A DNA stretch of 64,000 nucleotides. Origin: an uncultured Bdellovibrionales bacterium (GTDB lineage: Bacteria > Patescibacteriota > Minisyncoccia > Moranbacterales > UBA1568). Positions 1 through 64,000 of this stretch are shown here, piece after piece (positions within the stretch are counted from its first letter, which is position 1; each line of letters starts with the position of its first letter). Location of the stretch: the NCBI GenBank assembly GCA_964488025.1, contig CAZATJ010000002.1, forward strand, positions 13,840 to 77,839, given 5' to 3'. The notes beneath the pieces were generated by a model that did no database searches, was not told where the DNA came from, and was given only the letters and a program-made list of their open reading frames with translations. The translations under genes were made by a program, and so were the position numbers.

Positions 1-561
1 GAAGATAATGCTAGTTTTGCTCTTTATGAAAATAAAGATTATCTCCCTGTAGCTTCGATGCGAGATATGCGATTTATGAAAGTAAATGATGCTAAATATA
101 TTCTGTCTATTAAAAATTTAAAGAATACAGAGTCCTTATCTTTTTTGCAGAGCTATAATGAGCAGTGGAAACTCTATCTAGAGACGGACTCGAATGATAA
201 GGATTGTGATTCGGTAAAATATTATGAGAATACCCAGACTACCGAGTGTAAGCCAGCAGAAGGTAGGGTGAATCGTGGAGATCTCTCTTATTTGTACAGA
301 AAGACTATTTTTAACGATACACATACGATCTATAACCAATATGCCAATGGTTGGGAAATTGATTCTGATTACATCAAGAAAAATTTTCCGAAAGATGCGT
401 ACACAGTGAATCCTGATGGCAGCATTGATCTTGAGCTGACGCTCTATTTCAATCCCCAATCCTACTTTTATCTTGGCCTTATTGTGTCAGGAATCGCATT
501 GGTAGGGTGTTTGGGATACTTGGGGTATATTGGTATAATAAAGCGGAGAAAGACTGAGTAA
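1..561 (+). CDS. hypothetical protein, C-terminal fragment (reading frame open to window start) ending in a hydrophobic transmembrane anchor
   Basis: Frame 1 has no stop from nt 1 to the TAG at 559-561. The C-terminus YFYLGLIVSGIALVGCLGYLGYIGII is a predicted TM helix. No recognisable catalytic motif. Confidence 0.4.
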   Translation, partial: EDNASFALYENKDYLPVASMRDMRFMKVNDAKYILSIKNLKNTESLSFLQSYNEQWKLYLETDSNDKDCDSVKYYENTQTTECKPAEGRVNRGDLSYLYRKTIFNDTHTIYNQYANGWEIDSDYIKKNFPKDAYTVNPDGSIDLELTLYFNPQSYFYLGLIVSGIALVGCLGYLGYIGIIKRRKTE

Positions 562-605
562 AAAGGGCATTTTGTGTGGTGAGTTGGAAATAATAGTGAA
601 TAAGT

Positions 606-2117
606 ATGGATTTTTTGAAAATATTTGCAAGAATAAAGGTTTTCTTGGGAAAAAACGCTCGTTATATCGGTGTACTTTTATTTTTTGCTATGGTACTTCT
701 GTATGCCATGTCTGTTAATGGAGAAGGAAAAAGAAAAAATGGTTTAAAAAGTATTCCACAAGAGCAGTTAGAGGTTGTTCAAATTCCAGACCTTGATTAT
801 GTCGCACGATCAAAATCGTATTCGGGAGTATTTTCTTCGCAAGCAGGAGAGGCATACCGGGTGATTATTCAGGTGGAAGCGAACAAAGAAACGGATATCC
901 TTGTGTCCGCACGATCTGCCGGTGGCAAAGAGTTGGAGATCGGTTCTTTGAGTCTTCCTGGAAATACATCGACTTTTCGTGAGGCAGTTTTCGTAACCGA
1001 TGGGATGTATCGCGATATTGTCGTGAAGCTGCCGCAGAAGGAAGATGATAGAAGCGCGCAGTGGAACGATACGAGTGTACATATCGAGAAAGTCCTTGTA
1101 ACGCGACTGAATGTCTCTGCCCTCACTCAGGCTAGGGATTTGAAACCGACGGTATTCGGTATGCCTCAGACGGTTGTTTCTTACCTGCCTGCTTTTCGCG
1201 ATGTGGCGAAAGAAGATAGTTTTGCTTTTGCGAAAAATAGGATCGGGCAGTATTTCAAGGCGGATGCCTCGTCGCTTTCGGATGTAAGTTTTCGTGGCAA
1301 TATCATAGGAACAGGAGGGGAGGGGGCATATGAAGTGGAGGTTGGAAAATGCAAGACAGATGTGACGGATTGTGCCATCGGAGATCTTGAAATGGTGAAT
1401 AAAGTCCCATTTACTGCCGTAGATATGGAGCACTATCGGACAGATATATCAAAAAACCTTTATCAGTTTGATATATTTGTGCCACTTGAAGCCGGGGACG
1501 TCTATTATGTCGGCATAAACGCAGCCAATGTCAAGACAGATAAAAAGAATTATCTCGAGCTCAAGCAGTTCGAAGTGGACGGTGTACTGAAAGATTCTTT
1601 CATCGCTATTTCTACCATATTATCTGCTGATAGGGGCAGTGCGGATGGGGCAGAGCAACTGCTTTCTCGTGCGATGATCCAGGATATCGGTGATGCCTAT
1701 TGGTACGAGTATCATATGAGCGGTACGAAAGATGACCTAATCGATGTTCATAGCTCGTTTGGCAAAGTGAAGTTCGATAAGGATTTCGGAGCGCTGACGA
1801 TGCCGCGTGACCGCGATGTGTCGATGACGTTCAAAGTGGATACGTTTTATCCTTTCGAGAGTATGCAGGTCAAGGCTGCCGGATCGGATACCAAGGATAA
1901 CCAGTTCGTTTTGGAATATTCTTTCGATCAGGAGGAGTGGAAGGAGTTATCGTATGTACAACAGGAAAACGGTCCGCAAGTTTTTGATACGAATATTGTT
2001 GCCACACCAGGGAATGAGAAGACTGTTTTCCTCCGGGCGCGATCGACACAAGATGGCAGCAAATCCAAAAATTGGGGATTGAAAGATCTTTCCTTGTCCG
2101 CGTTGTTAAAAAAATAA
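606..2117 (+). CDS. hypothetical exported/membrane-anchored protein (N-terminal signal-anchor helix, large extracytoplasmic domain)
   Basis: 503-aa ORF with N-terminal hydrophobic stretch YIGVLLFFAMVLLYAMS. It is separated by only 6 nt from the next gene (likely co-translated). No family recognised. Confidence 0.45.
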   Translation: MDFLKIFARIKVFLGKNARYIGVLLFFAMVLLYAMSVNGEGKRKNGLKSIPQEQLEVVQIPDLDYVARSKSYSGVFSSQAGEAYRVIIQVEANKETDILVSARSAGGKELEIGSLSLPGNTSTFREAVFVTDGMYRDIVVKLPQKEDDRSAQWNDTSVHIEKVLVTRLNVSALTQARDLKPTVFGMPQTVVSYLPAFRDVAKEDSFAFAKNRIGQYFKADASSLSDVSFRGNIIGTGGEGAYEVEVGKCKTDVTDCAIGDLEMVNKVPFTAVDMEHYRTDISKNLYQFDIFVPLEAGDVYYVGINAANVKTDKKNYLELKQFEVDGVLKDSFIAISTILSADRGSADGAEQLLSRAMIQDIGDAYWYEYHMSGTKDDLIDVHSSFGKVKFDKDFGALTMPRDRDVSMTFKVDTFYPFESMQVKAAGSDTKDNQFVLEYSFDQEEWKELSYVQQENGPQVFDTNIVATPGNEKTVFLRARSTQDGSKSKNWGLKDLSLSALLKK

Positions 2118-2123
2118 GCGCGT

Positions 2124-4322
2124 ATGGAATTTCTGGAACAACAAACGAAAGGGTTTTTTTCTTTTTGGAAATGGGAAATCGGCGGAGTGCTGCTTCTTGG
2201 TTTTGTCGTTGTCATGAACCTTTTCCCGAACGGGTATGTCATCATGGGTGGCGATGTCATGCAGAATATCCATTTGAACGAGAATTATAGCAATCTTTTT
2301 TACGAATGGTTCGGGCGCGTTTCGTTTTTTTATCTCCCGTTTTATCTTTTGGATGTGATGGGCGTTTCCGCAACGGCGCAGCTTTCGTGGTATCTCGGCA
2401 TTTTTTTGGTATCGGCATACGTTTCTTTTTTTGTTTTCGGCCGGCTTTTGTTCTCATATGTCCGGGGAGCGCTTCTGGCTTTCGGTAGTCTTTTCTATGC
2501 CACCAATATCTATACGCTGTATATATTCACTTCGACCTGGGGATTTACGTATTATCAGATACTGTATGTTTTCATTCCGGTACTTACCGGTCTGTATATA
2601 CGATCACTGCAGAGTCGGTCGAGGATTTTCTCTCTCGCATTTCTTCTGGTGGTTTTCTTCGCATCGATGAGTTTCAGCAATCCGGCATTCGCTGTTTCTC
2701 TGGGGATGTATTTTATTCTGTTGACTGCCTTTTTATTTATTTTCCGTTTTGTCGTATGGGATAAGCGAGTACTCGGGAAAATAGCTCTTCTCGGTACTCT
2801 GAGCATCGCACTCAATGCATACTGGATGCTACCGGTACTGCCGCAGATGCGTGCCGGGATCGAGGGTGTCGGATCATCGACTGATATCAATTTGCCTGAA
2901 TCGCTGAGGAAGACTTCGAATGCTATTTTCGATACGCTCCGTCTGGTATCGACGTATGAACACGATATGTTTTATCCCTATAATTTTCCCTATCCGCAAA
3001 TCGAATGGCTGCAAAATCCGATTCTTGCGCTCACGTTCGCTCCTTTCTTTCTGATCCTTATTGGGTTTATGTTCATCAAGAAAAATGAGAATGTTCTGCG
3101 TTCTTGGTATCTGGTCTTTTTTGCGCTTCTGGCTGTTTTCACTGCTCTTGTAGCGCACGTCCGATATCCGTTCGATGTATTCAATAATTTTTTCTTCCAG
3201 CTTCCTGGATTCAACGTATTGCGCGGATGGGATAAGATGGCGATATTTACGCCGTTTCTCATCGTAACGCTTTTTTTCATTATGCTTGTTTCTCAGCAAG
3301 GGAAGAAATATTATCGATATCTTCTGGGGAGTTCTTTCGTGCTTGTTGTTTTGCTGGCATTGCCTTTTTATTTCGGTGGCATTCAGACGAAGATGAGCTA
3401 TATCCTGCAGGGGAATGATGAGAAAGACTATCGCGAGTCGCGCTACAGCGCCTTGGTCAAGATACCGGAACCGTACTATGATATCCAGGAAATTTTGAAA
3501 AAGGATACGGCAGATAACAAGATTTCGACGTTGCCTTTTTCGCCCGGATCGAGCGTGGGGCGCGTCGATCTTCCGAAATGGAAAGTCAATGCGCCGCACG
3601 TGATACCGTTTTTGTATCAGAAGAGCTATGTTGAACCGAACCAGCCGTATATCGGCGACCTGCGGTTTGCCAAAGAATATAGCGATATCCACCTGAATCC
3701 GGAAACGATTATCGACGTCTACGGGCTTTTGGGTGTGAAATATATCGTTTACCAGAAAGATGCTGATTCGGAAAGAGTGCAGAAATTTGGGCGCGCGCGG
3801 GCATTTCTCGAAGAAAAATCGGCGATACAGATGATTGCCGATAGCGAATGGATATCGCTGTATACGGTTGATGACAGCCGCGTGTTTCCTTATATGTATG
3901 TCAGCGATGAAGCATTTTCTTTTGATTCGGATCAGGAAAATATGTCTAGTGGAATACGGGCGTTTCAGGAAACCGTTTCACCGGTATCTTACGAACGGAA
4001 AAATCCGAAAGAGATTGTTATTCAGGTGACGACGGATATTTCCAGGAATTCCTTGGTGTATCTCAATGAAAAATATGATACTCTCTGGCAAGCAGTATAT
4101 GTATCCAAAGATGGTAAGAGAGTTTCTCTTGCAAGAGAGGATACTGTCAATTTCGCAAATGCGTGGAAAACTGATTATGTCGCGGCTGGAGGGAAAATAG
4201 AGATATCGCATCGGTCATTCCGGCTTCTGCGTGTGGGGCTTATGATTTCTGGTATAGTGCTTCTGGCTGTCATCTCTTTTTTGATGTATCGTATATTTAC
4301 AAGAAAATATGGAAAAAACTGA
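2124..4322 (+). CDS. large polytopic GT-C-like membrane protein (YfhO-like candidate lipid-linked sugar transferase)
   Basis: 732 aa with more than 10 predicted TM helices in the N-terminal two thirds, a soluble C-terminal domain and a final C-terminal TM helix. It is adjacent to GtrA-like and GtrB-like genes, the architecture of three-component glycosylation systems. Confidence 0.45.
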   Translation: MEFLEQQTKGFFSFWKWEIGGVLLLGFVVVMNLFPNGYVIMGGDVMQNIHLNENYSNLFYEWFGRVSFFYLPFYLLDVMGVSATAQLSWYLGIFLVSAYVSFFVFGRLLFSYVRGALLAFGSLFYATNIYTLYIFTSTWGFTYYQILYVFIPVLTGLYIRSLQSRSRIFSLAFLLVVFFASMSFSNPAFAVSLGMYFILLTAFLFIFRFVVWDKRVLGKIALLGTLSIALNAYWMLPVLPQMRAGIEGVGSSTDINLPESLRKTSNAIFDTLRLVSTYEHDMFYPYNFPYPQIEWLQNPILALTFAPFFLILIGFMFIKKNENVLRSWYLVFFALLAVFTALVAHVRYPFDVFNNFFFQLPGFNVLRGWDKMAIFTPFLIVTLFFIMLVSQQGKKYYRYLLGSSFVLVVLLALPFYFGGIQTKMSYILQGNDEKDYRESRYSALVKIPEPYYDIQEILKKDTADNKISTLPFSPGSSVGRVDLPKWKVNAPHVIPFLYQKSYVEPNQPYIGDLRFAKEYSDIHLNPETIIDVYGLLGVKYIVYQKDADSERVQKFGRARAFLEEKSAIQMIADSEWISLYTVDDSRVFPYMYVSDEAFSFDSDQENMSSGIRAFQETVSPVSYERKNPKEIVIQVTTDISRNSLVYLNEKYDTLWQAVYVSKDGKRVSLAREDTVNFANAWKTDYVAAGGKIEISHRSFRLLRVGLMISGIVLLAVISFLMYRIFTRKYGKN

Positions 4323-4677
4323 TATGAATCATAGCGATATTGACCAAGTAAGGTATTTCCTCAAGACAAGAAAGAAAGATGTCATTTTTCTTGGTATAGG
4401 GCTCTTCATCGGAATCGTGTTGAATTGGGATCTCGCCGAAATTTTTATATTCGAGGTTTTGATTTGGTCTATCCTGGGGCCGATTTCTAGTCAAATCCTG
4501 GCCGGCATAGCTCTTTTTTTCCTTGCATCGACACCGATACTGCTTTTATTTGGGCGCGACGCCCAGGCAGAACAATATGCTGTGTATGCCTACTATTTCC
4601 TGGTAATGGCCGTCATTCGGGGGATTATTGAGGTGAGAGGAAAGAAAAACGATGGTGTAATGGAAAATGAGCCCTAA
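4309..4677 (+). CDS. small multi-TM membrane protein, GtrA-like candidate (flippase component for polyprenyl-P-sugar)
   Basis: 122 aa with 3-4 hydrophobic helices. It overlaps the upstream gene by 14 nt and precedes a GtrB-like GT2. Size and context fit the GtrA family, but no diagnostic motif was seen. Confidence 0.35.
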   Translation: MEKTDMNHSDIDQVRYFLKTRKKDVIFLGIGLFIGIVLNWDLAEIFIFEVLIWSILGPISSQILAGIALFFLASTPILLLFGRDAQAEQYAVYAYYFLVMAVIRGIIEVRGKKNDGVMENEP

Positions 4678-4730
4678 TTTGCCAGTTTTGGCTCTCTGGA
4701 CTAAAATAAAGATACATAATCAATTTCAGT

Positions 4731-5675
4731 ATGAATGAAAATCAGCCGTATTTGTCGGTCGTTGTTCCGTTGTATAACGAAGAAGGAAACGTGAGGGAGC
4801 TCCATCGGAAAATTCGCGAGGCGGTCGAGAAGATTGGACGGCCGTTTGAAATTATTTTCGTGGATGATGGATCCAAAGACGGGACACTCGAGGCGGCCAA
4901 GGGACTGACTCCGCTCAAGCTCATTGCTTTCCGTAAGAACTTTGGTCAGACCGCCGCTTTTGATGCCGGTTTCAAGGCGGCAACGGGGGAAATCATTATT
5001 ACACTTGACGGTGATTTGCAGAACGACCCGGCTGATATCCCGCTTTTGCTTGAGAAAATGGCCGAAGGGTTTGATGTGGTGTCCGGCTGGCGCCATAAGC
5101 GTCAGGACCCGTGGAGTAAAAAGATTCCGTCGCGTATCGCCAACCTGCTCCGCAAGTTTCTCATTCACGATGATATCCATGACTCCGGATGCAGTCTGAA
5201 GGCCTATAAGCGCGAGTGTTTCAAGGACGTGGACTTGTTTGGTGAGATGCATCGCTTCATCCCGGCTATTTTGCAGCTTGATGGCTACCGGGTAGGTGAG
5301 GTGAAAGTGTCGCATCATCCACGCATCCACGGAGTGACCAAATATAATTGGAAGCGTGGCTTCAAAGGACTGGTGGATATGATTTCCATCTGGTTCTGGC
5401 GCAAGTATTCCAATCGACCGCTGCATCTTTTTGGGGCGAGCGGGGTCATCTTGTCCTTTGTCGGTACGGTTATTTTGGTCTGGATGATGATTGAAAAATT
5501 CTACTTCGGCGCCTCTATTTCCGAGCGCCTGTGGCCTCTGGTGGGTATCTTTTTTGTCCTGGTGGGTGTGCAGCTTTTTATTTCCGGTCTCTTGGCCGAT
5601 ATCATGGTACGCAACTACTACCAGGGTCGGGAGCGTATGAATTACAACATAAAACAAATAACAGAAAACAAATAA
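4731..5675 (+). CDS. GT2 family polyprenyl-phosphate glycosyltransferase (GtrB/DPM1/ArnC-like)
   Basis: Motifs: LSVVVPLYNEEGN, VDDGSKDGT, TLDGDLQNDP (DXD), two C-terminal TM helices. The last 10 codons (NYNIKQITENK) and the stop are encoded by the downstream CAAATAACA repeat. Confidence 0.85.
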   Translation: MNENQPYLSVVVPLYNEEGNVRELHRKIREAVEKIGRPFEIIFVDDGSKDGTLEAAKGLTPLKLIAFRKNFGQTAAFDAGFKAATGEIIITLDGDLQNDPADIPLLLEKMAEGFDVVSGWRHKRQDPWSKKIPSRIANLLRKFLIHDDIHDSGCSLKAYKRECFKDVDLFGEMHRFIPAILQLDGYRVGEVKVSHHPRIHGVTKYNWKRGFKGLVDMISIWFWRKYSNRPLHLFGASGVILSFVGTVILVWMMIEKFYFGASISERLWPLVGIFFVLVGVQLFISGLLADIMVRNYYQGRERMNYNIKQITENK

Positions 5676-5724
5676 CAATCAACGAAGAACGGGGAGCAAA
5701 TAACAGACAGCAAATAGCAATCAA
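5654..5724. repeat. four tandem degenerate 14-15-mers CAAATAACAnnnnnn / CAAATAGCAATCAAC immediately 5' of the four-helix-bundle gene
   Basis: Direct reading: caaataacagaaaa, caaataacaatcaac, caaataacagacag, caaatagcaatcaac. Confidence 0.7.
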
Positions 5725-5729
5725 CAGAA

Positions 5730-6089
5730 ATGTCACAAGATGTCTTGAAGGAAAAGATGGACGAGCTTGCTAAGGGCGTATATACCGTCACCAAGGTTTT
5801 TCCTAAGGAGGAAATATATGGGTTAACCTCACAAATACAGCGAGCATCACTGTCGGTTATCCTAAACTATATTGAAGGCTTTGCACGAACGGGGGATAAA
5901 GAATTTAAAAACTTCCTACAGATTTCCTATGGTTCATTAAAGGAAACCCAATATCTTCTTTTCTTTTGTACTCGTGAAGAATATATTAAAAAGGGAGACT
6001 ATGAGAAACTTATGAAGTTGTCAGACGAAATTGGGGCTATGCTTTGGAAAAGAATCAAAACCGTAAAAGAAAAAATCGCTAATAGTTAG
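5730..6089 (+). CDS. four-helix-bundle protein (23S rRNA intervening-sequence protein family, TIGR02436-like)
   Basis: Strong family match: YGLTSQIQRASLSVILNYIEGFAR and FLQISYGSLKETQYLL, the hallmark block of IVS-encoded four-helix-bundle proteins. 119 aa. Confidence 0.85.
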   Translation: MSQDVLKEKMDELAKGVYTVTKVFPKEEIYGLTSQIQRASLSVILNYIEGFARTGDKEFKNFLQISYGSLKETQYLLFFCTREEYIKKGDYEKLMKLSDEIGAMLWKRIKTVKEKIANS

Positions 6090-6112
6090 TTGCTGGTTGT
6101 TTATTGTTAATT

Positions 6113-6121
6113 GTTGATTGT
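6113..6121. repeat. GTTGATTGT, inverted copy of ACAATCAAC (5675-5683 and 5718-5725) flanking the four-helix-bundle gene
   Basis: Seen directly. The reverse complement of 6090-6124 (cataagacaatcaacaattaacaataaacaaccagcaa) mirrors the 5' flank aacaaataacaatcaacgaag. Confidence 0.6.
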
Positions 6122-6124
6122 CTT

Positions 6125-7435
6125 ATGAAAGTCACTTTTCTGGGGACCGGATACGTTGGTCTGGTGTCGGGTGCTTGTATGGCGGAAATCGGCCATGAGG
6201 TCATTTGTGCCGATATTGATAAGAAGAAGATTGCTCTCCTCAAAAAAGGTGGCATTCCGATTTATGAAATCGGTTTGGAAGAAATCGTGGAGCGTAATGT
6301 CAAAGAAGGACGCCTGACCTTTACCACAGATTTGAAAAAGGCTATCGAAGAGTCGGAAGTGGTTTTTATGGCGGTTGGAACCCCGGAAGACAAGGTGACT
6401 GGTCAGGCTGACCTGCAGTACGTGTTTGCGGCGGCGGAGACGTTTGGCAAACACCTGAACGGCTTTAAAGTTTTCGTTGACAAATCAACCGTGCCGGTCG
6501 GAACCGCTGAGAAGGTGGAGGAGATTATTAAGAAGGCATCAAAGGGGAAGCATCCGTTCGAAGTAGTGTCGAATCCGGAATTTTTGCGCGAAGGAGCGGC
6601 GGTGAAAGATTTTTTGAATCCGGATCGCGTGGTGGTGGGAGCGAAATCGGCCAAGGCTAAGAAGCTCATGGAGCAGGTTTATCGCCCGCTTGCTCGTGCC
6701 GGACGACCGATCATGTTTACCGACGTGCGTAGTGCCGAAATCATCAAGTACGCGGCCAACGCGTTTCTTGCCATGAAGATTACCTTTATGAACGAGGTGG
6801 CAAATTTCTGCGATGTCGCTGGAGGCAACGTCAAGGAAGTGGCCAAGGGCCTTGGTTACGACAACCGTATCGGAGGACGGTTCCTGTATGCCGGTATCGG
6901 GTACGGCGGATCGTGTTTCCCTAAGGACGTGAAGGCTTTCATTGAAACGGGGAATGAGTACAATTCTCATTTTCACATCATTGAGACCGTGAGTGAAGTG
7001 AACGAAGCTCAGCGAATCAAGCCATTCGTGAAATTGAAAGAAACGTTCGGCGGGAAATTAAAGAATAAAACCGTTGCCGTGTGGGGACTGGCTTTCAAGC
7101 CGCGTACCGACGACGTGCGGGAGGCACCGGGAATCGAGAACAGCAAGCTTTTTCTCGAAGAGGGTTGCAAGGTACGTGTCTTTGATCCGGTGGCGATGGA
7201 AAATGCCAAGAAAGTGCTTGCACATAAGAACCTGACCTATGCCAAGAAGGCACTGGATACCCTGAAGGGCGCTGATGCTCTGGTGATTTGCACGGAGTGG
7301 GATGAATTTCGAGTGGCGGATTATAAAGATATGAAGAAACTCATGAAGGGTGATTGTATCTATGATGGGCGTAACGTGCTTGAGCGTTCCGAGGCCGAAG
7401 CGAACGGATTTACTTATTATGGCATCGGAGTTTAA
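6125..7435 (+). CDS. ugd: UDP-glucose 6-dehydrogenase
   Basis: N-terminal Rossmann motif MKVTFLGTGYVGLVSG and catalytic GGSCFPKDV Cys motif. An in-frame upstream ATG at 6104 (MLIVDCLM) is supplied by the repeat module. The start at 6125 is favoured by homology. Confidence 0.9.
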   Translation: MKVTFLGTGYVGLVSGACMAEIGHEVICADIDKKKIALLKKGGIPIYEIGLEEIVERNVKEGRLTFTTDLKKAIEESEVVFMAVGTPEDKVTGQADLQYVFAAAETFGKHLNGFKVFVDKSTVPVGTAEKVEEIIKKASKGKHPFEVVSNPEFLREGAAVKDFLNPDRVVVGAKSAKAKKLMEQVYRPLARAGRPIMFTDVRSAEIIKYAANAFLAMKITFMNEVANFCDVAGGNVKEVAKGLGYDNRIGGRFLYAGIGYGGSCFPKDVKAFIETGNEYNSHFHIIETVSEVNEAQRIKPFVKLKETFGGKLKNKTVAVWGLAFKPRTDDVREAPGIENSKLFLEEGCKVRVFDPVAMENAKKVLAHKNLTYAKKALDTLKGADALVICTEWDEFRVADYKDMKKLMKGDCIYDGRNVLERSEAEANGFTYYGIGV

Positions 7436-7494
7436 GACAATAATCAATCACCAGTCAGCAATCAGTGGTGAGTAAATAGCAAGAGAACAAAAGA

Positions 7495-7983
7495 ATGAAA
7501 ACGGTGGTATATATTGATGGTGCAAATCTTCATCGGGGCACAGTAAATCTTGGCTGGAATTTAGACTATGCCCGTTTTCGAGTTTGGTTAGAAGATAAGT
7601 ATAAGGCGGAAGCGGTGTATCTTTTCATTGGGTTGATATCAAAAAACAAAGGTTTATATACTGCCTTGCAAGAGGCAGGATATATTTTGGTATACAAGGA
7701 AGTAACCTATGACGGAAGCGGAAAAGTGAAAGGGAATTGCGATGCTGAGTTGGTATTGAAAATGACTTCTGATTGCTATGAAAATCGTTATGATCAGGCG
7801 ATTTTGGTATCGAGTGATGGGGACTATGCCGGACTGGTGAGTTTTTTGAAAGAGAAGAGGAAATTTCGAGCACTTATTTCGCCGAGCAATAATTGCTCTT
7901 TTCTTTTGAGAAAATTGAATGTCCCCATTATCTATCTTGATACTAAAAGAGAAAAGTTAATGAAAAGAAAAAGCCCCCAATAG
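7495..7983 (+). CDS. NYN domain (LabA-like, PIN-fold) putative ribonuclease
   Basis: YIDGANL N-terminal acidic motif, CDAELVL and LVSSDGDYAGLV blocks typical of NYN/LabA domains. 162 aa. Confidence 0.65.
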   Translation: MKTVVYIDGANLHRGTVNLGWNLDYARFRVWLEDKYKAEAVYLFIGLISKNKGLYTALQEAGYILVYKEVTYDGSGKVKGNCDAELVLKMTSDCYENRYDQAILVSSDGDYAGLVSFLKEKRKFRALISPSNNCSFLLRKLNVPIIYLDTKREKLMKRKSPQ

Positions 7984-8011
7984 GTACGGATCCTACCAGG
8001 GTCTTTTTCAT
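7976..8011 (+). terminator. candidate intrinsic terminator after the NYN gene
   Basis: cccaatagg..cctaccaggg imperfect stem followed by tcttttt. Confidence 0.4.
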
Positions 8012-8058
8012 AGTGATGTCACCATTATACACCCGTTTTTATAGAAAGTCAATACAGT

Positions 8059-9225
8059 ATGAAAATATTGTTTCTCAATTACGAGTACCCGCCAATCGGG
8101 GGTGGGGCGAGCGTCGCGACCGAAGCGATCTTGCGCGAGTGGGCCAAAACACCGGAAGTAGAGGTGCATCTCGTGACCGCGGGTGTCGGCAGTGTTTTGG
8201 AGCACGTGCACGTCGGGGGCAATGTTTTCGTACATCGGCTGCCGATTGGGAAAAATCCGGAAAAGCTTCATTCGCAGTCATTGCGTGATATTTTTGTCTA
8301 TACTTTCAAGGCCTGGCTGTTTCTTGGGAGTTTTGTGCGTGAAGAGAATAAAAAGCAGAGATTCGATATCACCCTGGCATTCTTCACCGTACCTTGTGGG
8401 TTTCTCGCCTATCTTTTGAAGCTGTTTCGCGGTATTCCCTATGCGGTGTCGCTCCGCGGCGCCGATGTGCCGGGCTTCAGTGAGAAGTATGATACATTCT
8501 ATCTTTTCGCCAAACCGCTGGTGCGCTTTCTCTGGAGACAGGCGGAAAAAGTGATACCAAACAGTGTTGGTATCACGGAACTGGCCAAAAAAACAAATGC
8601 GGCTCAAGCGATGGAGATTATCGAAAACGGTGTCGATACGGAAACCTTTTGTCCAAAAAAAGAGAGTCAATCTGGAGAGCGAGTCCTGTTCCTTTCGACG
8701 TCACGCCTCACGCCGCGCAAGGGGATTCACCATCTGATCGAAGCGTTCGCCATAGCGGTGAAGCATGCGACAGTGTCGATGAAATTGCAACTGATCGGAG
8801 AGGGGGAACAGAAGGAATCTCTTGAGGCACGGGTTAAAGAGCTCGGTATCGAAACTCAGGTGGAATTTCTTGGACGAGTCGAACACCAATTATTGCCGCA
8901 GTTCTATCATCAAGCACATGTCTTCGTCTTGCCTTCCAAGAACGAGGGGATGAGCAATGCGGCACTTGAAGGACTGGCTTCCGGGTTGCCACTGGTTGTT
9001 TCTGGGACTGGTGGGATGCAGGAGTTGGTCACTGATGGGGTGAATGGATATTTCATTGACCCGGAAAACGTGGAATCCTTTGCTTCTACACTTGCCGCCC
9101 TCGCCAGCGATCGGGAACGACTGGCCGCCTTTGGTGCCGAGAGTCGTCGTCGGGCAGAGCTGCGCGGTTGGGATAAGGTCGCTCAGAATTTCCGCCGAAC
9201 ACTCGAACAGAGTATCAAAAAATAG
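8059..9225 (+). CDS. GT4 family glycosyltransferase (retaining, group-1)
   Basis: N-terminal KILFLNYEYPPIGGGAS and C-terminal EGMSNAALEGLASGLPLVVSGTGGMQELV (EX7E motif). Confidence 0.85.
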   Translation: MKILFLNYEYPPIGGGASVATEAILREWAKTPEVEVHLVTAGVGSVLEHVHVGGNVFVHRLPIGKNPEKLHSQSLRDIFVYTFKAWLFLGSFVREENKKQRFDITLAFFTVPCGFLAYLLKLFRGIPYAVSLRGADVPGFSEKYDTFYLFAKPLVRFLWRQAEKVIPNSVGITELAKKTNAAQAMEIIENGVDTETFCPKKESQSGERVLFLSTSRLTPRKGIHHLIEAFAIAVKHATVSMKLQLIGEGEQKESLEARVKELGIETQVEFLGRVEHQLLPQFYHQAHVFVLPSKNEGMSNAALEGLASGLPLVVSGTGGMQELVTDGVNGYFIDPENVESFASTLAALASDRERLAAFGAESRRRAELRGWDKVAQNFRRTLEQSIKK

Positions 9226-9290
9226 TTGTCCACATTTGTAAGTGGTCGTGGTGAAATGTGTACAGAGTGAAAATTTTAGAAAAGTAAAAA

Positions 9291-9347
9291 GCCGGGGAAC
9301 GTAGTTATCGTTCACCGGCTCTTGTTTTACCTGACGCGCTGGTCAGG
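9291..9347. terminator. bidirectional terminator pair between convergent genes
   Basis: gccggggaacgtagttatcgttcaccggc hairpin, preceded by aaaaa and followed by tcttgtttt. Then CCTGACgcgctgGTCAGG, a perfect 6-bp hairpin. Confidence 0.6.
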
Positions 9348-9353
9348 CGGAGT

Positions 9354-10271
9354 TCAGAAGAACTCGGGATGCTGGTAATCCGCCATCACGCCGCCCTTGA
9401 GGAATGACAGTTCCGGATCGGTGTGCTCCGCTTGCGCAAAGTAGCTCTGGCGGATGAACTTGGTGCCCATCTTGTTCACATGCCGCACGTAGCCCTCGGG
9501 GTCCAGCTTTGGATCGGGAGCCTGCCAGATTTTCGTGCCAACGCCACGGGGGAGGATGGGCGCGATACACGGGCCAAAGGTCCGGATGAGCCGGATGAGT
9601 GGCGTGATCTCCTCGACACCCGCGTTGTCGTAGACGTAGAAGAGTTTGCCCTTGTCCCAGGCTTCCGCACGGGACTTGATGGGCGCCTCCTTCTTCGGCT
9701 TGGCACTGCGGAGGTCGAAACCGCCGACCTGCATGAGCGACATGAGGTGCCACATGGCGAAGGTGTTCGCGATGCGGCCTTCCATGATGCTCTTGGTCAG
9801 TTCCGTGATGGCGAGGCCAGTCGCGAGCGCACCGGCTTCGGCGGCTTGGACGAGGTCTTCGGCAGCTTCGGGTGTGAAGTACGCTTCGGCTTCCTTCGAC
9901 AGGATGACACCGTAGTCGCACCCGGCCCGGAGCAGCTTAGCCGTGCCGTAGTTGAGCAGCCCGACGAAGATGTCGCCGTGGCGTACTTCGGACACGTATA
10001 CGTTCTTCCAGCCGGCTGTGGCGATGGCTTCGCGCAGCTGGGCAGCGGTTTCGCCGCAGTCCTTCTCGACGTAGTCCGGGTCCATGGGGACGAGGATCTC
10101 GACGCGTGAGATGAAAGCGCGGTCACCGACGGTCACCGACAGCATCCGTTCGACGCTCGCGAGGGCAAGCGTAACGGCGTTGTCGACGAGTTGCGGTTCG
10201 CGGGCGAAGCAGCGAACGATGGCGCCGATCTTTTTGGAATGCAGCAGTGACGACATGATGAATCTCCGCAT
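9354..10271 (-). CDS. hypothetical protein encoded in a GC-rich island
   Basis: 305-aa ORF at about 60% GC in a 45-48% GC context. No family confidently recognised. Its start lies in a 15-bp tandem duplication. Confidence 0.5.
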   Translation of the reverse strand: MRRFIMSSLLHSKKIGAIVRCFAREPQLVDNAVTLALASVERMLSVTVGDRAFISRVEILVPMDPDYVEKDCGETAAQLREAIATAGWKNVYVSEVRHGDIFVGLLNYGTAKLLRAGCDYGVILSKEAEAYFTPEAAEDLVQAAEAGALATGLAITELTKSIMEGRIANTFAMWHLMSLMQVGGFDLRSAKPKKEAPIKSRAEAWDKGKLFYVYDNAGVEEITPLIRLIRTFGPCIAPILPRGVGTKIWQAPDPKLDPEGYVRHVNKMGTKFIRQSYFAQAEHTDPELSFLKGGVMADYQHPEFF

Positions 10272-10283
10272 GATGAATCTCCA
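10254..10283. repeat. 15-bp tandem duplication covering RBS and start codon (minus-strand GGAGATTCATCATGY x2)
   Basis: Plus strand: catgatgaatctccg catgatgaatctcca. This creates two in-frame ATGs (M1 and M6) with duplicated GGAGA. Confidence 0.7.
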
Positions 10284-10447
10284 GTTGGTAAGCTCTCGGG
10301 GTTCTGTTCCCTTTGAGCATCCCGGTTTTCAAACCCAACCTTGCGGTTGAGGGACATGTCAGGCGTTTTATCCTGACCGACCATTATAGCAGAAAAATAA
10401 TGTATTGTCAATATAAATAAAGAAAAGTGGCTTATATAAAAGAAAGA

Positions 10448-10485
10448 AGCCGACCGTGCGCTATGCGCTTGGTCGGCTCTTGTTT
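10448..10485. terminator. intrinsic terminator (bidirectional)
   Basis: GCCGACCgtgcgctatgcgcttGGTCGGC stem followed by tcttgttt on the plus strand and ttctttctttt on the minus strand. It lies just 3' of the minus-strand stop at 10506. Confidence 0.6.
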
Positions 10486-10505
10486 GGCTCCTTGGGAGCC
10501 GGGGT

Positions 10506-10964
10506 CTAGACGGGAACGATGACGTTCACACCTTGGCGGAAGGGACGGATGTTGTTGTCTCGACACAAGATGACGTGGGTCATCCCCGGGTGTTTGCCCT
10601 GGGCAATCTCGTCAAAGAGTGTCCACTTGTCCCCGCCACCCGGTTCGTAGTCATCCCGTTGCACACTTTCGTGCTTGGCGAAGAGACGGATTCCATCTTC
10701 GAGAGTGAACAGTTCGCCACCGCAGAAGTGCGTGGGCGATTCGTTGACGGGGTCACTCTTGAGGCCGACCATCTTCTGGGTCTCATGGTCCATCACCTGG
10801 GCCACGTACTGGGTGTAGAACCGGAAGGACCAGGCCTTCTCGGGGATCTTCAGATCCTCGGTCGAGCGGTCAGTCGTCAGTCGGTCCCGGTTGTGGCTTT
10901 CGAGATTGCCGTAGAAACGGACATACGTCAACTTTTCGTAGTCGGTCATGTTTGCAAGCATGGT
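10506..10964 (-). CDS. hypothetical protein (GC-rich island)
   Basis: The start at 10964 is chosen because AAGGAG lies 7 nt upstream. The track ORF extends to 11024 without an RBS. No family recognised. Confidence 0.5.
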   Translation of the reverse strand, partial: TMLANMTDYEKLTYVRFYGNLESHNRDRLTTDRSTEDLKIPEKAWSFRFYTQYVAQVMDHETQKMVGLKSDPVNESPTHFCGGELFTLEDGIRLFAKHESVQRDDYEPGGGDKWTLFDEIAQGKHPGMTHVILCRDNNIRPFRQGVNVIVPV

Positions 10965-11022
10965 GCGCTCCTTGTGCGGTTTGGTTGGGGGGAAAGAACT
11001 GGTTGCGGATTGGCAACTGTTC

Positions 11023-11051
11023 ATTGTAGCATAGAATTATGGAAAAGTCAA
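11023..11051 (-). promoter_or_regulatory. sigma70-like promoter (TTGACT-17-TACAAT) for the minus-strand island gene
   Basis: Minus-strand reading: ttgacttttccataattctatgctacaat. Confidence 0.5.
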
Positions 11052-11127
11052 TAGTCATTCGTTGGCTTGAAATAGGAAAAAGGAGGGATTTGTGGTACAG
11101 TAGAGCTGAAATCGAACTTGTTTTACT

Positions 11128-12057
11128 ATGCGGAAAAATCTGTGGACGTTAGGGAAAGTGGTCGTGACCTTAGCGCTAGTTTTTTGGCTGATCGAACGGG
11201 TGGATTGGGCGGGGGTGCGAACGGAATTGGCGGGGGTATCTTGGCTTTTTTTGGTGCTGTATGTGGTTTTCCAATTGACCGGGAACCTCATTTCGGCCAA
11301 AAAATGGCAGATTATCGCCTCATACAAGGAATTGCATTTTACCCTAAAGGAAGGGTTTTTCACCTATATGACGGGGGCGTTTATCAATAACTTCCTGCCT
11401 TCGACTATTGGGGGCGATACCTACCGGGGCTTGTGGCTCGCCAAACGCTCGGGAGCACGCGCTGCAGCCCTTTCCACCGTGGTCTTTGATCGATTCATCG
11501 GTTTGTGGACAACGGCCCTTCTAGCCCTTATTTTGAGCTTTACGCTGTGGGACTCTCTCAGGGAAAGTTTGCCGCTTTTGGTGACGCTACTGGTTCTGTT
11601 TGGGTTCCTTTTGGTTGATCTGGTGATTACCTTTCTGTACTGCCAGACATGGTTTCGGGAGTTCGTTTCACGAATCACTTTTCAGAAAGTGCGCCGATTG
11701 CTTCAAGAGATTATTTTTTACACGAAAAAAGACATGTGGCTTCGTACCAGTCTCTGGTCGAGCCTCTTTATTTTTGTCGGTATCGGTCTGTCTAACTACA
11801 TGTTGTTTCAGGCGCTGGGGAGCGGTGTCGCTTTCCTACCGTTTCTCTCAGCGATACTTTTGGTCGCGGTGGTTTCGAGTCTCCCGATATCGATCAACAA
11901 CATCGGCGTCAAGGAATGGGCCTACGTGGCCTTTTTCGGATTGATCGGGGTAAGCGTCGAGACCGCGGTGACCGCGGCGCTTCTTTCCCGTTTCATTCAG
12001 ATGATTCTTTCCTTTATTGCCGTGCCGCAGTATTTGAGAAAAGAAAGCGGAGAATAG
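11128..12057 (+). CDS. flippase-like / lysylphosphatidylglycerol-synthase TM-region family membrane protein
   Basis: 309 aa, about 8 TM helices, conserved NFLPSTIGGDTYRG block (PxxxGGD/ExxR) typical of PF03706/TIGR00374 proteins. These often accompany glycosyltransferases. Confidence 0.65.
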   Translation: MRKNLWTLGKVVVTLALVFWLIERVDWAGVRTELAGVSWLFLVLYVVFQLTGNLISAKKWQIIASYKELHFTLKEGFFTYMTGAFINNFLPSTIGGDTYRGLWLAKRSGARAAALSTVVFDRFIGLWTTALLALILSFTLWDSLRESLPLLVTLLVLFGFLLVDLVITFLYCQTWFREFVSRITFQKVRRLLQEIIFYTKKDMWLRTSLWSSLFIFVGIGLSNYMLFQALGSGVAFLPFLSAILLVAVVSSLPISINNIGVKEWAYVAFFGLIGVSVETAVTAALLSRFIQMILSFIAVPQYLRKESGE

Positions 12058-12063
12058 ATATTT

Positions 12064-13917
12064 TTACTTTGCTATCTTCACTACCTTTACGAAGTTTTCG
12101 GGACGGTTATCGATAAGGAGTTGCCAGGCAGGATGGGACTCGGTATAGGCGGCTGACATCTGCAGATTTTTTTGTTTCTGCCACCGGCTGTGTTCCGGCC
12201 GATAGAGGTTGCGTCCTCGATGGGAGAGCACGGCGTAGTCAAACGGTTGTCCCGCGGCCGCTTCGTATTCCATGGTGACACATTTCCCTTTGAAGAATTC
12301 GCAGATGCCATAATAGTCGCTCCAGACAAGAAGATTTTGAGCATCGGGTAAGGAATTGAGATATTGAGCCGCTTCGTATCCGCCGTAGCCCCAGGAATGG
12401 TGGATGATTTTTTCTTGAGGGAGCAGGAAGTTCGTGTAGTTGAAATAAAATGGAGCGGCACAGGCGGTACTGGTTATGAGTATGAGAATAGTTCCCAGGA
12501 GGAGCCATTTTTGGAATACTTGGGAAAAACCCGCGAGAGCCGAAGCGGCGAGAATAGCGATAATCGGATAGAGGAGTATGAGGTAGCGCGCCGTCGCGAG
12601 GATTTCCGAGAGAAGTATGGCGATGAGGAAAAAGAAAATAAATAAGAGAAGAGAAAAATTTTCGAAATGCCCGGTGGCGATTTCTTCCTGATTTTGAATC
12701 TTACGTGGGAGGATATTGGAGAGGAGTTGGCCAAGAAAAAGAATAAGAGTCAGGGGAGCGATGGAAAAGACCAGCGGGTTCAATTCGAGGAAGATGGCTT
12801 GGATGATGTTCGGAAAATAGGTTTTATCCGGCTTGTCGCTGCTGTAGAGGTCTTTCAGGTCAAACGGAATCTTCGAAAAAATTTCCCATTCCGGGAAGAG
12901 TATTCTTCCGACGATGAGGGTGATAAAGAGTGTAAGGAGTAAACCGGAGACTATTTTTTCGAGTAACGAGAACGCCTGTATCCTTTCTGTGAATTTCAAG
13001 ATGGTGCCAATGATTTTTTCCTTACAGAAAACGACCCCGAGAGAAAATAAAAGAAAAACAGCGAGCGGAAGAAAAGAGAAATAGGCCTCTCCGCCGGAGA
13101 GGAGATCCCCCAGTATGGAAGGGTTAAGCCAGAGAGCGGGAAGAAAAAGAGTCATAATCAGCATTCCGATTACTATGACAGACAGGAGGAAAATGATATT
13201 TTCTTTCGCCATCTTTCTGATGGTTTCCGGTGTTTGATCCTTTTGGAAAAAAAGATTGGCTATGATAAGAAAGGTAAAGAATGGCAGGAGAAAACTCCCG
13301 ATGTACTTTGAAAGAATTGCAAAACCGAGCAGGGCGCCGGAGAGAAAAATAAATTTTTTCTCACGAAACTTCAAAAGGGCGAGAAACGAAAGGAGGGTAG
13401 CTGTTCCGAATGACCAGAGGAGCGAGTCCGGATTCACGATTTGCGTCATCCCGATGAGAATGGGTGAGAGTGTAATAAAAGAGGTCGCCAAGAGGGCGGT
13501 TCTCGCATCGTACAGTTTTGAAAGAATCCAGAAAATATACAAGAGGAGTAAGGTATTGGCTATCAGCAGGGGTAATCTGAATGCCACGAGTGTTTTTTCA
13601 GATCTTATGACATCGCACTGAACGATTTCGGAATCACTTTTCTTACAGAGAGTTTCTGGGTGAGAATCAGAAAGAAGTCCGATGCCGGAAATGAGCGCGA
13701 GAGAAATACCCGGCTTATCATTGATGAGGGTTTTTTTCCATTTGCCGTCGGCGATGGCATCCCAATACTGTGGAATGCGCTCATAGACCCAGTAGTGTTC
13801 GTCCGCGGTGATGAATTTTCCGAGATGCTGGATACCGAAAAAGAAATGCAAAGAAAGAATGATGACAATCAAAATATGCGAATGATATTTTTTCAAAAAA
13901 CTTGTCATAGAAATCAA
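12064..13917 (-). CDS. PMT_2/ArnT-like GT-C family membrane glycosyltransferase (paralog 1)
   Basis: 617 aa, polytopic. First extracytoplasmic loop carries the FITADEHYW DE-motif characteristic of GT39/GT83. Confidence 0.7.
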   Translation of the reverse strand: MISMTSFLKKYHSHILIVIILSLHFFFGIQHLGKFITADEHYWVYERIPQYWDAIADGKWKKTLINDKPGISLALISGIGLLSDSHPETLCKKSDSEIVQCDVIRSEKTLVAFRLPLLIANTLLLLYIFWILSKLYDARTALLATSFITLSPILIGMTQIVNPDSLLWSFGTATLLSFLALLKFREKKFIFLSGALLGFAILSKYIGSFLLPFFTFLIIANLFFQKDQTPETIRKMAKENIIFLLSVIVIGMLIMTLFLPALWLNPSILGDLLSGGEAYFSFLPLAVFLLFSLGVVFCKEKIIGTILKFTERIQAFSLLEKIVSGLLLTLFITLIVGRILFPEWEIFSKIPFDLKDLYSSDKPDKTYFPNIIQAIFLELNPLVFSIAPLTLILFLGQLLSNILPRKIQNQEEIATGHFENFSLLLFIFFFLIAILLSEILATARYLILLYPIIAILAASALAGFSQVFQKWLLLGTILILITSTACAAPFYFNYTNFLLPQEKIIHHSWGYGGYEAAQYLNSLPDAQNLLVWSDYYGICEFFKGKCVTMEYEAAAGQPFDYAVLSHRGRNLYRPEHSRWQKQKNLQMSAAYTESHPAWQLLIDNRPENFVKVVKIAK

Positions 13918-13922
13918 TGACG

Positions 13923-16193
13923 CTATGGTTTGAAACGGAATATTTTCACGTAGTGCGAGGGACGGTCGTTGATGTCGATTTCAAAGACGGGATTGGTGCG
14001 GTCGTAATAGGAAGCGAAATGAATGAGACCGGGTTTCTGTGACAATACGTCGCTTGCGAACATGTTGGTGGTGCGGTTCTTACGCGCCGCCGAAACCACA
14101 ATATAGTCGAGGCCCTCATCGCGGAGTGAGAGGTAGTTGCGGTTGCTGCTCTTGCAGTGGCCGACAAAGAATTTGCAGACGCCATCCTTGTCTGTCCAGA
14201 TGAGCATGTTTTCCGCATCCGGAAGACGGTTAAGGTACATGGCGGCCTCGTAGCTGCCGGGACCCATATCTTTCACGTCGGTATGATACTTGGCGGGAAG
14301 AAAGGAGCTGGCATAGGAGAGGGGGAAGGGAGTTATGATGAGCGAAAAAACACCGAGGATAATGATAATTGATCCAATCATGACCGGCGTAGGGGTATGG
14401 GCAATTTTCAGCCTGCGATGAGCATAGACCAGGAGGTGTTCGAGCGTGATGCCGGCGATGATGGCAGCGAGCGGGAAAAGGATAATTTGGTAGCGGACGA
14501 TAGCGGCGACGTTGTTGACGGTGGTGCCAAGGAAGTAGAGGAGGATGAAGATGATGAAGTAGAAGGAAGTTCGTAGGGCGACGGATTCGGAAAAATGTTT
14601 TTTAAAGAAAAAGAACGGTGTGATAAAGAGGAGGAGGAAAATAAGTGGGGTGACTCCGAAGATGAAGGGGTAGAAGTTGGTCAGGAAGACGCCGAGAAAA
14701 TCACTCCGATTCGCAATGGTTTTCGGAGAGGCGAGCAGCTCTTGGAATGGATAGACGCTCATTCCGGACCAGGTGTTCCAGACGACGAAAAGTATGGTAG
14801 CAAGGAAAAAGAGACCGATGAGTGTGGCGAGTTTATCACGAAAGGTCGTAAGGAGAGTAAGGAGAGCAGAGGTAATGCGTGCTTTGCCGAGCCATTGGTC
14901 GAGAAGAATGAAAGCGATGAGGATAAGAAAGAGCGGCGCCACTTTTTCAAAGGCCTGACTGAGAAGGGTGGAGGTCAAAAGTTTTTCGGGTTTGACCCAG
15001 GTGGCGGGGAAGAAGACGTAGAAAGTGGTCAGGGCGACAAACGTCAGTACCAAGAGGTCAGAGAGGGATTGTTTCAGATGAATGGCGAAGGAACGGATTG
15101 CTGATTTCTCCTGGTAGATGTATTCCAAGAAAATCAAACCGAGGAAAAAGACAAAAAGAATATTGGCTACATACTTAGTGAGCAGGGCGAGACCGAGCAA
15201 TATGCCGGCGAAGACCAGGTAACGGAAAGAACGGCGTCTCAAGAAAACGAGGTAGGAAATAAGGGAAAGCGGGGTGAAGACCCACAAGAGGGAATCAGGA
15301 TTGATAATTTTAGCCATACCGATGAGTACCGGAGAAAGAGCGATGAAGATGTAGCTCGGTAAGGCATTTCGTCTTCCTATCAGGCGCTCGAGGAGGAAAT
15401 AGAAGAGTGGCAGCATGAGGGTGATGGCGAGGAGGAGCGGAAAGCGGAAGGAAAAATAGAAACTTTCTATTTTGGAAGTGGTGCCGATTTCTTCCGGCAG
15501 GTATCTCATCTTATCGAAGCGTTTGGGATCAAAGGAAAAAAGGCCCGGCCAGGTAGTGAGCGCTACGGTGATACCGGGTTTGTCGCTGATGCGAGTGCCC
15601 TTCCAGTCGTGTTCGGCGATATTGTTCCAATATTTTCCGATACGTCCTTCGTACCAGAGAGCTTCGTCGACGGCGGCGAAGCGGGTGAGGTGGTACAATC
15701 CGAAAAGAAAAAAGAGGGCGGTCACGGTAGCGACCAGAATGAGACTGGGGAGACCCTGAGACTGAATCCATGCTTTGGGGCTCTGCGCTTTGGGATCAGC
15801 TAATCGAAGGGCCTGCTCTTTTTTCATATAACGGGAAGAGAGGAGTACTCCGGTCAGGATGACGTAGGCACCGAGAGCGATAGGGAAAATATAATGAAAG
15901 TTCTTGGACTCTATGAGGCCGTAGGTCATGATAAGGGCTCCCGGGAAGGTGACAAGGAGGAGAGTGGTGAGAAATCTTTGCCAGTCGATCTGAGAAGCAA
16001 AGTAGAGGATGCCTCCAAAAATGAGTACTCCAAAAATAAGGAAAGCGGCATAAAAAAATTGGTTATCAAGATTGGAGTCAAACAGGGCGAGCGACGTGCT
16101 TTGTGGGGCGATAAAGAGGAGCGTGGCGATGGCGAGCGCGACAGAGAGAGCGGCATAGACCTTATTTTCAAGACTCTGGAAAAAATCGTGCAT
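13923..16193 (-). CDS. PMT_2/ArnT-like GT-C family membrane glycosyltransferase (paralog 2)
   Basis: 756 aa, polytopic. AAVDEALWYEGRIGKYW loop parallel to paralog 1. Confidence 0.7.
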   Translation of the reverse strand: MHDFFQSLENKVYAALSVALAIATLLFIAPQSTSLALFDSNLDNQFFYAAFLIFGVLIFGGILYFASQIDWQRFLTTLLLVTFPGALIMTYGLIESKNFHYIFPIALGAYVILTGVLLSSRYMKKEQALRLADPKAQSPKAWIQSQGLPSLILVATVTALFFLFGLYHLTRFAAVDEALWYEGRIGKYWNNIAEHDWKGTRISDKPGITVALTTWPGLFSFDPKRFDKMRYLPEEIGTTSKIESFYFSFRFPLLLAITLMLPLFYFLLERLIGRRNALPSYIFIALSPVLIGMAKIINPDSLLWVFTPLSLISYLVFLRRRSFRYLVFAGILLGLALLTKYVANILFVFFLGLIFLEYIYQEKSAIRSFAIHLKQSLSDLLVLTFVALTTFYVFFPATWVKPEKLLTSTLLSQAFEKVAPLFLILIAFILLDQWLGKARITSALLTLLTTFRDKLATLIGLFFLATILFVVWNTWSGMSVYPFQELLASPKTIANRSDFLGVFLTNFYPFIFGVTPLIFLLLFITPFFFFKKHFSESVALRTSFYFIIFILLYFLGTTVNNVAAIVRYQIILFPLAAIIAGITLEHLLVYAHRRLKIAHTPTPVMIGSIIIILGVFSLIITPFPLSYASSFLPAKYHTDVKDMGPGSYEAAMYLNRLPDAENMLIWTDKDGVCKFFVGHCKSSNRNYLSLRDEGLDYIVVSAARKNRTTNMFASDVLSQKPGLIHFASYYDRTNPVFEIDINDRPSHYVKIFRFKP

Positions 16194-16305
16194 AGAGTTT
16201 GTTTCGTTACCAATCTTTGGAAGTATCAGTTACCTCTCAGGGTAACGGTTTTTAGATTTGTAACGGGTTTGCTTGGCGCTTAAAAGTAGCTTAGAATAGA
16301 AGAAA

Positions 16306-18153
16306 GTGCCTTTTAATCCTAGCGTAAAGGGTGAAAAAAAGGAAGTGGTTCATCTTTCCACCAGACAGCTTTTGGGACTCTCTCTGATAGTCATTGTGGC
16401 TCTCGGTTTTTTTCTTCGTGCTTATCATTTTTCCGATTGGTTACACTTTGAGCTGGATCAGGCGCGCGATGCCCGAGTGGTTGATGCGGCGCTTGAGGGA
16501 GGTCCCGGTGAGTTACCGCTTCTCGGACCCAAAGCCGGGGGAACATTTCTCCGATTAGCTCCGGGGTTTTATTATGTGCAGTATTTGGGTGGACTCGTGT
16601 TTGGGGCAACACCGACTGCTTACGCTTTGGTGGTGATGCTTCTTTCAGTAGCTTCACTGCCGTTGTTTTATCTACTCCTTCGACGATTTTTTGCTGTCTG
16701 GATGGCACTCGGATTGACGCTGCTTTTTTCCACGTCTGCCTTTTTTGTTTTGTATGGCCGTTTTTCCTGGAATCCGAACATTCTGCCCTTTTTTATGATT
16801 CTCGGGATGTATGCTCTGCTTCGTTCGGTTGATGAATATGAAAACCGGAAAGAACGATGGTTTTTGCTGGCGGTTATTTCTTTGGTATTAGCTACTCATG
16901 CTCATTTCCTCGCTTTTTTGGCCGTGCCGGTCATCGTCTTGGTTTTCTTGATTATCAAGCGGCCGCGGTTTTCGCTCCGTGCTTGGGTGATAGCCCTCTC
17001 TTTCGTGACAATTCTTTACTTGCCGATGGCGCTCAATGAAATCGAAACCGGAGGGAGGAATACTCAAGAATTCTTCGGGGCCATTACGGAGAAATCTACG
17101 AAAGAAGACCACATTCTGCCAGATAAATTTTTCCGTAATACCGCCGAACACGCGCTGGGAGCGCTACTCATTACGACCGGATTCGAAGGCGGGACGTTTC
17201 CGAATATCACCTGGAATGAGGAAAATCGTATCTGGTGGGTGTGCGCCGAAAAGTGCGATCAGGGAAAGTGGTATGGGGTAGCCGCCGCTCTGATTTTTGG
17301 AGTCAGTCTATTTCTTTTGGTTTTTTTCTGGTGGCGGGAACATGAGCATAAGAAAAAGGACGTTCTCCTTCTCTCTGGTATCTGGTTTGCCGTGACCTTC
17401 ATCCTTTTTTTACCACTTTCTTATGGCTTTGCTCCGCGATTTTTTCTTCTGTCGGGGCCACTCTTTATCATTTTTCTTGGTTTGTTCTTGCTGGGTGTAA
17501 AACAAGTGTCGGGGAGTGGTCGAATTGGTACGGTTGTCGTGGGGAGCGTCATAGCGCTTTTGGTTTTCTCCAATCTCTTTTTTCTCTTTGGACGTTTTGA
17601 TGAATTGTCACGAGCAGGAACTGAGGTAGTGAAAAATGCTCCTGACCGTATTTTGAAAGAACGCATTCGAGTGACACTGGGACAGCAGGAGCGTATCGTC
17701 GATATGCTGGAAGCACGTTCCCGGGAAAATAATTTTCCTGTCTATATGTTCAGCGAACCCCAGCATCGGCGAGCGCTCAAATACCTCATGGAACGGCGTG
17801 GTATCGAGAATGCTGTCCTGGGATTCGACGGAGTATATCGACAAGGTGTATATTTTTTAGTGCTGCGAGCGCAGTCCGATCTGGAGGATGCTTTGAAGAA
17901 ATACCGTATCAGTTATACGGTCGGCGAGACGACGTCATTCGGAACGCTTTCAGTCATCGAGCTTTTCCCGAAGCCCGAGGCTATTATTGGTGAACGTCAG
18001 GATTTTACTTTGCCGAAGCTAAGTGATTCTCAGGCACCGCCGCGCTATACTTGGAAGGAATTTTTTGATCGTACTACGCAGACTCCGAGCAGCGAACCGG
18101 ATGGCGGAGCGCTCGAACAGATGGAGGATGTCGAAAAGGATCAGGAGAACTAA
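16306..18153 (+). CDS. PMT_2/ArnT-like GT-C family membrane glycosyltransferase (paralog 3)
   Basis: 615 aa, polytopic. FELDQARDA loop. Divergently transcribed from paralog 2. Confidence 0.65.
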   Translation: MPFNPSVKGEKKEVVHLSTRQLLGLSLIVIVALGFFLRAYHFSDWLHFELDQARDARVVDAALEGGPGELPLLGPKAGGTFLRLAPGFYYVQYLGGLVFGATPTAYALVVMLLSVASLPLFYLLLRRFFAVWMALGLTLLFSTSAFFVLYGRFSWNPNILPFFMILGMYALLRSVDEYENRKERWFLLAVISLVLATHAHFLAFLAVPVIVLVFLIIKRPRFSLRAWVIALSFVTILYLPMALNEIETGGRNTQEFFGAITEKSTKEDHILPDKFFRNTAEHALGALLITTGFEGGTFPNITWNEENRIWWVCAEKCDQGKWYGVAAALIFGVSLFLLVFFWWREHEHKKKDVLLLSGIWFAVTFILFLPLSYGFAPRFFLLSGPLFIIFLGLFLLGVKQVSGSGRIGTVVVGSVIALLVFSNLFFLFGRFDELSRAGTEVVKNAPDRILKERIRVTLGQQERIVDMLEARSRENNFPVYMFSEPQHRRALKYLMERRGIENAVLGFDGVYRQGVYFLVLRAQSDLEDALKKYRISYTVGETTSFGTLSVIELFPKPEAIIGERQDFTLPKLSDSQAPPRYTWKEFFDRTTQTPSSEPDGGALEQMEDVEKDQEN

Positions 18154-18171
18154 TTTTTAGAAAAAGCCTCT

Positions 18172-19698
18172 ATGCAACTGACATGGAAAAAAACTTGGAC
18201 GATACTGCTCGTCATCATCGTTCTTGGCACGGCGCTCCGACTGTATGATTTGGGGAATAATTCTTTCGTGGCCGACGAGTTTCTGGATATGAACTCGAGC
18301 TACGGGTATTTTAAGACGGGAGAGTGGAAAGCCTGGGACTTCAATTTCGGCAGAGAATCCGAGACGAATTTCAACGCCGCTCGCGATGAACGTGCTTTTA
18401 TCTACAAGTGGCAGGTAGCAGGACTCTTCCATCTTCTGCCGCCGACCGAGGCGACGGCTCGTTTGGTAAGCGTGTTCTGGGGGATGGTTTCTATTCTAGT
18501 CATGTTTTGGACCGGGTACTTCTATACGCGAAAGAAAACTGTCGGATTGCTTTCGGCATTTCTGTTTGCGGTGAGCGTTTCCGGGATTATCTTCGACCGG
18601 CGGCTCCGCATGTATGCCATGTTTTTTCCCCTTTATCTGTCTTTGACCACGGTTTTATTCGCTTTTTTCGAGTCGGAGTATCGTGGCAGGATCAATTTCT
18701 TACGGAAAATGTGGGAGCGTTTTGGACTGAACGGTCTGTATCTGCTCCCGCTTATCGTGCTTGCTCTTCTGAGCGCCTTGGTTCACGGATTATCACTTTC
18801 GGTCATTCCGGTTTTCGGGGTCTATGTATTGTGGATGGCGTTTGTTTTCTGGAGAAGGGAGGGGACCCTGAAGAATAAATACGCGGTTACGGTAGGTTTC
18901 GGACTGCTTGGCATCGCTGCCGCCGTCATATTCTTCCCCAGGTTTGTGCGATTGGGGCTGGGGAGTCTTGTTTGGTTCGATAATCACTACTCGTATTTTG
19001 GCTACGTCCTGCGTGATTTCGCTCATCCTCTGCTCGGAGTACTGATGGCCGGTTTCGGTAGCTATGTCTTGGGAAAAAAACTTGGCCAACCGAAAGAAGC
19101 ATTGTGGGTGACTCTTTCGGCGGCGGTGCCCTTGATGCTGGCTGTTTGGTTCTGGCGTCGCAATGCCGGACCGCAGTACATATTTTTCATCCAATCTTTT
19201 GTAATCCTTCTTGCCGCTGTCGGTGTCTATGGGATGTTTCGTTTGGTTCGGGAACATTTTCCGGAACATGGCCGGAAGGGTATTTTCGCATTCCTTCTGT
19301 TAGCCGGGCTGCTTCTTCCGAATTACGGCTATTTTTTGGAAGAAAACAATACCTACCATGAAACCTCTACCGGCGGCAATCCGAATTATCGCAAGGTGTT
19401 TGATTATTTCAAGAAGAACCAACAGCCGGGCGAGGTGCTTATTACCCGAAATTTCCGCAATTATTACTTCTCCGGAGCCAAAGTCCCGGTCTATGATTTT
19501 GGCGGTGAACTTTCAACGAAGAAGTTTTCCCTTGCCGAATTAGAGGTCATTATGGCGGAGTATTCCCATGGCTGGGTCATTGTCTCGACGAATGATTACG
19601 ATTATATTTCCCGTGATGCGGAAGTGTATTTCAAGAAAAATATGGAGCAGGTGAGCAATTCGCAGGTGCGTGGCGCGGTAGAAGTATATCGCTGGTGA
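18172..19698 (+). CDS. PMT_2/ArnT-like GT-C family membrane glycosyltransferase (paralog 4)
   Basis: 508 aa, polytopic. SFVADEFLDM DE-motif loop. Confidence 0.7.
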   Translation: MQLTWKKTWTILLVIIVLGTALRLYDLGNNSFVADEFLDMNSSYGYFKTGEWKAWDFNFGRESETNFNAARDERAFIYKWQVAGLFHLLPPTEATARLVSVFWGMVSILVMFWTGYFYTRKKTVGLLSAFLFAVSVSGIIFDRRLRMYAMFFPLYLSLTTVLFAFFESEYRGRINFLRKMWERFGLNGLYLLPLIVLALLSALVHGLSLSVIPVFGVYVLWMAFVFWRREGTLKNKYAVTVGFGLLGIAAAVIFFPRFVRLGLGSLVWFDNHYSYFGYVLRDFAHPLLGVLMAGFGSYVLGKKLGQPKEALWVTLSAAVPLMLAVWFWRRNAGPQYIFFIQSFVILLAAVGVYGMFRLVREHFPEHGRKGIFAFLLLAGLLLPNYGYFLEENNTYHETSTGGNPNYRKVFDYFKKNQQPGEVLITRNFRNYYFSGAKVPVYDFGGELSTKKFSLAELEVIMAEYSHGWVIVSTNDYDYISRDAEVYFKKNMEQVSNSQVRGAVEVYRW

Positions 19699-20128
19699 GA
19701 ACGGACGAGTAGGGAAGAAAAACCCAGGAGTCCGTGTCGGAGTCCCGGGTGGTTTGTGGCTGTACTCTGAGACGTGGCTTCAGAGGCGTTTCGTGAGCGG
19801 TGTGGTGGAGAGGCTCAAGAGGCGCTGGTAGCCGTCGCTCAGCAGTAATTCGGTATGGGTAACCTGCCGCTGTAGCAGAGCACCTTTTTTGAAGCATTGT
19901 GCCCAGAATTCTATCCAGACCGTTATCGCATCCAAAGGAGTGAACAACATGGTGGGGTTTCCTCGTGCGTTGATAGAAAAATCCTGCACTGGTAGCGCGT
20001 TGCGCCATCGGCAGGCACCCTTTGTTCTTGTCTTAAGTGTAGTCCTCGGGAGCAGAAAGTACAATTTTTTGTCAAGTAAGAAAAAGCCCGACGAATGTGA
20101 TACATTGTCGGGTCTGGCTCGTGAGGGA

Positions 20129-20686
20129 TCAGTCTGGATCGGGTATCGCCACCATGGCAGAGAACGCGGCGTCGAGTTCGCACATGAAGGTGCGCCGCCG
20201 TTTGTGTGGCAGCTTGTGGAAGCGTCTGACTCGTGAAAACGAGCGGTCATCGTCTTGGAGCAATTGGCACATCTTGTCACGATGGTGTTGGCTCCAGTTT
20301 TCCATGAGGACCAGATGCCGCTTGGCGAGGAGGTACTCCACATAGTGGAAATTTCGCACAAACGACCTGGCGGCTGGCACACTGATGCCGGTGGTCAGCT
20401 TGCCATAGACCACGTCGAAAGCCGCGGCGTGGTACTCGATCCAGCGCAGGAAGTGCGCATTGTTCCAGCGCTGACTGCGCGTCTTCCGGCAGCCGGCGAC
20501 CTGGCTTTGGAACAGCATCCGCCGCAGCACTTCCGTACTGGCCTTGGCAGCAGCAACTTGTTTTCGGTGTTCTTCCAGGTCGACGCCGAAACACCTCGCC
20601 AACCAGTCAGTGCCGATCCGTAGTGATTCGAGCCACGCAGGCTGCGCGCTGAAGACGAGAGAAGACGGAGGAAAGGTAACTGTCAT
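20129..20686 (-). CDS. hypothetical protein in second GC-rich block, possibly 3'-frameshifted
   Basis: 185-aa ORF at about 57% GC. A second ORF in another frame (19780-20382) has a protein-like C-terminal half, which suggests a frameshifted or decaying gene. Confidence 0.3.
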   Translation of the reverse strand: MTVTFPPSSLVFSAQPAWLESLRIGTDWLARCFGVDLEEHRKQVAAAKASTEVLRRMLFQSQVAGCRKTRSQRWNNAHFLRWIEYHAAAFDVVYGKLTTGISVPAARSFVRNFHYVEYLLAKRHLVLMENWSQHHRDKMCQLLQDDDRSFSRVRRFHKLPHKRRRTFMCELDAAFSAMVAIPDPD

Positions 20687-20721
20687 AGCAGAGGATTCCT
20701 TCCTATGTGTTACACATTGTT

Positions 20722-20757
20722 AAAAAAACCACACCCGAAGCATATTACATCTTCGGT
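20722..20757 (-). terminator. intrinsic terminator after the wzx-like gene
   Basis: Minus strand: accgaagatgtaatatgcttcgggtgtggttttttt. A 6-bp stem CCGAAG/CTTCGG followed by a T-run. Confidence 0.55.
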
Positions 20758-20812
20758 ATAAACTGTTCATAATTGAAAGTGTATTCCTGTGGGATGAAAA
20801 TGGCAAATCTTG

Positions 20813-22282
20813 TCAGCCACGACCAAAAAACTTGTGGAATGGAGCAAGGTCATCATCGGTGAGTTCACCGAAAAGCCAGAGAAGGATGAAATAGAAGGCA
20901 AAGAGAACGGTTCCGGAAGCGAGAAAACTGTATGTTCCCTCTGGAAGGAAGCGGGAAGAGAAGGCGATGAGAAAGGCACTTATTATCGAGAGAACGGCAG
21001 TTTTCCAGGATATATGAACACGGAAATGTATTTTGGTGTAGGCTAGTATGCCAAGCATGAGCACAAAGGCGGTGAGAGTGGCGGCGAGCGCGGCGCCAGC
21101 GATACCGAAAGATGGAATGAAAAGAAAATTAAGCACAACCATGGCGAGAAAACCAAAGAAGGAGAGTTTCATCGGGACACGAACCAGACCGGCGCCGTTT
21201 AAAGCGAAAGCCAGGACATAAAAGACCGTAAGGAAGCCGACGCCGAGAGAAAAGATGCTCATGGCGTTTTCTGCTCCATCGTAACGGGCACCATAGAAGA
21301 AGTGAAGTATCTGCGGGGCATAGACGATCATAAGAGTGATCATCGGAAAAAGAAGCAGTGTCATGAGACGAAGTGCCTTGTTCACGAGAGATGTGGTTTC
21401 AGTCGCATTGCGTTCGGCTGTTGTTTTGGAGATAGCTGGAAGCATGATCATAGCGAGGGCCGCGAAGAGGTAATAGGGAATACGTCCGATGGTGATAGCG
21501 GCATTGTAGAGACCGGTCAGGTGGTCATCTTGAAGGAGTGCTTTGACGAAATAGAGGTCGACAGTGAGGAGAAGTTCGTAGAAGACCAGGAAGAGTGTTA
21601 GTGGTCCGGCGTAGGCGAGAATCGTTTTGGCTGGAAAATCGAAATCGTGACCCAGGGTTTTTGTTCCGAGACCAAGTTTGCGTTTTACGTAGAATTCATC
21701 GATCAAGAGGGCGGCACCAAAGGTGAGGAGTGGGGCCAGGACATAGCCGGCGACGGCACCATTTAATCCAAAGTAAACGGCGGCGAGGGCGATAAAACCG
21801 ACCCGCGCGAAAGAACGGACGATTTTTACGATGGCTTGGAGTTTGAAAAGGTGGAGACCGGTCAAATAGTGGTGATAGAACGAAGCAGCGGCAAAGGCCG
21901 GAATGATAAACGCGGAAAGTCGGAAGAGCGGGGTGAGCGAGGGATCACGGAGCGCCCAGGAAATAACTGGAGCGAGGAGGAAAAAAAGAACCGTGATGCC
22001 ACCAATGAGAACCACTTGCAAGAGAGCGGCCTTTCTTTTGATGGCGGGAATGTTCTTCGGATCTTTTTCGAGGACTTCGCTCAGGTACTTGGACATCGTG
22101 GTGGGGATGCCGTTGCCGATGAGCACGATGACCATCGTAGTCAGGGTGACCACCAAGCCATAACGTCCATAATCTGCCGGTCCCAAAATGCGTCCGGCAA
22201 CCGAGTGCACCACATAGGCAGCAATGTTGAACACTACTTCGGAAAGTGTCAGCCATACGAGCGCTTGGGAGAATTTTTTCAT
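20813..22282 (-). CDS. Wzx-like oligosaccharide flippase (MOP superfamily polysaccharide biosynthesis protein)
   Basis: About 14 TM helices, length and hydropathy typical of Wzx/MATE-like flippases. The start is taken at MKKFSQ (22282). An alternative upstream ATG lies at 22351. Confidence 0.6.
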   Translation of the reverse strand: MKKFSQALVWLTLSEVVFNIAAYVVHSVAGRILGPADYGRYGLVVTLTTMVIVLIGNGIPTTMSKYLSEVLEKDPKNIPAIKRKAALLQVVLIGGITVLFFLLAPVISWALRDPSLTPLFRLSAFIIPAFAAASFYHHYLTGLHLFKLQAIVKIVRSFARVGFIALAAVYFGLNGAVAGYVLAPLLTFGAALLIDEFYVKRKLGLGTKTLGHDFDFPAKTILAYAGPLTLFLVFYELLLTVDLYFVKALLQDDHLTGLYNAAITIGRIPYYLFAALAMIMLPAISKTTAERNATETTSLVNKALRLMTLLLFPMITLMIVYAPQILHFFYGARYDGAENAMSIFSLGVGFLTVFYVLAFALNGAGLVRVPMKLSFFGFLAMVVLNFLFIPSFGIAGAALAATLTAFVLMLGILAYTKIHFRVHISWKTAVLSIISAFLIAFSSRFLPEGTYSFLASGTVLFAFYFILLWLFGELTDDDLAPFHKFFGRG

Positions 22283-22358
22283 GATGGTATTTTTACAATA
22301 TACGTTCTCATCGGAACTCTCCTTTTCCTTCCCTTTCTTTCCGACGAACATCCCTTCT

Positions 22359-22983
22359 TCAAACGTTTAGTTTTCTTAAAATATCCTGAAAAATACTTTC
22401 TTTACTTTTATTTCCATCGATGACAGTCATATTCCAGGGGATGATTTTCGTTTTGAACAATTCCATCTTGGCGCGGAGGTAGTCGATACCCTGTTCGGGG
22501 GCGCGTTCGCGAGCCATGATGGTTTCCGGAGAGAGGTCAAAGTAGAGGGTGACATCGGCTCTGGGGGTATAACGCGAAAGAAAAATTATTCCCCAATGGA
22601 TCGGCCAGGAGCAAAAGCGGATATTTTTTGCCAGATAGGCCAGATTGATGATGGAATCAAAAAAAGAACGGTCAGAAAGAAGGTAGTCGTAGCCTTGTTT
22701 GCGCAGTGAACTTCGGAGAAAACAGAAACGCATCATATCGATGAGAAGAAATTTTTCTCGAAGGACAAGAGAAAGCCAAGAAGCTTTGGTAACGGCCTTT
22801 TCCTTACCGGGCTCGAAGGTGTCCTGCCTTTTGAAAAGCCGGGCAATCTTGTTGGCCAGGGAAAATTCGACCGCGTGAAAAGTGGTGGTTTTTCTTCCTT
22901 CCCGTTCCAGTTTCTCTTGAAGGAGCTTGAGTTGGGTGGATTTTCCACTGCCATCAACCCCTGAAAAAGTGATGAATTTCATG
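22359..22983 (-). CDS. tmk: thymidylate kinase-like P-loop kinase
   Basis: MKFITFSGVDGSGKSTQ P-loop and LLSDRSFFDSIINLAY (DRY/F..S..AY) block. The start is taken at the MKFITF ATG (22981-22983). Confidence 0.65.
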
Positions 22984-23017
22984 GAGAGGTTACTAAAAAT
23001 ACAGAAAAAACTCCCTT

Positions 23018-24412
23018 TTGGAACCTGCTTATAGTATAGCATTTTTCGCTCTTTTTTGTGCTATTCTTGGTTATATGGACTTTTTCAGACTGTTAAAGTA
23101 TTCTTTTTTCACGTTTCTTTTTCTACTGCCGCTGCAGACGGTTTTTTTGCTGCGCGAGCCGTTTGTTTTGGGGGAGAAGTGGCAGTATGGAACTATCGGG
23201 GTGTATGTCACTGATGTATTGTTGGTGGTCATGTTAGGCGTAGCCTTGTGTACCTGGTTGAGGAGTATAAAGTATAAAGTATCGAGTATAAAGTACGGGA
23301 GATCTGAAGCGGTACTGGTACTGTTTCTTTTGTGGGCGGGACTGTCGGTTGTGTGGGCGGGGGATCAAGTGTTGGCCTTCTCCTTTTTCATGAAATCACT
23401 CTTGGCGGCGGGTGTGTTCTTTTTGGCCCGATCGTTCGAGGAGGTGAGCGCGAAGAAAGTTATCCTGGTTCTTATGGCGGCTGGAATAATCCAGAGCGGT
23501 ATCGGAATAGGGCAGTTCTTGTTTCAACAATCAGTCGATTCCTCGATTCTCGGAACAAATGCCCACGAGGCCTGGCAAGCGGGCTCTTCCGTGCTTAAAA
23601 TCGACGGAGGGCCAGCCTCGCCGAGTCTAGGCGGGCGGTTTTTACGGGCTTATGGGACATTTCCTCATCCGAATATGCTGGGGGGATTCTTGGCTGTCAC
23701 ACTGGTATTCGGTATCGCGTACCAGGTATTATGCACGGCACGGCTGAAGAAAAACGAAAGAACACTCCTCCTTATTGGTTCAGTGATAGTCTTGCTTGGA
23801 TTGATCCTTACTTTTTCTCGTGTAGCTTGGTTGGGGTCAGGCTTTGGAATAGGGACATTGTTTGTATGGAGTTTTTTTTCAGGTGATACGCGAAAACTAC
23901 GGCCGTTGTTTTCGGGTATGTTCAGTAAAACCTTTTTAGTATTGATTGTGGCTGGATTAGTGTTTGTCACAGTGCTTCATGAACAAGTTTTCCCTCGTTT
24001 TGATGGAGCGACTATCAAACATGAAGGGTCGGTATCGGAACGGGTGCAATCTTTTCAGGATGCCGGTATGGTTATCGGTGAAGGAAATATACTGCTTGGC
24101 ACTGGTGTCGGAAATTTCACGGCAGAAGTCATGAGGCTGGAGCCGGAGCGTCCAGTATGGAGTATTCAGCCGGCGCACAATGTTTTTGTCCTGGTGTTTT
24201 CCGAGCTCGGTCTGGTAGGATTGCTGTTCTTCGTATTGTTTCTGTGGAGCGTGCTCCGAAACATGAAAAAACAAAGCGCGATATTCATTGTCGCGCTTTT
24301 CTCGTTACTTCCCATCCTTCTTCTCGACCACTGGCTGTGGACCTCTCACTTTGGACTTTTGCTTCTTTTTCTTCTCATCGGTCTTGCGATACGCCGAGAG
24401 AGGCAGTCATAA
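23018..24412 (+). CDS. O-antigen ligase/polymerase-like (Wzy_C-like) polytopic membrane protein
   Basis: 464 aa, about 11 TM helices with a central periplasmic loop. No unambiguous catalytic motif, so this is a family-level call. Confidence 0.4.
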   Translation: MEPAYSIAFFALFCAILGYMDFFRLLKYSFFTFLFLLPLQTVFLLREPFVLGEKWQYGTIGVYVTDVLLVVMLGVALCTWLRSIKYKVSSIKYGRSEAVLVLFLLWAGLSVVWAGDQVLAFSFFMKSLLAAGVFFLARSFEEVSAKKVILVLMAAGIIQSGIGIGQFLFQQSVDSSILGTNAHEAWQAGSSVLKIDGGPASPSLGGRFLRAYGTFPHPNMLGGFLAVTLVFGIAYQVLCTARLKKNERTLLLIGSVIVLLGLILTFSRVAWLGSGFGIGTLFVWSFFSGDTRKLRPLFSGMFSKTFLVLIVAGLVFVTVLHEQVFPRFDGATIKHEGSVSERVQSFQDAGMVIGEGNILLGTGVGNFTAEVMRLEPERPVWSIQPAHNVFVLVFSELGLVGLLFFVLFLWSVLRNMKKQSAIFIVALFSLLPILLLDHWLWTSHFGLLLLFLLIGLAIRRERQS

Positions 24413-24541
24413 CGAGTCTTTCCAGCCAAATTCGCTATAGAAAACCCCATTTATCGAATGCTCAATGGCTTGTATGAGGAATTCTCGGCATGATGTTTAT
24501 CTTATTCTTATCACCTATCACTCATCTCCTATCATGACTCT

Positions 24542-26065
24542 CTAGTACATGATGACGGAAATGGGCTGGAGTTTGATGACCGGTTTGACGACGGAGTTTT
24601 CAATGACGCTTTCGATGACATCTTCGGCACGTTTGTAGTGCGAGGAATCCTGTTCGATGACCTTAGATGAACGGCCATTGTAGAGTTTGACGCCTTTTTC
24701 GGCGAGCTTCTCATCAAGTTCTGATTTGTTCTGAGGAACGACACTTTCAGTGGTTTTGGCGGCCTTGCCGGCGCCGTGATTGCAAGAATAGAAACTGGAA
24801 TCATTGCCATCCTGGCCGACGCACAGGTAGGCTTCGGTACTCATTGAGGTCGGGATGAAAGCCGGTTCGCCGGTGTCTTTGAAGGTAGGGTGGTCAGCCA
24901 TGCGGCTCGGACCATAGGCTCGGCTGGTGCCGTTCCGATGGACCCAGACATTTTTATTGTAGTGTTCTTCCTGAGAGACTAGGATATGGGGCATATCGTA
25001 GAGCAGGTCGGCTTCGACGAAGTGGCCCAGTACTTTTTCGGCTGTCTGGACGAAGTTATGGGTGATGGTGGCACGATTGGCGTGAGCGAAGTTAGAACAG
25101 GCATTGCGAGCGGCCATATAGAGCTTTCCGTCCTCACCGTCCCCGTCGAAAGTGATGAGTGGTTCTTTCTTACCGAAATCAGAAGCCCTGATTTTTTCAG
25201 CGATTTTTTTGATGGTTTTCTTATAGGGGGTGAACCAGAGGAACCGACCGAGATTCATGAGAATGGCCGTGGAGAAGTGCTCACGCTTCTTGGCGGTGAA
25301 CATGTACATGGTGTACTGGCCAAGAATACCCGAGCCGCAGTGAACCATGAGGATGTACTGGCCAAGGCGTAAGTTAAATTTGGCGGCTACTTCGGGGTCG
25401 ACTACCGCGGTCACCTTCATGAGATCGAGGAAGTGGTTGCCGGCGGCGCCGATGATACCGGCGCGGAATTGGGCGAAAAATAAAAAGAGTGGTGGAATAA
25501 TGTTTCGGATACCTTTGCGAGTGGGAGCTTCTTTGAAAAAATTCCCCCTGTCAATACTATTCTCGGCTTCATGCTTGGTTTTGATGTTCAGGTAGTCGAT
25601 GAGCGGCTGGATGCCCTGGGCACAGATATCAATGATGACGCGAAACGGGAGGACGGTACCGACGTATTTTTTGGTTGGAACGGTTCTGGTGGCTTCTTGG
25701 AAAATCCGGTCGATCTGTTCCGGGGTGACGTTCGTGTCGTCTAGGTTGAGACGGACGAGGCGCATACCGCAGGCCGGGTCGGAGTCGTTCACTTGGGGGA
25801 GAATGAATTTTTCGGAAGTGATGGTAGTGCCGGTGGCATTTTTGCGGCCGGGTTTCGAGTGAACATCGGCCATGGCGGCGACGTGATGGAATATGCAACC
25901 ATTTGCGGCAACGCTTTCGAGCTGTTGCATCGTCTCTTCTCCCGGCATGAGTTTTTCTCCGACATGAAAAATGACCGGCACATTCATTTTGTCGGTCCGG
26001 AATTCACTTTTATGATCCGAGAGCTTGGTGATATCGTTTTCGTACATAGAATGTTGGATGAACAT
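24542..26065 (-). CDS. rtcB: RNA-splicing ligase RtcB
   Basis: HVAAMADVHSKPGR (metal-binding), SCNHGAGK (nucleophile His motif), GNDSSFYSCNHGAG. 507 aa. Confidence 0.85.
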   Translation of the reverse strand: MFIQHSMYENDITKLSDHKSEFRTDKMNVPVIFHVGEKLMPGEETMQQLESVAANGCIFHHVAAMADVHSKPGRKNATGTTITSEKFILPQVNDSDPACGMRLVRLNLDDTNVTPEQIDRIFQEATRTVPTKKYVGTVLPFRVIIDICAQGIQPLIDYLNIKTKHEAENSIDRGNFFKEAPTRKGIRNIIPPLFLFFAQFRAGIIGAAGNHFLDLMKVTAVVDPEVAAKFNLRLGQYILMVHCGSGILGQYTMYMFTAKKREHFSTAILMNLGRFLWFTPYKKTIKKIAEKIRASDFGKKEPLITFDGDGEDGKLYMAARNACSNFAHANRATITHNFVQTAEKVLGHFVEADLLYDMPHILVSQEEHYNKNVWVHRNGTSRAYGPSRMADHPTFKDTGEPAFIPTSMSTEAYLCVGQDGNDSSFYSCNHGAGKAAKTTESVVPQNKSELDEKLAEKGVKLYNGRSSKVIEQDSSHYKRAEDVIESVIENSVVKPVIKLQPISVIMY

Positions 26066-26129
26066 TAATGTTACCGGCCGTTACCCGGGAGCACAGAAAA
26101 AATTCTTTTGAAGAAATGCCGAGCGATTA

Positions 26130-27245
26130 TCATAGTGAGCTATAGATCTCTTCGTACTGTTTGGCGGTGTTTTTGAGATCAAAATGATCCTTGACGAAGC
26201 GTCGAGCGTTTTCTCCGAGAAGGGTTCGTTCTCCTTCATTTTCCTTTAAATAAGCCAAAGATTCGACGAGTTGAGCTCCCGAATCCTTGGGAATGGTAAC
26301 ACAGATATCGTCGTTTGCAAATTCGGAAAACTCCGGGAGGTCAGAGAGAATAACTGGCTTGCCGCAAGCATAGGCTTCGATGATGATGAGGGGGACGTCG
26401 AATTTTCCCTTGAGATTGCCAACCGGAAAAATGACGACGTCACTGGCGTTATACAGACCGGCCATGTCGGAGATGGTATCGGAGAAGGCAATGTAATCGA
26501 GTAGTTTGGCTTCGGCGAATCGTTTGTGAATCTCCTGTTTTTTGTCGGCATCGGCCTGGTTTTTGACACGGCAGGCGAAGACAAAGCGGATATCAGTTTG
26601 GGGATGGGCGCGGAAAAAGTCGAAAAAGGTATCGGAGAGCATATCAGTCGCGCCGAGGCGCGTGTATTCGCCGGGGTAGATGACGACAAAGTCCTTCTCG
26701 GCAAGGCCGAGCTCGGTGAGGATAGCCTGATTTTTTGGTTGCGGACTAAAGTGTTCGAGGTCGATGCCGGGATAAATTCTGGTTACATTGTGGAATCCCA
26801 GGCGTTCCAGTTTCTCTTTTGAGCGGTCGGTGTAGACAACGAGATGGTCGGAAAAGAGGAGTTTTTTGAGTTCATGGGGAGAGTAGAGATCGTCACGAAG
26901 AGTCGCGATTGTCTGGATGGTTTTTTTCTCTGGTTTGGCGAACCATCTGATGAGACGGGTATTTTGTTTGGTCGGTGTAAAGAGGTAGTGGGTGATATCG
27001 AATTTATTTCGAGCGGCGCGGAGATAGGAAAAAAGCGTGCGTTTAGCATGGAAATCAAAGTGGCCGTTCTGAAAAATCGGTTTTTGTTCGACACTTTCAG
27101 GAAGTCCTGGGAGCGGTATGCTGGTCGTGAGAAGGGTAAGTGAGTGATCTCGTACTTCCTTCCCCAAGAAGTAGGCAAAGTTTTTGGAGGCTTCATCCCA
27201 GGGCGGGACGAGCGGACGAGTGGCAAGGAGGACTTTTTTAGACAT
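26130..27245 (-). CDS. GT4 family glycosyltransferase
   Basis: C-terminal IIEAYACGKPVILSDLPEFSEF (EX7E-like) and GT-B architecture. Confidence 0.8.
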   Translation of the reverse strand: MSKKVLLATRPLVPPWDEASKNFAYFLGKEVRDHSLTLLTTSIPLPGLPESVEQKPIFQNGHFDFHAKRTLFSYLRAARNKFDITHYLFTPTKQNTRLIRWFAKPEKKTIQTIATLRDDLYSPHELKKLLFSDHLVVYTDRSKEKLERLGFHNVTRIYPGIDLEHFSPQPKNQAILTELGLAEKDFVVIYPGEYTRLGATDMLSDTFFDFFRAHPQTDIRFVFACRVKNQADADKKQEIHKRFAEAKLLDYIAFSDTISDMAGLYNASDVVIFPVGNLKGKFDVPLIIIEAYACGKPVILSDLPEFSEFANDDICVTIPKDSGAQLVESLAYLKENEGERTLLGENARRFVKDHFDLKNTAKQYEEIYSSL

Positions 27246-27253
27246 AAAATTTT

Positions 27254-27634
27254 TTATCTGTATATTTCCTTCTTCTCTGTTCTCGTGGTGACAATGACGG
27301 AAGTGCGGAGGCCTGGTTGGGGAACAATATTCGGGGTAATCATCTTGGTTTCGCCCGGAGCGACCGTTATCGAGTCGCGAACAGAAATAACATTGTCAGG
27401 AGTGACTTCGTAGGTAGCTTCATAGGAAAACTCACTTTGTTTCGTGTGATTTTCTACGATGAAGACGAGGCTGTTTGGATCTCCTGGCGCTTCAAAGGAA
27501 AGCGTCCACCAGTCTTTCCCCTGATTAGGATCGAGTTCACGCTTATTTTGCCAAAAAAGAAACAAGGCACTCACGGAAAAGAGGAGGAAAAAAAAGACGA
27601 CGAGTTTTTTTTCTGAGAGAGGGGGAAGATTCAT
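27254..27634 (-). CDS. small exported protein (signal-anchor + about 90-aa domain)
   Basis: N-terminal LVVFFFLLFSVSALFLF helix. It overlaps the upstream membrane protein gene by 4 nt. Confidence 0.4.
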   Translation of the reverse strand: MNLPPLSEKKLVVFFFLLFSVSALFLFWQNKRELDPNQGKDWWTLSFEAPGDPNSLVFIVENHTKQSEFSYEATYEVTPDNVISVRDSITVAPGETKMITPNIVPQPGLRTSVIVTTRTEKKEIYR

Positions 27635-29607
27635 TTGGTTCGGGCGTAAATATGAATAGTATCGGAGGCGTAGATGCGCGAGAAGTTATCTGATTTTTCG
27701 AAGGGAGTGATATCGAACCGCGGGTTGACGACCACCAGGTTGGTCCCGGTTTCAGTGTAGCATTTTTCACCGCGGGCGGTATTGGGGACGGAAATCATGA
27801 GGAGAGTGCACTGTTCCCGATTGGGATTGTCTTCATAGCGCTTGAAGAATCCTCGGGAAAGCGGATAGCTGTAATCACGGAGAAAAAAGAGTTTCATCCA
27901 GGCATCACCGACGATATAATTATGATCCTTAAGAACGATATCTTCGGCGGTAATACGAGCGGCGAGATATTGGGAGGCGGCAAAGGTTTGCAGAAGTGGG
28001 AGAGCCTTACTTTCCGGAAGAAGTGTCTGGCTATTGTCGTAAGAGCCGCTGCCCATGCCGAATACCAGAGCGGAGAAAGAGAGTAGTAACACAAGAATGC
28101 TCGGAAGAAAAAACTTCTTTTTTCCCTGAGAGAGGAGCGCGATGGACCCGACTAGGGCAAAAGCGGCGAGGAGGCCGAGAGGAAAAGAGAGATAGGCGCC
28201 GATACGATTGGAGGGGATGTTGATGAAGAGAAAACGGGGGAAGAGCGTCATGACGAGGAGGATGCCGCCCCATCCTAAGAGGAAGGCGCTTCCGTAACGG
28301 GTGCGGGTGGGGAGGAGCGCGATAAGGAACAGTCCGGCGAGACCGAGAGCCACCCGGGCTTCACCGGAAGAGAAAGTAATCTGGTAGAAGGAAAGTCCCG
28401 TGCGGGTGGTCTTGGTTGGCGTACCGAGAGCAGTACCGACTGCATGAGTCTCGATATAGGTTGGCATGGCAACGAAAAAAAAGAAGAAACAGGCGAAAAC
28501 TATCATGATGAACGGCTTGGGTTTGAGAAAGAGCGTGCTCCAGGAACGAAAGGTATAACCAAGAGTATCCCAGTGAAAAGCGAGGTATAAAAGGACGGAA
28601 GCTCCGAGAACGAAAAGGAGCATGAGCGTACTTAAGTGGTGGATGTAGGCGAGGGAAAAAGTCAGAAAAAATCCGAGAGCCAGAAAATCCGATCGTTTTT
28701 CCCGGAAGGCGCGGAGATAAGCGAGCAAGATGAGAGGGATAAAGAGGTTTCCGAGCGTGTTGCCGACGACGCCGCCGGAAACGAATTTTACCTGCGGGGA
28801 AGCAAGCGCGTAGAGAGGGCCGAAGAGAAAGAGGGTGGCGAGGGCGATGTTCTGGGGGTTGAAGACGGATTCCGACAAAAAAGAACTTCGAATATTTTCT
28901 GCGAACGAGCGAGCCAGAACAACGAGAGCCAGTAGTGATAAAAGATTCACCAAAAAGAGAAAGAGAATAGGAAAAGCCGAAAAGAAATCAAGACGGGAAA
29001 AAATATTGATGGCGGCGAAGGGGAGGTGTTCACCGATAATGAAATCGGCGATAGGTTCCGGTTCTGAGATGCGGTACGCGCCATTCGAGTCGGTAACGAT
29101 GTCCTCTTTGGCATAGACGGGAAGCTGTCCGCTTTCGGCCGTCAGTTTGGCCCAATACATATGATGCCCCAGGTCGGTTGAAGTCGGGAGAACGGCATGC
29201 GAGAGGTAGATAGTTTTTATGAGGAGCGTGAGGAAGAGGAGCGTAATGAAGAGCAAGCCTTGATTTCTGGAGAATCGCCAGACAGCTTTTGTCGGTTCTG
29301 ATGCTTCGACGGCGGTTTTGTTACGTAATTGTTTATGTAACAAAAGAGAAATGGCTGTGAGAAGAGTGACTGTGCCAAAGAGACCGAGAGCAATGGTCAC
29401 CGCGGTGAAAGGTATGCCCGCTTGACCCAGGAGAATTATGAGGAAGTTGAGCAGTCCCAGTCCGAGAGCGAACGACAGAATGACGGATTCGAAGGCCGAA
29501 AGCGATGTATTTTTTTTCAGGAAGACACGGAGAAAGAGAAACCCGGGTATGAAGAAAAGGACGCTGACGGTTATGAGGAAAACGATGGTATCGAGAAAAA
29601 ATGACAT
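27631..29607 (-). CDS. polytopic GT-C-like membrane protein (candidate lipid-linked sugar transferase)
   Basis: 658 aa with more than 12 TM helices and extracytoplasmic loops with DLGHHMYW. It sits next to a GT4 and a DPM1-like GT2. Confidence 0.4.
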   Translation of the reverse strand: MSFFLDTIVFLITVSVLFFIPGFLFLRVFLKKNTSLSAFESVILSFALGLGLLNFLIILLGQAGIPFTAVTIALGLFGTVTLLTAISLLLHKQLRNKTAVEASEPTKAVWRFSRNQGLLFITLLFLTLLIKTIYLSHAVLPTSTDLGHHMYWAKLTAESGQLPVYAKEDIVTDSNGAYRISEPEPIADFIIGEHLPFAAINIFSRLDFFSAFPILFLFLVNLLSLLALVVLARSFAENIRSSFLSESVFNPQNIALATLFLFGPLYALASPQVKFVSGGVVGNTLGNLFIPLILLAYLRAFREKRSDFLALGFFLTFSLAYIHHLSTLMLLFVLGASVLLYLAFHWDTLGYTFRSWSTLFLKPKPFIMIVFACFFFFFVAMPTYIETHAVGTALGTPTKTTRTGLSFYQITFSSGEARVALGLAGLFLIALLPTRTRYGSAFLLGWGGILLVMTLFPRFLFINIPSNRIGAYLSFPLGLLAAFALVGSIALLSQGKKKFFLPSILVLLLSFSALVFGMGSGSYDNSQTLLPESKALPLLQTFAASQYLAARITAEDIVLKDHNYIVGDAWMKLFFLRDYSYPLSRGFFKRYEDNPNREQCTLLMISVPNTARGEKCYTETGTNLVVVNPRFDITPFEKSDNFSRIYASDTIHIYARTK

Positions 29608-29608
29608 G

Positions 29609-30709
29609 CTATTTTTTCATGAAAGTTTCCAGAGCTTTGGCATATTGCTTCGAAACGACTTCCCAATGGAAGTGCTCTTTGGTGTATACTCGTGCTCGCT
29701 TTGCTAGCTCATCACGTCTCTGGTCATCAGTGAGGAGCGCGGTGATAACCTGATTAAAAACCATGGAATTTTCTGATTCTACCAGAAGACCATTTTCATT
29801 GTTTATGATAGCATCCTTCAGACCTTCCAGTTCTGATGCCACGACGGGACGACCACAGGCAGCCGCTTCGATGACCGCGATGCCGAAGCCTTCCATATCT
29901 CCAGGAACGCTGATGTTGGGCTGGATGAAGATATCGGCCGTGTTCAGAAGCAGATTACGATCCTCATCGGAGATACGGCCGAGCATCTTGACCCGAGATG
30001 TCGCGCTGGTTTCCTGTATGGCGGCTCTGATGTTCTCTTCTTCTGGTCCGGCGCCGGCAAGGACATAGAGGACGGTTGGCGGCAGCTGCGGTAGTACTTC
30101 GCGGATAAACCAGACCGCTCCTTTGCGCTTCACCAATCGCCCGGCGGTCAACAGTACATACTTTCCGGCGAGATTCTCACCGAGGAGTTGTTCTAGGTCT
30201 GTTCTTGTATAGTTTCCTTGCAAAGCTTCGATATCGATGCCGTTGGGGATCACCATGATGTTCGCTTCGGGGATATTTTTCGCAATGGCAGCGGCACGAG
30301 TCTCCTTGCTGACAGCGATCAGTCCATCAAGTGATGGAAGGAATCGCTTCACCCAGAATGCCTGATAGAAATCATTCTTATAGAGGATATCGAGGCCGTG
30401 GATGATCGATACCACGGACTTTTTCGGATAAAAAAACTTGACGAGAGATCCGGTCAGAGAAAGGACTCCGTCACCCAAAAGGATGACGTCATAGCGGTGC
30501 GCGACAAAAAGTGTCCGTATGGTGACATATGGGATAAAATATAACAGCGCTTTCTTGCCGTGATGATTAGCAATCGTCGTGATCGAAGCAAAGCGTCCGA
30601 GCCAAATGGAAAGCGCGTAGTTCTGATTCTCAATGCCGCCGGTCACCGGAGGATACGCGCGGGAGATGAAGAGGATTTTCATTGATTCTGTCATTGTAAG
30701 ATCTTTCAT
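29609..30709 (-). CDS. GT4 family glycosyltransferase
   Basis: MKILFISRAYPPVTGGIE N-terminus and VIEAAACGRPVVASELEGLKDAI EX7E motif. Confidence 0.85.
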   Translation of the reverse strand: MKDLTMTESMKILFISRAYPPVTGGIENQNYALSIWLGRFASITTIANHHGKKALLYFIPYVTIRTLFVAHRYDVILLGDGVLSLTGSLVKFFYPKKSVVSIIHGLDILYKNDFYQAFWVKRFLPSLDGLIAVSKETRAAAIAKNIPEANIMVIPNGIDIEALQGNYTRTDLEQLLGENLAGKYVLLTAGRLVKRKGAVWFIREVLPQLPPTVLYVLAGAGPEEENIRAAIQETSATSRVKMLGRISDEDRNLLLNTADIFIQPNISVPGDMEGFGIAVIEAAACGRPVVASELEGLKDAIINNENGLLVESENSMVFNQVITALLTDDQRRDELAKRARVYTKEHFHWEVVSKQYAKALETFMKK

Positions 30710-30734
30710 CGAAGCTAAGGAAAGTGCTCGGATG

Positions 30735-31685
30735 TTATTTCTTGTATTTTTCGACTCGCATACGGTAGAGAATCTCTTCGTTGAGTGTCCTCGCTCCTTT
30801 CACCATATCCGCGATCAGGCCGAAAATGACCAGCTGGAGTCCGATCAGGAAGAGTATCGCTGAGGAAAGAAGGTAGTTTTTATACGGGGTGACCTTCATA
30901 TCCGGAAAATACAGACTGAAGAAAACGACTACCAATACCGCGGCGATAAGGACGAGTATTATTCCAGGAGTGGCGAAAAACTTCATCGGACGGATGTCTC
31001 GGAACGCTTTGATGATGATGCGCGCGCTGTTATTCACGTATTTCCAGATCGTTTTTACGACACGCGACTTGCGGCCTTCGAAATAGGTGACTTTTACCGG
31101 AACCCAGGTAAGTTTCAGATTTTTTCCGATAGCATCAATGATGGTTTCCTGGGTATAGGTGAAACCAGCAGGATCGTTCAGCCTGAGGAGTGTTTCACGA
31201 TTGTGACCGCGAAATCCGCATGTGAGGTCGACGACCGGCTTGCCCAAGGCACGACCAACAAGCCATGCTCCCAATCTATTGAGCTTGTCTTTTAGGAAGG
31301 GGATATTTTCGGCGGTGCTTTTAGAAAAACGATCCGCGATGACCATATCCGCCTGGTGAGCGAGAATCGGATCGATGATTTTCTGGATATCGTTCGGGTC
31401 GAATTGTCCATCCGCGTCGATATTGACGAGGATGTCAGCACCATTTTCCAAGGCGCTTTCGCGAGCTGTCCGAAACATCACGCCGAGACCGCGATTGCCG
31501 TCATGGGAAACAATGATATCGGCACCGCCTGTACGAGCTTCTTCCACTGTACGATCCACTGACCCGTCATCAATGATCTGCACGAGCACCTCGTCTATAC
31601 CGTTGAAGGTACGTGGAATCCTGCTGATGGTATTCCGTATCTTGGCTTCTTCATTGAAGGCTGGGAGATTGACGATGAGACGCAT
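30735..31685 (-). CDS. GT2 polyprenyl-phosphate glycosyltransferase (DPM1/GtrB-like) with C-terminal TM helices
   Basis: LIVNLPAFNEE, IIDDGSVDRT, NIDADGQFDP (DXD), C-terminal double TM. Confidence 0.85.
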   Translation of the reverse strand: MRLIVNLPAFNEEAKIRNTISRIPRTFNGIDEVLVQIIDDGSVDRTVEEARTGGADIIVSHDGNRGLGVMFRTARESALENGADILVNIDADGQFDPNDIQKIIDPILAHQADMVIADRFSKSTAENIPFLKDKLNRLGAWLVGRALGKPVVDLTCGFRGHNRETLLRLNDPAGFTYTQETIIDAIGKNLKLTWVPVKVTYFEGRKSRVVKTIWKYVNNSARIIIKAFRDIRPMKFFATPGIILVLIAAVLVVVFFSLYFPDMKVTPYKNYLLSSAILFLIGLQLVIFGLIADMVKGARTLNEEILYRMRVEKYKK

Positions 31686-31813
31686 AATATAATTAGGTAT
31701 TCAAAATTATTTAAAGTTCGCGGGGATTCTTTCGGATCTTTGTCGGGAAGGCAGGAAAGAAGGAGACCCACAAGGCAAAGAATCATTTTTTACTACATAT
31801 ATCTTATTTGAAA

Positions 31814-32095
31814 TCAATTATTCTTCCCCGTCTCGGTGTCCATTGTACCATCTTTTTCCTGTTTCTCGATAATCAGCTTCGGATCGACGCATTTCCAGTC
31901 GCAGGTCTCCTTCGCGCCATCGAGCCCGTTTTTGAGGAGATCTTTGCGGCACGCCGTGAGTTGTTCCTGGCAGACCGCCTTGCGTTCATCGAAGTAGTTC
32001 AGGTTTATCGCGTAACCGAAATGGGGCAGCGCGAAATAAGCGATGACCGTCACGCCGGCAAGCCAGATGATGATTTTGAGGAGGGAAAAAATCAT
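31814..32095 (-). CDS. small membrane-anchored Cys-containing protein
   Basis: 93 aa, N-terminal TM helix and 4 Cys in the soluble part. No family. Confidence 0.3.
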   Translation of the reverse strand: MIFSLLKIIIWLAGVTVIAYFALPHFGYAINLNYFDERKAVCQEQLTACRKDLLKNGLDGAKETCDWKCVDPKLIIEKQEKDGTMDTETGKNN

Positions 32096-32169
32096 ATCAG
32101 CGAACAGTTAACGATTGACGTTTGACGAAAAACGGCCGGTAATCTATATATTGCCGACTATCGGTTTGG

Positions 32170-33456
32170 TTATCGTCCGATACCCCTGTAAATGATTCCA
32201 GATCTGAAGAAGGATTCTTTGTCGAGGCAGTTTTTTCCGTCGACGACGGCCTTAATCCCGTGTTTTTTGAGGAGTGCCGGCGTGAGAACTTCTTTGAATT
32301 CCTTGTGATCCGTAGCGATGACCAGTGCCTGGGATTTTTTGAGTATGGCCTCGAGAGACTTCATCGTGGAGAGTCTTTTGACGTGGGGATCGAATGTTTC
32401 GACTTTGCATCCGTGATCTTTGAGGTGTTCGATGATGATCAGTGCCGGCGATTCACGCAGGTCGTCGATGTTGGCTTTATACGAAAGGCCGAGTACGCCG
32501 ACGACAGTATCTTTCATAGCCATCCGTTTCTCATTGAGCGCGTCCTGAAGACGTTCTACGGTGTACGCGGGCATCGCTTCATTGGTTTCGATGGCGTGCT
32601 TCAGGAAACCATGGTTGAATCCTGATTCTTTGGCTCGCTCGATAAGGTAGTGTGGATCGACGGGAATACAGTGCCCACCGACACCGCAGGACGGATAGTG
32701 TTTCATAAAGGCGAACGGCTTGGTGCCGGCTCCATCGATGACGTCCTTCACGTCGATACCGAGCCTGTCGAACGACATCGCGATTTCATTGATGAAAGCG
32801 ATGTTGATATTACGGAATGAATTCTCGAGAATCTTGGTCGCTTCCGCCTCGCGTATCGATTTCATCGGCCGAATCTCGGCATCGATGACGGAACGATAGA
32901 ACTGGAGGGACATATCGAGACCTTTTTTCTCAAATGATCCGACGACGCGGGGGATGTTAGTGACGTTCCATTTCGGATCGCCGGGGTTGATGCGCTCCGG
33001 ACAGTGCGAGATGAAGATGTCTTTGCCGATGACGAATCCGTGCTTTTCGAATATCGGACGGACGATCTCTTCGGAAACATACGGATTGACCGTGGATTCA
33101 AGGATAATGAGCGAGCCTTTTTTGCAATTCTGCGCGACAATCGTCGAAGCGTCGATGACGGGTACGAGGTCGGGGTGGTGCAGTCGATCGACCGGTGTCG
33201 GTACGCAGATGATGTGGATATCGGCAGGTGTGATGTCTTTCGGATCGTTCGTCACCTTGAACGGATATTTCAGAAGGTTTTCCTTGAGAAAATCATCCTT
33301 AAAGATATGATCGCCTCTTTTCAGCAGAGCCACCTTTTCCTTGTCGATATCGAAACCGATGACGTCATAACCTCTCTCTTTGGCACGTACCGCGAGCGGG
33401 AGTCCGACATATCCGAGTCCGATAACTGATACTGTCTTGAAGTCGTATTTGACCAT
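32170..33456 (-). CDS. nucleotide-sugar 6-dehydrogenase (WecC/TviB-like UDP-N-acetyl-hexosamine dehydrogenase family)
   Basis: VIGLGYVGLPLAV Rossmann motif, CPERINPGD, GVGGHCIPVDP catalytic Cys block. Confidence 0.85.
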   Translation of the reverse strand: MVKYDFKTVSVIGLGYVGLPLAVRAKERGYDVIGFDIDKEKVALLKRGDHIFKDDFLKENLLKYPFKVTNDPKDITPADIHIICVPTPVDRLHHPDLVPVIDASTIVAQNCKKGSLIILESTVNPYVSEEIVRPIFEKHGFVIGKDIFISHCPERINPGDPKWNVTNIPRVVGSFEKKGLDMSLQFYRSVIDAEIRPMKSIREAEATKILENSFRNINIAFINEIAMSFDRLGIDVKDVIDGAGTKPFAFMKHYPSCGVGGHCIPVDPHYLIERAKESGFNHGFLKHAIETNEAMPAYTVERLQDALNEKRMAMKDTVVGVLGLSYKANIDDLRESPALIIIEHLKDHGCKVETFDPHVKRLSTMKSLEAILKKSQALVIATDHKEFKEVLTPALLKKHGIKAVVDGKNCLDKESFFRSGIIYRGIGR

Positions 33457-33533
33457 AGCAAAGCCTTATACTAAGTAATTAACAATTGTTTCTATTGTAG
33501 AGAAAATCGCTGTTTTTGGCAAACATCTGCTAT

Positions 33534-33646
33534 TGACTTTATCTATTTTTTATGCTATCATATGCAGTCAGTATAGATTTTACTGATATAGGTACGTAGT
33601 CCTTGAACAATTTATTTTTTGGTCTAGTGACCAGAAGGAGTAAATC
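33534..33646 (+). promoter_or_regulatory. promoter (TTGACT-16-TATCAT) plus conserved 5' leader, copy 1
   Basis: About 75 nt is near-identical to 34496-34570. The hairpin TCAGTAtagatttTACTGA starts about 7 nt after the -10 box. Confidence 0.55.
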
Positions 33647-34372
33647 ATGACAAACGCTTTTGAAAGACAGGTCCGTTCACTCTATTCATTAGGAGCGACG
33701 ATTCGTCCAGAACACAGCGCCTGGCTAAGCCCACCTTGCAAAAGTCATTTCGTGACCGTGGTGGGCGGAGACGGTGACTTCGCGTATTCAATCATCGAAT
33801 GGCTGATCGAGTATGTGGGCGTGCCAGCCGAACAGATTGTTTTTGTCAGTCATCTCAGCGCTTATCCGAGTTTGAGCGAGGGATATTTTCAAGGCCACTT
33901 CATTGGTGAGAATGCTGACGATGAAGGGAGAGTGGTACGGCAACAAAAGTACGAGAATGTCACTCGACTCAATTCTCTGGGTGGATACTGTATCAATTAT
34001 TACACCGATGACTTGCAGTATCAGCCGGTTCGGGGTACCCATCTGGCTATTATCGCTCTTTCGAAAGGGATCAATTCGATCGATCGTGTGACGTCACCGG
34101 AACCAATTCCAAATTTGGAGAGTGATGATCCGGTCTTCCAACAGCAATACAAGGAGTGGGAAGACAAGATGAAGACGCGTTTTCTTTTGGCGGGCGCCCA
34201 TGACGCCAATGCCAGAATGGATCTGATGCGAGTGCAAGGCGAGCTTACTTCACTGGGTGTTACTACGACAACAGTCGTGGACACGGAGAACTGGCTTCCG
34301 CAGCAGATTTGGCTGAAAGCGCTGTTTGAATGCTACGCATCTCTTTGGAAGCCGGTTTTGCTAGACAAATGA
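33647..34372 (+). CDS. hypothetical protein
   Basis: 241-aa ORF with AAGGAG RBS. No family recognised. Confidence 0.45.
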   Translation: MTNAFERQVRSLYSLGATIRPEHSAWLSPPCKSHFVTVVGGDGDFAYSIIEWLIEYVGVPAEQIVFVSHLSAYPSLSEGYFQGHFIGENADDEGRVVRQQKYENVTRLNSLGGYCINYYTDDLQYQPVRGTHLAIIALSKGINSIDRVTSPEPIPNLESDDPVFQQQYKEWEDKMKTRFLLAGAHDANARMDLMRVQGELTSLGVTTTTVVDTENWLPQQIWLKALFECYASLWKPVLLDK

Positions 34373-34484
34373 AGGGTCGGGACTGACTCTATGGATTGTC
34401 GCCTGGGAACTCACGGGTTCTCAGGCTTTTTTTATGCTTTTTTACAATCATATCCCTTATTTAAGCCAATATCAGTAAAATACC

Positions 34485-34598
34485 CTTGACCATAACTCTT
34501 TTTTATGCTATCATATACAGTCAGCATAGATTTTGCTGATACGGGTACGTAGTCCTTGAACAATTTATTACCCCTTTTGAAGGGGAGAGAGGCAGAAA
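34485..34598 (+). promoter_or_regulatory. promoter (TTGACC-18-TATCAT) plus conserved 5' leader, copy 2
   Basis: Hairpin TCAGCAtagatttTGCTGA shows a compensatory U-A to C-G change versus copy 1. A second hairpin CCCCTTttgAAGGGG abuts the RBS. Confidence 0.55.
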
Positions 34599-35372
34599 AT
34601 GAAGATCAATATGTTTTCCCCCGTATACAACGTGGTAAAACCGGTCGCTCATCTCATCGAAGAATTTGCAGACGTGGCGCTGATGCTTTTGGCGCGTGGT
34701 CATGAATTGAGCGTCTTGCTCATCAATGACAATTCGACTGACGGCACCGCTGAGGTGATTGATGCAGCCAGCAAGAAATATGACTGGCTCGAAGTTCGGC
34801 ACAATGAAAAGAATCTTGGCAATGCCGGCAATATCCTCGCCGGCTATCTCTGGGGTGCGAACTCTAATGCTGACATCGTTGGTTGTATGGATGCTGATGG
34901 TGAGCATTCACCATACGCTTTGATCCGCCACCTCGGCATGATCGAACGCGGTGAATGCGATGGCGTGGCAGGTAGTATTATTTTTCCTGATCACGACGCC
35001 AACCACCACGACCGTAACATGATGCGTTTCTGGGGTGGCATGCAAGCCGCCATGGCCGGCGTCGACGGAATGTTCTATATCCAGTCACCCGGCTATAACC
35101 TCCATCAGCGTCACCGTGTGGCTCAAGCGTTGGAACTCTTCGAGAAATATCAGCAGTTTTTCGCTGAAAATACATCGGAGGCGTTTCCTCGGTGGGGATT
35201 GCACGGCGTGATGATTCATCTCCTCGCTGTCGGAACGGGCGCTCATATCAAGGCCGTTTATCTGGAATGTTTCGGTCATTCGCCGAATCGTACGCCGGAC
35301 AAGCTGCTCTTGCAGGCGAACGCGGCCAATATCCACACCGTGATGCTGGGCAAATTTCTGCCGAAGAAGTAA
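34599..35372 (+). CDS. soluble GT2 family glycosyltransferase
   Basis: FSPVYNVV, LINDNSTDGT, MDADGEH (DXD). No TM segment. Confidence 0.6.
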   Translation: MKINMFSPVYNVVKPVAHLIEEFADVALMLLARGHELSVLLINDNSTDGTAEVIDAASKKYDWLEVRHNEKNLGNAGNILAGYLWGANSNADIVGCMDADGEHSPYALIRHLGMIERGECDGVAGSIIFPDHDANHHDRNMMRFWGGMQAAMAGVDGMFYIQSPGYNLHQRHRVAQALELFEKYQQFFAENTSEAFPRWGLHGVMIHLLAVGTGAHIKAVYLECFGHSPNRTPDKLLLQANAANIHTVMLGKFLPKK

Positions 35373-35378
35373 ACAAGT

Positions 35379-35393
35379 CCTTACAGCGTAAGG
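35379..35393 (+). repeat. stop-proximal hairpin CCTTACagcGTAAGG within the AAGTCCTT family motif
   Basis: 8 nt after the stop of 34599-35372. A paralogous hairpin lies at 35721-35735. Confidence 0.5.
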
Positions 35394-35421
35394 TAATCCA
35401 ACACAGAGAAGGAGTCATGAA

Positions 35422-35712
35422 ATGACCAATAGCAGGATTTCGTTGACTGAAATGGGAAGAATTGACCTCAATCATCGATTTGGGCAGATCATGCTCTTTG
35501 CAGGATTCCTGGTGATGTTCTTCCTCGGAGCCTTCGGTCTGATTGCCTTGATCTGGAGTCATTGCGTAGGCAATCCGATGGAAAGCTGGGTAACACAATG
35601 TACCTGGGGTTTCGCCCTCTTGATCGCATTGGATGCGCGCTTTGAAGAGTACTGGTACCAAAAAGTCTTGACAGGTTACAGAGAAGGGGTGATACCTTTC
35701 GAGTTCGATTGA
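35422..35712 (+). CDS. small two-TM membrane protein
   Basis: 96 aa with two hydrophobic helices. Confidence 0.4.
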   Translation: MTNSRISLTEMGRIDLNHRFGQIMLFAGFLVMFFLGAFGLIALIWSHCVGNPMESWVTQCTWGFALLIALDARFEEYWYQKVLTGYREGVIPFEFD

Positions 35713-35720
35713 TAGCAAGT

Positions 35721-35735
35721 CCTTGCATCGCAAGG
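35721..35735 (+). repeat. stop-proximal hairpin CCTTGCatcGCAAGG (AAGTCCTT family)
   Basis: 8 nt after the stop at 35712. Same architecture as 35379-35393. Confidence 0.5.
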
Positions 35736-36000
35736 CAACAGCAGGGAAGGGATGTAAAAATCCCGACCCTGTTTTTTCTTTGCTTGAAAATAAGTGTACA
35801 ATGAAAAGGTAAACCTTTGATGAAAAAATATAGAAATTGCTTTCGAGAATCCTGCCCGATCTATAGAAAAAAAGAGTCACGAACAACAGGAACAGAAAAC
35901 GAAAATTGTCGTGATGCTCGGCGCGCGTTTTTTTCAAGAAGGAAAAGGTGATGGTCGTTCTCCTAGATTTCCTCTTATCCTCGACTCTCAAAAGGAGGGT

Positions 36001-36705
36001 ATGGCGAAAGAAGTGGTGGGTGGCGACTCGCGGATGCGCGCTCTGCAGCAGCTGTATGAAGAGTATCTCAAAGAGAATCGCAGCTCAGAACAGAATTTCA
36101 AGATATTCACGACAGGTGGGATCGAGAAGATCCAGACTGATTTTGAGGTCTTGGAACTCTCCCGTGCGGAAGAGGCCAAGAAAAAACTTTCTGAAAAATA
36201 CGGACTTCCAGAAGAAATAGTACAGGCGCTTCCCTCGAGTGGTTCAACACTGGGAAATGCCGCAGCCTTGGCAAAATGGATCAATCAGCACCTTGAAACA
36301 ATCGGTGATGTGCACGATATCGAGATCATCACCAATGAGTTTCATATCACGAGAGCGTGGGTTATGTTTGCAACCGCGTTTTATAAGAATGAGTATGGGA
36401 GAAATCTTGAATTAGACCCTGAAGATGTGAGAAGTATAGAGGCTATACTTGATAGCACGCTCGCAGACACAAAGAACGGCGATAAAAATGCCCTCCATCA
36501 AATTCAGGAAATCTACGAAAAATATTTAAAAAATCTCTCTATCAAAGTAAACCCTCTTATCGTAGAAGACATTCTTGCGCGAAGAGGGGAGTCCGGTGAG
36601 AAATATGCCGAACGTATCCGAGGAAATAAATTTGTTTTGGCTACACGGGAGATGGAACGAAATGGGATAAAAGATCTGATACATGGACGATACCAGGTGA
36701 AATAG
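36001..36705 (+). CDS. DUF218/YdcF-like (SanA/ElyC family) protein
   Basis: GSTLGNAAALAKWI and IITNEFHITRAWVMF (YH..RA-like) blocks. AAGGAGG lies immediately upstream of the 36001 ATG. Confidence 0.5.
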   Translation: MAKEVVGGDSRMRALQQLYEEYLKENRSSEQNFKIFTTGGIEKIQTDFEVLELSRAEEAKKKLSEKYGLPEEIVQALPSSGSTLGNAAALAKWINQHLETIGDVHDIEIITNEFHITRAWVMFATAFYKNEYGRNLELDPEDVRSIEAILDSTLADTKNGDKNALHQIQEIYEKYLKNLSIKVNPLIVEDILARRGESGEKYAERIRGNKFVLATREMERNGIKDLIHGRYQVK

Positions 36706-36760
36706 TGCTGGTATAAGCGGTTTTTACTACGTTTCCTCGTCAATACCTTTGCATCACTTG

Positions 36761-36789
36761 AGAGGGTGTATTGACATAGCTACTTATCT
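36761..36789 (+). promoter_or_regulatory. sigma70-like promoter TTGACA-17-TATGAT
   Basis: ttgacatagctacttatctgtgctatgat, about 65 nt upstream of the EamA-like gene. Confidence 0.5.
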
Positions 36790-36853
36790 GTGCTATGATT
36801 CAATGTCAAAATAAAAGGATATACTGTGTACATTACCAACTGAGGAGAAAGCT

Positions 36854-37756
36854 ATGAACTGGATATTACTCGCTGTTCTTGGCGCATTTGCACAGGCACT
36901 TGGTGCGGCGGTCAAGAAAAAGGCATTGCAGACGCCGGGGATGAATAACGTCATCGGCTTCATGTCGTTCGTGGCAGCCGGGATATTTTTCTTGGTACTG
37001 ATGTTTGTCACGGGGTCGACGTGGCCAGAGGATCTGTCTCCTTCATTTTTGCAGGCGATGTTCTGGTACGCAGGACTCAATATCATCGCGGTATGGTTTT
37101 TGTATAAGGCGCTCGATATCGCCGAGCTCAATTATCTGATGCCGTTTATGGTACTGACGAGTCTGTCAATGATTGTTCCGCCGATGATCATACTGGGGGA
37201 GATCCCTTCGCCGGGAAGTTTCCTTGGTATCATCATCATCGTGATCGGGGTTTTGTGGATGAATTATTCCCCGAAGAAAGACCTTTCTCTCGAGGATGAG
37301 AGACGCAAGCGCGACAATCGTCGAGGACTGCTGTATTTCCTGGCGACAGCGGCATGTTTTACAGTAGCGCCGACGGCAGCAAAGATCACCGTGCAAGAAA
37401 CTTCGGTGTTATTCGCATCAATGGTCGTACACCTATTGATCGGGTGCGGCTTCTTGGTCATAGCACTTATCGCCGGAGAACTCAAAAAAGTTTCGGCGGT
37501 CGTAAGAGGTGGGAAATTCGCCGGACTACGAAATGGTATCCTGCTCGCGGGAGTGGCGATTGTCATCGAGAATGGGAGTATCAATGCCGCACTTGAGATG
37601 GCGCCAGTCGCGTCGGTAATGGCGATCAAACGGCTTATGCCATTCTTCGCCTTTCTCATTGGTTACTTCTATTTCAAGGAGCAGACCGATGTGAGGAAAA
37701 AACTCCTGGCGACAGCACTACTCATCGCTGGGGCCGTATTGGTCACGATATTTTAA
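36854..37756 (+). CDS. EamA/DMT family transporter
   Basis: 300 aa, 10 TM helices in two 5-TM halves. Confidence 0.55.
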   Translation: MNWILLAVLGAFAQALGAAVKKKALQTPGMNNVIGFMSFVAAGIFFLVLMFVTGSTWPEDLSPSFLQAMFWYAGLNIIAVWFLYKALDIAELNYLMPFMVLTSLSMIVPPMIILGEIPSPGSFLGIIIIVIGVLWMNYSPKKDLSLEDERRKRDNRRGLLYFLATAACFTVAPTAAKITVQETSVLFASMVVHLLIGCGFLVIALIAGELKKVSAVVRGGKFAGLRNGILLAGVAIVIENGSINAALEMAPVASVMAIKRLMPFFAFLIGYFYFKEQTDVRKKLLATALLIAGAVLVTIF

Positions 37757-37772
37757 CCAGTGGAGGTGTCCC

Positions 37773-38057
37773 ATGAACTTGAAAGCCGTCAAAAAAAATA
37801 GTATTCTCTCGGCCCAGCAGTTTGATCATCTAGTCGCCTATACAGGCGCCTATGATGTGTCTGTTGTAACGGTCATCGAGAAACTCACTGAAATGCGTGC
37901 GGTGGTATGTGCAAGCATCGGTAGCGTTTCTACGGCTATCGAAATGGACGGTATCGATGAATGTACCAGCGCATACGACAAGCTAATACAGGCCTTGAAG
38001 AACAAGGAAGTTTCAGCACAGGACTTGGCAACGCTCAAGACCTTACTACAAAACTAA
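37773..38057 (+). CDS. hypothetical small protein
   Basis: 94-aa ORF with no recognisable family. Confidence 0.3.
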   Translation: MNLKAVKKNSILSAQQFDHLVAYTGAYDVSVVTVIEKLTEMRAVVCASIGSVSTAIEMDGIDECTSAYDKLIQALKNKEVSAQDLATLKTLLQN

Positions 38058-38083
38058 TCTTTCACGTCGATGCTTGTATTGAA

Positions 38084-38124
38084 CTGGGTTCCAACTGTTA
38101 AGTATTGGACCCAGCTTTTTTTTT
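38084..38124 (+). terminator. intrinsic terminator
   Basis: ctgggttccaa..ttggacccag stem followed by ctttttttttt. Confidence 0.7.
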
Positions 38125-38157
38125 ACTTAAATATTGCTGTGATATACTGAAAACACT

Positions 38158-39288
38158 ATGAACATCGGTATCAATGCTTCATTTTTACGGAAGCCTGGCA
38201 CGGGGATTGGTCAGGTAACTTTCAGTTTTTTGGAAAAATTGAAAGAGCTTCCGACGTCTGATGAGTTCTTCATCTATACGGAAGAGGAATATCCGGAAAT
38301 AGGGTATCCCAAGCATTTTCATTTTAGGAACTTTCTTCCGTTTTGGAAACGGGACGATTTGATTCGTAAGTGGCTTTGGGAGCGACAAGTAGCAAGAGAA
38401 GCGAAAAAAGACGGGTGCGATGTATTTCTCAGTCTGTACCAAACAACCACGATTTTTCCGGCGGCTTTTCATCACGTCATGGTGGTACACGATATCATTC
38501 CGAGACTTTTTCCTGAGTATCGTGGAAACATGCGCCAAAAATGGTACTGGCAGGTGGTGGAGCGGGGAATTCGTCAGGCTAACCACATTATTACCATTTC
38601 TGAGGCGACCAAGAAAGATTTGCTTGGGTTCGGTATCGTTCCCGAAAGGATAACCGTTGCGTATCCGGATACCGCTTCGATATTCAAACGGATACCTTCC
38701 AAAGAAGAAGAACAGCGAGTTTTGGAAAAATATTCTCTTAAGCCGGGCTATATCTATCATGGCGGGGGACTTGAGATTCGGAAAAATACGGCTGGACTCC
38801 TCCACGCTTATAAGCAATTAGTGGATCATAATCAGACTGTTCCGCCACTCGTTATTTCCGGAAAGATTTTTTCGGAACAAAATCCGCTCGCAACGCCAGT
38901 AAGAAAAATGGTGCGGGAACTTGGACTGGAGAAGCAAGTACAGCTTCTTGATTTCGTCCCGGAAACGGATTTGCCGACCCTCTATAAAAACGCACTCTTT
39001 TTTATTTACCCGTCTTTTTATGAGGGGTTCGGTTTACCGGTACTCGAGGCGATTTGTATGGGCACACCGGTGCTCGTTTCTGATACCTCTTCGCTTCGGG
39101 AAGTGGCGGGGGAAGCAGCGCTTTACATCGATCCGCACAGCATCGATTCCATAGCATCCGGCATGTCGCGAGTCATAGCTGATGCTTCTCTCTTGGAACC
39201 TTTGCGGAGGGCGACGCAGGGCGGACAGGAACGCTTTAGTTGGCAGAGGTTTGTAGAAGCTGTGATCCATTCTTTGAAGGAAAGATAA
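38158..39288 (+). CDS. GT4 family glycosyltransferase
   Basis: EGFGLPVLEAICMGTPVLVSDTSSLREVAG EX7E block. Confidence 0.85.
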   Translation: MNIGINASFLRKPGTGIGQVTFSFLEKLKELPTSDEFFIYTEEEYPEIGYPKHFHFRNFLPFWKRDDLIRKWLWERQVAREAKKDGCDVFLSLYQTTTIFPAAFHHVMVVHDIIPRLFPEYRGNMRQKWYWQVVERGIRQANHIITISEATKKDLLGFGIVPERITVAYPDTASIFKRIPSKEEEQRVLEKYSLKPGYIYHGGGLEIRKNTAGLLHAYKQLVDHNQTVPPLVISGKIFSEQNPLATPVRKMVRELGLEKQVQLLDFVPETDLPTLYKNALFFIYPSFYEGFGLPVLEAICMGTPVLVSDTSSLREVAGEAALYIDPHSIDSIASGMSRVIADASLLEPLRRATQGGQERFSWQRFVEAVIHSLKER

Positions 39289-39292
39289 GCAT

Positions 39293-40927
39293 ATGTCTCT
39301 TTTTTTCTCTCTGTTCTCTCATTTTCGTCTCAATCGGTTTCTACTTCTTCTGGGAAGCGGAACCGCTTCGGTCGTTTTCATCATTCTCAAGAATATCGGA
39401 GCGTTACCCCTTGATAGCGTCACGTTCTTCTTTTTTTCTTTCATCCTTTTTCTTTTTTCCTTGTACCGACCCGGATGGGTCTTTCTTCTTTTCATCGGAG
39501 TTTTGCCGCTCGAAAGTGTCAACCTTGCTCCAGCGGCGTTTGGCGGGTTGATGCTGCGACCATATCAGTGGCTGACAGGCGTGCTTCTTTTGGCAGTCGG
39601 TATTCGCTTTATTTCAGGAAGACTTCCTTTTCGGATGTTTCAACCTCGGTTTTTTGATGCGTTTCCTCTCGTGATGACTCTGGGAGCCTTTCTTGGCCTT
39701 TTTTGGGCACCGATTCCGACATTGGCTCTGAAGCAGGCTTTGGTGGTAATGTCTTTTGCCTCGGTGTATTTTTTGGGACGGATATTTCTCCGTACCCTCT
39801 ATGACGTGCGCCAAACTATCCCATTTTTTCTGGTTTCGAGTAGTATCGTTTTCGGCTATGCACTTTGGCAGAACGTGCGCTTTCTTTTTGGTCAGGTCAG
39901 CTTTCAGGTAATGGCCGGGCGGCCCAATGGTACGTTCGAAGAAGCGGATTGGTTGGGAATGTTTACTCTGCTCGCTTTTGGAGTGGCTCTGGCACTGCTT
40001 GCTCGGACGCTTCATTTCTTGAGAGAGACAACTGAAAAGACTAAGGCGGTTATTCAACTTACCGGAACCGTTTTCTTCCTGACGCTGACCTTTGTGGTGC
40101 TGATCATTACGGTGGCTCGGAGTGCTTGGCTTGGGGCTGTCGTTCTTATGCTGGTCTTCGTTTCCGGGTTACTTTTCCGACGAGGAATTTCATCGTTCCG
40201 AAAATCTTTTCGTAAGATGTTTTCTTTCTTTTTTCTGATGACCCTTTCGTTTCTTCTTGCTTCAGGAGCGGTGTGGGGCTTTCACCTGAGTCCGTTTCAG
40301 TTTCTGAATCGTATCCAAAGTACGGGAAGTGGCTGGCAAAAAATAACCGTTTCCTGTTTCAGTGCTGATACGGCATTGCCGCAAAAACTGAGCGATATGT
40401 CAGAGCTCGCGCTGAATGGTTGTCGGCACATTCTTTTGGAAGAAATCGGACAAGAAGAACGGGCAGGAAGATTCGTTCAGGAAGTCTATCGTCCCGATCC
40501 TAACGTTTCGATTCGGCAGGAGATTTATGGGAAGGTATGGAGCATTGGGAAAAAACATCCTTTTGCCGGTATCGGTTTTGGAAGCATTTCTTCATTTCTG
40601 GGAACCGATGAGCGTGGAATGGGTCTCAATGCGAGTAATATCTTTTTTGAGGTGTGGCTCGGTAGCGGCCTGATGGGACTGCTTGCCTTGAGCATCTTTC
40701 TCTGTCTTCTGGTGTTCCGATCTTGGCAGTGGTATCGTGAAGCGACAGAGGTCTTGGAGTATCAGTTCGCCCTATTCTTGTTGGCGACACTGTTCGGTCT
40801 CACGGTTTTCAATCTTTTTAATTCTGGTTTGTTGCTTGGGTTTTTCTTCGCTTTTCTTTCCTTCGGGGCGCTGGCGCTTGAGAGGAAGACGGGAGCTCAG
40901 TCCCGCAAAGAAGTATTCTATGAATGA
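39293..40927 (+). CDS. O-antigen ligase/polymerase-like polytopic membrane protein
   Basis: 544 aa with more than 10 TM helices and a large external loop. Family-level inference only. Confidence 0.4.
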   Translation: MSLFFSLFSHFRLNRFLLLLGSGTASVVFIILKNIGALPLDSVTFFFFSFILFLFSLYRPGWVFLLFIGVLPLESVNLAPAAFGGLMLRPYQWLTGVLLLAVGIRFISGRLPFRMFQPRFFDAFPLVMTLGAFLGLFWAPIPTLALKQALVVMSFASVYFLGRIFLRTLYDVRQTIPFFLVSSSIVFGYALWQNVRFLFGQVSFQVMAGRPNGTFEEADWLGMFTLLAFGVALALLARTLHFLRETTEKTKAVIQLTGTVFFLTLTFVVLIITVARSAWLGAVVLMLVFVSGLLFRRGISSFRKSFRKMFSFFFLMTLSFLLASGAVWGFHLSPFQFLNRIQSTGSGWQKITVSCFSADTALPQKLSDMSELALNGCRHILLEEIGQEERAGRFVQEVYRPDPNVSIRQEIYGKVWSIGKKHPFAGIGFGSISSFLGTDERGMGLNASNIFFEVWLGSGLMGLLALSIFLCLLVFRSWQWYREATEVLEYQFALFLLATLFGLTVFNLFNSGLLLGFFFAFLSFGALALERKTGAQSRKEVFYE

Positions 40928-42059
40928 AATACGGGCTATCGATATACGGATTCTTGGAAAAAAGCGTACCGGTGATGAGGCGGTGTTTTTCAATCTGACC
41001 AAGGAGCTTTTGGCACTTGATCAGGAGCATACCTATCTGCTTCTGACTGACGAGCGTGACCCACAGAAGATTGCCTTGCTTCAGGGGCGACTCGGATGTG
41101 TCGGACAAAAAAATGTGCGTTTCGTGCCACTTTTTGGAAAAAATCGTTTTGTCTGGAACCTTGTGACCCTGCCATGGTTTCTTCTGAAACATCGGGTTGA
41201 TACCTATCATACGCAGTACATTCTTCCTTTTTTTGTCCCGAAACGTACTGCCGTGTTGCTTCACATTCATGATGTTTCTTTTCGCGCGTTCCCGTCGCTT
41301 ATCGGGTGGAAAGACCGCCTCTTCCTTTCTCTATTTATTCCGCGATCACTTTCGCGAGCTGACCGCATTCTTGTACCATCACAGTTTACGAAAGACGAAA
41401 TAAAGCGCTATTACGGTACTGCTTTGGAAAAGATCGTCGTTATCCAAAATGCCTTCAGCAAGGATTTTCTCGTTCAGGAGGGAGACTTACCGGCTGTGCG
41501 GAAAAAATATGGTCTTCCGGAGCACTTTATTTTGTATGTCGGGACGCTCCAGCCCCGAAAAAATATCGCCTTCCTTGTTCGAGCTTTTGCCGAGGTAAAA
41601 AAACGTCTTCCTCGTTTTCATCTGGTGCTGGTTGGGGATCGGAAAGGACACCATTTCGACAATGAAATAGAAAACGCCATTCGTGAGCTTGATTTGTCGG
41701 CCAGTGTCTTTTTTCCGGGATACGTCGATCAACGCGACTTGCCGACATTCATCCGTGCCTCGTCAGCTTTCGTTTTTCCGTCATTGTATGAAGGATTTGG
41801 GATCCCGCTTCTTGAGGCAATGAGTCAGGGTGTGCCAGTGGCAGCATCGGACATCCCTTGTTTCCGGGAGGTGGCTGGAGACGCGGCCCTCTACTTCAAT
41901 CCTTTGAGTATTGCCTCATGTGAGGAAAAACTGTATACTCTTCTTACTGATATGAGCCTGAGAGACAACGGTATTTTCCTGGGGAGAAGCCGTCTTTCTC
42001 TTTTTTCTTGGGAAAAAAGCGCGGCATCGCTTAACTCTCTCTACGAGACGCTCGAGTAA
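40920..42059 (+). CDS. GT4 family glycosyltransferase
   Basis: Start MNEIRAID overlaps the upstream stop by 8 nt. EGFGIPLLEAMSQGVPVAASDIPCFREVAG motif. Confidence 0.8.
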   Translation: MNEIRAIDIRILGKKRTGDEAVFFNLTKELLALDQEHTYLLLTDERDPQKIALLQGRLGCVGQKNVRFVPLFGKNRFVWNLVTLPWFLLKHRVDTYHTQYILPFFVPKRTAVLLHIHDVSFRAFPSLIGWKDRLFLSLFIPRSLSRADRILVPSQFTKDEIKRYYGTALEKIVVIQNAFSKDFLVQEGDLPAVRKKYGLPEHFILYVGTLQPRKNIAFLVRAFAEVKKRLPRFHLVLVGDRKGHHFDNEIENAIRELDLSASVFFPGYVDQRDLPTFIRASSAFVFPSLYEGFGIPLLEAMSQGVPVAASDIPCFREVAGDAALYFNPLSIASCEEKLYTLLTDMSLRDNGIFLGRSRLSLFSWEKSAASLNSLYETLE

Positions 42060-42080
42060 ATAAAATAAGCTTAATACTCT

Positions 42081-43301
42081 ATGGATTTCTTCCATAAAAC
42101 CGACCCGGATTCCTTGGGGCAGGGGAAAACAGTCAAAAAGAGGCGTTGGCTGAGAATCGTGCTTTTTTTCTTGGCACTCATTTTTATTGGGGGCGCTGTT
42201 TTTGCCTGGAAAACAGGAATAACCCTCGATAAGGTTTCGCAGGGCAATGCCAATATTTTCAAGAGTCTGGTGAAGTCTTTGCCTGGAGTGGAAAAGACAC
42301 TGAAGGGCGAAAAAGAGGGTCGGGTAAACATTCTTCTCTTGGGTATGCGTGGCGAAGGCGTTGGAGGCGGCAGTCTTTTAGCTGATACTATCATGTTGCT
42401 TTCTATCCATCCGAAAAATGGCGAGACCGACATGAGTAAGGCATCACTTATTTCCATTCCGCGCGATCTGTATGTCAAAGTACCTGGCCGTGACGAGCAT
42501 CGCAAAATCAATGCGGTGTATGCTTTGGGTGAAGAACGTTCTCATGGCGGCGGCATAGAGGATATGCGCACCATCGTTTCCGAGGTGACAGGGCTCGATA
42601 TTCCCTATGGAGTCACCATCAATTTTCAGGGTTTTAAGGATTTGGTCAATGCTATCGGTGGCATCACAGTACATCTTGATCAGCCGTTTGAGGAAGGGAT
42701 GCAATTTCGGGGACTGGAGAAGCGGTGTGATGGCCTCAAGTACACGATTTTTTCAGGAAACTACGAGGAAAAGAGAATCAAGAGAAAAAACGGTACTTAC
42801 TACGCCAATCCGAAGCGGTACCCGCTTTGTTTTGAAAAGATGACACCGGAAACTACGGCAGCGCTGGAGTGTGGCGGCGACTTTAAGATTCCGGCCGGGG
42901 ACAATCTTCTTGATGGCGACAAGGCACTCTGTTATGCGCGGGCTCGTTATACTTCCAGCGACTTTGATCGGGCTCGCCGTCAGCAGGAAGTCATCAAGCT
43001 CATCAAGGAAAAGTCGCTCTCTTTAGGGACACTGACTGATTTTTCCAAAGTGAGCGCCATGCTGGAGAGTTTAGGAAACAATGTCAGTACCAATTTGGAA
43101 GCCTGGGAGATGAAGCAGCTACTGGATCTCTATCAGAAAGCTGGCGATGCGGGGACGATCAATCAGAAGGTGCTCGAAAATTCTGAGGAGGGGTTGCTCT
43201 ATAATCCGCCCCAGACCAAAGAGACCGGCTATATCCTTCTTCCGATTGGGGATAATTATGATCGTATTCATGATTTGTTCAAAAGTTCTCTCAACTATTA
43301 A
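42081..43301 (+). CDS. LytR-CpsA-Psr (LCP) family phosphotransferase
   Basis: N-terminal TM anchor, NILLLGMRGEG...ADTIMLLS and LISIPRDLYV blocks. Confidence 0.8.
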   Translation: MDFFHKTDPDSLGQGKTVKKRRWLRIVLFFLALIFIGGAVFAWKTGITLDKVSQGNANIFKSLVKSLPGVEKTLKGEKEGRVNILLLGMRGEGVGGGSLLADTIMLLSIHPKNGETDMSKASLISIPRDLYVKVPGRDEHRKINAVYALGEERSHGGGIEDMRTIVSEVTGLDIPYGVTINFQGFKDLVNAIGGITVHLDQPFEEGMQFRGLEKRCDGLKYTIFSGNYEEKRIKRKNGTYYANPKRYPLCFEKMTPETTAALECGGDFKIPAGDNLLDGDKALCYARARYTSSDFDRARRQQEVIKLIKEKSLSLGTLTDFSKVSAMLESLGNNVSTNLEAWEMKQLLDLYQKAGDAGTINQKVLENSEEGLLYNPPQTKETGYILLPIGDNYDRIHDLFKSSLNY

Positions 43302-43319
43302 AACTGCTGAACAATCCTG

Positions 43320-44147
43320 GTGATGGAAACGAAAGAGCTTACTATTGCTGTCAATAGCTATAGAAATCCAGAGATTCTCCGTCTCTGCCTTCAGTCTATA
43401 CGGAAAGAGATGTCCCAGACAGCTATTGATTACGAGGTATTGGTGGCCGATAGCGCTACTGAGGAGGACACGGAAATGATGATGCGGGAAGAATTTCCGG
43501 AGATCCGTTTTTTCCCTTTTGTTTCCAATGTCGGATTCAAAACACTGGTCAACACTTCTCTTGATGAAGCTTGGGGAGAATATGTTTTTCTTATCAACAG
43601 TGATATCATACTCAGTCCCGGTGCCGTTCCGGCCATGCTTGATTATCTCAAACAACATCCCGAAGCGGGTGTTTTAGGACCAAAGCAGTTCAATTTCAAC
43701 GGCACTCTTCAGCGGAGCTGTTTTCACTTTTATCGTCCGCAGACGATTCTTTATCGTCGGACATGGCTCGGAAAACTTCCCTTTGCCAAAAAACATCTGG
43801 CCTGGTTCACCCTGGCAGATCAGGATCTTTCCGTACCGATTGCCGTAGACTGGATTATCGGTTCCGCGCTTCTGGTTTCACGAGAAAAGGCGAAACTGGT
43901 TGGACCCATGGATGACCGCTTTTTTATGTATATGGAAGATGTCGATTGGTGCCGTCGTTTTTGGGAAAAAGGATTCAAGGTGATACATTTTCCAGGTGCC
44001 TTTGTGTACCATTATCATGGGAAAGGAAGTGCTAAGGGTGGATTTTTCGGCTCACTTCTCTTTAATCGTCTTACTTGGTATCATATTGAAAGCGCGCTCA
44101 AATATTTTTGGAAGTATTATCGTGAACCATTGCCACCGGTAAGGTAA
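43320..44147 (+). CDS. GT2 family glycosyltransferase (soluble, rhamnosyltransferase-like)
   Basis: ELTIAVNSYRN, VADSATEED, INSDII (DXD-like), DVDWCRRF. Confidence 0.75.
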   Translation: MMETKELTIAVNSYRNPEILRLCLQSIRKEMSQTAIDYEVLVADSATEEDTEMMMREEFPEIRFFPFVSNVGFKTLVNTSLDEAWGEYVFLINSDIILSPGAVPAMLDYLKQHPEAGVLGPKQFNFNGTLQRSCFHFYRPQTILYRRTWLGKLPFAKKHLAWFTLADQDLSVPIAVDWIIGSALLVSREKAKLVGPMDDRFFMYMEDVDWCRRFWEKGFKVIHFPGAFVYHYHGKGSAKGGFFGSLLFNRLTWYHIESALKYFWKYYREPLPPVR

Positions 44148-44154
44148 AATAATT

Positions 44155-45435
44155 ATGTCTCTTATGACTGAAAATCAAGTAGAAGAACAGAATCGTGGAC
44201 ACAAACTCTTCAAACGAGCTTCCCTTTTCTTTTTCATGATATTCCTTTTTTCGGGAGTGTACTGGTTCGGCTATTTGGAGGGGCAGGGGACGAGTAGCGA
44301 AACTTCATCGGAAGTCCTGTCTCCGGACGATGCCATTATCGTCAATAAGAAAGGTGGCGACAGCACGATAGATTTCTCCCTCTTTTGGAAGGTTTGGGAA
44401 ATCCTAAAAGACAAGTATGTCGATAAATCGAAGCTTGACGCGAAGGAGCTTTTTTATGGTGCCATAGATGGTATGCTGGCGGCAACTGGAGATCCCTATA
44501 CGACGTTTTTTAGCCCCAAAGAAAATAAGGAGTTTAATGAAGATATATCAGGCACGTTTGAAGGTATTGGCGCCGAAATGGGCATGAAAGACGACATCAT
44601 CACGGTCATCGCGCCGATTGAGGGAATGCCGGCAGAAAAAGCTGGAATCATGGCTGGTGACAAGATTGTAAAAATTGATGATGTCATCTCCAGTAACTAC
44701 TCTCTTGATGAGGCCGTCAAACACATACGTGGCAAAAAGGGTACTGAAGTGAAACTCACTATTTTCCGCGAAGGCGAGGAAGAGACGCGGGATATTCTTG
44801 TCACTCGGGATGTCATCCTGGTCAAAAGCGTTCGCTTCGAGATAAAGGATGATGGTATTGCCTATATCCGGGTCACTCGTTTCGGTGATGATACCGAAAC
44901 AGAATTCAAGAATGCGGTCAGGGAGACGCTTCAGAAAAAATCAAGAGGGGTAGTCATTGATCTCCGTAATAATCCAGGAGGATTTCTCGAAACTGCTGTT
45001 AATATGGCAAGCCTGATGCTTCCTGCCGGAAAGGTGGTAGTGATAGAAGAGGATGGTTCAGGGAATCGCCGAGAGCTTACGGCGCGTGGCGGCAACATTC
45101 TTGATACTCTCCCGACGGTACTTCTCATCAATCAGGGAAGTGCCAGCGCATCGGAAATTCTTGCTGGAGCACTTCGTGATAATCGCGAAGACGTCGTCTT
45201 AGTAGGGAAAAAATCATTCGGTAAGGGATCGGTTCAGGAACTTATCTCGGTGAGCAAGGAAACAGCAGTCAAGATTACCGTTGCTCGCTGGCTTACTCCT
45301 TCCGGAAAACAGATTCACAATGTCGGTATTTCTCCGGACGTCGAAGTCGGTCTCTCAAGCGATGACGTGAAGGAAAAGCGCGACCCGCAGCTTGAAAAAG
45401 CCATCGAAGAAATAAAGAAGCTTTTGGCAAAATAA
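44155..45435 (+). CDS. ctpA: C-terminal processing peptidase S41 with PDZ domain
   Basis: PDZ GMPAEKAGIMAGDKIVKIDD, S41 blocks VIDLRNNPGGFL and INQGSASASEILAG. Confidence 0.85.
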   Translation: MSLMTENQVEEQNRGHKLFKRASLFFFMIFLFSGVYWFGYLEGQGTSSETSSEVLSPDDAIIVNKKGGDSTIDFSLFWKVWEILKDKYVDKSKLDAKELFYGAIDGMLAATGDPYTTFFSPKENKEFNEDISGTFEGIGAEMGMKDDIITVIAPIEGMPAEKAGIMAGDKIVKIDDVISSNYSLDEAVKHIRGKKGTEVKLTIFREGEEETRDILVTRDVILVKSVRFEIKDDGIAYIRVTRFGDDTETEFKNAVRETLQKKSRGVVIDLRNNPGGFLETAVNMASLMLPAGKVVVIEEDGSGNRRELTARGGNILDTLPTVLLINQGSASASEILAGALRDNREDVVLVGKKSFGKGSVQELISVSKETAVKITVARWLTPSGKQIHNVGISPDVEVGLSSDDVKEKRDPQLEKAIEEIKKLLAK

Positions 45436-45514
45436 CCCATTTTTTGGACTTGCTCAGTAGCCTGACACTCGCTATAATAGAAGCTGCTCGTAATCATTAA
45501 AAGACATACCTGTT

Positions 45515-45796
45515 ATGAAAAAGACACAGATACGACCGTTGGGTGAGAATATTTTGGTACAACCTGAAAGGCCAGAACAGAAAACAGAGGCCGGAATTTA
45601 CCTCCCGGAAACAGCCAAGGAAGAGCGTTCTCAGTTCGGGAAGGTAGTGGCGATAGGGGAAAGCGACAAGATTAAAGTTAAAGCTGGAGACACGGTCATT
45701 TTTCGCCTGTACGGAGGTGAAGAAATAACCGTCTTCGGTGAGAAATACCTTCTTACCAGCTACAAGGATATCCTCGCGGTTATCAATCGGAAGTAG
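45515..45796 (+). CDS. groES: co-chaperonin GroES
   Basis: IRPLGENILVQ...EAGIYLPE...GKVVAIGE. No groEL downstream (a convergent gene follows). Confidence 0.9.
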   Translation: MKKTQIRPLGENILVQPERPEQKTEAGIYLPETAKEERSQFGKVVAIGESDKIKVKAGDTVIFRLYGGEEITVFGEKYLLTSYKDILAVINRK

Positions 45797-45816
45797 GTGA
45801 AAAAGCTGATTTCTGT

Positions 45817-46629
45817 CTATGGTTCGAGAAGGAATATAGATTCCGGTGTCAGGTGGTTATTTCCGCTGAGCGCTTTCGCTGAGAAGATGTTGAGGTCGTA
45901 AAGTCTCACAGCGCCCCGGAAGGATACATATTCGGATTCTCCATAGACGATGACAATGGTAGCGGGAGGAATTTCTTCAAAGCGTTTTTCCAACTGATCA
46001 AGAGGGATGTTCTTTGATCCCTTGATATGTTTTTTCTGATAATTTTGTTCCGATTGAACATCAAGCAAAAAGACGTCTTCTTGAATGTTCAAAAACTCGG
46101 ATTGGGAGATGTAAGTAACCTTTGATTGGTCGATGAACGATTTCGGATCGCCGATAGAAATCGTTTGATTGCCTCCTTTTTTCCATCCCTCGAATCCTCC
46201 TTCGAGGAGGAATATTCGTGCTGATGATTTCTGTTTGAGTGAGTTCTCCACTATTTCGAGCATTTTTGTATCCTGAGAAGAGAAAATAACAACAACCAGC
46301 TCATCCTGTTCCGGAAGGAATGAATCGAGTGCCGAAGGTGAAAGAGAGAAGGAACGCGGGATGTGCTCGATTTTGAAGCTTTCCTGGTCTCTGACATCAA
46401 GAAGACGTATTTTCTCCCGATTGATTATTTTTTGACGAACAGCTTCAGCGGTTATCATGGGCACTTTCCCTGTTTCTTCCTTAGCCGCCTCAGAGGAAGC
46501 TCCGTCAGAACTTTGATTTTTCAAACTATTGTTCCAGAATTTCTGGAACAGGAAAACACCTCCCACTAAGAGGATGCATATTCCGCCAATAAGGACGGCT
46601 TTCGTGTCGCTGTTTCTTTTCGAAAACAT
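45817..46629 (-). CDS. membrane-anchored tandem rhodanese-like domain protein lacking catalytic Cys
   Basis: N-terminal TM helix. Two rhodanese-like modules (HIPRSF, HIKGSKNIP). The active-site positions hold Ser/Gly rather than Cys. Confidence 0.5.
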   Translation of the reverse strand: MFSKRNSDTKAVLIGGICILLVGGVFLFQKFWNNSLKNQSSDGASSEAAKEETGKVPMITAEAVRQKIINREKIRLLDVRDQESFKIEHIPRSFSLSPSALDSFLPEQDELVVVIFSSQDTKMLEIVENSLKQKSSARIFLLEGGFEGWKKGGNQTISIGDPKSFIDQSKVTYISQSEFLNIQEDVFLLDVQSEQNYQKKHIKGSKNIPLDQLEKRFEEIPPATIVIVYGESEYVSFRGAVRLYDLNIFSAKALSGNNHLTPESIFLLEP

Positions 46630-46656
46630 ACCCGCGCTTTTTAATGGAATAGCTCT

Positions 46657-47637
46657 TTACTCGAGGAAACTTCCAATCAGGCTGCTATTGCCGCGGAGAA
46701 ACTCATCGATAGGCATGGGTGATTTCCCTTCGAGTTGGATTTCTTCGAGGAATATGATTCCGGTAGTTGTCTGAACTCCGATTTTTTCCCCGATTTCGAA
46801 TACTTTCCCCAGTGGTTGACTTACCCGGGTGTTATATTTCTGACAGGAAAGAGTGATGAGTTTCATGCGGATCAGTTCACCATTTTTTCTCCAGTAGGTA
46901 AAAACACCTGGCCAGGGCGAGAGTGCCCGATAGCGGTTGTAGATGCTTTCGGCATCATCGGTCCAGATGATATGACCATCCTGCCGTTCTATCATTTGGC
47001 AGAGCGTCGCTTCTTTTTCTTCTTGTTTGATAGGAGTAATCTGACGCTTCACCCAGAGCGGTAAAGTTTCGAGGAGGAGCGTGGTCCCGGTCGCGACGAG
47101 TTTTTCCGTCAGTGTCAGGGTAGTGTCATCAGGAGCGATAGGTACGGGCACTTGCTTTAATATGTCACCCGTATCCATACCTTGGTCCATAAGCATGATG
47201 GTAACACCGCTCATTTTTTCTCCTGCCAGAATAGCATTTTGGATGGGGGCGGCTCCGCGCCACTTCGGAAGGAGTGAGGGGTGAAAGTTGACGCAGCCGA
47301 AGCCGGGGATGTCGAGAACGGCCTGAGGAAGAATCTTCCCATAAGCAGCGACTACGATCAGATCCGGTTTCCAGGCACGAATGTGTTCTATGGCGAATGA
47401 GTCGATTTTTTCCGGCTGTATGATCGGGAGTTTCTGTTCCAGCGCGGCCGTTTTGACGGGATTTTCCGCAATCTCTTTTTTGCGTCCAGCCGGACTGTCT
47501 CTTTTGGTCACAACGCCGACGATATTATACTGCCGCGTGATCAGAGCGGAAAGCAAAGTGGCGGCGAGTGATGGTGTTCCCATGAAGACGACACGAATCT
47601 TCGGGGTTTCATTCGATAGCGGATTGATCGGTGACAT
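46657..47637 (-). CDS. fmt: methionyl-tRNA formyltransferase
   Basis: RVVFMGTP, NFHPSLLPKWRGAAPI blocks. Confidence 0.9.
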   Translation of the reverse strand: MSPINPLSNETPKIRVVFMGTPSLAATLLSALITRQYNIVGVVTKRDSPAGRKKEIAENPVKTAALEQKLPIIQPEKIDSFAIEHIRAWKPDLIVVAAYGKILPQAVLDIPGFGCVNFHPSLLPKWRGAAPIQNAILAGEKMSGVTIMLMDQGMDTGDILKQVPVPIAPDDTTLTLTEKLVATGTTLLLETLPLWVKRQITPIKQEEKEATLCQMIERQDGHIIWTDDAESIYNRYRALSPWPGVFTYWRKNGELIRMKLITLSCQKYNTRVSQPLGKVFEIGEKIGVQTTTGIIFLEEIQLEGKSPMPIDEFLRGNSSLIGSFLE

Positions 47638-47659
47638 AGTTTTTTTGGTGTTTTCGTTA

Positions 47660-48130
47660 TCAGACCATTTTACTCTGCTTGCGAAAACGGTTGATGATAA
47701 GGATACCGTCGAGATGATCTACTTCGTGCTGAATCACGGTGGCGAGAAATCCGGTCGCTCGGAGTTTTTTGGGAAGACCCTTCTCATTGATATAGCGCAC
47801 GGTGACTGTTTCGGAGCGAAGAATGGGAAGAAATTCTCCTGGCAAGCTGAGACAGCCTTCTTCTGAGATAATTTTTTCTTGGGAGGATGAAGTGATACTC
47901 GGGTTAATAAGATAATATATCTGGTTATCCACTTCGGCAACAGCCAGACGCAAGGAAATGCCGATTTGTGGAGCTGCTAATCCGACGCCTCGTTCTTTGT
48001 GCATCGTTTTGACCATCTTCGGCAAAAGAGTTTGTATTTCCGAAGAGAGCGGGTCCGTGACGAGGGCAGTTTTAGTGAGGAGAATTTCTTTCATTTCTCC
48101 GATGACAAGCGGTAACATACGAAAAATCAC
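47660..48130 (-). CDS. def: peptide deformylase
   Basis: GVGLAAPQIG, EGCLSLPG, HEVDHLDG motifs. Confidence 0.9.
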   Translation of the reverse strand: MIFRMLPLVIGEMKEILLTKTALVTDPLSSEIQTLLPKMVKTMHKERGVGLAAPQIGISLRLAVAEVDNQIYYLINPSITSSSQEKIISEEGCLSLPGEFLPILRSETVTVRYINEKGLPKKLRATGFLATVIQHEVDHLDGILIINRFRKQSKMV

Positions 48131-48133
48131 TTA

Positions 48134-50101
48134 CTATTTCAGAGTTATAGGATCGACATCAATGATACAATCTTTTCCGTTTTTTATCAGAATGGAAACA
48201 ATTTCTTCTGAAAGTAATAGGTCAGAAGCTGGCAGACGAATCAGGAGATCGCATTCGAAGAGGGACTGCTTCTTCAGGAGACGGATCGCGCCCGGGGGTC
48301 GTAAACGACAGGTATTCGGAATTACTTCTTTGAGGGCAGCGTACCTCTCCGTTGCTTTTTTTATGACTTCCTTTTCTGTTTTTCCCTGACAAGTAAATGT
48401 GATGAGACGCGCGAAAGGAGGATAAAAAAGTTCCTTTCTCTCCGCCAAGATAGAGGCCAGGAGTTCCGCGCTTCCCATGGTGGAGATTCTTTGGAAGAAG
48501 GCGCTTTCTGGATGAAAGGTCTGAAGCAGGACCTGCCCAAATCGGCCCCTTTTCTTTACCTGACGCGCTGCCCGAGAAAGGTCTTGGAAAAGCCTTTCGT
48601 CGGCTCTGAAATCAGGGAAAAGAAGAAGGCTGTCTGCGTCAATCATAGCAATGAGCGACAGTTTGGGCAAGGGAGGATCCTTAAGAGCCATCTGCGTCCC
48701 GACCAGAACATCAATCTCTCCCGCAAGCCCTTTGAGGGAGAGTATTTCTGCTGTTTTCACGGTACGGAGGGTAGTACTGTCCAGTCGAGATATTTTTTTC
48801 TCGGGGAAAAGTCGAAGTACTTCTCGCTCTACCTTTTCTGTACCGAATCCGATATGACGGAAGGCAAGGTGTCCGCAATTGGGGCAGTTCGGAAAAAGTG
48901 AGGTCTTATAACCGCACGCGGAGCAGCGGAAATATCCTTCCCGAGTCGTTCCAAGCGGGTGCTGACAATTTTTGCAGCGGATGGTATTTTTACAAGCATC
49001 GCAGACGGAAAAGGCGTTCATGCCCTGGCGGTTAATATAGAGGAGCGCTTGATTACCCTCTGTAAGCGTTTCTCGGATAGCTTGGACAAGTGCCTCGGAA
49101 AGCGGTGAAAAATTTTTCCGGTAGCGTTCAAGCTTGAGATTGATGATCGTAAGGGCATTTCCGAGAGGGAGATGCTTCACGATAGGCCTGAGGGGAAGTA
49201 GCTTTTTCTCCTTAATAAGGAAAAGGCTTTCCGTGCTCGGTGTGCCAGAAGAGAGAATGAGTTTGGCTTGGTGAAGCGATGCCAGCATCGAAGCGACGCG
49301 TTTTCCATGGTAACGAGGGCTCATGTCCCATTGTTTGTAGCTTTCATCTTGTTCCTCGGTGACGATAATGGCTCCGAGATTGTAAAACGGAGCGAAGAGC
49401 CCCTGACGAGTAGCAATGATGACAGATGCCTCACCTCCGCGAATGCGTTCCCAAGCGCTAAAGAACGCCCCAGAGGAGAGCTTGCTGTGGAGTATGGCTA
49501 GTTTCTTTTTTTCGAAGAAAGACCCGAGGTACGCCTCCAGGGAGAAAACAAGGGTGATTTCTGGGACAATGATAAGTATCTGCTGTTTTCCTCGGAGACA
49601 TTGCTGCGCGACGAGGTTCCAAAGTTTTTTGGGATCATCAAGGAGCGAGGTGTCGATATAGGTAGGAATTTTTGCCTGAATGAGAATTTCGAGCATTTTC
49701 TGTTCGTCCTCGGTGGCTCGTGGGAAAGGCTTCTTTTTCTTTGAAGACCCCGTTTCTTTTTTCAACCGTTCGTTGGAAGCTTTTGGAAGGAAATGTTTCA
49801 GTGTCTTGCCGAGCGGCGTGAAGTATTCACGACTCACCGTTTCCGCCAGAGCGCACTGCTTTTCGGTCAGAAAACTTTCCCTTACGACGTGAGAAATAAG
49901 TTTCATCCAAGATGGTTTGTTTCCAGGAAGCGCTTGACAGTCAAAAACGACCCCTTCCACCGTCTGTTTTCCGAAGGAAATAGAAACCAGCGAGCCCTTT
50001 CGTACCGAGATGGAGCTGGCGTAGGTAAAATAGGGTGATCGGCTGAGGGGTATGATGACGAGCGGAGCCACCTCAAGACGATAGAGTTGCTTGTTTCCCA
50101 T
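48134..50101 (-). CDS. priA: primosomal protein N' (PriA) homolog with degenerate ATPase motifs
   Basis: Collinear with PriA (3'-DNA-binding N-terminus, Cys4 zinc region CDACKNTIRCKNC...CSACGY...CPNCGH, VLVGTQM, VLLQTFHPE). Walker A GSGKT is replaced by DDPKKL and DEEHD by TEEQD. Confidence 0.7.
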   Translation of the reverse strand: MGNKQLYRLEVAPLVIIPLSRSPYFTYASSISVRKGSLVSISFGKQTVEGVVFDCQALPGNKPSWMKLISHVVRESFLTEKQCALAETVSREYFTPLGKTLKHFLPKASNERLKKETGSSKKKKPFPRATEDEQKMLEILIQAKIPTYIDTSLLDDPKKLWNLVAQQCLRGKQQILIIVPEITLVFSLEAYLGSFFEKKKLAILHSKLSSGAFFSAWERIRGGEASVIIATRQGLFAPFYNLGAIIVTEEQDESYKQWDMSPRYHGKRVASMLASLHQAKLILSSGTPSTESLFLIKEKKLLPLRPIVKHLPLGNALTIINLKLERYRKNFSPLSEALVQAIRETLTEGNQALLYINRQGMNAFSVCDACKNTIRCKNCQHPLGTTREGYFRCSACGYKTSLFPNCPNCGHLAFRHIGFGTEKVEREVLRLFPEKKISRLDSTTLRTVKTAEILSLKGLAGEIDVLVGTQMALKDPPLPKLSLIAMIDADSLLLFPDFRADERLFQDLSRAARQVKKRGRFGQVLLQTFHPESAFFQRISTMGSAELLASILAERKELFYPPFARLITFTCQGKTEKEVIKKATERYAALKEVIPNTCRLRPPGAIRLLKKQSLFECDLLIRLPASDLLLSEEIVSILIKNGKDCIIDVDPITLK

Positions 50102-50159
50102 ATACCCTCATTCTAGCAAGAAATTGATTTTTTGGCTCTTTTCAGCTACGCTTCACAGT

Positions 50160-50708
50160 ATGAACAAAACCAGACGACTTTTTATCGGTTTGCCGCTTTC
50201 TGACGCTTTGCGCAAGCGGCTTGCCTTGGAAATGGAGGCGCTTCCGGGAAGCGCTGTGCTTCCTGTTGCCAAGGATAATCTGCAGGTCACGCTCATGTTT
50301 CTTGGATTCGTCCATGATGAGGATGTTCCGGAAATCTGCGAGCGAGTCAGGGAAGTTGCTGAGGCAACAGACTCTTTTGAGTTGTCTTTTACTGGGATGA
50401 AATTGGTAGAAAGCAAAGAAAATCCGAAGATGATCTCTTTGATAGGGGAGGCGAGCGATGGACTTCGGCACTTACGTGAGGAAATGGAAAAGGCATTTTC
50501 AGCTTTTGTGACGGAAAGAAAAGCTTATAGTCCCAACGTGACTCTGGCAAAAATAAAAAAGAACCAGTGGCTAGCGCTCGATCCGGAGCCAGTGCTCAAG
50601 GAAAAACTTTCTATTTTGGAGGGAATCGATACGGTCGTCGTTTACGAAAGTCTATCTCTGGAAGGAAAGCGCCGCTACGAACCAATTACGACATTTTCGC
50701 TCCTTTAA
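50160..50708 (+). CDS. LigT/ThpR-like 2H phosphoesterase fold protein with both HxT/S histidines substituted
   Basis: RRLFIGLPL...DNLQVTLMFLG and PNVTLAKIK align with the two H-x-T/S motifs of 2',5' RNA ligase, but His is replaced by Gln and Asn. Confidence 0.5.
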   Translation: MNKTRRLFIGLPLSDALRKRLALEMEALPGSAVLPVAKDNLQVTLMFLGFVHDEDVPEICERVREVAEATDSFELSFTGMKLVESKENPKMISLIGEASDGLRHLREEMEKAFSAFVTERKAYSPNVTLAKIKKNQWLALDPEPVLKEKLSILEGIDTVVVYESLSLEGKRRYEPITTFSLL

Positions 50709-50745
50709 ACATCACTGGAGCAGAACATTTCAACGATACTTTACT

Positions 50746-51474
50746 ATGGAATTGTTTGGTGTCACTATCAGTCAATCCTCTCCCGACGAAGTTTTGGCAC
50801 AAGTCGGGAGTTTTTTAAATGAACCGAAGTTTCATCGTATCGCGACGGTCAATCCGGAATTTCTCGTGTTAGCTGAAAAGAATCCGGAATTCAAACAGGC
50901 GCTCCTTGCTGCTGATCTGTGCGTGGCCGACGGGATTGGTATCGTGCTCGCTGGATGCTTTCAAAGGAAAAGAATCACTCGTTTTCCCGGTGTTGATCTG
51001 CTTCACGAAATTCTCACTCTGGCCGAGCGCGATGGTTACGAGGTGTCCCTTGCTATTCGTAAAGATGGCCTGTCTTCGTACGAAGAGATTCGAGCGGCTC
51101 TTTTGAAAAAATATCCACGCCTTGTAGTCACGGGTAAAGACTATACTGTGCAATCTATCACTTCGCCGTCACTTATCCCTTATCCTGCATCACCTATCAT
51201 TATTTGTAATTTCGGTGCGCCCGATCAAGAACTCTTTCTCGAAAGTATCAGGAATAATTCCGGTGAGGTGCGGTTAGTTCTGGGTGTCGGCGGAGCATTC
51301 GACTACCTGACTGGCAAACAAAAACGCGCCCCCAAGTGGCTGCGTGCGATAGGCCTCGAATGGCTCTGGCGTCTCACCCTCCAGCCCAGACGATGGAAGC
51401 GCATCTGGAACGCAGTGGTTGTTTTTCCTTGGCTCGTCTTTCGTTCTTGGCAGAATGCTAGAAAAAGGTTATAA
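50746..51474 (+). CDS. WecG/TagA/CpsF family (GT26) glycosyltransferase
   Basis: IATVNPEFLV, CVADGIGIV, FLGAPDQE-like NFGAPDQELF, GVGGAFDYLTGKQKRAPKWLR blocks. Confidence 0.8.
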   Translation: MELFGVTISQSSPDEVLAQVGSFLNEPKFHRIATVNPEFLVLAEKNPEFKQALLAADLCVADGIGIVLAGCFQRKRITRFPGVDLLHEILTLAERDGYEVSLAIRKDGLSSYEEIRAALLKKYPRLVVTGKDYTVQSITSPSLIPYPASPIIICNFGAPDQELFLESIRNNSGEVRLVLGVGGAFDYLTGKQKRAPKWLRAIGLEWLWRLTLQPRRWKRIWNAVVVFPWLVFRSWQNARKRL

Positions 51475-51489
51475 TTAAGCCACAATTTT

Positions 51490-51519
51490 CGCTAATTGCT
51501 ATTTGTTGATTGTTTTATG
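51490..51519 (+). repeat. solo copy of the right-end motif of the four-helix-bundle module (CGCTAAT...TTGTTGATTGTTTTATG)
   Basis: cgctaattgctatttgttgattgttttatg matches 6085-6127 cgctaat...ttgttgattgtcttatg. It again creates an upstream in-frame ATG (MLFVDCFM) before gltX. Confidence 0.6.
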
Positions 51520-53049
51520 TCAGAAAACGTTCGTGCCCGTTTTGCGCCATCACCGACGGGGTATATGCATGTCGGGAACTTCCGCACGGCGCTGTATACC
51601 TATCTTTTTGCGCACAAGCAAAAGGGGACGTTTATTCTCCGGATTGAGGATACCGATCAAAAACGGTACGTTCAGGATGCCTTGGAGAAATTGATTGGTA
51701 TTTTGGACTGGGCTGGTTTTAAGTATTCCGAAGGGGTCTTTATCGAAAACGGAACGGTCATCCAGAGGGGTGATGTCGGGCCATATATCCAGTCAGAACG
51801 CCTGGATATCTATAAAAAATATGCTCACCAGGCCATTGCCGATGGATGGGCGTATCACTGTTTCTGTACGCCAGAACGCCTGGAAGCAATGCGCAATGAA
51901 CAAACGAAAGCAAAACAAGCACCGATGTATGACCGCCTGTGTTTGCAATTATCTCAGGAAAAACAGGAAAAAAAAATTTCTGCCGGTGAATCATTTGTCA
52001 TACGACAAAAAATCGATACTGAAGGCTCGACCCAGTATGAAGATCTCGTTCGTGGGACAGTGGAAATTAAAAATAGCCTGCTCGATGATCAAGTGCTCAT
52101 GAAATCGGATGGCTATCCGACGTATAACTTTGCCAATGTTATCGATGATCATTTGATGGGCATCACGCATGTGACTCGTGGTGAGGAGTATATATCGAGC
52201 ACCCCGAAATATGTGCAATTGTATCAAAATTTTGGTTGGGAAGTTCCAAAGTTCGCGCATCTGCCACTTTTGCTCAATCCCGATAAATCAAAACTCTCGA
52301 AGCGCCAAGGTGATGTCGCCGTAGAAGATTATATTGCCAAGGGATATCTCAAGGAAGCAATCATTAATTTCGTCATGCTTCTTGGTTGGAACCCCGGGAA
52401 GGGGAGTACCCAAGAGATTTTCTCTTTGGATGAATTAGCGAAAGTGTTCGATTTCGCCCAGATTCACAAAGGCGGGGCGGTGTTTGACCTGAAAAAATTG
52501 GATTGGATGAATGCTGAATATATCAAAAAATTATCCGTCGACGAACTCTATGAGAGGGCGCTCTCCCTCGGCGTGTTCGAGAACGAATTTTTCGCTGCGG
52601 TGCCGGCAGCCAAAAAAGAGGCTTCGTTCATGAAGAGGGTGCTTTCCGTGGAACATGACCGTCTGGTGCGACTCTCCGATATCGGCGTGCAGAACCCTTT
52701 CTTTTTCTCGGATGAGCTTTCGTACGATGGGAAGCTCCTCAGCTGGAAAGAGAATGACGCTGCGCTCACCAGGGCCTCTCTGGAGCAGGCAGAGAAACTA
52801 CTCGGCGCATTCGATGCTGCCACTTGGGAGAATCTCAAAATAATCGAAGAAAAATTATTGGCAGAGGCAGACAGGCGGCCCGACCACAGCCCGGAGGGCA
52901 GTGTGACGGGTAAAGGCGACTTCCTTTGGCCGCTGCGGGCGGCGTTGACGGGTGCTGAGCGTTCCCCGTCACCGGCTCAGGTGGTTTGGGTACTTGGGAA
53001 GAAGGAAAGTCTGATGAGGCTTGAAAATGCGCTTAAAAAGCTTTTATAG
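51517..53049 (+). CDS. gltX: glutamyl-tRNA synthetase
   Basis: HIGH motif PSPTGYMHVGN, KMSKS-like KLSKRQG. Confidence 0.9.
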   Translation: MSENVRARFAPSPTGYMHVGNFRTALYTYLFAHKQKGTFILRIEDTDQKRYVQDALEKLIGILDWAGFKYSEGVFIENGTVIQRGDVGPYIQSERLDIYKKYAHQAIADGWAYHCFCTPERLEAMRNEQTKAKQAPMYDRLCLQLSQEKQEKKISAGESFVIRQKIDTEGSTQYEDLVRGTVEIKNSLLDDQVLMKSDGYPTYNFANVIDDHLMGITHVTRGEEYISSTPKYVQLYQNFGWEVPKFAHLPLLLNPDKSKLSKRQGDVAVEDYIAKGYLKEAIINFVMLLGWNPGKGSTQEIFSLDELAKVFDFAQIHKGGAVFDLKKLDWMNAEYIKKLSVDELYERALSLGVFENEFFAAVPAAKKEASFMKRVLSVEHDRLVRLSDIGVQNPFFFSDELSYDGKLLSWKENDAALTRASLEQAEKLLGAFDAATWENLKIIEEKLLAEADRRPDHSPEGSVTGKGDFLWPLRAALTGAERSPSPAQVVWVLGKKESLMRLENALKKLL

Positions 53050-53082
53050 AAGCCAAAGCAGAATAAATACAGCTATGGTATA

Positions 53083-54339
53083 ATGAAAGATATCATGCTG
53101 AAAATCAACAAAAATTTCAACACATTTTTTCTTTTTGCGATACTTCTTTCCGGGACTATCGCGTCTTCTTTATTGGTTCAAGCGGCTTACACGACCGAAT
53201 CTGACCAAAAAAAGGCGGATGATTTGAAGGATGAGCTCGAAACTATTGATGCTAAGATTAAGGCCTACAATCAGATTATCAACCTCAAGCAACGCCAAGG
53301 AGCCACACTGGCTGATCAGATTGAAGGGCTGCAGGCTCAGACTGACAAACTTGAACTTGAGATAGCTACTACGACCAAACAAATCAGTGAACTTGAAGAA
53401 CAGGTTCAAGGTCTGTCTGTTCGGATCGTGGAAAAGACCAACCTTATTGATCGGCAAAGGACAATCTTATCTGAACTCATGCGAGTGTACTATACTGATT
53501 ATTCAGAAGAAAGTACCCCGACGTTTCTGACTTCAGCAGAGAGTCTCCTGTATTTTAAGAAAGAGAGTTGGACAGCAAATATAAGCGATAAGGTGAGTGA
53601 TCTTTTAGAATCAGTTAAGGCGCTCCGCGACGGTTTAGCAAAGGAACAGAAACTTCTGACTGAAAAAAAGAATGCTGTCGACCTTCTGTATCGTGATCTT
53701 GCTGAACAAAGTAAGAGTCTTGATGCTGCGAGAGCAAGTAAAGCATCACTGCTCGCCAAAACACAGGCAGAAGCGAATCGTTATTCCGGTCTTGTTGATG
53801 ATCTGCAGAAGCAGCGCGATGACATTGAAAACGAAATCCAGGACTTGGAATCCGGATTGTCAACCGAAGGATTGCCGAGCTACTCACATGGTCTGCTCGA
53901 ATATCCGGTCAAAAAAGTGATCTTGACCCAGGGGTACGGCAAGACCAGTTTTTCCAAGAAAGCCTACGCTTCTGGAAAGCATAACGGTCTGGATTTGGGC
54001 GGCGCCTATGGGACATCGATTTATGCTGCCGCTTCCGGTAAGGTTATTGGTACGGGCAATCTCGGAAAATACGCCTATGGGAAATGGATTGCTATCGACC
54101 ATGGAAATGGCATCGTCACATTGTACGGCCATCTCAGTTCTATTGGTGTGAGCAGGGGAGACAAAGTTGATGGAGGAGAAAAGATTGGTAACATGGGCAG
54201 CACCGGATATTCCACCGGTAACCATGTCCACTTCACCGTCTTTTCTGCCCGATCCTACGATGTTGTCCAGTCAAGAGCGGTGAAAGGACTCTACATTCCT
54301 ATCGGTGCAACCGTCAATCCTTCAGTCTACTTGCCATAA
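53083..54339 (+). CDS. M23 family metallopeptidase with N-terminal coiled-coil region (EnvC-like)
   Basis: Signal anchor, long heptad-rich region, C-terminal HxxxD...GNMGSTGYSTGNHVHF M23 motifs. Confidence 0.8.
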   Translation: MKDIMLKINKNFNTFFLFAILLSGTIASSLLVQAAYTTESDQKKADDLKDELETIDAKIKAYNQIINLKQRQGATLADQIEGLQAQTDKLELEIATTTKQISELEEQVQGLSVRIVEKTNLIDRQRTILSELMRVYYTDYSEESTPTFLTSAESLLYFKKESWTANISDKVSDLLESVKALRDGLAKEQKLLTEKKNAVDLLYRDLAEQSKSLDAARASKASLLAKTQAEANRYSGLVDDLQKQRDDIENEIQDLESGLSTEGLPSYSHGLLEYPVKKVILTQGYGKTSFSKKAYASGKHNGLDLGGAYGTSIYAAASGKVIGTGNLGKYAYGKWIAIDHGNGIVTLYGHLSSIGVSRGDKVDGGEKIGNMGSTGYSTGNHVHFTVFSARSYDVVQSRAVKGLYIPIGATVNPSVYLP

Positions 54340-54384
54340 GGGAGGGTTTTGGGTACAGTGGCTGAGGTTAAGAAATGAGCCAGT

Positions 54385-55152
54385 ATGAGAATGAAGAAAC
54401 AAATACATTCTATACGGACGCGGTTTGCCAAAGATATCGTGGCGGAAATTTTTTTTCCGGAGAAGCAGACTGGTAAGGTAGCAGTACTTGCTATCGGAGC
54501 GCCGTCTGGATCGTCCAAAAAAGAACGATTGCAATTCCTGACAGCTCACGGATATGTGGCTGTTCTTCCGCGTTATCGGGGAACCTGGGAAAGTGATGGG
54601 TGGTTTCTTGAACGGTCACCGGCACAGGATATCCGTGACGTTGTCTCTGAATTGGAAAAGAAAAAGTCTGTCATTGATACTTTGACCGGTAAAAAATTTC
54701 CCGTGAAAGTTTCGGCGGTACATTTGTTCGGTGGATCATTTGGCGGTCCGGCAGTGCTTCTAAATACCGATCTGGCAATCGTGAAGAAAGTGGTTACTCT
54801 TTCCCCTGTCATCGATTGGAGTGTAGAGGGGGAGGATGAACCGATTCACGAGTGGATTCGATATTCTCTCTTGGGATATGGTGGCGCGTATCGTACCAAA
54901 CATACGAGAGATTGGCAGAAACCGGTCAAGACTGATTTTTATAACCCTATCGCACATGTGAATAAAATTGATGGCAAGAAAGTGTTCATTCTTCACGCCA
55001 AAGATGATACCAACGTACCGTGTGACCCGGTCATTCCATTTGCCACAGCAACCGGTGCTTCATACTATCTGAAACCACATGGCGGTCACCGTATCAATTT
55101 TGAGCACGGATTTCTTTGGAAAAAAATTGAGGCGTTTTTGAAAAAGAAGTAG
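54385..55152 (+). CDS. alpha/beta-hydrolase fold protein (peptidase S9/dienelactone-hydrolase-like)
   Basis: HLFGGSFGG nucleophile elbow, Asp/His positions near the C-terminus (HAKDD, HGGH). Confidence 0.6.
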   Translation: MRMKKQIHSIRTRFAKDIVAEIFFPEKQTGKVAVLAIGAPSGSSKKERLQFLTAHGYVAVLPRYRGTWESDGWFLERSPAQDIRDVVSELEKKKSVIDTLTGKKFPVKVSAVHLFGGSFGGPAVLLNTDLAIVKKVVTLSPVIDWSVEGEDEPIHEWIRYSLLGYGGAYRTKHTRDWQKPVKTDFYNPIAHVNKIDGKKVFILHAKDDTNVPCDPVIPFATATGASYYLKPHGGHRINFEHGFLWKKIEAFLKKK

Positions 55153-55179
55153 CTACGTACAGATAGGAAAAAATCTCAT

Positions 55180-55220
55180 GAGACTCCCCTGGCGCTTTTT
55201 ATAAAAAAGAGGGGAGTCTC
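55180..55220 (+). terminator. terminator-like long inverted repeat
   Basis: GAGACTCCCCT ggcgctttttataaaaaag AGGGGAGTCTC (11-bp perfect arms). The inner cccctggcgcttttt resembles a rho-independent terminator. Confidence 0.5.
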
Positions 55221-55764
55221 TCTTCTTATAGAATCAATATAGGCGCATCGGGTATGACCATGGGTATTTTTCTCTAAAATACTACTGGGAGAAATTAAGC
55301 GTACGAATCAACAAATCGGGGAGGCATAGACGTATACCCTTTTTATTCAAATGCCTCAGAAACGATTATAAGCATTCGTTTTTGAAAGAAAAGTGATAAT
55401 CGGTGGAGTCCAAGGTTCATTATCCTAGATTCCTTTCTTTAAGCTCTTTCTTTCTATTCAATGTCTCATAAGTTACATTATGAGACATACGGTAAAATAC
55501 TTCTCTCAAACAAAGCCACGAAATCAGAAGATTTCTCATTGCCAATGTAGAGAGAAACAGATCCGCCCTTCCCTTGTTGTTGGTGACTGCAATATTGGTG
55601 GTCCGATTCTTTTTTGAAAATAAAGAAAGAATATAAAAAAATAAATCAGGATTCATACCCGGAACTTTTCCAGCTCCCCTACTAAAATTCGAATCCGGCA
55701 GTGGATTGGAAAAGAAAAAACAGGTGGGGTTGGATAACCCTCACCTGTCGGTGTCGTTCAAGGC

Positions 55765-56727
55765 CTATTGGCATGGTGGTTTGGGCCTGGGAATGACCTG
55801 AATAGCCCGGGTCGCTCGTGCTTCATCGCCACGCGGATAGTAGGACTGCGCCAGGATGCTGTGGTGACATTCTTTCTCCACTGGACAACGTCCGCAACTT
55901 CGCTGATAGCGTCGTAGCGTTTTGGCGTCATTCCAGTCTTCCGGTTCTTCCTTGATAGACCTGGCACAGCCTTCGCGTGAAAGCATGAAGAGCAGGTCGG
56001 AAAATTCCACGGGATGGACGCCGTAGCGATATCTCAGGTACTGTTCAGCTAATTTGTAACCAGCGACTGAGAGCGGGCGTGGACGCCGGAATGATTCGCT
56101 GGCCAGAATCATTTCCGTACTAAGCATGACTCGCAGGTGATGAAAGTCAACCGGTGGCGAAATGTGAATCAGCGGAATCAGCTGGGCATCCATCAGGAAA
56201 TAAGCGAGCATGGCGCATACTTTTTCCTGGAACATGAAAAATCCTTGCTCCTTGAGTGGTAGCTGATAGTCTTTCTTGTTCACGACCCGTTGGCGAAGTA
56301 TGTCGGCTGTAAGCCGACCCCGGAAGACGTTGAGGATGTCACCACCCCAAGCCATCAGGATTTCGGAGTTACGAAACCAGGCTTCACCGTAGCGTTGTGA
56401 TTTCGGCAGCTTCCCGAAAAGCTTCCCGAGCTTCTCTTCCATGATTTCCGGAGAGAGCGTCACGACGTGGCGGGGATCAAAAAGCTTAGGCTCTTCCCGA
56501 TACAGTTTGACCATCTGGGCCACCGCGTACTCGCTTTTGATCCGTCCCCGCATGAAGTGGCAGAGGTAGAAATAAAAGTTTGGCTTTCGGCGGAGTTCTT
56601 TCGGAATACGTCGTTGCGGCAGTCTGTCCAAATTGGCTTGGGTATAGGGAAATTCCCGCGCCCGGTAGGCCGAAATCAGACGCTCAAAGACCCGATAGGC
56701 CTGAGTAGAGTTGGTAAGGATCGTCAT
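55765..56727 (-). CDS. hypothetical protein with C-terminal Cys cluster (C-x2-C-x5-C plus an upstream Cys)
   Basis: 320 aa. RSCGRCPVEKEC resembles the Fe-S loop of HhH-GPD-type glycosylases, but no HhH motif was found. Low-confidence family. Confidence 0.35.
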   Translation of the reverse strand: MTILTNSTQAYRVFERLISAYRAREFPYTQANLDRLPQRRIPKELRRKPNFYFYLCHFMRGRIKSEYAVAQMVKLYREEPKLFDPRHVVTLSPEIMEEKLGKLFGKLPKSQRYGEAWFRNSEILMAWGGDILNVFRGRLTADILRQRVVNKKDYQLPLKEQGFFMFQEKVCAMLAYFLMDAQLIPLIHISPPVDFHHLRVMLSTEMILASESFRRPRPLSVAGYKLAEQYLRYRYGVHPVEFSDLLFMLSREGCARSIKEEPEDWNDAKTLRRYQRSCGRCPVEKECHHSILAQSYYPRGDEARATRAIQVIPRPKPPCQ

Positions 56728-56888
56728 GAAACTCCCCTTTCGGAAGTGGTTTGATTGCCTTCGAGTATACAGGAAACTAGGCTTTTAGCAAGTGTTTACT
56801 TATATTCGAACATGAAAAAACCGGAAGAGCGCGTGGCGCTTACTTCCGGTTCAAAGGATGTCCAACAACCGACCGTAGACCGGAATCG

Positions 56889-57728
56889 CTACTGGAGCGA
56901 CACCTGGTCTTTGGCGATAGCCACTGTGTTGCGGCCGGCAGCCTTGGCCCCGTACATGGCCATGTCGCTCCGGGTACGCGCCTCCTCGATGGCCTGGTTC
57001 GGATCGTCGGGAAATTGGTCCATGTGGACTCGTGCTACCCCGATGCTCACGGTGACGGTGAGGCCTTTGATGTGAAAATCGTGAGCTTCGACACTGCGTC
57101 TGATCCGTTCGGCCGTCGTCTCCGCTTCTTTGGTCGAAGCATTACTCAGGACGACGACAAATTCATCGCCACCGAAGCGAGCCGGGATGTCATCCTCACG
57201 AACCGCCCCCTTGATGATCTGGGCAATCACGGTGAGTACATTGTCGCCGACGGCATGTCCGTATCTATCGTTCACCGATTTGAACCGGTCTACGTCGATG
57301 AAGAGGATGCTGGTTTCTGGCCAGGCGATCTTCGGGCTGTGAGTCTCCTCACGAACCCGGGCGATGGTTCGGCCCACTTCGTGGGCGTGGCGATGAAAGG
57401 CCCGCTTCAAAGTATTCGGTCGGAGGAGCCCGGTCAGGTCATCGCGCCCCAGTTCCTCGCGGAGTTTTTCCAACTCCTCACTGTGGATTTTTTTGAGCGC
57501 GACCATCCATTCCATCACGTTTGTGGCCTGTTCCTGCAGAAACTGCATCGACTGAGCCATTGACTGAACTATCTCTTCGGATGCCGTAAGCATCTCAAAA
57601 AGATCCTTGTTTCTGGCGCGGAGCAATTGGAGCTCTAGCTCTTTCGGGCAGAGCTCCGGCCAGAGCTTCTCAACGAGTTGTTGCACCGCTTGGCCAATCT
57701 TCTGGCGCAGTGAGACTACTTTCTTCAT
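56889..57728 (-). CDS. GGDEF-domain diguanylate cyclase with N-terminal coiled coil
   Basis: RFGGDEF active-site motif, DVDRFKSVND, RIRRSV inhibitory-site-like RxxD. The start is taken at MKKVVSL (AAAGGGGA RBS). Confidence 0.8.
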   Translation of the reverse strand: MKKVVSLRQKIGQAVQQLVEKLWPELCPKELELQLLRARNKDLFEMLTASEEIVQSMAQSMQFLQEQATNVMEWMVALKKIHSEELEKLREELGRDDLTGLLRPNTLKRAFHRHAHEVGRTIARVREETHSPKIAWPETSILFIDVDRFKSVNDRYGHAVGDNVLTVIAQIIKGAVREDDIPARFGGDEFVVVLSNASTKEAETTAERIRRSVEAHDFHIKGLTVTVSIGVARVHMDQFPDDPNQAIEEARTRSDMAMYGAKAAGRNTVAIAKDQVSLQ

Positions 57729-57957
57729 GGAAATCCCCTTTCTTGGGAGGTTGGATTTTGGACAAGTATTTTCAAGGTACGCTGTCCATGATAGCACAAA
57801 ATATACTTTTTGTCAACCCTGCTTGGCAGGGAATTCTCTGCTACAATGAAAACATGATGAGTGATGCTAGATAGAGAAACAGCATGACTTGCCTCGATTT
57901 TTCTTAGGTATTTCATATCATTTATCCTGTATCACTTATCTCTTATTATCTTCGAAT

Positions 57958-59115
57958 ATGCGCATCTCTTATTCCAGTGTCGGGACGTACCAGACATGTC
58001 CGCTCAAGTATAAATATCAGCACGTTGACCGTATTCCGGAACCAAAATCCAAGGAGGCGGTATTTGGGACGCTCATTCATGCGGTCATGAAGTATATCCA
58101 CACCCCGAGCCTTCTCTCCCCTTCTGTTGATCAAGCGCTCGACTATTTCGCTAAGGGCTGGAACAGTGAAGTGTACGAGGACGAGATGGAAGAGCGCGCC
58201 GCTTTCTCGCAGGGCGTGACCATCATCCAGAATTACCTGGCGCGCAACAAACCCAATGATTTCACTATCGTCGACCTGGAAAGTCGCTTCGCGATCGAAA
58301 TCGGTGATGAGGAGCATGGCAAGCACATCGTCTCTGGTATTATCGACCGAATTGACAAGACAGCCGATGGTTATGAGATTATTGATTACAAGACGACCCG
58401 CAAAATGCCGTCGCAGGACAAAGTCGATAATGATCTCCAGCTTTCCATTTATCTCAAGGCATTTCTCGCTCGCTATCCCAAGGAAGTTGAGCATCTCGAT
58501 AAGATCACGGTCAGTCTCTACTACCTGAAGCATGGCGTGAAACTTTCAAGCGCGCGCACCTTGGAGCAGTTGGAGCGGGTCGATCAGACCTTTCTCGACG
58601 TCATCAAATCGATTGAAGAGGCAAAATTCGAACCCATCCTCTCGCCACTGTGCGATTGGTGCGGGTATCAGAAAATTTGCCCTCTGTGGAAGCATAAATT
58701 TACCGAGACTCACCGGCTCGAAACCGAAGAGGTTAAGACTGCCATCAGCGAATATCTCGATCTGAAAGGTAAGATGAGCGAAGAAAAACAGCACTTGGGA
58801 AAATTGCAGGCACTGATTCTCGAGTATATGGAGCAGGAGGGCGTGGACCGGGTCTTTGACGAACAGGGCATCATCGGAAAGTCGCTTCGCAAGACCTACA
58901 AATACGATGAAGAAAAATTACGAGCTATCCTGGAACCGCTTGATAAGTGGGAATCGATTTTGAAAGTAGACGGCATCGCGCTTCGCACCATCCTCGCTAC
59001 TCTCCCCTCCTCCCTTCAGGAATCGGCTGAAAAAGCGAAAATGCTCGACAAAGAAAGCGTCAGCCTTTCGGTCAAGAAAAACAAAATCGAAGTGGATGAT
59101 GACTTGTCACTTTAA
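57958..59115 (+). CDS. PD-(D/E)XK nuclease superfamily protein, Cas4/RecB-like with Cys4 cluster
   Basis: N-terminal YQTCPLKY Cys, IVDLE / IDRID / EIIDYKT nuclease motifs, C-terminal CDWCGYQKICP (three Cys). Confidence 0.65.
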   Translation: MRISYSSVGTYQTCPLKYKYQHVDRIPEPKSKEAVFGTLIHAVMKYIHTPSLLSPSVDQALDYFAKGWNSEVYEDEMEERAAFSQGVTIIQNYLARNKPNDFTIVDLESRFAIEIGDEEHGKHIVSGIIDRIDKTADGYEIIDYKTTRKMPSQDKVDNDLQLSIYLKAFLARYPKEVEHLDKITVSLYYLKHGVKLSSARTLEQLERVDQTFLDVIKSIEEAKFEPILSPLCDWCGYQKICPLWKHKFTETHRLETEEVKTAISEYLDLKGKMSEEKQHLGKLQALILEYMEQEGVDRVFDEQGIIGKSLRKTYKYDEEKLRAILEPLDKWESILKVDGIALRTILATLPSSLQESAEKAKMLDKESVSLSVKKNKIEVDDDLSL

Positions 59116-59127
59116 CGCACGGAAAGA

Positions 59128-59589
59128 TCAGCGATCGAGTTCGGAACTGTCTGGACAAGGGGCAAATGCGCATGTGGGACCGGTTCTGCCGACAAAGCTA
59201 CCGTCGGGGCAAAGCTTCACCTCTTGGGTGCAGAGTACTTTCTTGTTCGTTTTTTCAACCAGCGCCTCTTTCTGCGTAGGCTTGGTAGGAACTTTTTCTA
59301 TCGGTACTTCAAATGGTTCTTCGGTAATGCCTGGCCTATTAGGAAGATTATCGTGAGGACAAGGAGCAAACGCGCACTGCGGACCGGTTCGTGTCACCGC
59401 GCTCCCGTCGGGACATATTCTGGCTTCTTGTGTACAGGCCCTCATTCCTTGTCCCAAGGAAAAATCTTTGGAGTAAACGGAAAAAAAAGCAATCAGAAGT
59501 GAGAAAAAAACAACGAGCGCCGCAACAAGAGCGGTATCGGGGTGGAGAGGATATTTTTGCATAACGTTTTCTTTTTCTTCAGTATACAC
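59128..59589 (-). CDS. secreted Cys-rich protein with two 27-aa repeats (C-x5-CPDGS-x-V-x-RTGP-x-CAFAPCP)
   Basis: N-terminal TM/signal. Repeats CTQEARICPDGSAVTRTGPQCAFAPCP and CTQEVKLCPDGSFVGRTGPTCAFAPCP. Confidence 0.5.
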   Translation of the reverse strand: MYTEEKENVMQKYPLHPDTALVAALVVFFSLLIAFFSVYSKDFSLGQGMRACTQEARICPDGSAVTRTGPQCAFAPCPHDNLPNRPGITEEPFEVPIEKVPTKPTQKEALVEKTNKKVLCTQEVKLCPDGSFVGRTGPTCAFAPCPDSSELDR

Positions 59590-59618
59590 CCTACCCGAAG
59601 GGCTGTAAATTTTTAACG

Positions 59619-59645
59619 GCTGAGGACATGGGACGAAGTTGGAAC
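59619..59645. repeat. 27-bp array repeat, copy A (GCTGAGGACATGGGACGAAGTTGGAAC)
   Basis: Matches the consensus GCTGAGGCTCTGGGACGAAGTTGGAAC at 24 of 27 positions. Confidence 0.75.
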
Positions 59646-59650
59646 TTTTA

Positions 59651-60193
59651 TTACCTCAGGTTTTTGAAGCAATTCAACCAAGTTGGCCACCAAGGAATTG
59701 AAACAAAAGCAATTATTAAGCTTGTTAAGCTTGTGATGATGAGAATATGTTTTTTTATGTATTCTAATGTTTTATTAGAAGTCTTGTTTTGAATATTTCT
59801 TCCCTCTTCTTTTTGAATACTATTGATTTTTAGGTTTTCAAGCGTTATTGAGTGCCCACTAATTTCTTTGATTTTTCCTGATATCTTAATTTTTGTTTTT
59901 TGGTGTAATGTTTTTAATTCAGGGTTTTCTTCCAGACTGATCGAGCCATAGATGGAAGGGTAAACACCATTGAGATCAACCATAGTCACCCAAAAGAGTT
60001 CATCTTCAGGAGAGGGGTCTTTGTCATACGGAAAGGAGGGATGGTTTTCTTTATATGGATTATACAAACTTCGAAAGAGAACTGTCCATTCACATTGAAG
60101 ACCAATATATCCTTTTTCAGCTTCCTTTTGGAGATATACTGGCATTTTAGAGACAGCATTGATAATCTCAATTGGGTTGGGTTTTATATTCAT
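59651..60193 (-). CDS. hypothetical protein with C-terminal TM helix
   Basis: 180-aa ORF at low GC. No family. Confidence 0.4.
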   Translation of the reverse strand: MNIKPNPIEIINAVSKMPVYLQKEAEKGYIGLQCEWTVLFRSLYNPYKENHPSFPYDKDPSPEDELFWVTMVDLNGVYPSIYGSISLEENPELKTLHQKTKIKISGKIKEISGHSITLENLKINSIQKEEGRNIQNKTSNKTLEYIKKHILIITSLTSLIIAFVSIPWWPTWLNCFKNLR

Positions 60194-60453
60194 AAAAAAA
60201 TACGGCGAAAATATTATGTGCTGGGAAAGAAGGGAGGTCTCGCTGCTCTCCGCCGGTTGGCGGATGCGCTCTATAGGGCTTCCCTGCCCGAAGTGCTACA
60301 TCGTTGCAGGCGGGCGCCCTCTAGCCCGGCAAAGCCGGTCACCTCAAACGGACAAACGGGTGTTTTCCCGACCCCTCTTCTCGTTCGATCCCTTTACCTC
60401 TACAGAATAAAAGAAAATCACCATACCCACAAGGGGCATAGCGATTTTTCTTA

Positions 60454-60480
60454 GCTGAGGCTCTGGGACGAAGTTGGAAC
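60454..60480. repeat. 27-bp array repeat, copy B (consensus)
   Basis: gctgaggctctgggacgaagttggaac. Confidence 0.8.
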
Positions 60481-60503
60481 GTATTTACGGAATCAAGCGG
60501 TTT

Positions 60504-61544
60504 TTAAAAGTTGATGATTACATCCTTATTCTTTGTGTTTATTTGAACGGGCATGCCGTAGGGTATGGGAATTTGTGGGTCCGTATGGCCAAAATCTAAA
60601 TTTTGTACAATGGGTGCGGTCTTATTATACTGCCGTATGATTTGTAGAGTAGTTTCTCTTTGTCTTTTTCGATATTCTTCTTTTTCTTCGCTACTTTTTT
60701 GATTATCGAATTCCCATGCCTTGGGCCGCCCAACAAGAAAACCCTTGATCCTTTCTAAGATCCCCCGTTCCCCCATGGCTCTATAAATACGCCTAACATA
60801 ATCCGGCGAAGGTATTTCCTCAGATGTTTCCGTTAGTAAAATGATATTTTCAAAATCTTCAAGTGACGGCATAGGAATAGCATGGCGGAGCAATTCATCA
60901 ATTGATTCAAGGCAACCTCCCCAAGTTACGCCCTCTGCATTTTGGTTACCATCCCAAAACCAACCAGCATTGGGCTCGTAGGACTTATTCTTTCTCAGGT
61001 TTTCTGGGTCATCCCAACTTAAACCTTGATCGCAGTATGCATCGCTGGCTTGAATCTTTACTTCACCTTGCTGAAAGAGTGCGAGTTCTAAATACTTGGC
61101 CGTATATTTGTTTATTTTTCCTGACTCGGCAAACTGGGTAAAGAGTGCCCCTCCGTAGTAGGAGGGAATTCCATTGAGCCACAGGAAATTCATAAAGTGA
61201 GTATTATCACTATACCCGAAAAACGGCTTTGGATTGTCTATGAATGGCTTCGAGGGAAGATCTTTTATATATGTTACTTGGTCGTCACCACCCAGAGAAG
61301 AGATGATTGCTTGTATGTTCTTATCTTCAAATGCAGCTATCAAGTCTTGAGCCCTCTCATTTTTAGAGGCACCTATCTTTTTTGTTGTTGGAAATTCTAC
61401 AGGCTCTAATTGAAAATTTTCTCTCAGTCTTTTTAGTCCAAGTTCGTAAACATGAGGCCATTTTCCGGGAGCAGCAAATGATGGCGACAAAATGGCAACC
61501 TTGTCACCTCCTGTTAACTTTTTAAGTTGAGTGAAATTTTGCAT
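60504..61544 (-). CDS. S66 family LD-carboxypeptidase (LdcA/MccF-like)
   Basis: GDKVAILSPS, GYSDNT (Ser nucleophile), FGHTD (His). 346 aa. Confidence 0.75.
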   Translation of the reverse strand: MQNFTQLKKLTGGDKVAILSPSFAAPGKWPHVYELGLKRLRENFQLEPVEFPTTKKIGASKNERAQDLIAAFEDKNIQAIISSLGGDDQVTYIKDLPSKPFIDNPKPFFGYSDNTHFMNFLWLNGIPSYYGGALFTQFAESGKINKYTAKYLELALFQQGEVKIQASDAYCDQGLSWDDPENLRKNKSYEPNAGWFWDGNQNAEGVTWGGCLESIDELLRHAIPMPSLEDFENIILLTETSEEIPSPDYVRRIYRAMGERGILERIKGFLVGRPKAWEFDNQKSSEEKEEYRKRQRETTLQIIRQYNKTAPIVQNLDFGHTDPQIPIPYGMPVQINTKNKDVIINF

Positions 61545-61554
61545 AAAACTATGT

Positions 61555-61581
61555 GCTGGGGCTGTGGGACGCTGTTGGAAC
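61555..61581. repeat. 27-bp array repeat, copy C (gctggggctgtgggacgctgttggaac)
   Basis: 23 of 27 match to the consensus. Confidence 0.7.
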
Positions 61582-61595
61582 TTATTTGTCTTATT

Positions 61596-61874
61596 CTAAA
61601 GCTTTATAGTTGCTATAATCTTTTCAAAAATATCCACGTTATCTTGGTTATCACCAGGGTAAGAGGCTACAATTGTATTAAATCCATTACTTATCAATGT
61701 GTCAACCCACAACTCTCCCGCATACGCTCCCCTATAGGATGTTTGTGTGGCTACAAGATTACCAACTTTTACTGTTTTTTGAGTGAAATTTTCATGGTTA
61801 TCTGTCTTTTGCTTATTGGTAATACTGCTAATATCTTCTTGTTTTGAATAGATTATGAGTTGGTTCATTATCAT
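61596..61874 (-). CDS. hypothetical small protein
   Basis: 92-aa ORF. Confidence 0.35.
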   Translation of the reverse strand: MIMNQLIIYSKQEDISSITNKQKTDNHENFTQKTVKVGNLVATQTSYRGAYAGELWVDTLISNGFNTIVASYPGDNQDNVDIFEKIIATIKL

Positions 61875-61955
61875 TGCGTCTGGGATACCATTAGGACTAA
61901 TTGTATACAGTCCTAAGATGATATCTTGGCAAGAAGAAATAGCTCCGGGGGTATT

Positions 61956-62759
61956 TTAGTCTAATCCCACTTTTCTTTTTTTCCAATGTTCAATGTTACT
62001 GCTAACCTTAATAATTTTAGGTAGTTTGTTATCATTTATTAGCGATGAGTCTAGGACAGGAACCGGAAGAAATTTGAAACTATTGAGCACAGCTTCAACT
62101 TGTTTTCTCTCCGTTTTATTTATAGTGCCTTTATACGAGATGCTATCTTCATAGTAATTACACTGAGAAAGATCAATTTCTTGATCCTTACGTGTGCAAA
62201 TAGTTTGTTTATTGAACACCATATTGCTTCCGAAGAGAAACCCTGACTCATTCCATACACCGCTAGGATAATTTTCAAAATTCGTTATAGTGGCCCATGT
62301 TGATCTGTTTATAAGAGGATAATCAAAAGAAGCCCTTATTTTTTCAGAAAACTTTACGGTTGAAGGTAATGTTACTCCAGGAATGCCTTCTGTTGATATG
62401 CCCTGGGGAGCAATAAGTACAAATGTCCCCTGGGTAAAGTGGCTAGCCCCATTGGCGTTATCAAAAGGATTGTCAGGGCTATTCTTATAGAAAATGATTA
62501 CCGGGTCGGAACCCCTATCAAATTCTTTGTATGTCCAACCATTTGGAAGGACTACTTGAAAATAATATTTTGTATTTGTATATATGTTATTTTCAAAACG
62601 ACTTATAACTTCTTTTTTTGAAGTTTCGGCGGGCGTTATTGTTAAATTTACATGGTCCTTTTTAGGAGTTGATATTTGTAGAGAAAAAAGAGCAACTATT
62701 GTTGCTAAGATTAAAATTATAAAAATGGCTAAAGATGAATTTATTTTTCTGTAAAACAT
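61956..62759 (-). CDS. hypothetical secreted protein (signal anchor)
   Basis: 267 aa, N-terminal LAIFIILILATIVALFSL helix. Confidence 0.4.
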   Translation of the reverse strand: MFYRKINSSLAIFIILILATIVALFSLQISTPKKDHVNLTITPAETSKKEVISRFENNIYTNTKYYFQVVLPNGWTYKEFDRGSDPVIIFYKNSPDNPFDNANGASHFTQGTFVLIAPQGISTEGIPGVTLPSTVKFSEKIRASFDYPLINRSTWATITNFENYPSGVWNESGFLFGSNMVFNKQTICTRKDQEIDLSQCNYYEDSISYKGTINKTERKQVEAVLNSFKFLPVPVLDSSLINDNKLPKIIKVSSNIEHWKKRKVGLD

Positions 62760-62811
62760 ATTTTTTTATATCATAACACAAAAGCACCATTTTAGGTGCT
62801 TAAAAGTCTTA

Positions 62812-62838
62812 GCTGAGGCTCTGGGACGATGTTGGAAC
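62812..62838. repeat. 27-bp array repeat, copy D (gctgaggctctgggacgatgttggaac)
   Basis: 26 of 27 match. Confidence 0.8.
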
Positions 62839-62871
62839 CTATTTATTGCAAGAATTACCCTAATTAAAGCC

Positions 62872-63654
62872 TTATTCTGTAAATTTGTCTATCCAATTGA
62901 GAAATAGGCTTCTTATCTCCCCTAAATGTTCCTTTTCTCTGAAGGTATGTGGTGCGTTTTTGATAACATGAAACTCTTTTTCTCCTGGCAAAGCATTAAA
63001 CAGGATCCCTACTTGGTCTGGTGGAGTAGCAGTGTCATTCTCCCCAACAATGAGGAGGACGGGCATGGTAAGTTTTGAAGCCTTTGGAAGCAAATCGTAT
63101 TGTAATCTATCGATAATATGTGTCCACGGGAGTCTTTTGATAACCCCTGGTCTGGAAACGCTTTGCTCTTCTTTCCATCCTGTCTTCTCCCATCTCATGA
63201 AGTCATCTGGCTTAAAACGTTTGTGAGCCTCAACGCTCAGTTGACCAGATACAACAGGAGAAATCGGCGCGAGCGCTAAAACTTTTTCAGGATATCTTTC
63301 TGCAAAGAGTGCTGTGCAGATACCGCCTAAACTATGACCAGAAAGGGCAAAGAGCTCTTGATACCACACCTGATCTTTCGCCCAAGAAATCACATCCTCC
63401 AGATCCTCGTAGTAGTTCGTAATAGTGGCATCTTCGTATTTTCCGTCACTCTCACCGAAGGTATTGGTTGTATCAAAGCGTACAACAGTAAATCCTCGTT
63501 CCTGGAAGGCGTTTGCAATAGTGATAATATGATTTTGTTCCTTGAAACCACCAAGTCCGTGCATGACAAAGGCCAATCCGTTCTGATTCTCAGTTTGTTC
63601 AACAATCACAGAAACATTCTGTTCTTTGCGATTTTTGATAAAAAGTTTTTGCAT
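62872..63654 (-). CDS. alpha/beta hydrolase
   Basis: HGLGG oxyanion region and GHSLGG nucleophile elbow. 260 aa. Confidence 0.75.
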   Translation of the reverse strand: MQKLFIKNRKEQNVSVIVEQTENQNGLAFVMHGLGGFKEQNHIITIANAFQERGFTVVRFDTTNTFGESDGKYEDATITNYYEDLEDVISWAKDQVWYQELFALSGHSLGGICTALFAERYPEKVLALAPISPVVSGQLSVEAHKRFKPDDFMRWEKTGWKEEQSVSRPGVIKRLPWTHIIDRLQYDLLPKASKLTMPVLLIVGENDTATPPDQVGILFNALPGEKEFHVIKNAPHTFREKEHLGEIRSLFLNWIDKFTE

Positions 63655-63664
63655 AGATTTTCGT

Positions 63665-63737
63665 GCTGAGGCTCTGGGATTTATCCGCCTCGGGAGGACG
63701 AAGCCCGCCTGAACGATTCATTCGGGCAAGTTGGAAC
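63665..63737. repeat. array repeat, copy E, long form with about 48-bp internal insertion
   Basis: gctgaggctctggga + tttatccgcctcgggaggacgaagcccgcctgaacgattcattcgggca + agttggaac. The insert contains a GCCCG...CGGGC hairpin. Confidence 0.7.
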
Positions 63738-64000
63738 CTATTTTAAGTCCATTAACCAGATTTGACCCTTTTCTCCGTCTGGAGCGATTGCTACCCCAAC
63801 CCTCCTAAATTCGGAGTTGTCATGAAACCCCCAAGAGTCTTGGTGGGTGACTCCACTGAAAAACACCGCTTCTTGGTATCCTTCTTTTTTTGCCTCATCA
63901 ACTTGTAAGTTTCGTAACGCAGTCCCAATTCCTTTTCCTTGATATTTCGCTGCTACCACGTAGAATTCGATGACCTTGTCGGTTTTTGTATACTGCTTCA
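63738..64000 (-). CDS. GNAT family N-acetyltransferase, C-terminal part (N-terminus beyond window end)
   Basis: QGKGIGTAL acetyl-CoA binding motif A. The ORF is open to the window edge. Confidence 0.6.
   Translation of the reverse strand, partial: KQYTKTDKVIEFYVVAAKYQGKGIGTALRNLQVDEAKKEGYQEAVFFSGVTHQDSWGFHDNSEFRRVGVAIAPDGEKGQIWLMDLK

Follow-up and report, generated by a model that had tools for sequence, protein, structure and literature searches.

A conserved repeat in the gaps of a same-strand gene block

Towards the end of the window (the whole 64,000-nt stretch of DNA analysed here), seven ORFs of the minus strand follow one another with copies of a short repeat between them. What is this repeat, and how did such a row of genes come together? 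The initial annotation had proposed a cassette array formed by site-specific recombination, with a junction unlike attC. A pattern search of the whole 64 kb located GCTGRGGNNNTGGGACNNNGTTGGAAC on the plus strand at 59619, 60454, 61555 and 62812 and at no other position, while 0 matches were expected in 100 shuffles. The conserved 3' piece, GTTGGAACnTATTT, is also present in a long variant at 63665-63737. These four 27-nt copies and the 73-nt variant correspond to the five copies already described, all on one strand, in the same direction and located in the gaps separating the seven ORFs.

In gene orientation, the window repeat reads GTTCCAAC-TT-CGTCCCA-GAG-CCTCAGC, and the general motif, M, was defined as GTTCCAAC-nn-CGTCCCA-n3-CCCCAGC. 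In a logo of 164 copies, the motif reaches 6 nt further upstream, position -6 being A in 93%; the logo describes an asymmetric site of 27-33 nt. Its conserved arm, A.A.AR-GTTCYAAC-nn-CGTCCCA, is near-identical across very divergent lineages. The 3' end of M corresponds to the last 5-7 nt of tRNA-Gln (acceptor 3' strand, G73 and C74: ...CCCAGC). This match, in register over RTCC-N6-end, is short (identity over 4-7 nt), and it tracks the tRNA type (Gln, Asp, His or Asn). Folding of the short M gave no significant structure, either in sense (z-score -1.1) or in antisense (-0.03). The site has neither an R''/L''-L'/R' dyad nor terminal inverted repeats nor a hairpin, and inspection of the logo revealed no dyad symmetry between its arms, which agrees with the suggestion that the junction was not attC-like. 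Rfam 15 gave zero matches at the gathering score over the whole window and zero at E<=10 in 58800-64000.

Organization of the window array

Read along the minus strand, on which all the following features lie, the array enters the window with the 3' part of a GNAT cassette ORF (63738..64000), whose stop codon abuts the long M variant (63665..63737, 73 nt, recognised by its GTTGGAACnTATTT match). This variant has the usual ends and two hairpin-forming inserts that separate GTTCCAACTT, TTCGTCC and TCCCAGAGCCTCAGC; a related medium variant occurs in loci L002 (9378-9423) and L013 (705). An alpha/beta hydrolase ORF (62872..63654) follows, then M copy d (62812..62838, GTTCCAACATCGTCCCAGAGCCTCAGC) and a terminator-like hairpin (62782..62801). 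The next ORF, of 267 aa, has an N-terminal hydrophobic segment (61956..62759). It is separated from a 92-aa ORF (61596..61874) by a decayed M at 61875..61887, read directly as ATCCCAGACGCA in sense, from which the GTTCCAAC arm is gone. M copy f (61555..61581, GTTCCAACAGCGTCCCACAGCCCCAGC) precedes an S66 LD-carboxypeptidase ORF (60504..61544), after which come M copy g (60454..60480), the exact consensus of this lineage, and a second terminator-like hairpin (60414..60448). Beyond a GC-rich element described below lie a 180-aa cassette ORF for which no known family was found (59651..60193), M copy h (59619..59645, sense GTTCCAACTTCGTCCCATGTCCTCAGC) and a Cys-rich ORF of 153 aa with an internal repeat (59128..59589). 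This last gene of the block has no M downstream, is convergent with a PD-(D/E)XK nuclease gene and is probably native flank or a terminal unit. Pfam agreed with the initial calls of the S66 peptidase, the hydrolase and the GNAT and gave no family for the remaining ORFs; the junction remnant and the two hairpins were likewise recovered. The compositional contrast, first described as sharp, is real but modest, the GC content being 0.34-0.44 in the array and mostly 0.43-0.53 in the rest of the window.

In an alignment with locus L053, M copy g matches the 3' end of tRNA-Gln, and the hairpin after it matches the terminator of that tRNA gene, which is intact. Because hairpin and M copy g are together homologous to the sequence directly after the L053 tRNA-Gln, the hairpin can be taken as native tRNA-downstream flank. 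M copy g is the predicted distal junction of the main array, joined to a native tRNA-Gln flank that has apparently been displaced.

Distribution, polarity and tRNA-Gln anchoring of M arrays

The strict M pattern was found in 94 genome stretches and in at least 120 further metagenome stretches. Nearly all named records that contain it are from Patescibacteria, and none of the viral contigs searched was positive. In the 212 Patescibacteria loci analysed, 515 M copies were co-oriented versus 4 antisense, and these loci comprised 351 inter-site units, highly diverse and mostly single-gene. The median length of the first 129 units was 549 nt, with mostly one ORF occupying most of the unit. Their cargo includes hydrolases, acetyltransferases, NUDIX enzymes, an abortive-infection protein and a beta-lactamase-fold protein. 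The longest ORF was antisense to M in 45 of these 129 units (~35%), and three antisense ORFs were validated by Pfam (AIPR, MaoC and DUF5680); the orientation rules are independent of the genes. M lies at widely varying distances from the preceding stop codon and from the following start codon, and many units have an extended -10 promoter of their own. Several arrays may occur in one MAG, e.g. L008, L031, L045 and L049 in H51-bin099. Given the ~35% of antisense ORFs, the broad distances and the lack of a fold or Rfam match, M is a feature of the DNA and not of the mRNA.

The 212 loci contained 67 tRNAs, 52 of which were tRNA-Gln. All 52 were on the M strand, and 50 of them lay upstream of every M. 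Other arrays begin at a free 23-nt copy of the tRNA-Gln 3' end (T site), e.g. immediately behind the stop codon of alaS or ychF; a full displaced tRNA fragment was seen only as such free T sites at array starts. Homology among related genomes ends within ~3 nt of the tRNA 3' end, and the tRNA is intact. REP-like copies at ordinary operon junctions had been considered as an alternative; what the loci contain instead are co-oriented arrays apparently anchored at tRNA-Gln. This anchoring was seen in other loci, the contig of the window array ending before any upstream tRNA.

Tyrosine recombinases and tRNA-abutting islands

The initial annotation had suspected a recombinase past the window edge and had advised a search for more repeat-gene units on the extended contig. 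Both were found in the extended contig (L002), which contains three more units (HAD, NUDIX and GNAT) and then an island with a tyrosine recombinase, ~4.7 kb beyond the window edge and accompanied by excisionase-like HTH genes. A half site after the HAD unit is another decayed M. The recombinase (L002 3506-4618) lies ~3.6 kb from the first site, within a separate island, and is divergent from the array; with TIGR02249, the integron-integrase model, its score was 17.5 bits, for a cut-off of 265.

Twelve loci, obtained in eight look-ups by way of homologues of the L002 recombinase instead of M, served as an independent test. Their islands abut tRNA-Gln, Asn, His, Asp or Ser. For four of these five tRNA types, an M-like site was located at a distance of 7-12 kb, on the same strand as the tRNA, and ends as its tRNA does (CCCAGC or CGCAGC for Gln, CGCGC for Asp, ACCC for His, CGGAGC for Asn), the site co-varying with the tRNA type; in the tRNA-Ser island (L110) no M-like site was detected. 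Genes for a tyrosine recombinase and HTH_17 proteins are present in the 7-12-kb islands, usually together with one for a large serine recombinase. Irrespective of the tRNA, identity among the tyrosine recombinases is 62-84%, in keeping with the conserved arm, as against only 22-60% among the large serine recombinases of the same islands.

Around most arrays, the 8-kb locus contains no recombinase. Among the ORFs of the first 91 loci, homologues of the tyrosine recombinase were present only in L002 and L030, and that of L030 resembles the housekeeping Xer. The single-gene array units have no integrase of their own. The inverted right arm (TGGAC) of the reconstructed island attP sites is absent beside the cassettes; these have the left arm only and are therefore not complete canonical sites.

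Turnover of units between relatives

Moranbacteria-type loci with the same conserved flank genes, i.e. ftsX-HD-tRNA-Gln upstream in L010, L056 and L064 and the PD-(D/E)XK gene downstream in L010, L055 and L092 as in the window, contain entirely different units inside. Some units recur in different, unrelated arrays, bordered by M or T sites. The closely related L134 and L221 differ by exactly one additional unit and one M in L134, which shows that a unit was gained or lost at M, and their parentage switches at the right edge of the 17-nt arm. Variation of gene content between the repeats, which the initial annotation had suggested looking for, is thus found both among syntenic relatives and between close strains. 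The L134/L221 difference could equally have arisen by slippage or by homologous recombination between the 17-nt repeats. At a real tRNA, a crossover in this position, the edge of the arm, would be damaging; what happens at the tRNA may therefore differ from what happens within arrays.

Proposed origin of the arrays

Taken together, many Patescibacteria appear to use M junctions to line up accessory genes one by one downstream of a tRNA gene. We consider it probable that M copies are attR-type junctions of tRNA-targeting integrative elements, and that recombinase-less cassettes accreted in the manner of integrons. A Patescibacteria element family would integrate at the very 3' end of tRNA genes. 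The tRNA would be left intact each time and older insertions shifted downstream, and each earlier insertion would be bounded distally by one attR-type junction, composed of the arm and the tRNA-Gln end. In the window, repeated insertion behind tRNA-Gln would have stacked at least nine units, most of them single genes, in the way of an integron. The units have no recombinase of their own and are presumably mobilised in trans by the conserved tyrosine recombinase of larger islands, one of which lies just past the window edge. This recombinase is the candidate enzyme acting on M, at an inferred crossover point; single cassettes would be mobile and may integrate as circles. The initial proposal of a cassette array built by site-specific recombination is supported in this form, its recombinase-site link and cassette mobility being derived from comparative data.

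It is also possible, although we lean slightly against it, that the arrays represent a previously undescribed phylum-wide gene-capture system, integron-like and based on tRNA ends, in which cassettes are inserted and excised in trans by the island tyrosine recombinase. The cassette end would then consist of the conserved asymmetric arm and a short exchangeable tRNA-terminus segment, and the recombinase may exchange only the strand beside the one conserved arm. The match between segment and terminus would let one enzyme family land at tRNA-Gln, -Asp, -His and -Asn.

The junctions might also be scars only, left by successive full-size islands that inserted at the tRNA and each decayed to one cargo gene and an attR junction. 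The units would be immobile, and their content would differ through deletion between repeats and occasional homologous exchange, e.g. after natural transformation. The distal junctions of recombinase-bearing islands are matched by M, the right core arm is missing from the cassettes, most arrays have no recombinase nearby, the L134/L221 difference fits a deletion between 17-nt direct repeats, and decayed sites exist, at 61875-61887 in the window and, as a half site, behind the HAD unit of L002. We nevertheless judge this unlikely, as the units are compact (median 549 nt) with mostly one ORF and in many cases their own extended -10 promoter, as tyrosine-recombinase homologues among the ORFs of the first 91 loci were limited to L002 and L030, and as the same unit was found in unrelated arrays with its borders at M or T. 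The near identity of the arm across very divergent lineages also argues against neutral scars.

A function in RNA seems quite improbable. M would be, for example, a processing, termination or insulation signal in read-through from the strongly transcribed tRNA-Gln, and would mimic the tRNA 3' end for an RNase or the CCA-adding enzyme. The constant co-orientation of M and tRNA, the mimicry of the acceptor 3' strand with G73 and C74, the terminator hairpin often found after M and its C-rich, unstructured nature, like that of rut-like sites, are consistent with this. However, it leaves unexplained the homology-block borders at M and the presence of the same arm at far island ends, where its terminus fits an Asp, His or Asn tRNA 7-12 kb away; about one third of the units are transcribed in the opposite direction, and an RNA structure has no support from covariation, folding or an Rfam family. 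A REP- or MITE-like selfish repeat spreading alone into intergenic DNA would likewise be short, intergenic and present in many copies per genome and in several arrays per MAG, but we hold it very improbable: M lacks terminal inverted repeats and a hairpin, has a strict polarity, clusters behind tRNA-Gln-type ends, is absent from the other 59 kb of the window, and co-varies at its right end with the adjacent tRNA. That the locus is a classical integron or CALIN, with attC sites served by an IntI integrase, is hardly credible, despite the co-oriented sites, the single-gene units, the cassette-typical cargo (GNAT, NUDIX, hydrolases) and the divergently oriented tyrosine recombinase near the array. 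That recombinase is far below the model cut-off (17.5 bits versus 265) and in a separate island, not beside an attI, M has no attC-type dyad or significant fold, and the arrays start at a tRNA end. The integron was rejected on the absence of IntI and of folded attC; the co-oriented array of single-gene units, each followed by a site, does agree with one. Xer-dependent modules (dif, pdif or IMEX) were rejected as well: a Xer-type site of ~28 bp is made up of a 6-8-bp spacer and two inverted arms of 11 bp each, whereas the arms of M have no dyad symmetry and its sites are direct, not alternating.

Comparison with known systems

Like integrons (IntI, attI, attC) and CALINs, M arrays consist of co-oriented, mostly single-gene, diverse accessory units that each end in a recombination site; they would grow from one fixed entry point, and many have no adjacent recombinase. 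They differ in that the site is a 27-33-nt asymmetric motif and not a folded imperfect palindrome, and in that entry is at a tRNA 3' end or its free copy instead of an attI beside intI. In addition, the candidate recombinase is not IntI-like, many units have their own promoter and the longest ORF is reversed in ~35%. Recombinase-less modules with short specific borders, arranged in tandem at one locus and dependent on an enzyme encoded elsewhere, are also known from IMEX (CTX-type phages at dif), Acinetobacter pdif modules, ccr-less SCC-like cassettes at rlmH and CIMEs. Unlike in M arrays, the site there is either a dif-like dyad or a copied 3' end of a protein-coding gene. To our knowledge, none of them combines a tRNA end with an asymmetric arm or forms long phylum-wide single-gene arrays.

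Islands that target tRNA genes with tyrosine integrases, as catalogued in Islander (PMC4383910), share with M arrays the insertion at the tRNA 3' end, the intact tRNA, tandem accretion, a distal junction with tRNA-derived nucleotides, older insertions pushed outward, and larger islands that encode a tyrosine recombinase and excisionase-like HTH proteins. They differ in that the M junction is mainly the conserved arm with only 5-7 tRNA nucleotides and not a displaced tRNA fragment, that one arm and recombinase family goes with at least four tRNAs, and that the accreted single genes have no recombination module. The Prochlorococcus tycheposons also occur in streamlined genomes, in flexible-gene islands adjoining specific tRNAs, with repeated integration at one tRNA, older elements pushed inward and scattered partial tRNA signatures (bioRxiv 10.1101/2020.12.28.424599). 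Each tycheposon, however, spans several kb and brings its own modules for integration (an integrase) and replication (bioRxiv 10.1101/2020.12.28.424599). M units, in contrast, are mostly ~0.5 kb and recombinase-less, and the arm between them is highly conserved and not of tRNA sequence.

M arrays bear on the acquisition and shuffling of accessory genes in Patescibacteria, epibiotic bacteria whose genomes are tiny and in which few mobile elements have been recognised. If the proposed origin is true, a large share of their flexible genes would reside in arrays behind tRNA-Gln. As one 27-nt motif finds the arrays, it offers an easy way to catalogue this gene pool in metagenomes. A candidate recombinase-site pair whose target is apparently set by a few exchangeable bases would be of interest to genome engineers and would inform the evolution of integron-like systems.

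A structured element within the gene block

The GC-rich element at 60220..60401 (minus strand) was recognised from its homologues and compensatory changes. Its 3' end (CCCTTCTTTCCCAGC) resembles that of tRNA-Gln, and its position relative to the next gene is that of an M or T site relative to a cassette. It had no match in Rfam. Homologues occur in L100, L053 and L013 (two each), L046 and L092, with a 32-nt partial copy in L066, and compensatory changes were found in 14 of 37 pairs, versus 5.7+/-1.6 in shuffles and 0-3 in slid controls.

Repeat M and the array at the window edge

A degenerate pattern search found four 27-nt copies of the junction repeat M at 59619, 60454, 61555 and 62812, in agreement with the initial annotation, against a chance expectation of 0, and none in the rest of the 64 kb. 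A 73-nt variant at 63665-63737 is marked by the conserved 3' piece of the repeat. Orientation is uniform, the copies occupy the intergenic gaps of a run of seven minus-strand ORFs, and terminator-like hairpins follow two of the copies, as had been described. Pfam supported the S66 peptidase, alpha/beta hydrolase and GNAT assignments, while the remaining ORFs of the block matched no family. The GC content of the array is below that of the rest of the window, but the contrast is only moderate. The 153-aa protein encoded at 59128-59589 (minus strand), which also has no Pfam family, carries two Cys-rich modules (C-x-Q-E-x-K/R-x-CPDGS-x-V-x-RTGP-x-CAFAPCP) after an N-terminal hydrophobic segment.

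In gene orientation, M reads GTTCCAAC-TT-CGTCCCA-GAG-CCTCAGC. Its logo is a non-palindromic motif of about 33 nt, with no conservation downstream of it. Medium and long variants (window 63665-63737; L002 9378-9423; L013 705-750) share a conserved insert, TCCkCC-loop-GGCGGATAmA, between the arm, which is the conserved non-tRNA part of M, and TCCCAG; the long variant of the window has a second hairpin after GTTCCAACTT. The fixed positions of these inserts suggest tolerated or functional site expansions.

Contigs extending past 64 kb (locus L002) were obtained by exact-protein look-up with the hydrolase of the array. There the array goes on with NUDIX and HAD units, whose M sites are one of medium length, one half site and one degenerate copy (GTTCCGAACGCATCCAATAAGCCCAGC). 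The block after them encodes a tyrosine recombinase of 370 aa together with two excisionase-like HTH_17 proteins, an N6/N4 methyltransferase and a SNF2-type helicase. The suspected recombinase therefore exists beyond the window edge, although at a distance of 4.7 kb and as part of a separate island; the window itself contains none.

Distribution and polarity of M arrays

The strict M pattern matched 94 stretches of a one-genome-per-species collection, nearly all from Patescibacteria MAGs (Paceibacterota, Moraniibacteriota, Nomura-, Kaiser-, Lloyd-, Nealson- and Jorgensenbacteria), and at least 120 additional stretches in metagenomes. No match was obtained in viral contigs, and a phage origin of M was rejected on that basis. 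Several contigs among L010, L018, L047, L053, L056, L066, L077 and L074 carry the label "uncultured Bdellovibrionales" or "Gammaproteobacteria", and the label of many others is "Saccharibacteria". Nevertheless, these contigs have genes, tRNA-Gln sequence and M arrays in common with Moraniibacteriota- or Paceibacterota-type loci, and such taxonomic labels look unreliable.

Across the 212 loci analysed, 515 M copies lie on the majority strand and 4 on the opposite one. These loci contain 351 inter-site units, with a median length of 549 nt in the first 129; locus L134 has 10 sites within 9 kb.

Such polarity could reflect a role of M in RNA or in gene expression. An attC-like or other fold is not significant on either strand, hairpins being confined to the inserts of the long variant. 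No Rfam family matched M even at E<=10, and Rfam scans of the window and four related loci returned tRNAs only. A link of M to stop codons was rejected: the stops lie 2 to about 140 nt upstream, and the conserved A at -6 is part of the motif rather than of a stop codon. A promoter or leader role is similarly disfavoured, as the -10 box or start codon lies anywhere from 2 to about 300 nt from M. Moreover, many units have their own extended -10 box (TGnTAnnnT) downstream of M, with its end 6-8 nt from the ATG. Of 129 units, 45 have their longest ORF antisense to M, AT-rich units, in which spurious ORFs are unlikely, being among them; three of the 45 have solid Pfam domains (AIPR, MaoC and DUF5680). 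The polarity of M is therefore a property of the array and not of gene transcripts.

Cassettes with an extended -10 box and no Shine-Dalgarno sequence include L029 602, L031 4518, L009 1674, L036 5709, L083 1770 and L079 2052, among others. Judged from these sequences, the boxes point to leaderless mRNAs as a probable common expression mode of the accessory genes.

Gain and loss of units

Unrelated arrays can contain identical units, which are bordered by M or by T sites, the latter being free 23-nt copies of the tRNA-Gln 3' end. The related loci L134 and L221 differ by precisely one 756-nt unit together with one M, and L221 matches the left copy of L134 up to and including the last base of the 17-nt arm and the right copy after it. 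This switch fits strand exchange at the arm edge, and also deletion between 17-nt direct repeats; it thus proves gain or loss at M, not the mechanism. It was the sole informative pair, the others sharing cassettes being too divergent or too few to fix the crossover point.

tRNA-Gln as the anchor of the arrays

ARAGORN detected 67 tRNAs in the 212 loci, of which 52 were tRNA-Gln. All 52 are on the M strand, and 50 lie upstream of every M. In further loci, the free 23-nt copy (GGTTCGATACCTAGTCTGCCAGC) opens the array, in some directly after the alaS or ychF stop. Such fragments follow or overlap these stops, in M orientation, at L026 1685, L044 5267 and L049 3861. In related genomes, many M copies end in a matching GACTGCCAGC, resembling hybrids with the free GGTTCGATACCTAGTCTGCCAGC site. 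Of the 59 loci in which the sequence before the first M extends for at least 3 kb, 38 have a tRNA-Gln-type end.

Homology between related genomes stops no more than about 3 nt from the tRNA 3' end, and the arrays past that point are unrelated. Copy g of the window (60454-60480) and the hairpin after it align with the tRNA-Gln 3' end and terminator of L053, as expected if the array had been inserted between the tRNA and its native flank. The order ftsX-HD-tRNA-Gln precedes the array in L010, L056 and L064, and a PD-(D/E)XK gene lies beyond it in L010, L055, L092 and the window. Moranbacteria-type loci with these common flank genes hold completely different units.

Over their last 16 nt (RTCC-N6-CCCAGC), M and the tRNA end align in register. 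The terminus of M corresponds to the acceptor 3' strand, G73 and C74, and upstream of that M has its own arm, GTTCYAAC-nn-C. In L034, L048, L091 and L085, a long inverted repeat (e.g. TACCCCAGC-N40-GCTGGGGTA) extends downstream of tRNA-Gln and has the acceptor 3' strand of the tRNA as its left arm, so the tRNA end can base-pair with a complementary sequence beyond it. The pairing could serve as a terminator, or represent some other structure of DNA or RNA where insertion takes place.

Recombinase islands at tRNA genes

The L002 recombinase had 2278 homologues, and the best 120 of the 2278 were 62-93% identical; the family is large and tightly conserved. Twelve loci were fetched in eight look-ups via the recombinase protein rather than via M. 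They share a module consisting of genes for proteins of about 437 aa and 63 aa, HTH_17, a tyrosine recombinase, a second HTH_17, variable restriction/defence genes and a large serine recombinase, which adjoins the 3' end of tRNA-Gln, -Asn, -His, -Asp or -Ser. An M-like site was seen 7-12 kb from the tRNA, on the tRNA strand, for four of the five tRNA types, none being detected for the tRNA-Ser island (L110). In these sites the arm is conserved and the last 4-7 nt match the terminus of the adjoining tRNA (Gln, CCCAGC or CGCAGC; Asp, CGCGC; His, ACCC; Asn, CGGAGC). In composition M therefore corresponds to an attR junction, an element arm being joined to a target terminus. The reconstructed island attP contains an inverted GTCCA-N16-TGGAC centred on the tRNA end, of which cassettes retain the left arm only. 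In L107, a tRNA-Asp island is followed by three M-like sites with NUDIX, beta-lactamase-fold and hydrolase genes.

The serine recombinase ORF runs antisense 13-105 nt into the tRNA gene (L101 12858-14420, tRNA-Gln 14316-14390; L104 2740-4233, tRNA-Asn 4206-4278; L105 14118-15617, tRNA-His 15587-15658; L108 9127-10776, tRNA-Asp 10737-10811). Its C-terminus thus spans the element-chromosome junction and would change on excision. The modules between the two recombinase genes vary (L002 1-3451; L101 11171-12855; L105 11368-14121; L109 1434-5919) and comprise MADS-like HTH with N6/N4 methyltransferase and SNF2 helicase, methyltransferase with BglII, Dcm with Vsr, or type III methyltransferase with helicase. 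These islands are carriers of defence systems.

Candidate enzyme and relation to known systems

The tyrosine recombinases are 62-84% identical irrespective of the tRNA used. Their conservation parallels the invariant arm, and on this basis we favour them as the proteins that would read M. The large serine recombinases, only 22-60% identical against a nearly invariant arm, are disfavoured in this role; they are candidates for inserting the islands and possible determinants of where these are placed. ORF clustering of 91 loci revealed no recurrent recombinase beside the arrays, only housekeeping flanks (dnaX, ABC-F, alaS, flavoprotein), and the sole phmmer match to the L002 integrase, in L030, resembles a housekeeping Xer. 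Since a recombinase is missing within 8 kb of most arrays, an enzyme acting on them must do so in trans.

Taken together, the repeats are probably recombination junctions of serially accreted elements. Active mobilisation of single cassettes in trans by the conserved tyrosine recombinase is a more tentative proposal, which we put at somewhat below even chances. Like integrons, M arrays have a fixed entry point and a co-oriented stack in which diverse single genes each terminate in a site, often with no adjacent recombinase; unlike integrons, they lack IntI and a folded attC. The chemistry seems closest to that of tRNA-targeting islands with tandem accretion, namely tycheposons and the islands catalogued in Islander (PMC4383910). 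In contrast to those, each array unit is a single gene that lacks an integration module, a conserved non-tRNA arm makes up most of the repeated junction, and one arm and recombinase family goes with several tRNAs. Literature on integrons, gene cassettes, tRNA-Gln and genomic islands yielded no description of this system in Patescibacteria.

A GC-rich tRNA-like element

A conserved GC-rich element of 140-185 nt was found in the window at 60220-60401 (minus strand), with homologues in M orientation at L100 3193-3357 and 4069-4233, L053 7289-7448, L013 67-223 and 3191-3347, L046 5475-5616 and L092 170-319. It is absent from Rfam. Its predicted fold has a closing helix around three main hairpins, with compensatory changes in 14 of 37 pairs, a count matched by none of 500 shuffles. 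At its 3' end the element reproduces the tRNA-Gln T-arm and acceptor 3' strand. It sits after tRNA-Gln or an M site and terminator, and genes come after it as they do after M. Possible identities are an ncRNA derived from tRNA-Gln and a structured landing site.

Follow-up and report, generated by a model that had tools for sequence, protein, structure and literature searches.

A probably mobile, structured-RNA element that follows tRNA 3′ ends in Patescibacteria, with a decayed copy inside a gene cassette array

The window (the whole 64,000-nt stretch of DNA analysed here) carries, at 60220-60400 on the minus strand, a member of a conserved element of ~130-190 nt that is found in Patescibacteria/CPR, as homology and covariance searches indicate. 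The best explanation for the block in which it lies, with a probability that we put at roughly 0.55, is a slightly decayed, stranded copy of a probably mobile element that encodes an RNA but no protein and tracks the 3′ ends of tRNA genes. The element itself we infer to be a structured-RNA module, probably mobile, for which any function is offered as a candidate only.

The block (60194-60454) fills the interval between the ATG of a minus-strand gene of 180 aa and array repeat copy B, which is where the initial annotation had placed it [Table 1]. Its G+C content is 52.9% over the full interval and 58.5% in the 200-nt segment 60200-60399, and it reaches 61.5% in the homologous core (60221-60399), against 38.4% in the two flanking genes and 39.6% in the array (59601-64000). 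Hence, the contrast of 58% versus 35% given at the outset holds for the core (58.5-61.5%) and is overstated for the interval as a whole. Stop codons occur in all three minus-strand frames, as had been claimed. The two plus-strand ORFs over the block (60041-60454, 137 aa; 60159-60410, 83 aa), already regarded as spurious, match nothing in Pfam, and one of them runs antisense over the 180-aa gene. Protein-coding homology, the finding that had been named as speaking against a non-coding RNA, was looked for with Pfam, and none was found. The minus strand of the block folds more stably than shuffled sequences do (z = -2.5), which is not true of the plus strand (z = -0.7). The short hairpins that had been pointed out are all present and map onto helices of the family described below. 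The block is not one unit, however: its right 50 nt form a terminator-like hairpin, so that two features rather than one RNA are present, and the CCTGC...GCAGG hairpin is a secondary insertion.

An nhmmer search with the block revealed copies at five other CPR genome loci, where a hairpin and then block-homologous sequence come after the 27-nt array repeat (the 27-mer) or a tRNA-Gln gene. A pattern based on the conserved core retrieved 105 metagenome stretches, while a profile search returned 67 matches, 59-62 of them distinct, in genome and metagenome loci; the distinct homologues in Patescibacteria genomes and metagenomes number at least 62. The covariance model R1, built on 27 copies and 142 positions long, gave 65 matches, which all have the same orientation with respect to the model. 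A single one falls in the window, at 60221-60399 on the minus strand; it spans model positions 1-142 of 142 and scores 95 bits (E = 4.8e-24). Neither self-BLAST nor the covariance model detected the block a second time within the 64 kb.

Members of the family share one order of parts: tRNA gene, terminator hairpin, inverted 5′ arm, a core of ~110 nt with four to five hairpins, and a direct-repeat 3′ arm. In canonical members, ~30-60 nt separate the element from a same-strand tRNA gene upstream, whose terminator hairpin immediately precedes it. A same-strand tRNA gene is present within ~150 nt upstream of 42 of the 62 copies, and these genes are of 14 isoacceptor kinds (Gln 10, Glu 7, Asn 5, and Thr, Gly, Lys, and Phe 3 each, among others). 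The other copies follow a 27-mer (seven, the window's and six more), lie at contig ends (five), or have neither neighbour (eight). The core begins with GAAC-GGGAA-GGGGUC, hairpin Pa, the near-invariant GUUUGGGGU-GACC and the variable hairpin Pc. It continues with hairpin Pd (CUAGAGGGC-GGAA-GCCCUAUAG), AGCGCA, the variable hairpin Pe and GAGYAGUGAGAU.

The two arms, which form the stem that closes the core, correspond to the 3′ part of the tRNA in opposite orientations. The 5′ arm is the reverse complement of the T-loop, the T-stem 3′ strand and part of the acceptor 3′ strand, and the 3′ arm is a direct copy of the T-stem 3′ strand, the acceptor 3′ strand and the discriminator. In 32 of 43 copies, the 13-nt 3′ end of the tRNA is repeated after the core at 12 or more of the 13 positions, compared to 0.35% when the tRNAs are permuted among the loci; an attL/attR-type direct repeat of the tRNA 3′ segment is, in other words, present for the family. 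The inverted arm matches the tRNA more poorly than the direct arm, and the greater decay of the 5′ arm points to weaker selection on the closing helix than on the core. Duplexes between arms of the same copy (-15.8 kcal/mol) are nonetheless more stable than those between arms of different copies (-11.4 kcal/mol). In L316, L310, and L263 the direct repeat reaches through the terminator, and in L229 the copy lies behind the terminator of a protein gene and its arms derive from that hairpin. As read from these alignments, linkage to tRNA genes and duplication of the tRNA 3′ end are properties of the family.

Several lines of evidence indicate that one strand of the core folds. Two core helices covary. 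Over 18 modelled pairs in 55 distinct sequences, 98.5% of the cells are paired, versus ~50% in slid-register controls. Double changes occur in 8 pairs and 45 cells, which 0 of 500 shuffles reached by a statistic that is not phylogeny-corrected. The 36 distinct Pc strings parsed (a few are mis-parses) are nearly all hairpins, many with tandem G-A; across the family, Pc and Pe vary widely in sequence yet form hairpins, and the Pd loop is a conserved GNRA (GGAA). Moreover, G-U/U-G cells outnumber A-C/C-A cells by 25:4, which identifies the tRNA-sense strand, the minus strand of the window, as the one that folds. For intact copies, a long closing stem around a multi-hairpin junction is predicted (z = -5.2, -5.2, -3.1, and -2.0). 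With conserved copies in relatives and compensatory changes both found, the early proposal of a candidate structured non-coding RNA is supported.

Covariation of the core, the GNRA loop, the tandem G-A and the G-U bias all indicate RNA, and together with the fixed orientation relative to the tRNA they raise the possibility of a resident functional small-RNA gene. Its tRNA-like helix would be cut by RNase P/RNase Z or handled by tRNA enzymes, and gene conversion would keep the arms matched to the tRNA during vertical descent. The same idea draws on a terminator-like hairpin just downstream of the element in 13 of 28 testable copies, as compared to 6% of shuffles, and on synteny upstream of tRNA-Gln and the element that six genomes have in common. 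We consider it unlikely, since 14 tRNA kinds with locus-specific arms would have required repeated new insertions. In L244, the cores shown for two copies are identical over ~100 nt, but the arms match tRNA-Tyr and tRNA-Glu, respectively (the identical cores could alternatively reflect gene conversion rather than transposition), and in L303 a 5′ arm of the Glu type is combined with a 3′ arm of the Gly type, making this copy a chimera; both loci speak for mobility or copying. Arms taken from a protein-gene terminator in L229, and copies that decay after being stranded in cassette arrays, such as the window's, likewise argue against a resident gene.

Variation around the element also bears on mobility. 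L156 carries a tRNA-Gln gene with the block's terminator hairpin, and the element is missing behind it. Among the five genomes with downstream sequence, gene content varies in the interval from the element to a conserved distal gene. The Pd loop has been invaded repeatedly, by a 32-nt GC hairpin in the window's copy, by a similar one in L277 and by a gene-bearing insertion in L279. Judged from these comparisons, the element marks a hotspot of foreign gene accumulation. All-versus-all clustering revealed no recurrent recombinase, transposase or reverse transcriptase near the copies, the recurring genes being host synteny only. No ORF lies between the repeats, hence an integrase within the element is absent.

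The window's copy, whose parts are listed in Table 1, differs from canonical members in what precedes it. Its hairpin and element align with the tRNA-Gln trailers of L185 and L319; the hairpin (60404-60449) is homologous to those after tRNA-Gln in L185, L319, and L156 and to that after the 27-mer in L221, and nhmmer matched block positions 2-56 to L156:4296-4350, directly behind the L156 tRNA-Gln. By alignment, 60220-60449 has the make-up of a tRNA-Gln trailer, but it is preceded by a 27-mer, repeat copy B, with the terminus CCTCAGC instead of a tRNA with the 3′ end CCCCAGC. The upstream partner of its direct repeat is this 27-mer, and the common part is CCYCAGC only. In the search for a same-strand tRNA ahead of the block, no tRNA was found in the window or in L002/L007, and ARAGORN identified 0 tRNA or tmRNA genes in the window. 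The notion of a foreign fragment, raised initially, is in this context half right: the sequence type is one that normally sits directly behind a tRNA-Gln gene, and here it lies within a cassette array.

Table 1 Features of the block and its surroundings in the window.
Feature	Position	Strand	Remarks
Array repeat copy A	59619-59645		After the 180-aa gene
180-aa gene	59651-60193	-	Downstream of the block; no Pfam match
AT-rich spacer	60194-60219	-	From the 3′ arm to the ATG of the 180-aa gene; outside the family model
3′ arm CAGCGAGACCTCCCTTCTTTCCCAGC	60220-60245	-	Decayed direct copy of the tRNA-Gln 3′ end; consensus AGTGAGATTCCCCTTCCTCCCCAGC
Variable hairpin Pe (UCCGCC-AACC-GGCGGA) with conserved flanks CGCA/GAG	60246-60268	-	Family alignment; initially noted as TCCGCC-aacc-GGCGGA
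Hairpin Pd (CUAGAGGGC-GGAA-GCCCUAUAG)	60269-60325	-	Covaries; GNRA loop broken by the insertion
GGGCGCCC			Junction of helix Pd and the 32-nt insertion
GC-rich hairpin insertion, 32 nt, in the Pd loop	60283-60314		Missing from most copies; contains CCTGC...GCAGG
GACC and variable hairpin Pc (CCGGC-UUU-GCCGG)	60326-60340	-	Initially noted as GACCGGC-ttt-GCCGG
Junction GAGAAGA, invariant GGGGUC, hairpin Pa (GGGAAAAC-ACCC-GUUUGUCC), single-stranded GUUUGAGGU	60341-60382	-	RNAalifold and covariation
5′ arm GAGGTAAAGGGATCGAAC	60383-60400	-	Decayed inverted copy of tRNA-Gln T-loop, T-stem 3′ strand and acceptor start; consensus GAGGAAGGGATCGAAC
Terminator-like hairpin (15-bp stem 60414-60449, U-rich tail 60404-60413)	60404-60449	-	Terminator scan
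27-nt array repeat copy B (GTTCCAACTTCGTCCCAGAGCCTCAGC)	60454-60480	-	Occupies the place of the tRNA 3′ end in canonical members

Both arms of the window's copy are of the tRNA-Gln type but decayed (TCCCTTCTTTCCCAGC versus CCCCTTCCTCCCCAGC; GGTAAAGGGATCGAAC versus GAGGAAGGGATCGAAC), and their duplex is predicted at -12.7 kcal/mol compared to the family mean of -15.8 kcal/mol. Within the core, GUUUGAGGU after Pa is near-invariant across the family with a few variable positions, and the Pe hairpin type recurs in L236 and L277. The Pd-loop hairpin insertion is found at the same site in L277/L301; the 32-nt sequence resembles, reversed, a hairpin that is inserted in an array repeat at L007:5608-5690. 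No sigma-70-like promoter was predicted directly upstream of the element. Given, in addition, the strong terminator-like hairpin upstream, expression of the window's copy is uncertain, and a hairpin so placed speaks against simple read-through from the preceding gene.

From ~59600 to the end of the window, all genes are on the minus strand, and each is followed by the 27-mer GTTCCAAC-NN-CGTCCCA-NNN-CCYCAGC. Contigs with identical proteins (MAG GCA_964348535.1) indicate that the array runs past the window. In the direction of transcription, it encodes a HAD hydrolase, a NUDIX protein, a GNAT protein, an alpha/beta hydrolase, proteins of 267 and 90 aa and an S66 peptidase, followed by the block, the 180-aa protein and then a protein of 144-153 aa; the junction with the block is the only long one. 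The exact 27-mer pattern is present in 67 stretches of CPR genomes labelled as Patescibacteria, Parcubacteria, Paceibacterota, Moraniibacteriota, Saccharibacteria and others (names as given in the public MAG records), and many of these loci have an upstream tRNA-Gln gene that ends in ...CCCCAGC. Within the 27-mer there is no dyad; its identification as a canonical attC was rejected for want of the dyad and of R boxes, and as a sigma-54 or sigma-70 promoter on account of strand and spacing.

A scenario that accommodates these data is as follows. The element would insert, or be copied, behind tRNA genes and leave the tRNA 3′ end duplicated, carrying both an inverted and a direct copy of its target end. 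The tRNA-like closing helix could allow trimming of the RNA by tRNA-processing enzymes, while the spare copy of the tRNA 3′ end could provide a further attachment site. The common CCYCAGC may be where cassettes with a terminal 27-mer recombine. Such cassettes probably entered between tRNA-Gln and the trailing element, and again behind the tRNA-like end of the element, a history that was reconstructed by comparing different genomes rather than an empty/filled pair in one lineage. The element would thereby have been left behind in the array, stranded as an untranslated leader ahead of the 180-aa coding sequence. It appears to be decaying there, as suggested by the weakened arms and the 32-nt hairpin in the Pd loop.

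Integrases that target tRNA genes classically leave a direct repeat of the tRNA 3′ end as their footprint. The direct repeat measured here therefore also fits a recombination site that acts as DNA only, either a folded site like attP/attC or a scar left by a miniature integrative element, with the tRNA repeats as attL/attR and the core binding a recombinase and accessory proteins. That variable gene content begins right behind the element, that the Pd loop is a recurrent insertion point (the window's copy, L277, and L279) and that the topology is like an integron cassette boundary (direct repeat, cassette, inverted plus direct repeat) would be in keeping with such a site. So would a tyrosine recombinase (L002:3506-4618) that is encoded ~9 kb upstream of the block and ~2.6 kb outside the first gene of the array. 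This protein is an ordinary member of the Phage_integrase family that other genes separate from the array, and phmmer found no homologues of it in 172 related loci; by any other copy, no recombinase homologue was found within the fetched stretches. Arms that differ with each tRNA would be unreadable by a single site-specific enzyme, and the block has no Rfam attC match. Moreover, compensatory changes, GNRA/UNCG-type loops and the G-U bias fit a folded tRNA-sense strand rather than a duplex protein-binding site. We rate a DNA-only site as improbable, below the small-RNA gene, and neither of these two is mutually exclusive with a mobile RNA-encoding element.

The remaining readings are disfavoured. 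The block is structured and lies between a terminator and a start codon, as would be expected of a cis-regulatory leader (riboswitch or attenuator) of the 180-aa gene. Members of the family, however, precede unrelated genes or other tRNAs with no constant downstream partner, which argues against this identity; there is no Rfam riboswitch match, and we regard such a role as very improbable. Compositional noise, a pseudogene fragment or a REP/MITE-like cluster of GC hairpins is scarcely credible: small GC hairpins do insert in the array, and the window's copy carries one and has decayed arms, but the whole-length match to the family model, without protein homology or a second copy in the window, refutes this reading for the core and confines it to the 32-nt insertion.

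Searches for a known family were negative. Rfam 15 gave nothing on the window at gathering thresholds, and only chance-level eukaryotic matches on 59500-60700 with E up to 10. On 17 loci with intact copies, it identified tRNAs, group I introns and one LOOT RNA, leaving the element itself unmatched. Rfam intron models found true introns in L262 and L267 and were silent on the element, which lies behind an intact, uninterrupted tRNA; a group I/II intron was rejected on these grounds. By eye and with Rfam, the core was judged to be neither HDV-like nor a hammerhead nor of group I type, and a retroelement-style primer-binding site in the 5′ arm was discarded because the arm lacks the CCA complement and often the complement of the last acceptor bases. 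A tRNA/tmRNA identity was set aside as well, ARAGORN and Rfam being negative and the likeness being confined to copies of the tRNA 3′ strand. In viral contigs of IMG/VR, a specific scan gave 3 chance matches, 0 of which fit the covariance model. Patterns that were too short returned an unrelated conserved phage coding region and scattered single matches (15 bases) or isolated matches only (17 bases). The searchable literature, queried by topic and by literal sequence, yielded no description of the element; a paper on group I introns in Patescibacteria tRNAs concerns anticodon-loop introns.

Comparison with known systems places the element close to several of them. Like tRNA-targeting integrative elements (tyrosine-integrase islands, prophages, ICEs, and decayed cis-mobilisable remnants), it uses a site at the tRNA 3′ end and leaves the tRNA intact, with a 3′ segment that starts in or near the T-loop directly repeated downstream and with variable genes gathering alongside. 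In contrast to those elements, only ~150-190 nt lie between the repeats, without an integrase or other gene. Furthermore, there is an RNA-type covarying core, an extra inverted copy of the tRNA end, and a single core behind 14 tRNA kinds.

Resemblance to integron cassettes and attC sites extends to a boundary repeat, cassette content, a folded site with inverted ends whose distal end repeats the boundary, an array of single-gene units that each end in a conserved site, and strand-specific folding. The element differs in lacking RYYYAAC/GTTRRRY boxes, in its arms of 13-20 nt that change with the tRNA, and in a core of conserved sequence, whereas attC conserves structure only. No IntI was identified beside the array in the fetched flanks, the L002 tyrosine recombinase left aside. 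An integron/attC identity was rejected on the boxes, the Rfam result and the lack of an adjacent IntI.

Structured RNAs on selfish elements, with segments complementary or identical to the insertion target, are another point of comparison (IS110 bridge RNA, IS200/605 omega-RNA, group I/II introns, and the R2 5′ ribozyme). The R2 5′ ribozyme pairs with its target rRNA, and insertion by hairpins/terminators is reminiscent of class C group II introns. The element is nevertheless far smaller than self-splicing introns and unmatched by Rfam models, and it has no adjacent recombinase, TnpB or reverse-transcriptase gene; a bridge RNA or IS605 omega-RNA was rejected because neither a recombinase nor a TnpB gene is adjacent in any of the loci. 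A role of its RNA as a guide is purely conjectural.

With tRNA-like RNAs (the tmRNA domain, YrlA/Y-RNA-like RNAs, viral tRNA-like structures, and minihelices), the element has in common a closing helix that copies the 3′ strand of the acceptor/T-stem and the discriminator end. The form of this helix is like that of the tRNA minihelix substrates of RNase P, RNase Z and the CCA-adding enzyme. It departs from these RNAs in having no T-loop/D-loop elbow, a core in place of the T-loop, and a helix identity that follows the neighbouring tRNA.

Finally, MITEs, REP/BIME, Correia and RPE sequences are similarly short, non-coding, relatively GC-rich and intergenic, with inverted termini and several copies per genome. 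The element differs from them in termini that copy the local target, an orientation fixed to the tRNA, an RNA-type covarying core with conserved unpaired nucleotides, and no short target-site duplication of fixed length. A MITE/REP identity was rejected because the termini vary with the neighbouring tRNA and because the window contains only one copy in 64 kb. Each of the systems compared (integrative elements, integrons, guide RNAs, minihelix mimics, and MITEs) fails at least one of the defining features tested. We know of no described element that unites a covarying core, target-tRNA arms in two orientations, a post-terminator site at many tRNAs and the lack of a protein gene.

A bolder version of the preferred reading is that the family represents a new, CPR-specific class of protein-less mobile RNA. 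Its target-built, tRNA-mimicking closing helix would serve homing or tRNA-like processing, and its spare tRNA end would be a landing pad for an as yet undescribed, integron-like cassette system, with 27-mer sites ending in CCCCAGC, that assembles arrays behind tRNA-Gln across Patescibacteria. We advance this version tentatively, as possible but doubtful.

CPR/Patescibacteria account for much of bacterial diversity, and to our knowledge almost nothing is known of their non-coding RNAs or of how they acquire genes. The element is conserved across several CPR classes and absent from Rfam and the searchable literature, and its tie to tRNA, inverted and direct copies of the target end bracketing a covarying core, has no counterpart among the elements known to us. 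Should it prove to be a mobile RNA-encoding module, it would represent a new, target-templated mode of insertion; should it prove to be a processed tRNA-mimic RNA, it would be a new RNA class in organisms of minimal regulatory repertoire. Either way, the element is an edge marker of hypervariable gene arrays and makes gene flow into tiny genomes directly testable.

An integron-like array with one gene per unit occupies positions 59604-64000 of the window and continues in L007:3823-9782 and in L002, two contigs with identical proteins that extend it. Its genes encode HAD, NUDIX, GNAT, alpha/beta hydrolase and S66 peptidase proteins together with unknowns, and 3′ of each unit lies a 27-mer with the motif GTTCCAAC-NN-CGTCCCA-NNN-CCYCAGC (see the table). 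Across many CPR lineages, 67 stretches contain the exact motif, usually 3′ of a tRNA-Gln with the 3′ end ...CCCCAGC. Assignment of the 27-mer as a canonical attC was rejected, and no integrase homologue was found in the other loci carrying it. The recombinase, excisionase-like, methyltransferase and helicase genes upstream of the array in L002 raise the possibility that the array resides within a larger integrative or defence island. Just beyond the last 27-mer, a gene encodes a protein that has a hydrophobic segment at the N-terminus and in which a Cys-rich repeat (C..E.K.CPDGS.V.RTGP.CAF.PCP) occurs twice; no Pfam match was found for this protein.

Tiny GC-rich hairpins interrupt 27-mers as well as loops and junctions of the folded tRNA-trailing element. 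They are of the types GCCCGCCTG...CGGGC, TCCGCC...GGCGGA and GCCTGCC...GGCAGGC, and those inserted within 27-mer copies carry a 2-3-nt sequence repeated on their flanks. They appear to represent a distinct class of miniature mobile hairpins. A LOOT RNA and group I intron matches share CPR neighbourhoods with the element.

Coordinates of the array repeats, neighbouring genes, hairpins and other RNA features
Feature	Location	Strand	Remark
27-mer copy	window 59619-59645		
27-mer copy	window 60454-60480		
27-mer copy	window 61555-61581		
27-mer copy	window 62812-62838		
27-mer copy	window about 63655-63737 (= L007:5608-5690)		interrupted by GC-rich hairpin
Tiny GC-rich hairpins	as preceding row; L007:5069-5142; window 60283-60314; L277; L264; L185:2632-2853		
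Tyrosine recombinase	within L002:1-4618		370 aa; upstream of array
HTH_17 excisionase-like proteins	within L002:1-4618		upstream of array
N6/N4 DNA methyltransferase	within L002:1-4618		upstream of array
SNF2-family helicase	within L002:1-4618		upstream of array
153-aa protein gene	window 59128-59589	minus	in 50% G+C DNA
LOOT RNA	L156:1368-1491	minus	72 bits
Group I intron	L262:1182-1390	minus	88 bits, above threshold
Group I intron match	L267:1029-1229	minus	39.5 bits, below threshold of 50
'Mirror' elements with other cores	L169, L180, L184, L211, L163, L173, L196, L207, L189		

Further tRNA-trailing 'mirror' families with different cores lie just 3′ of tRNA-Gln. Their layout runs from an acceptor-5′-like segment through a hairpin, a T-arm complement and an unrelated core to a repeat of the tRNA 3′ end in direct orientation; in L189, a GGGGUCGGG...CCCG module is the only shared part. 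This suggests that the tRNA-trailing 'mirror' elements form a superfamily defined by its architecture.

In L279 (4597-4700 and 5950-6000), and also in L242, an insertion that carries a 339-aa gene and has direct repeats CCCGTCTCGCCGAGGTGAGCCGAG at its boundaries cuts the element off at the loop of its core hairpin Pd. Such an insertion point represents a second type of cassette site, for which the Pd loop serves as target. Upstream of tRNA-Gln and the element, gene order is conserved (L217, L231, L265, L279, L286 and L288, and also L319 and L242), and the stretch from the element to a conserved distal gene holds one to four genes, mostly unique, so that the tRNA-Gln-element locus marks the edge of a hypervariable island.

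The element at L303:2199-2347 is chimeric, with a 5′ arm of tRNA-Glu type and a 3′ arm of tRNA-Gly type when compared with L297:5972-6132 and L226:4752-4912. Such mixed arms imply homologous recombination between dispersed copies, and hence genome rearrangement mediated by the element.
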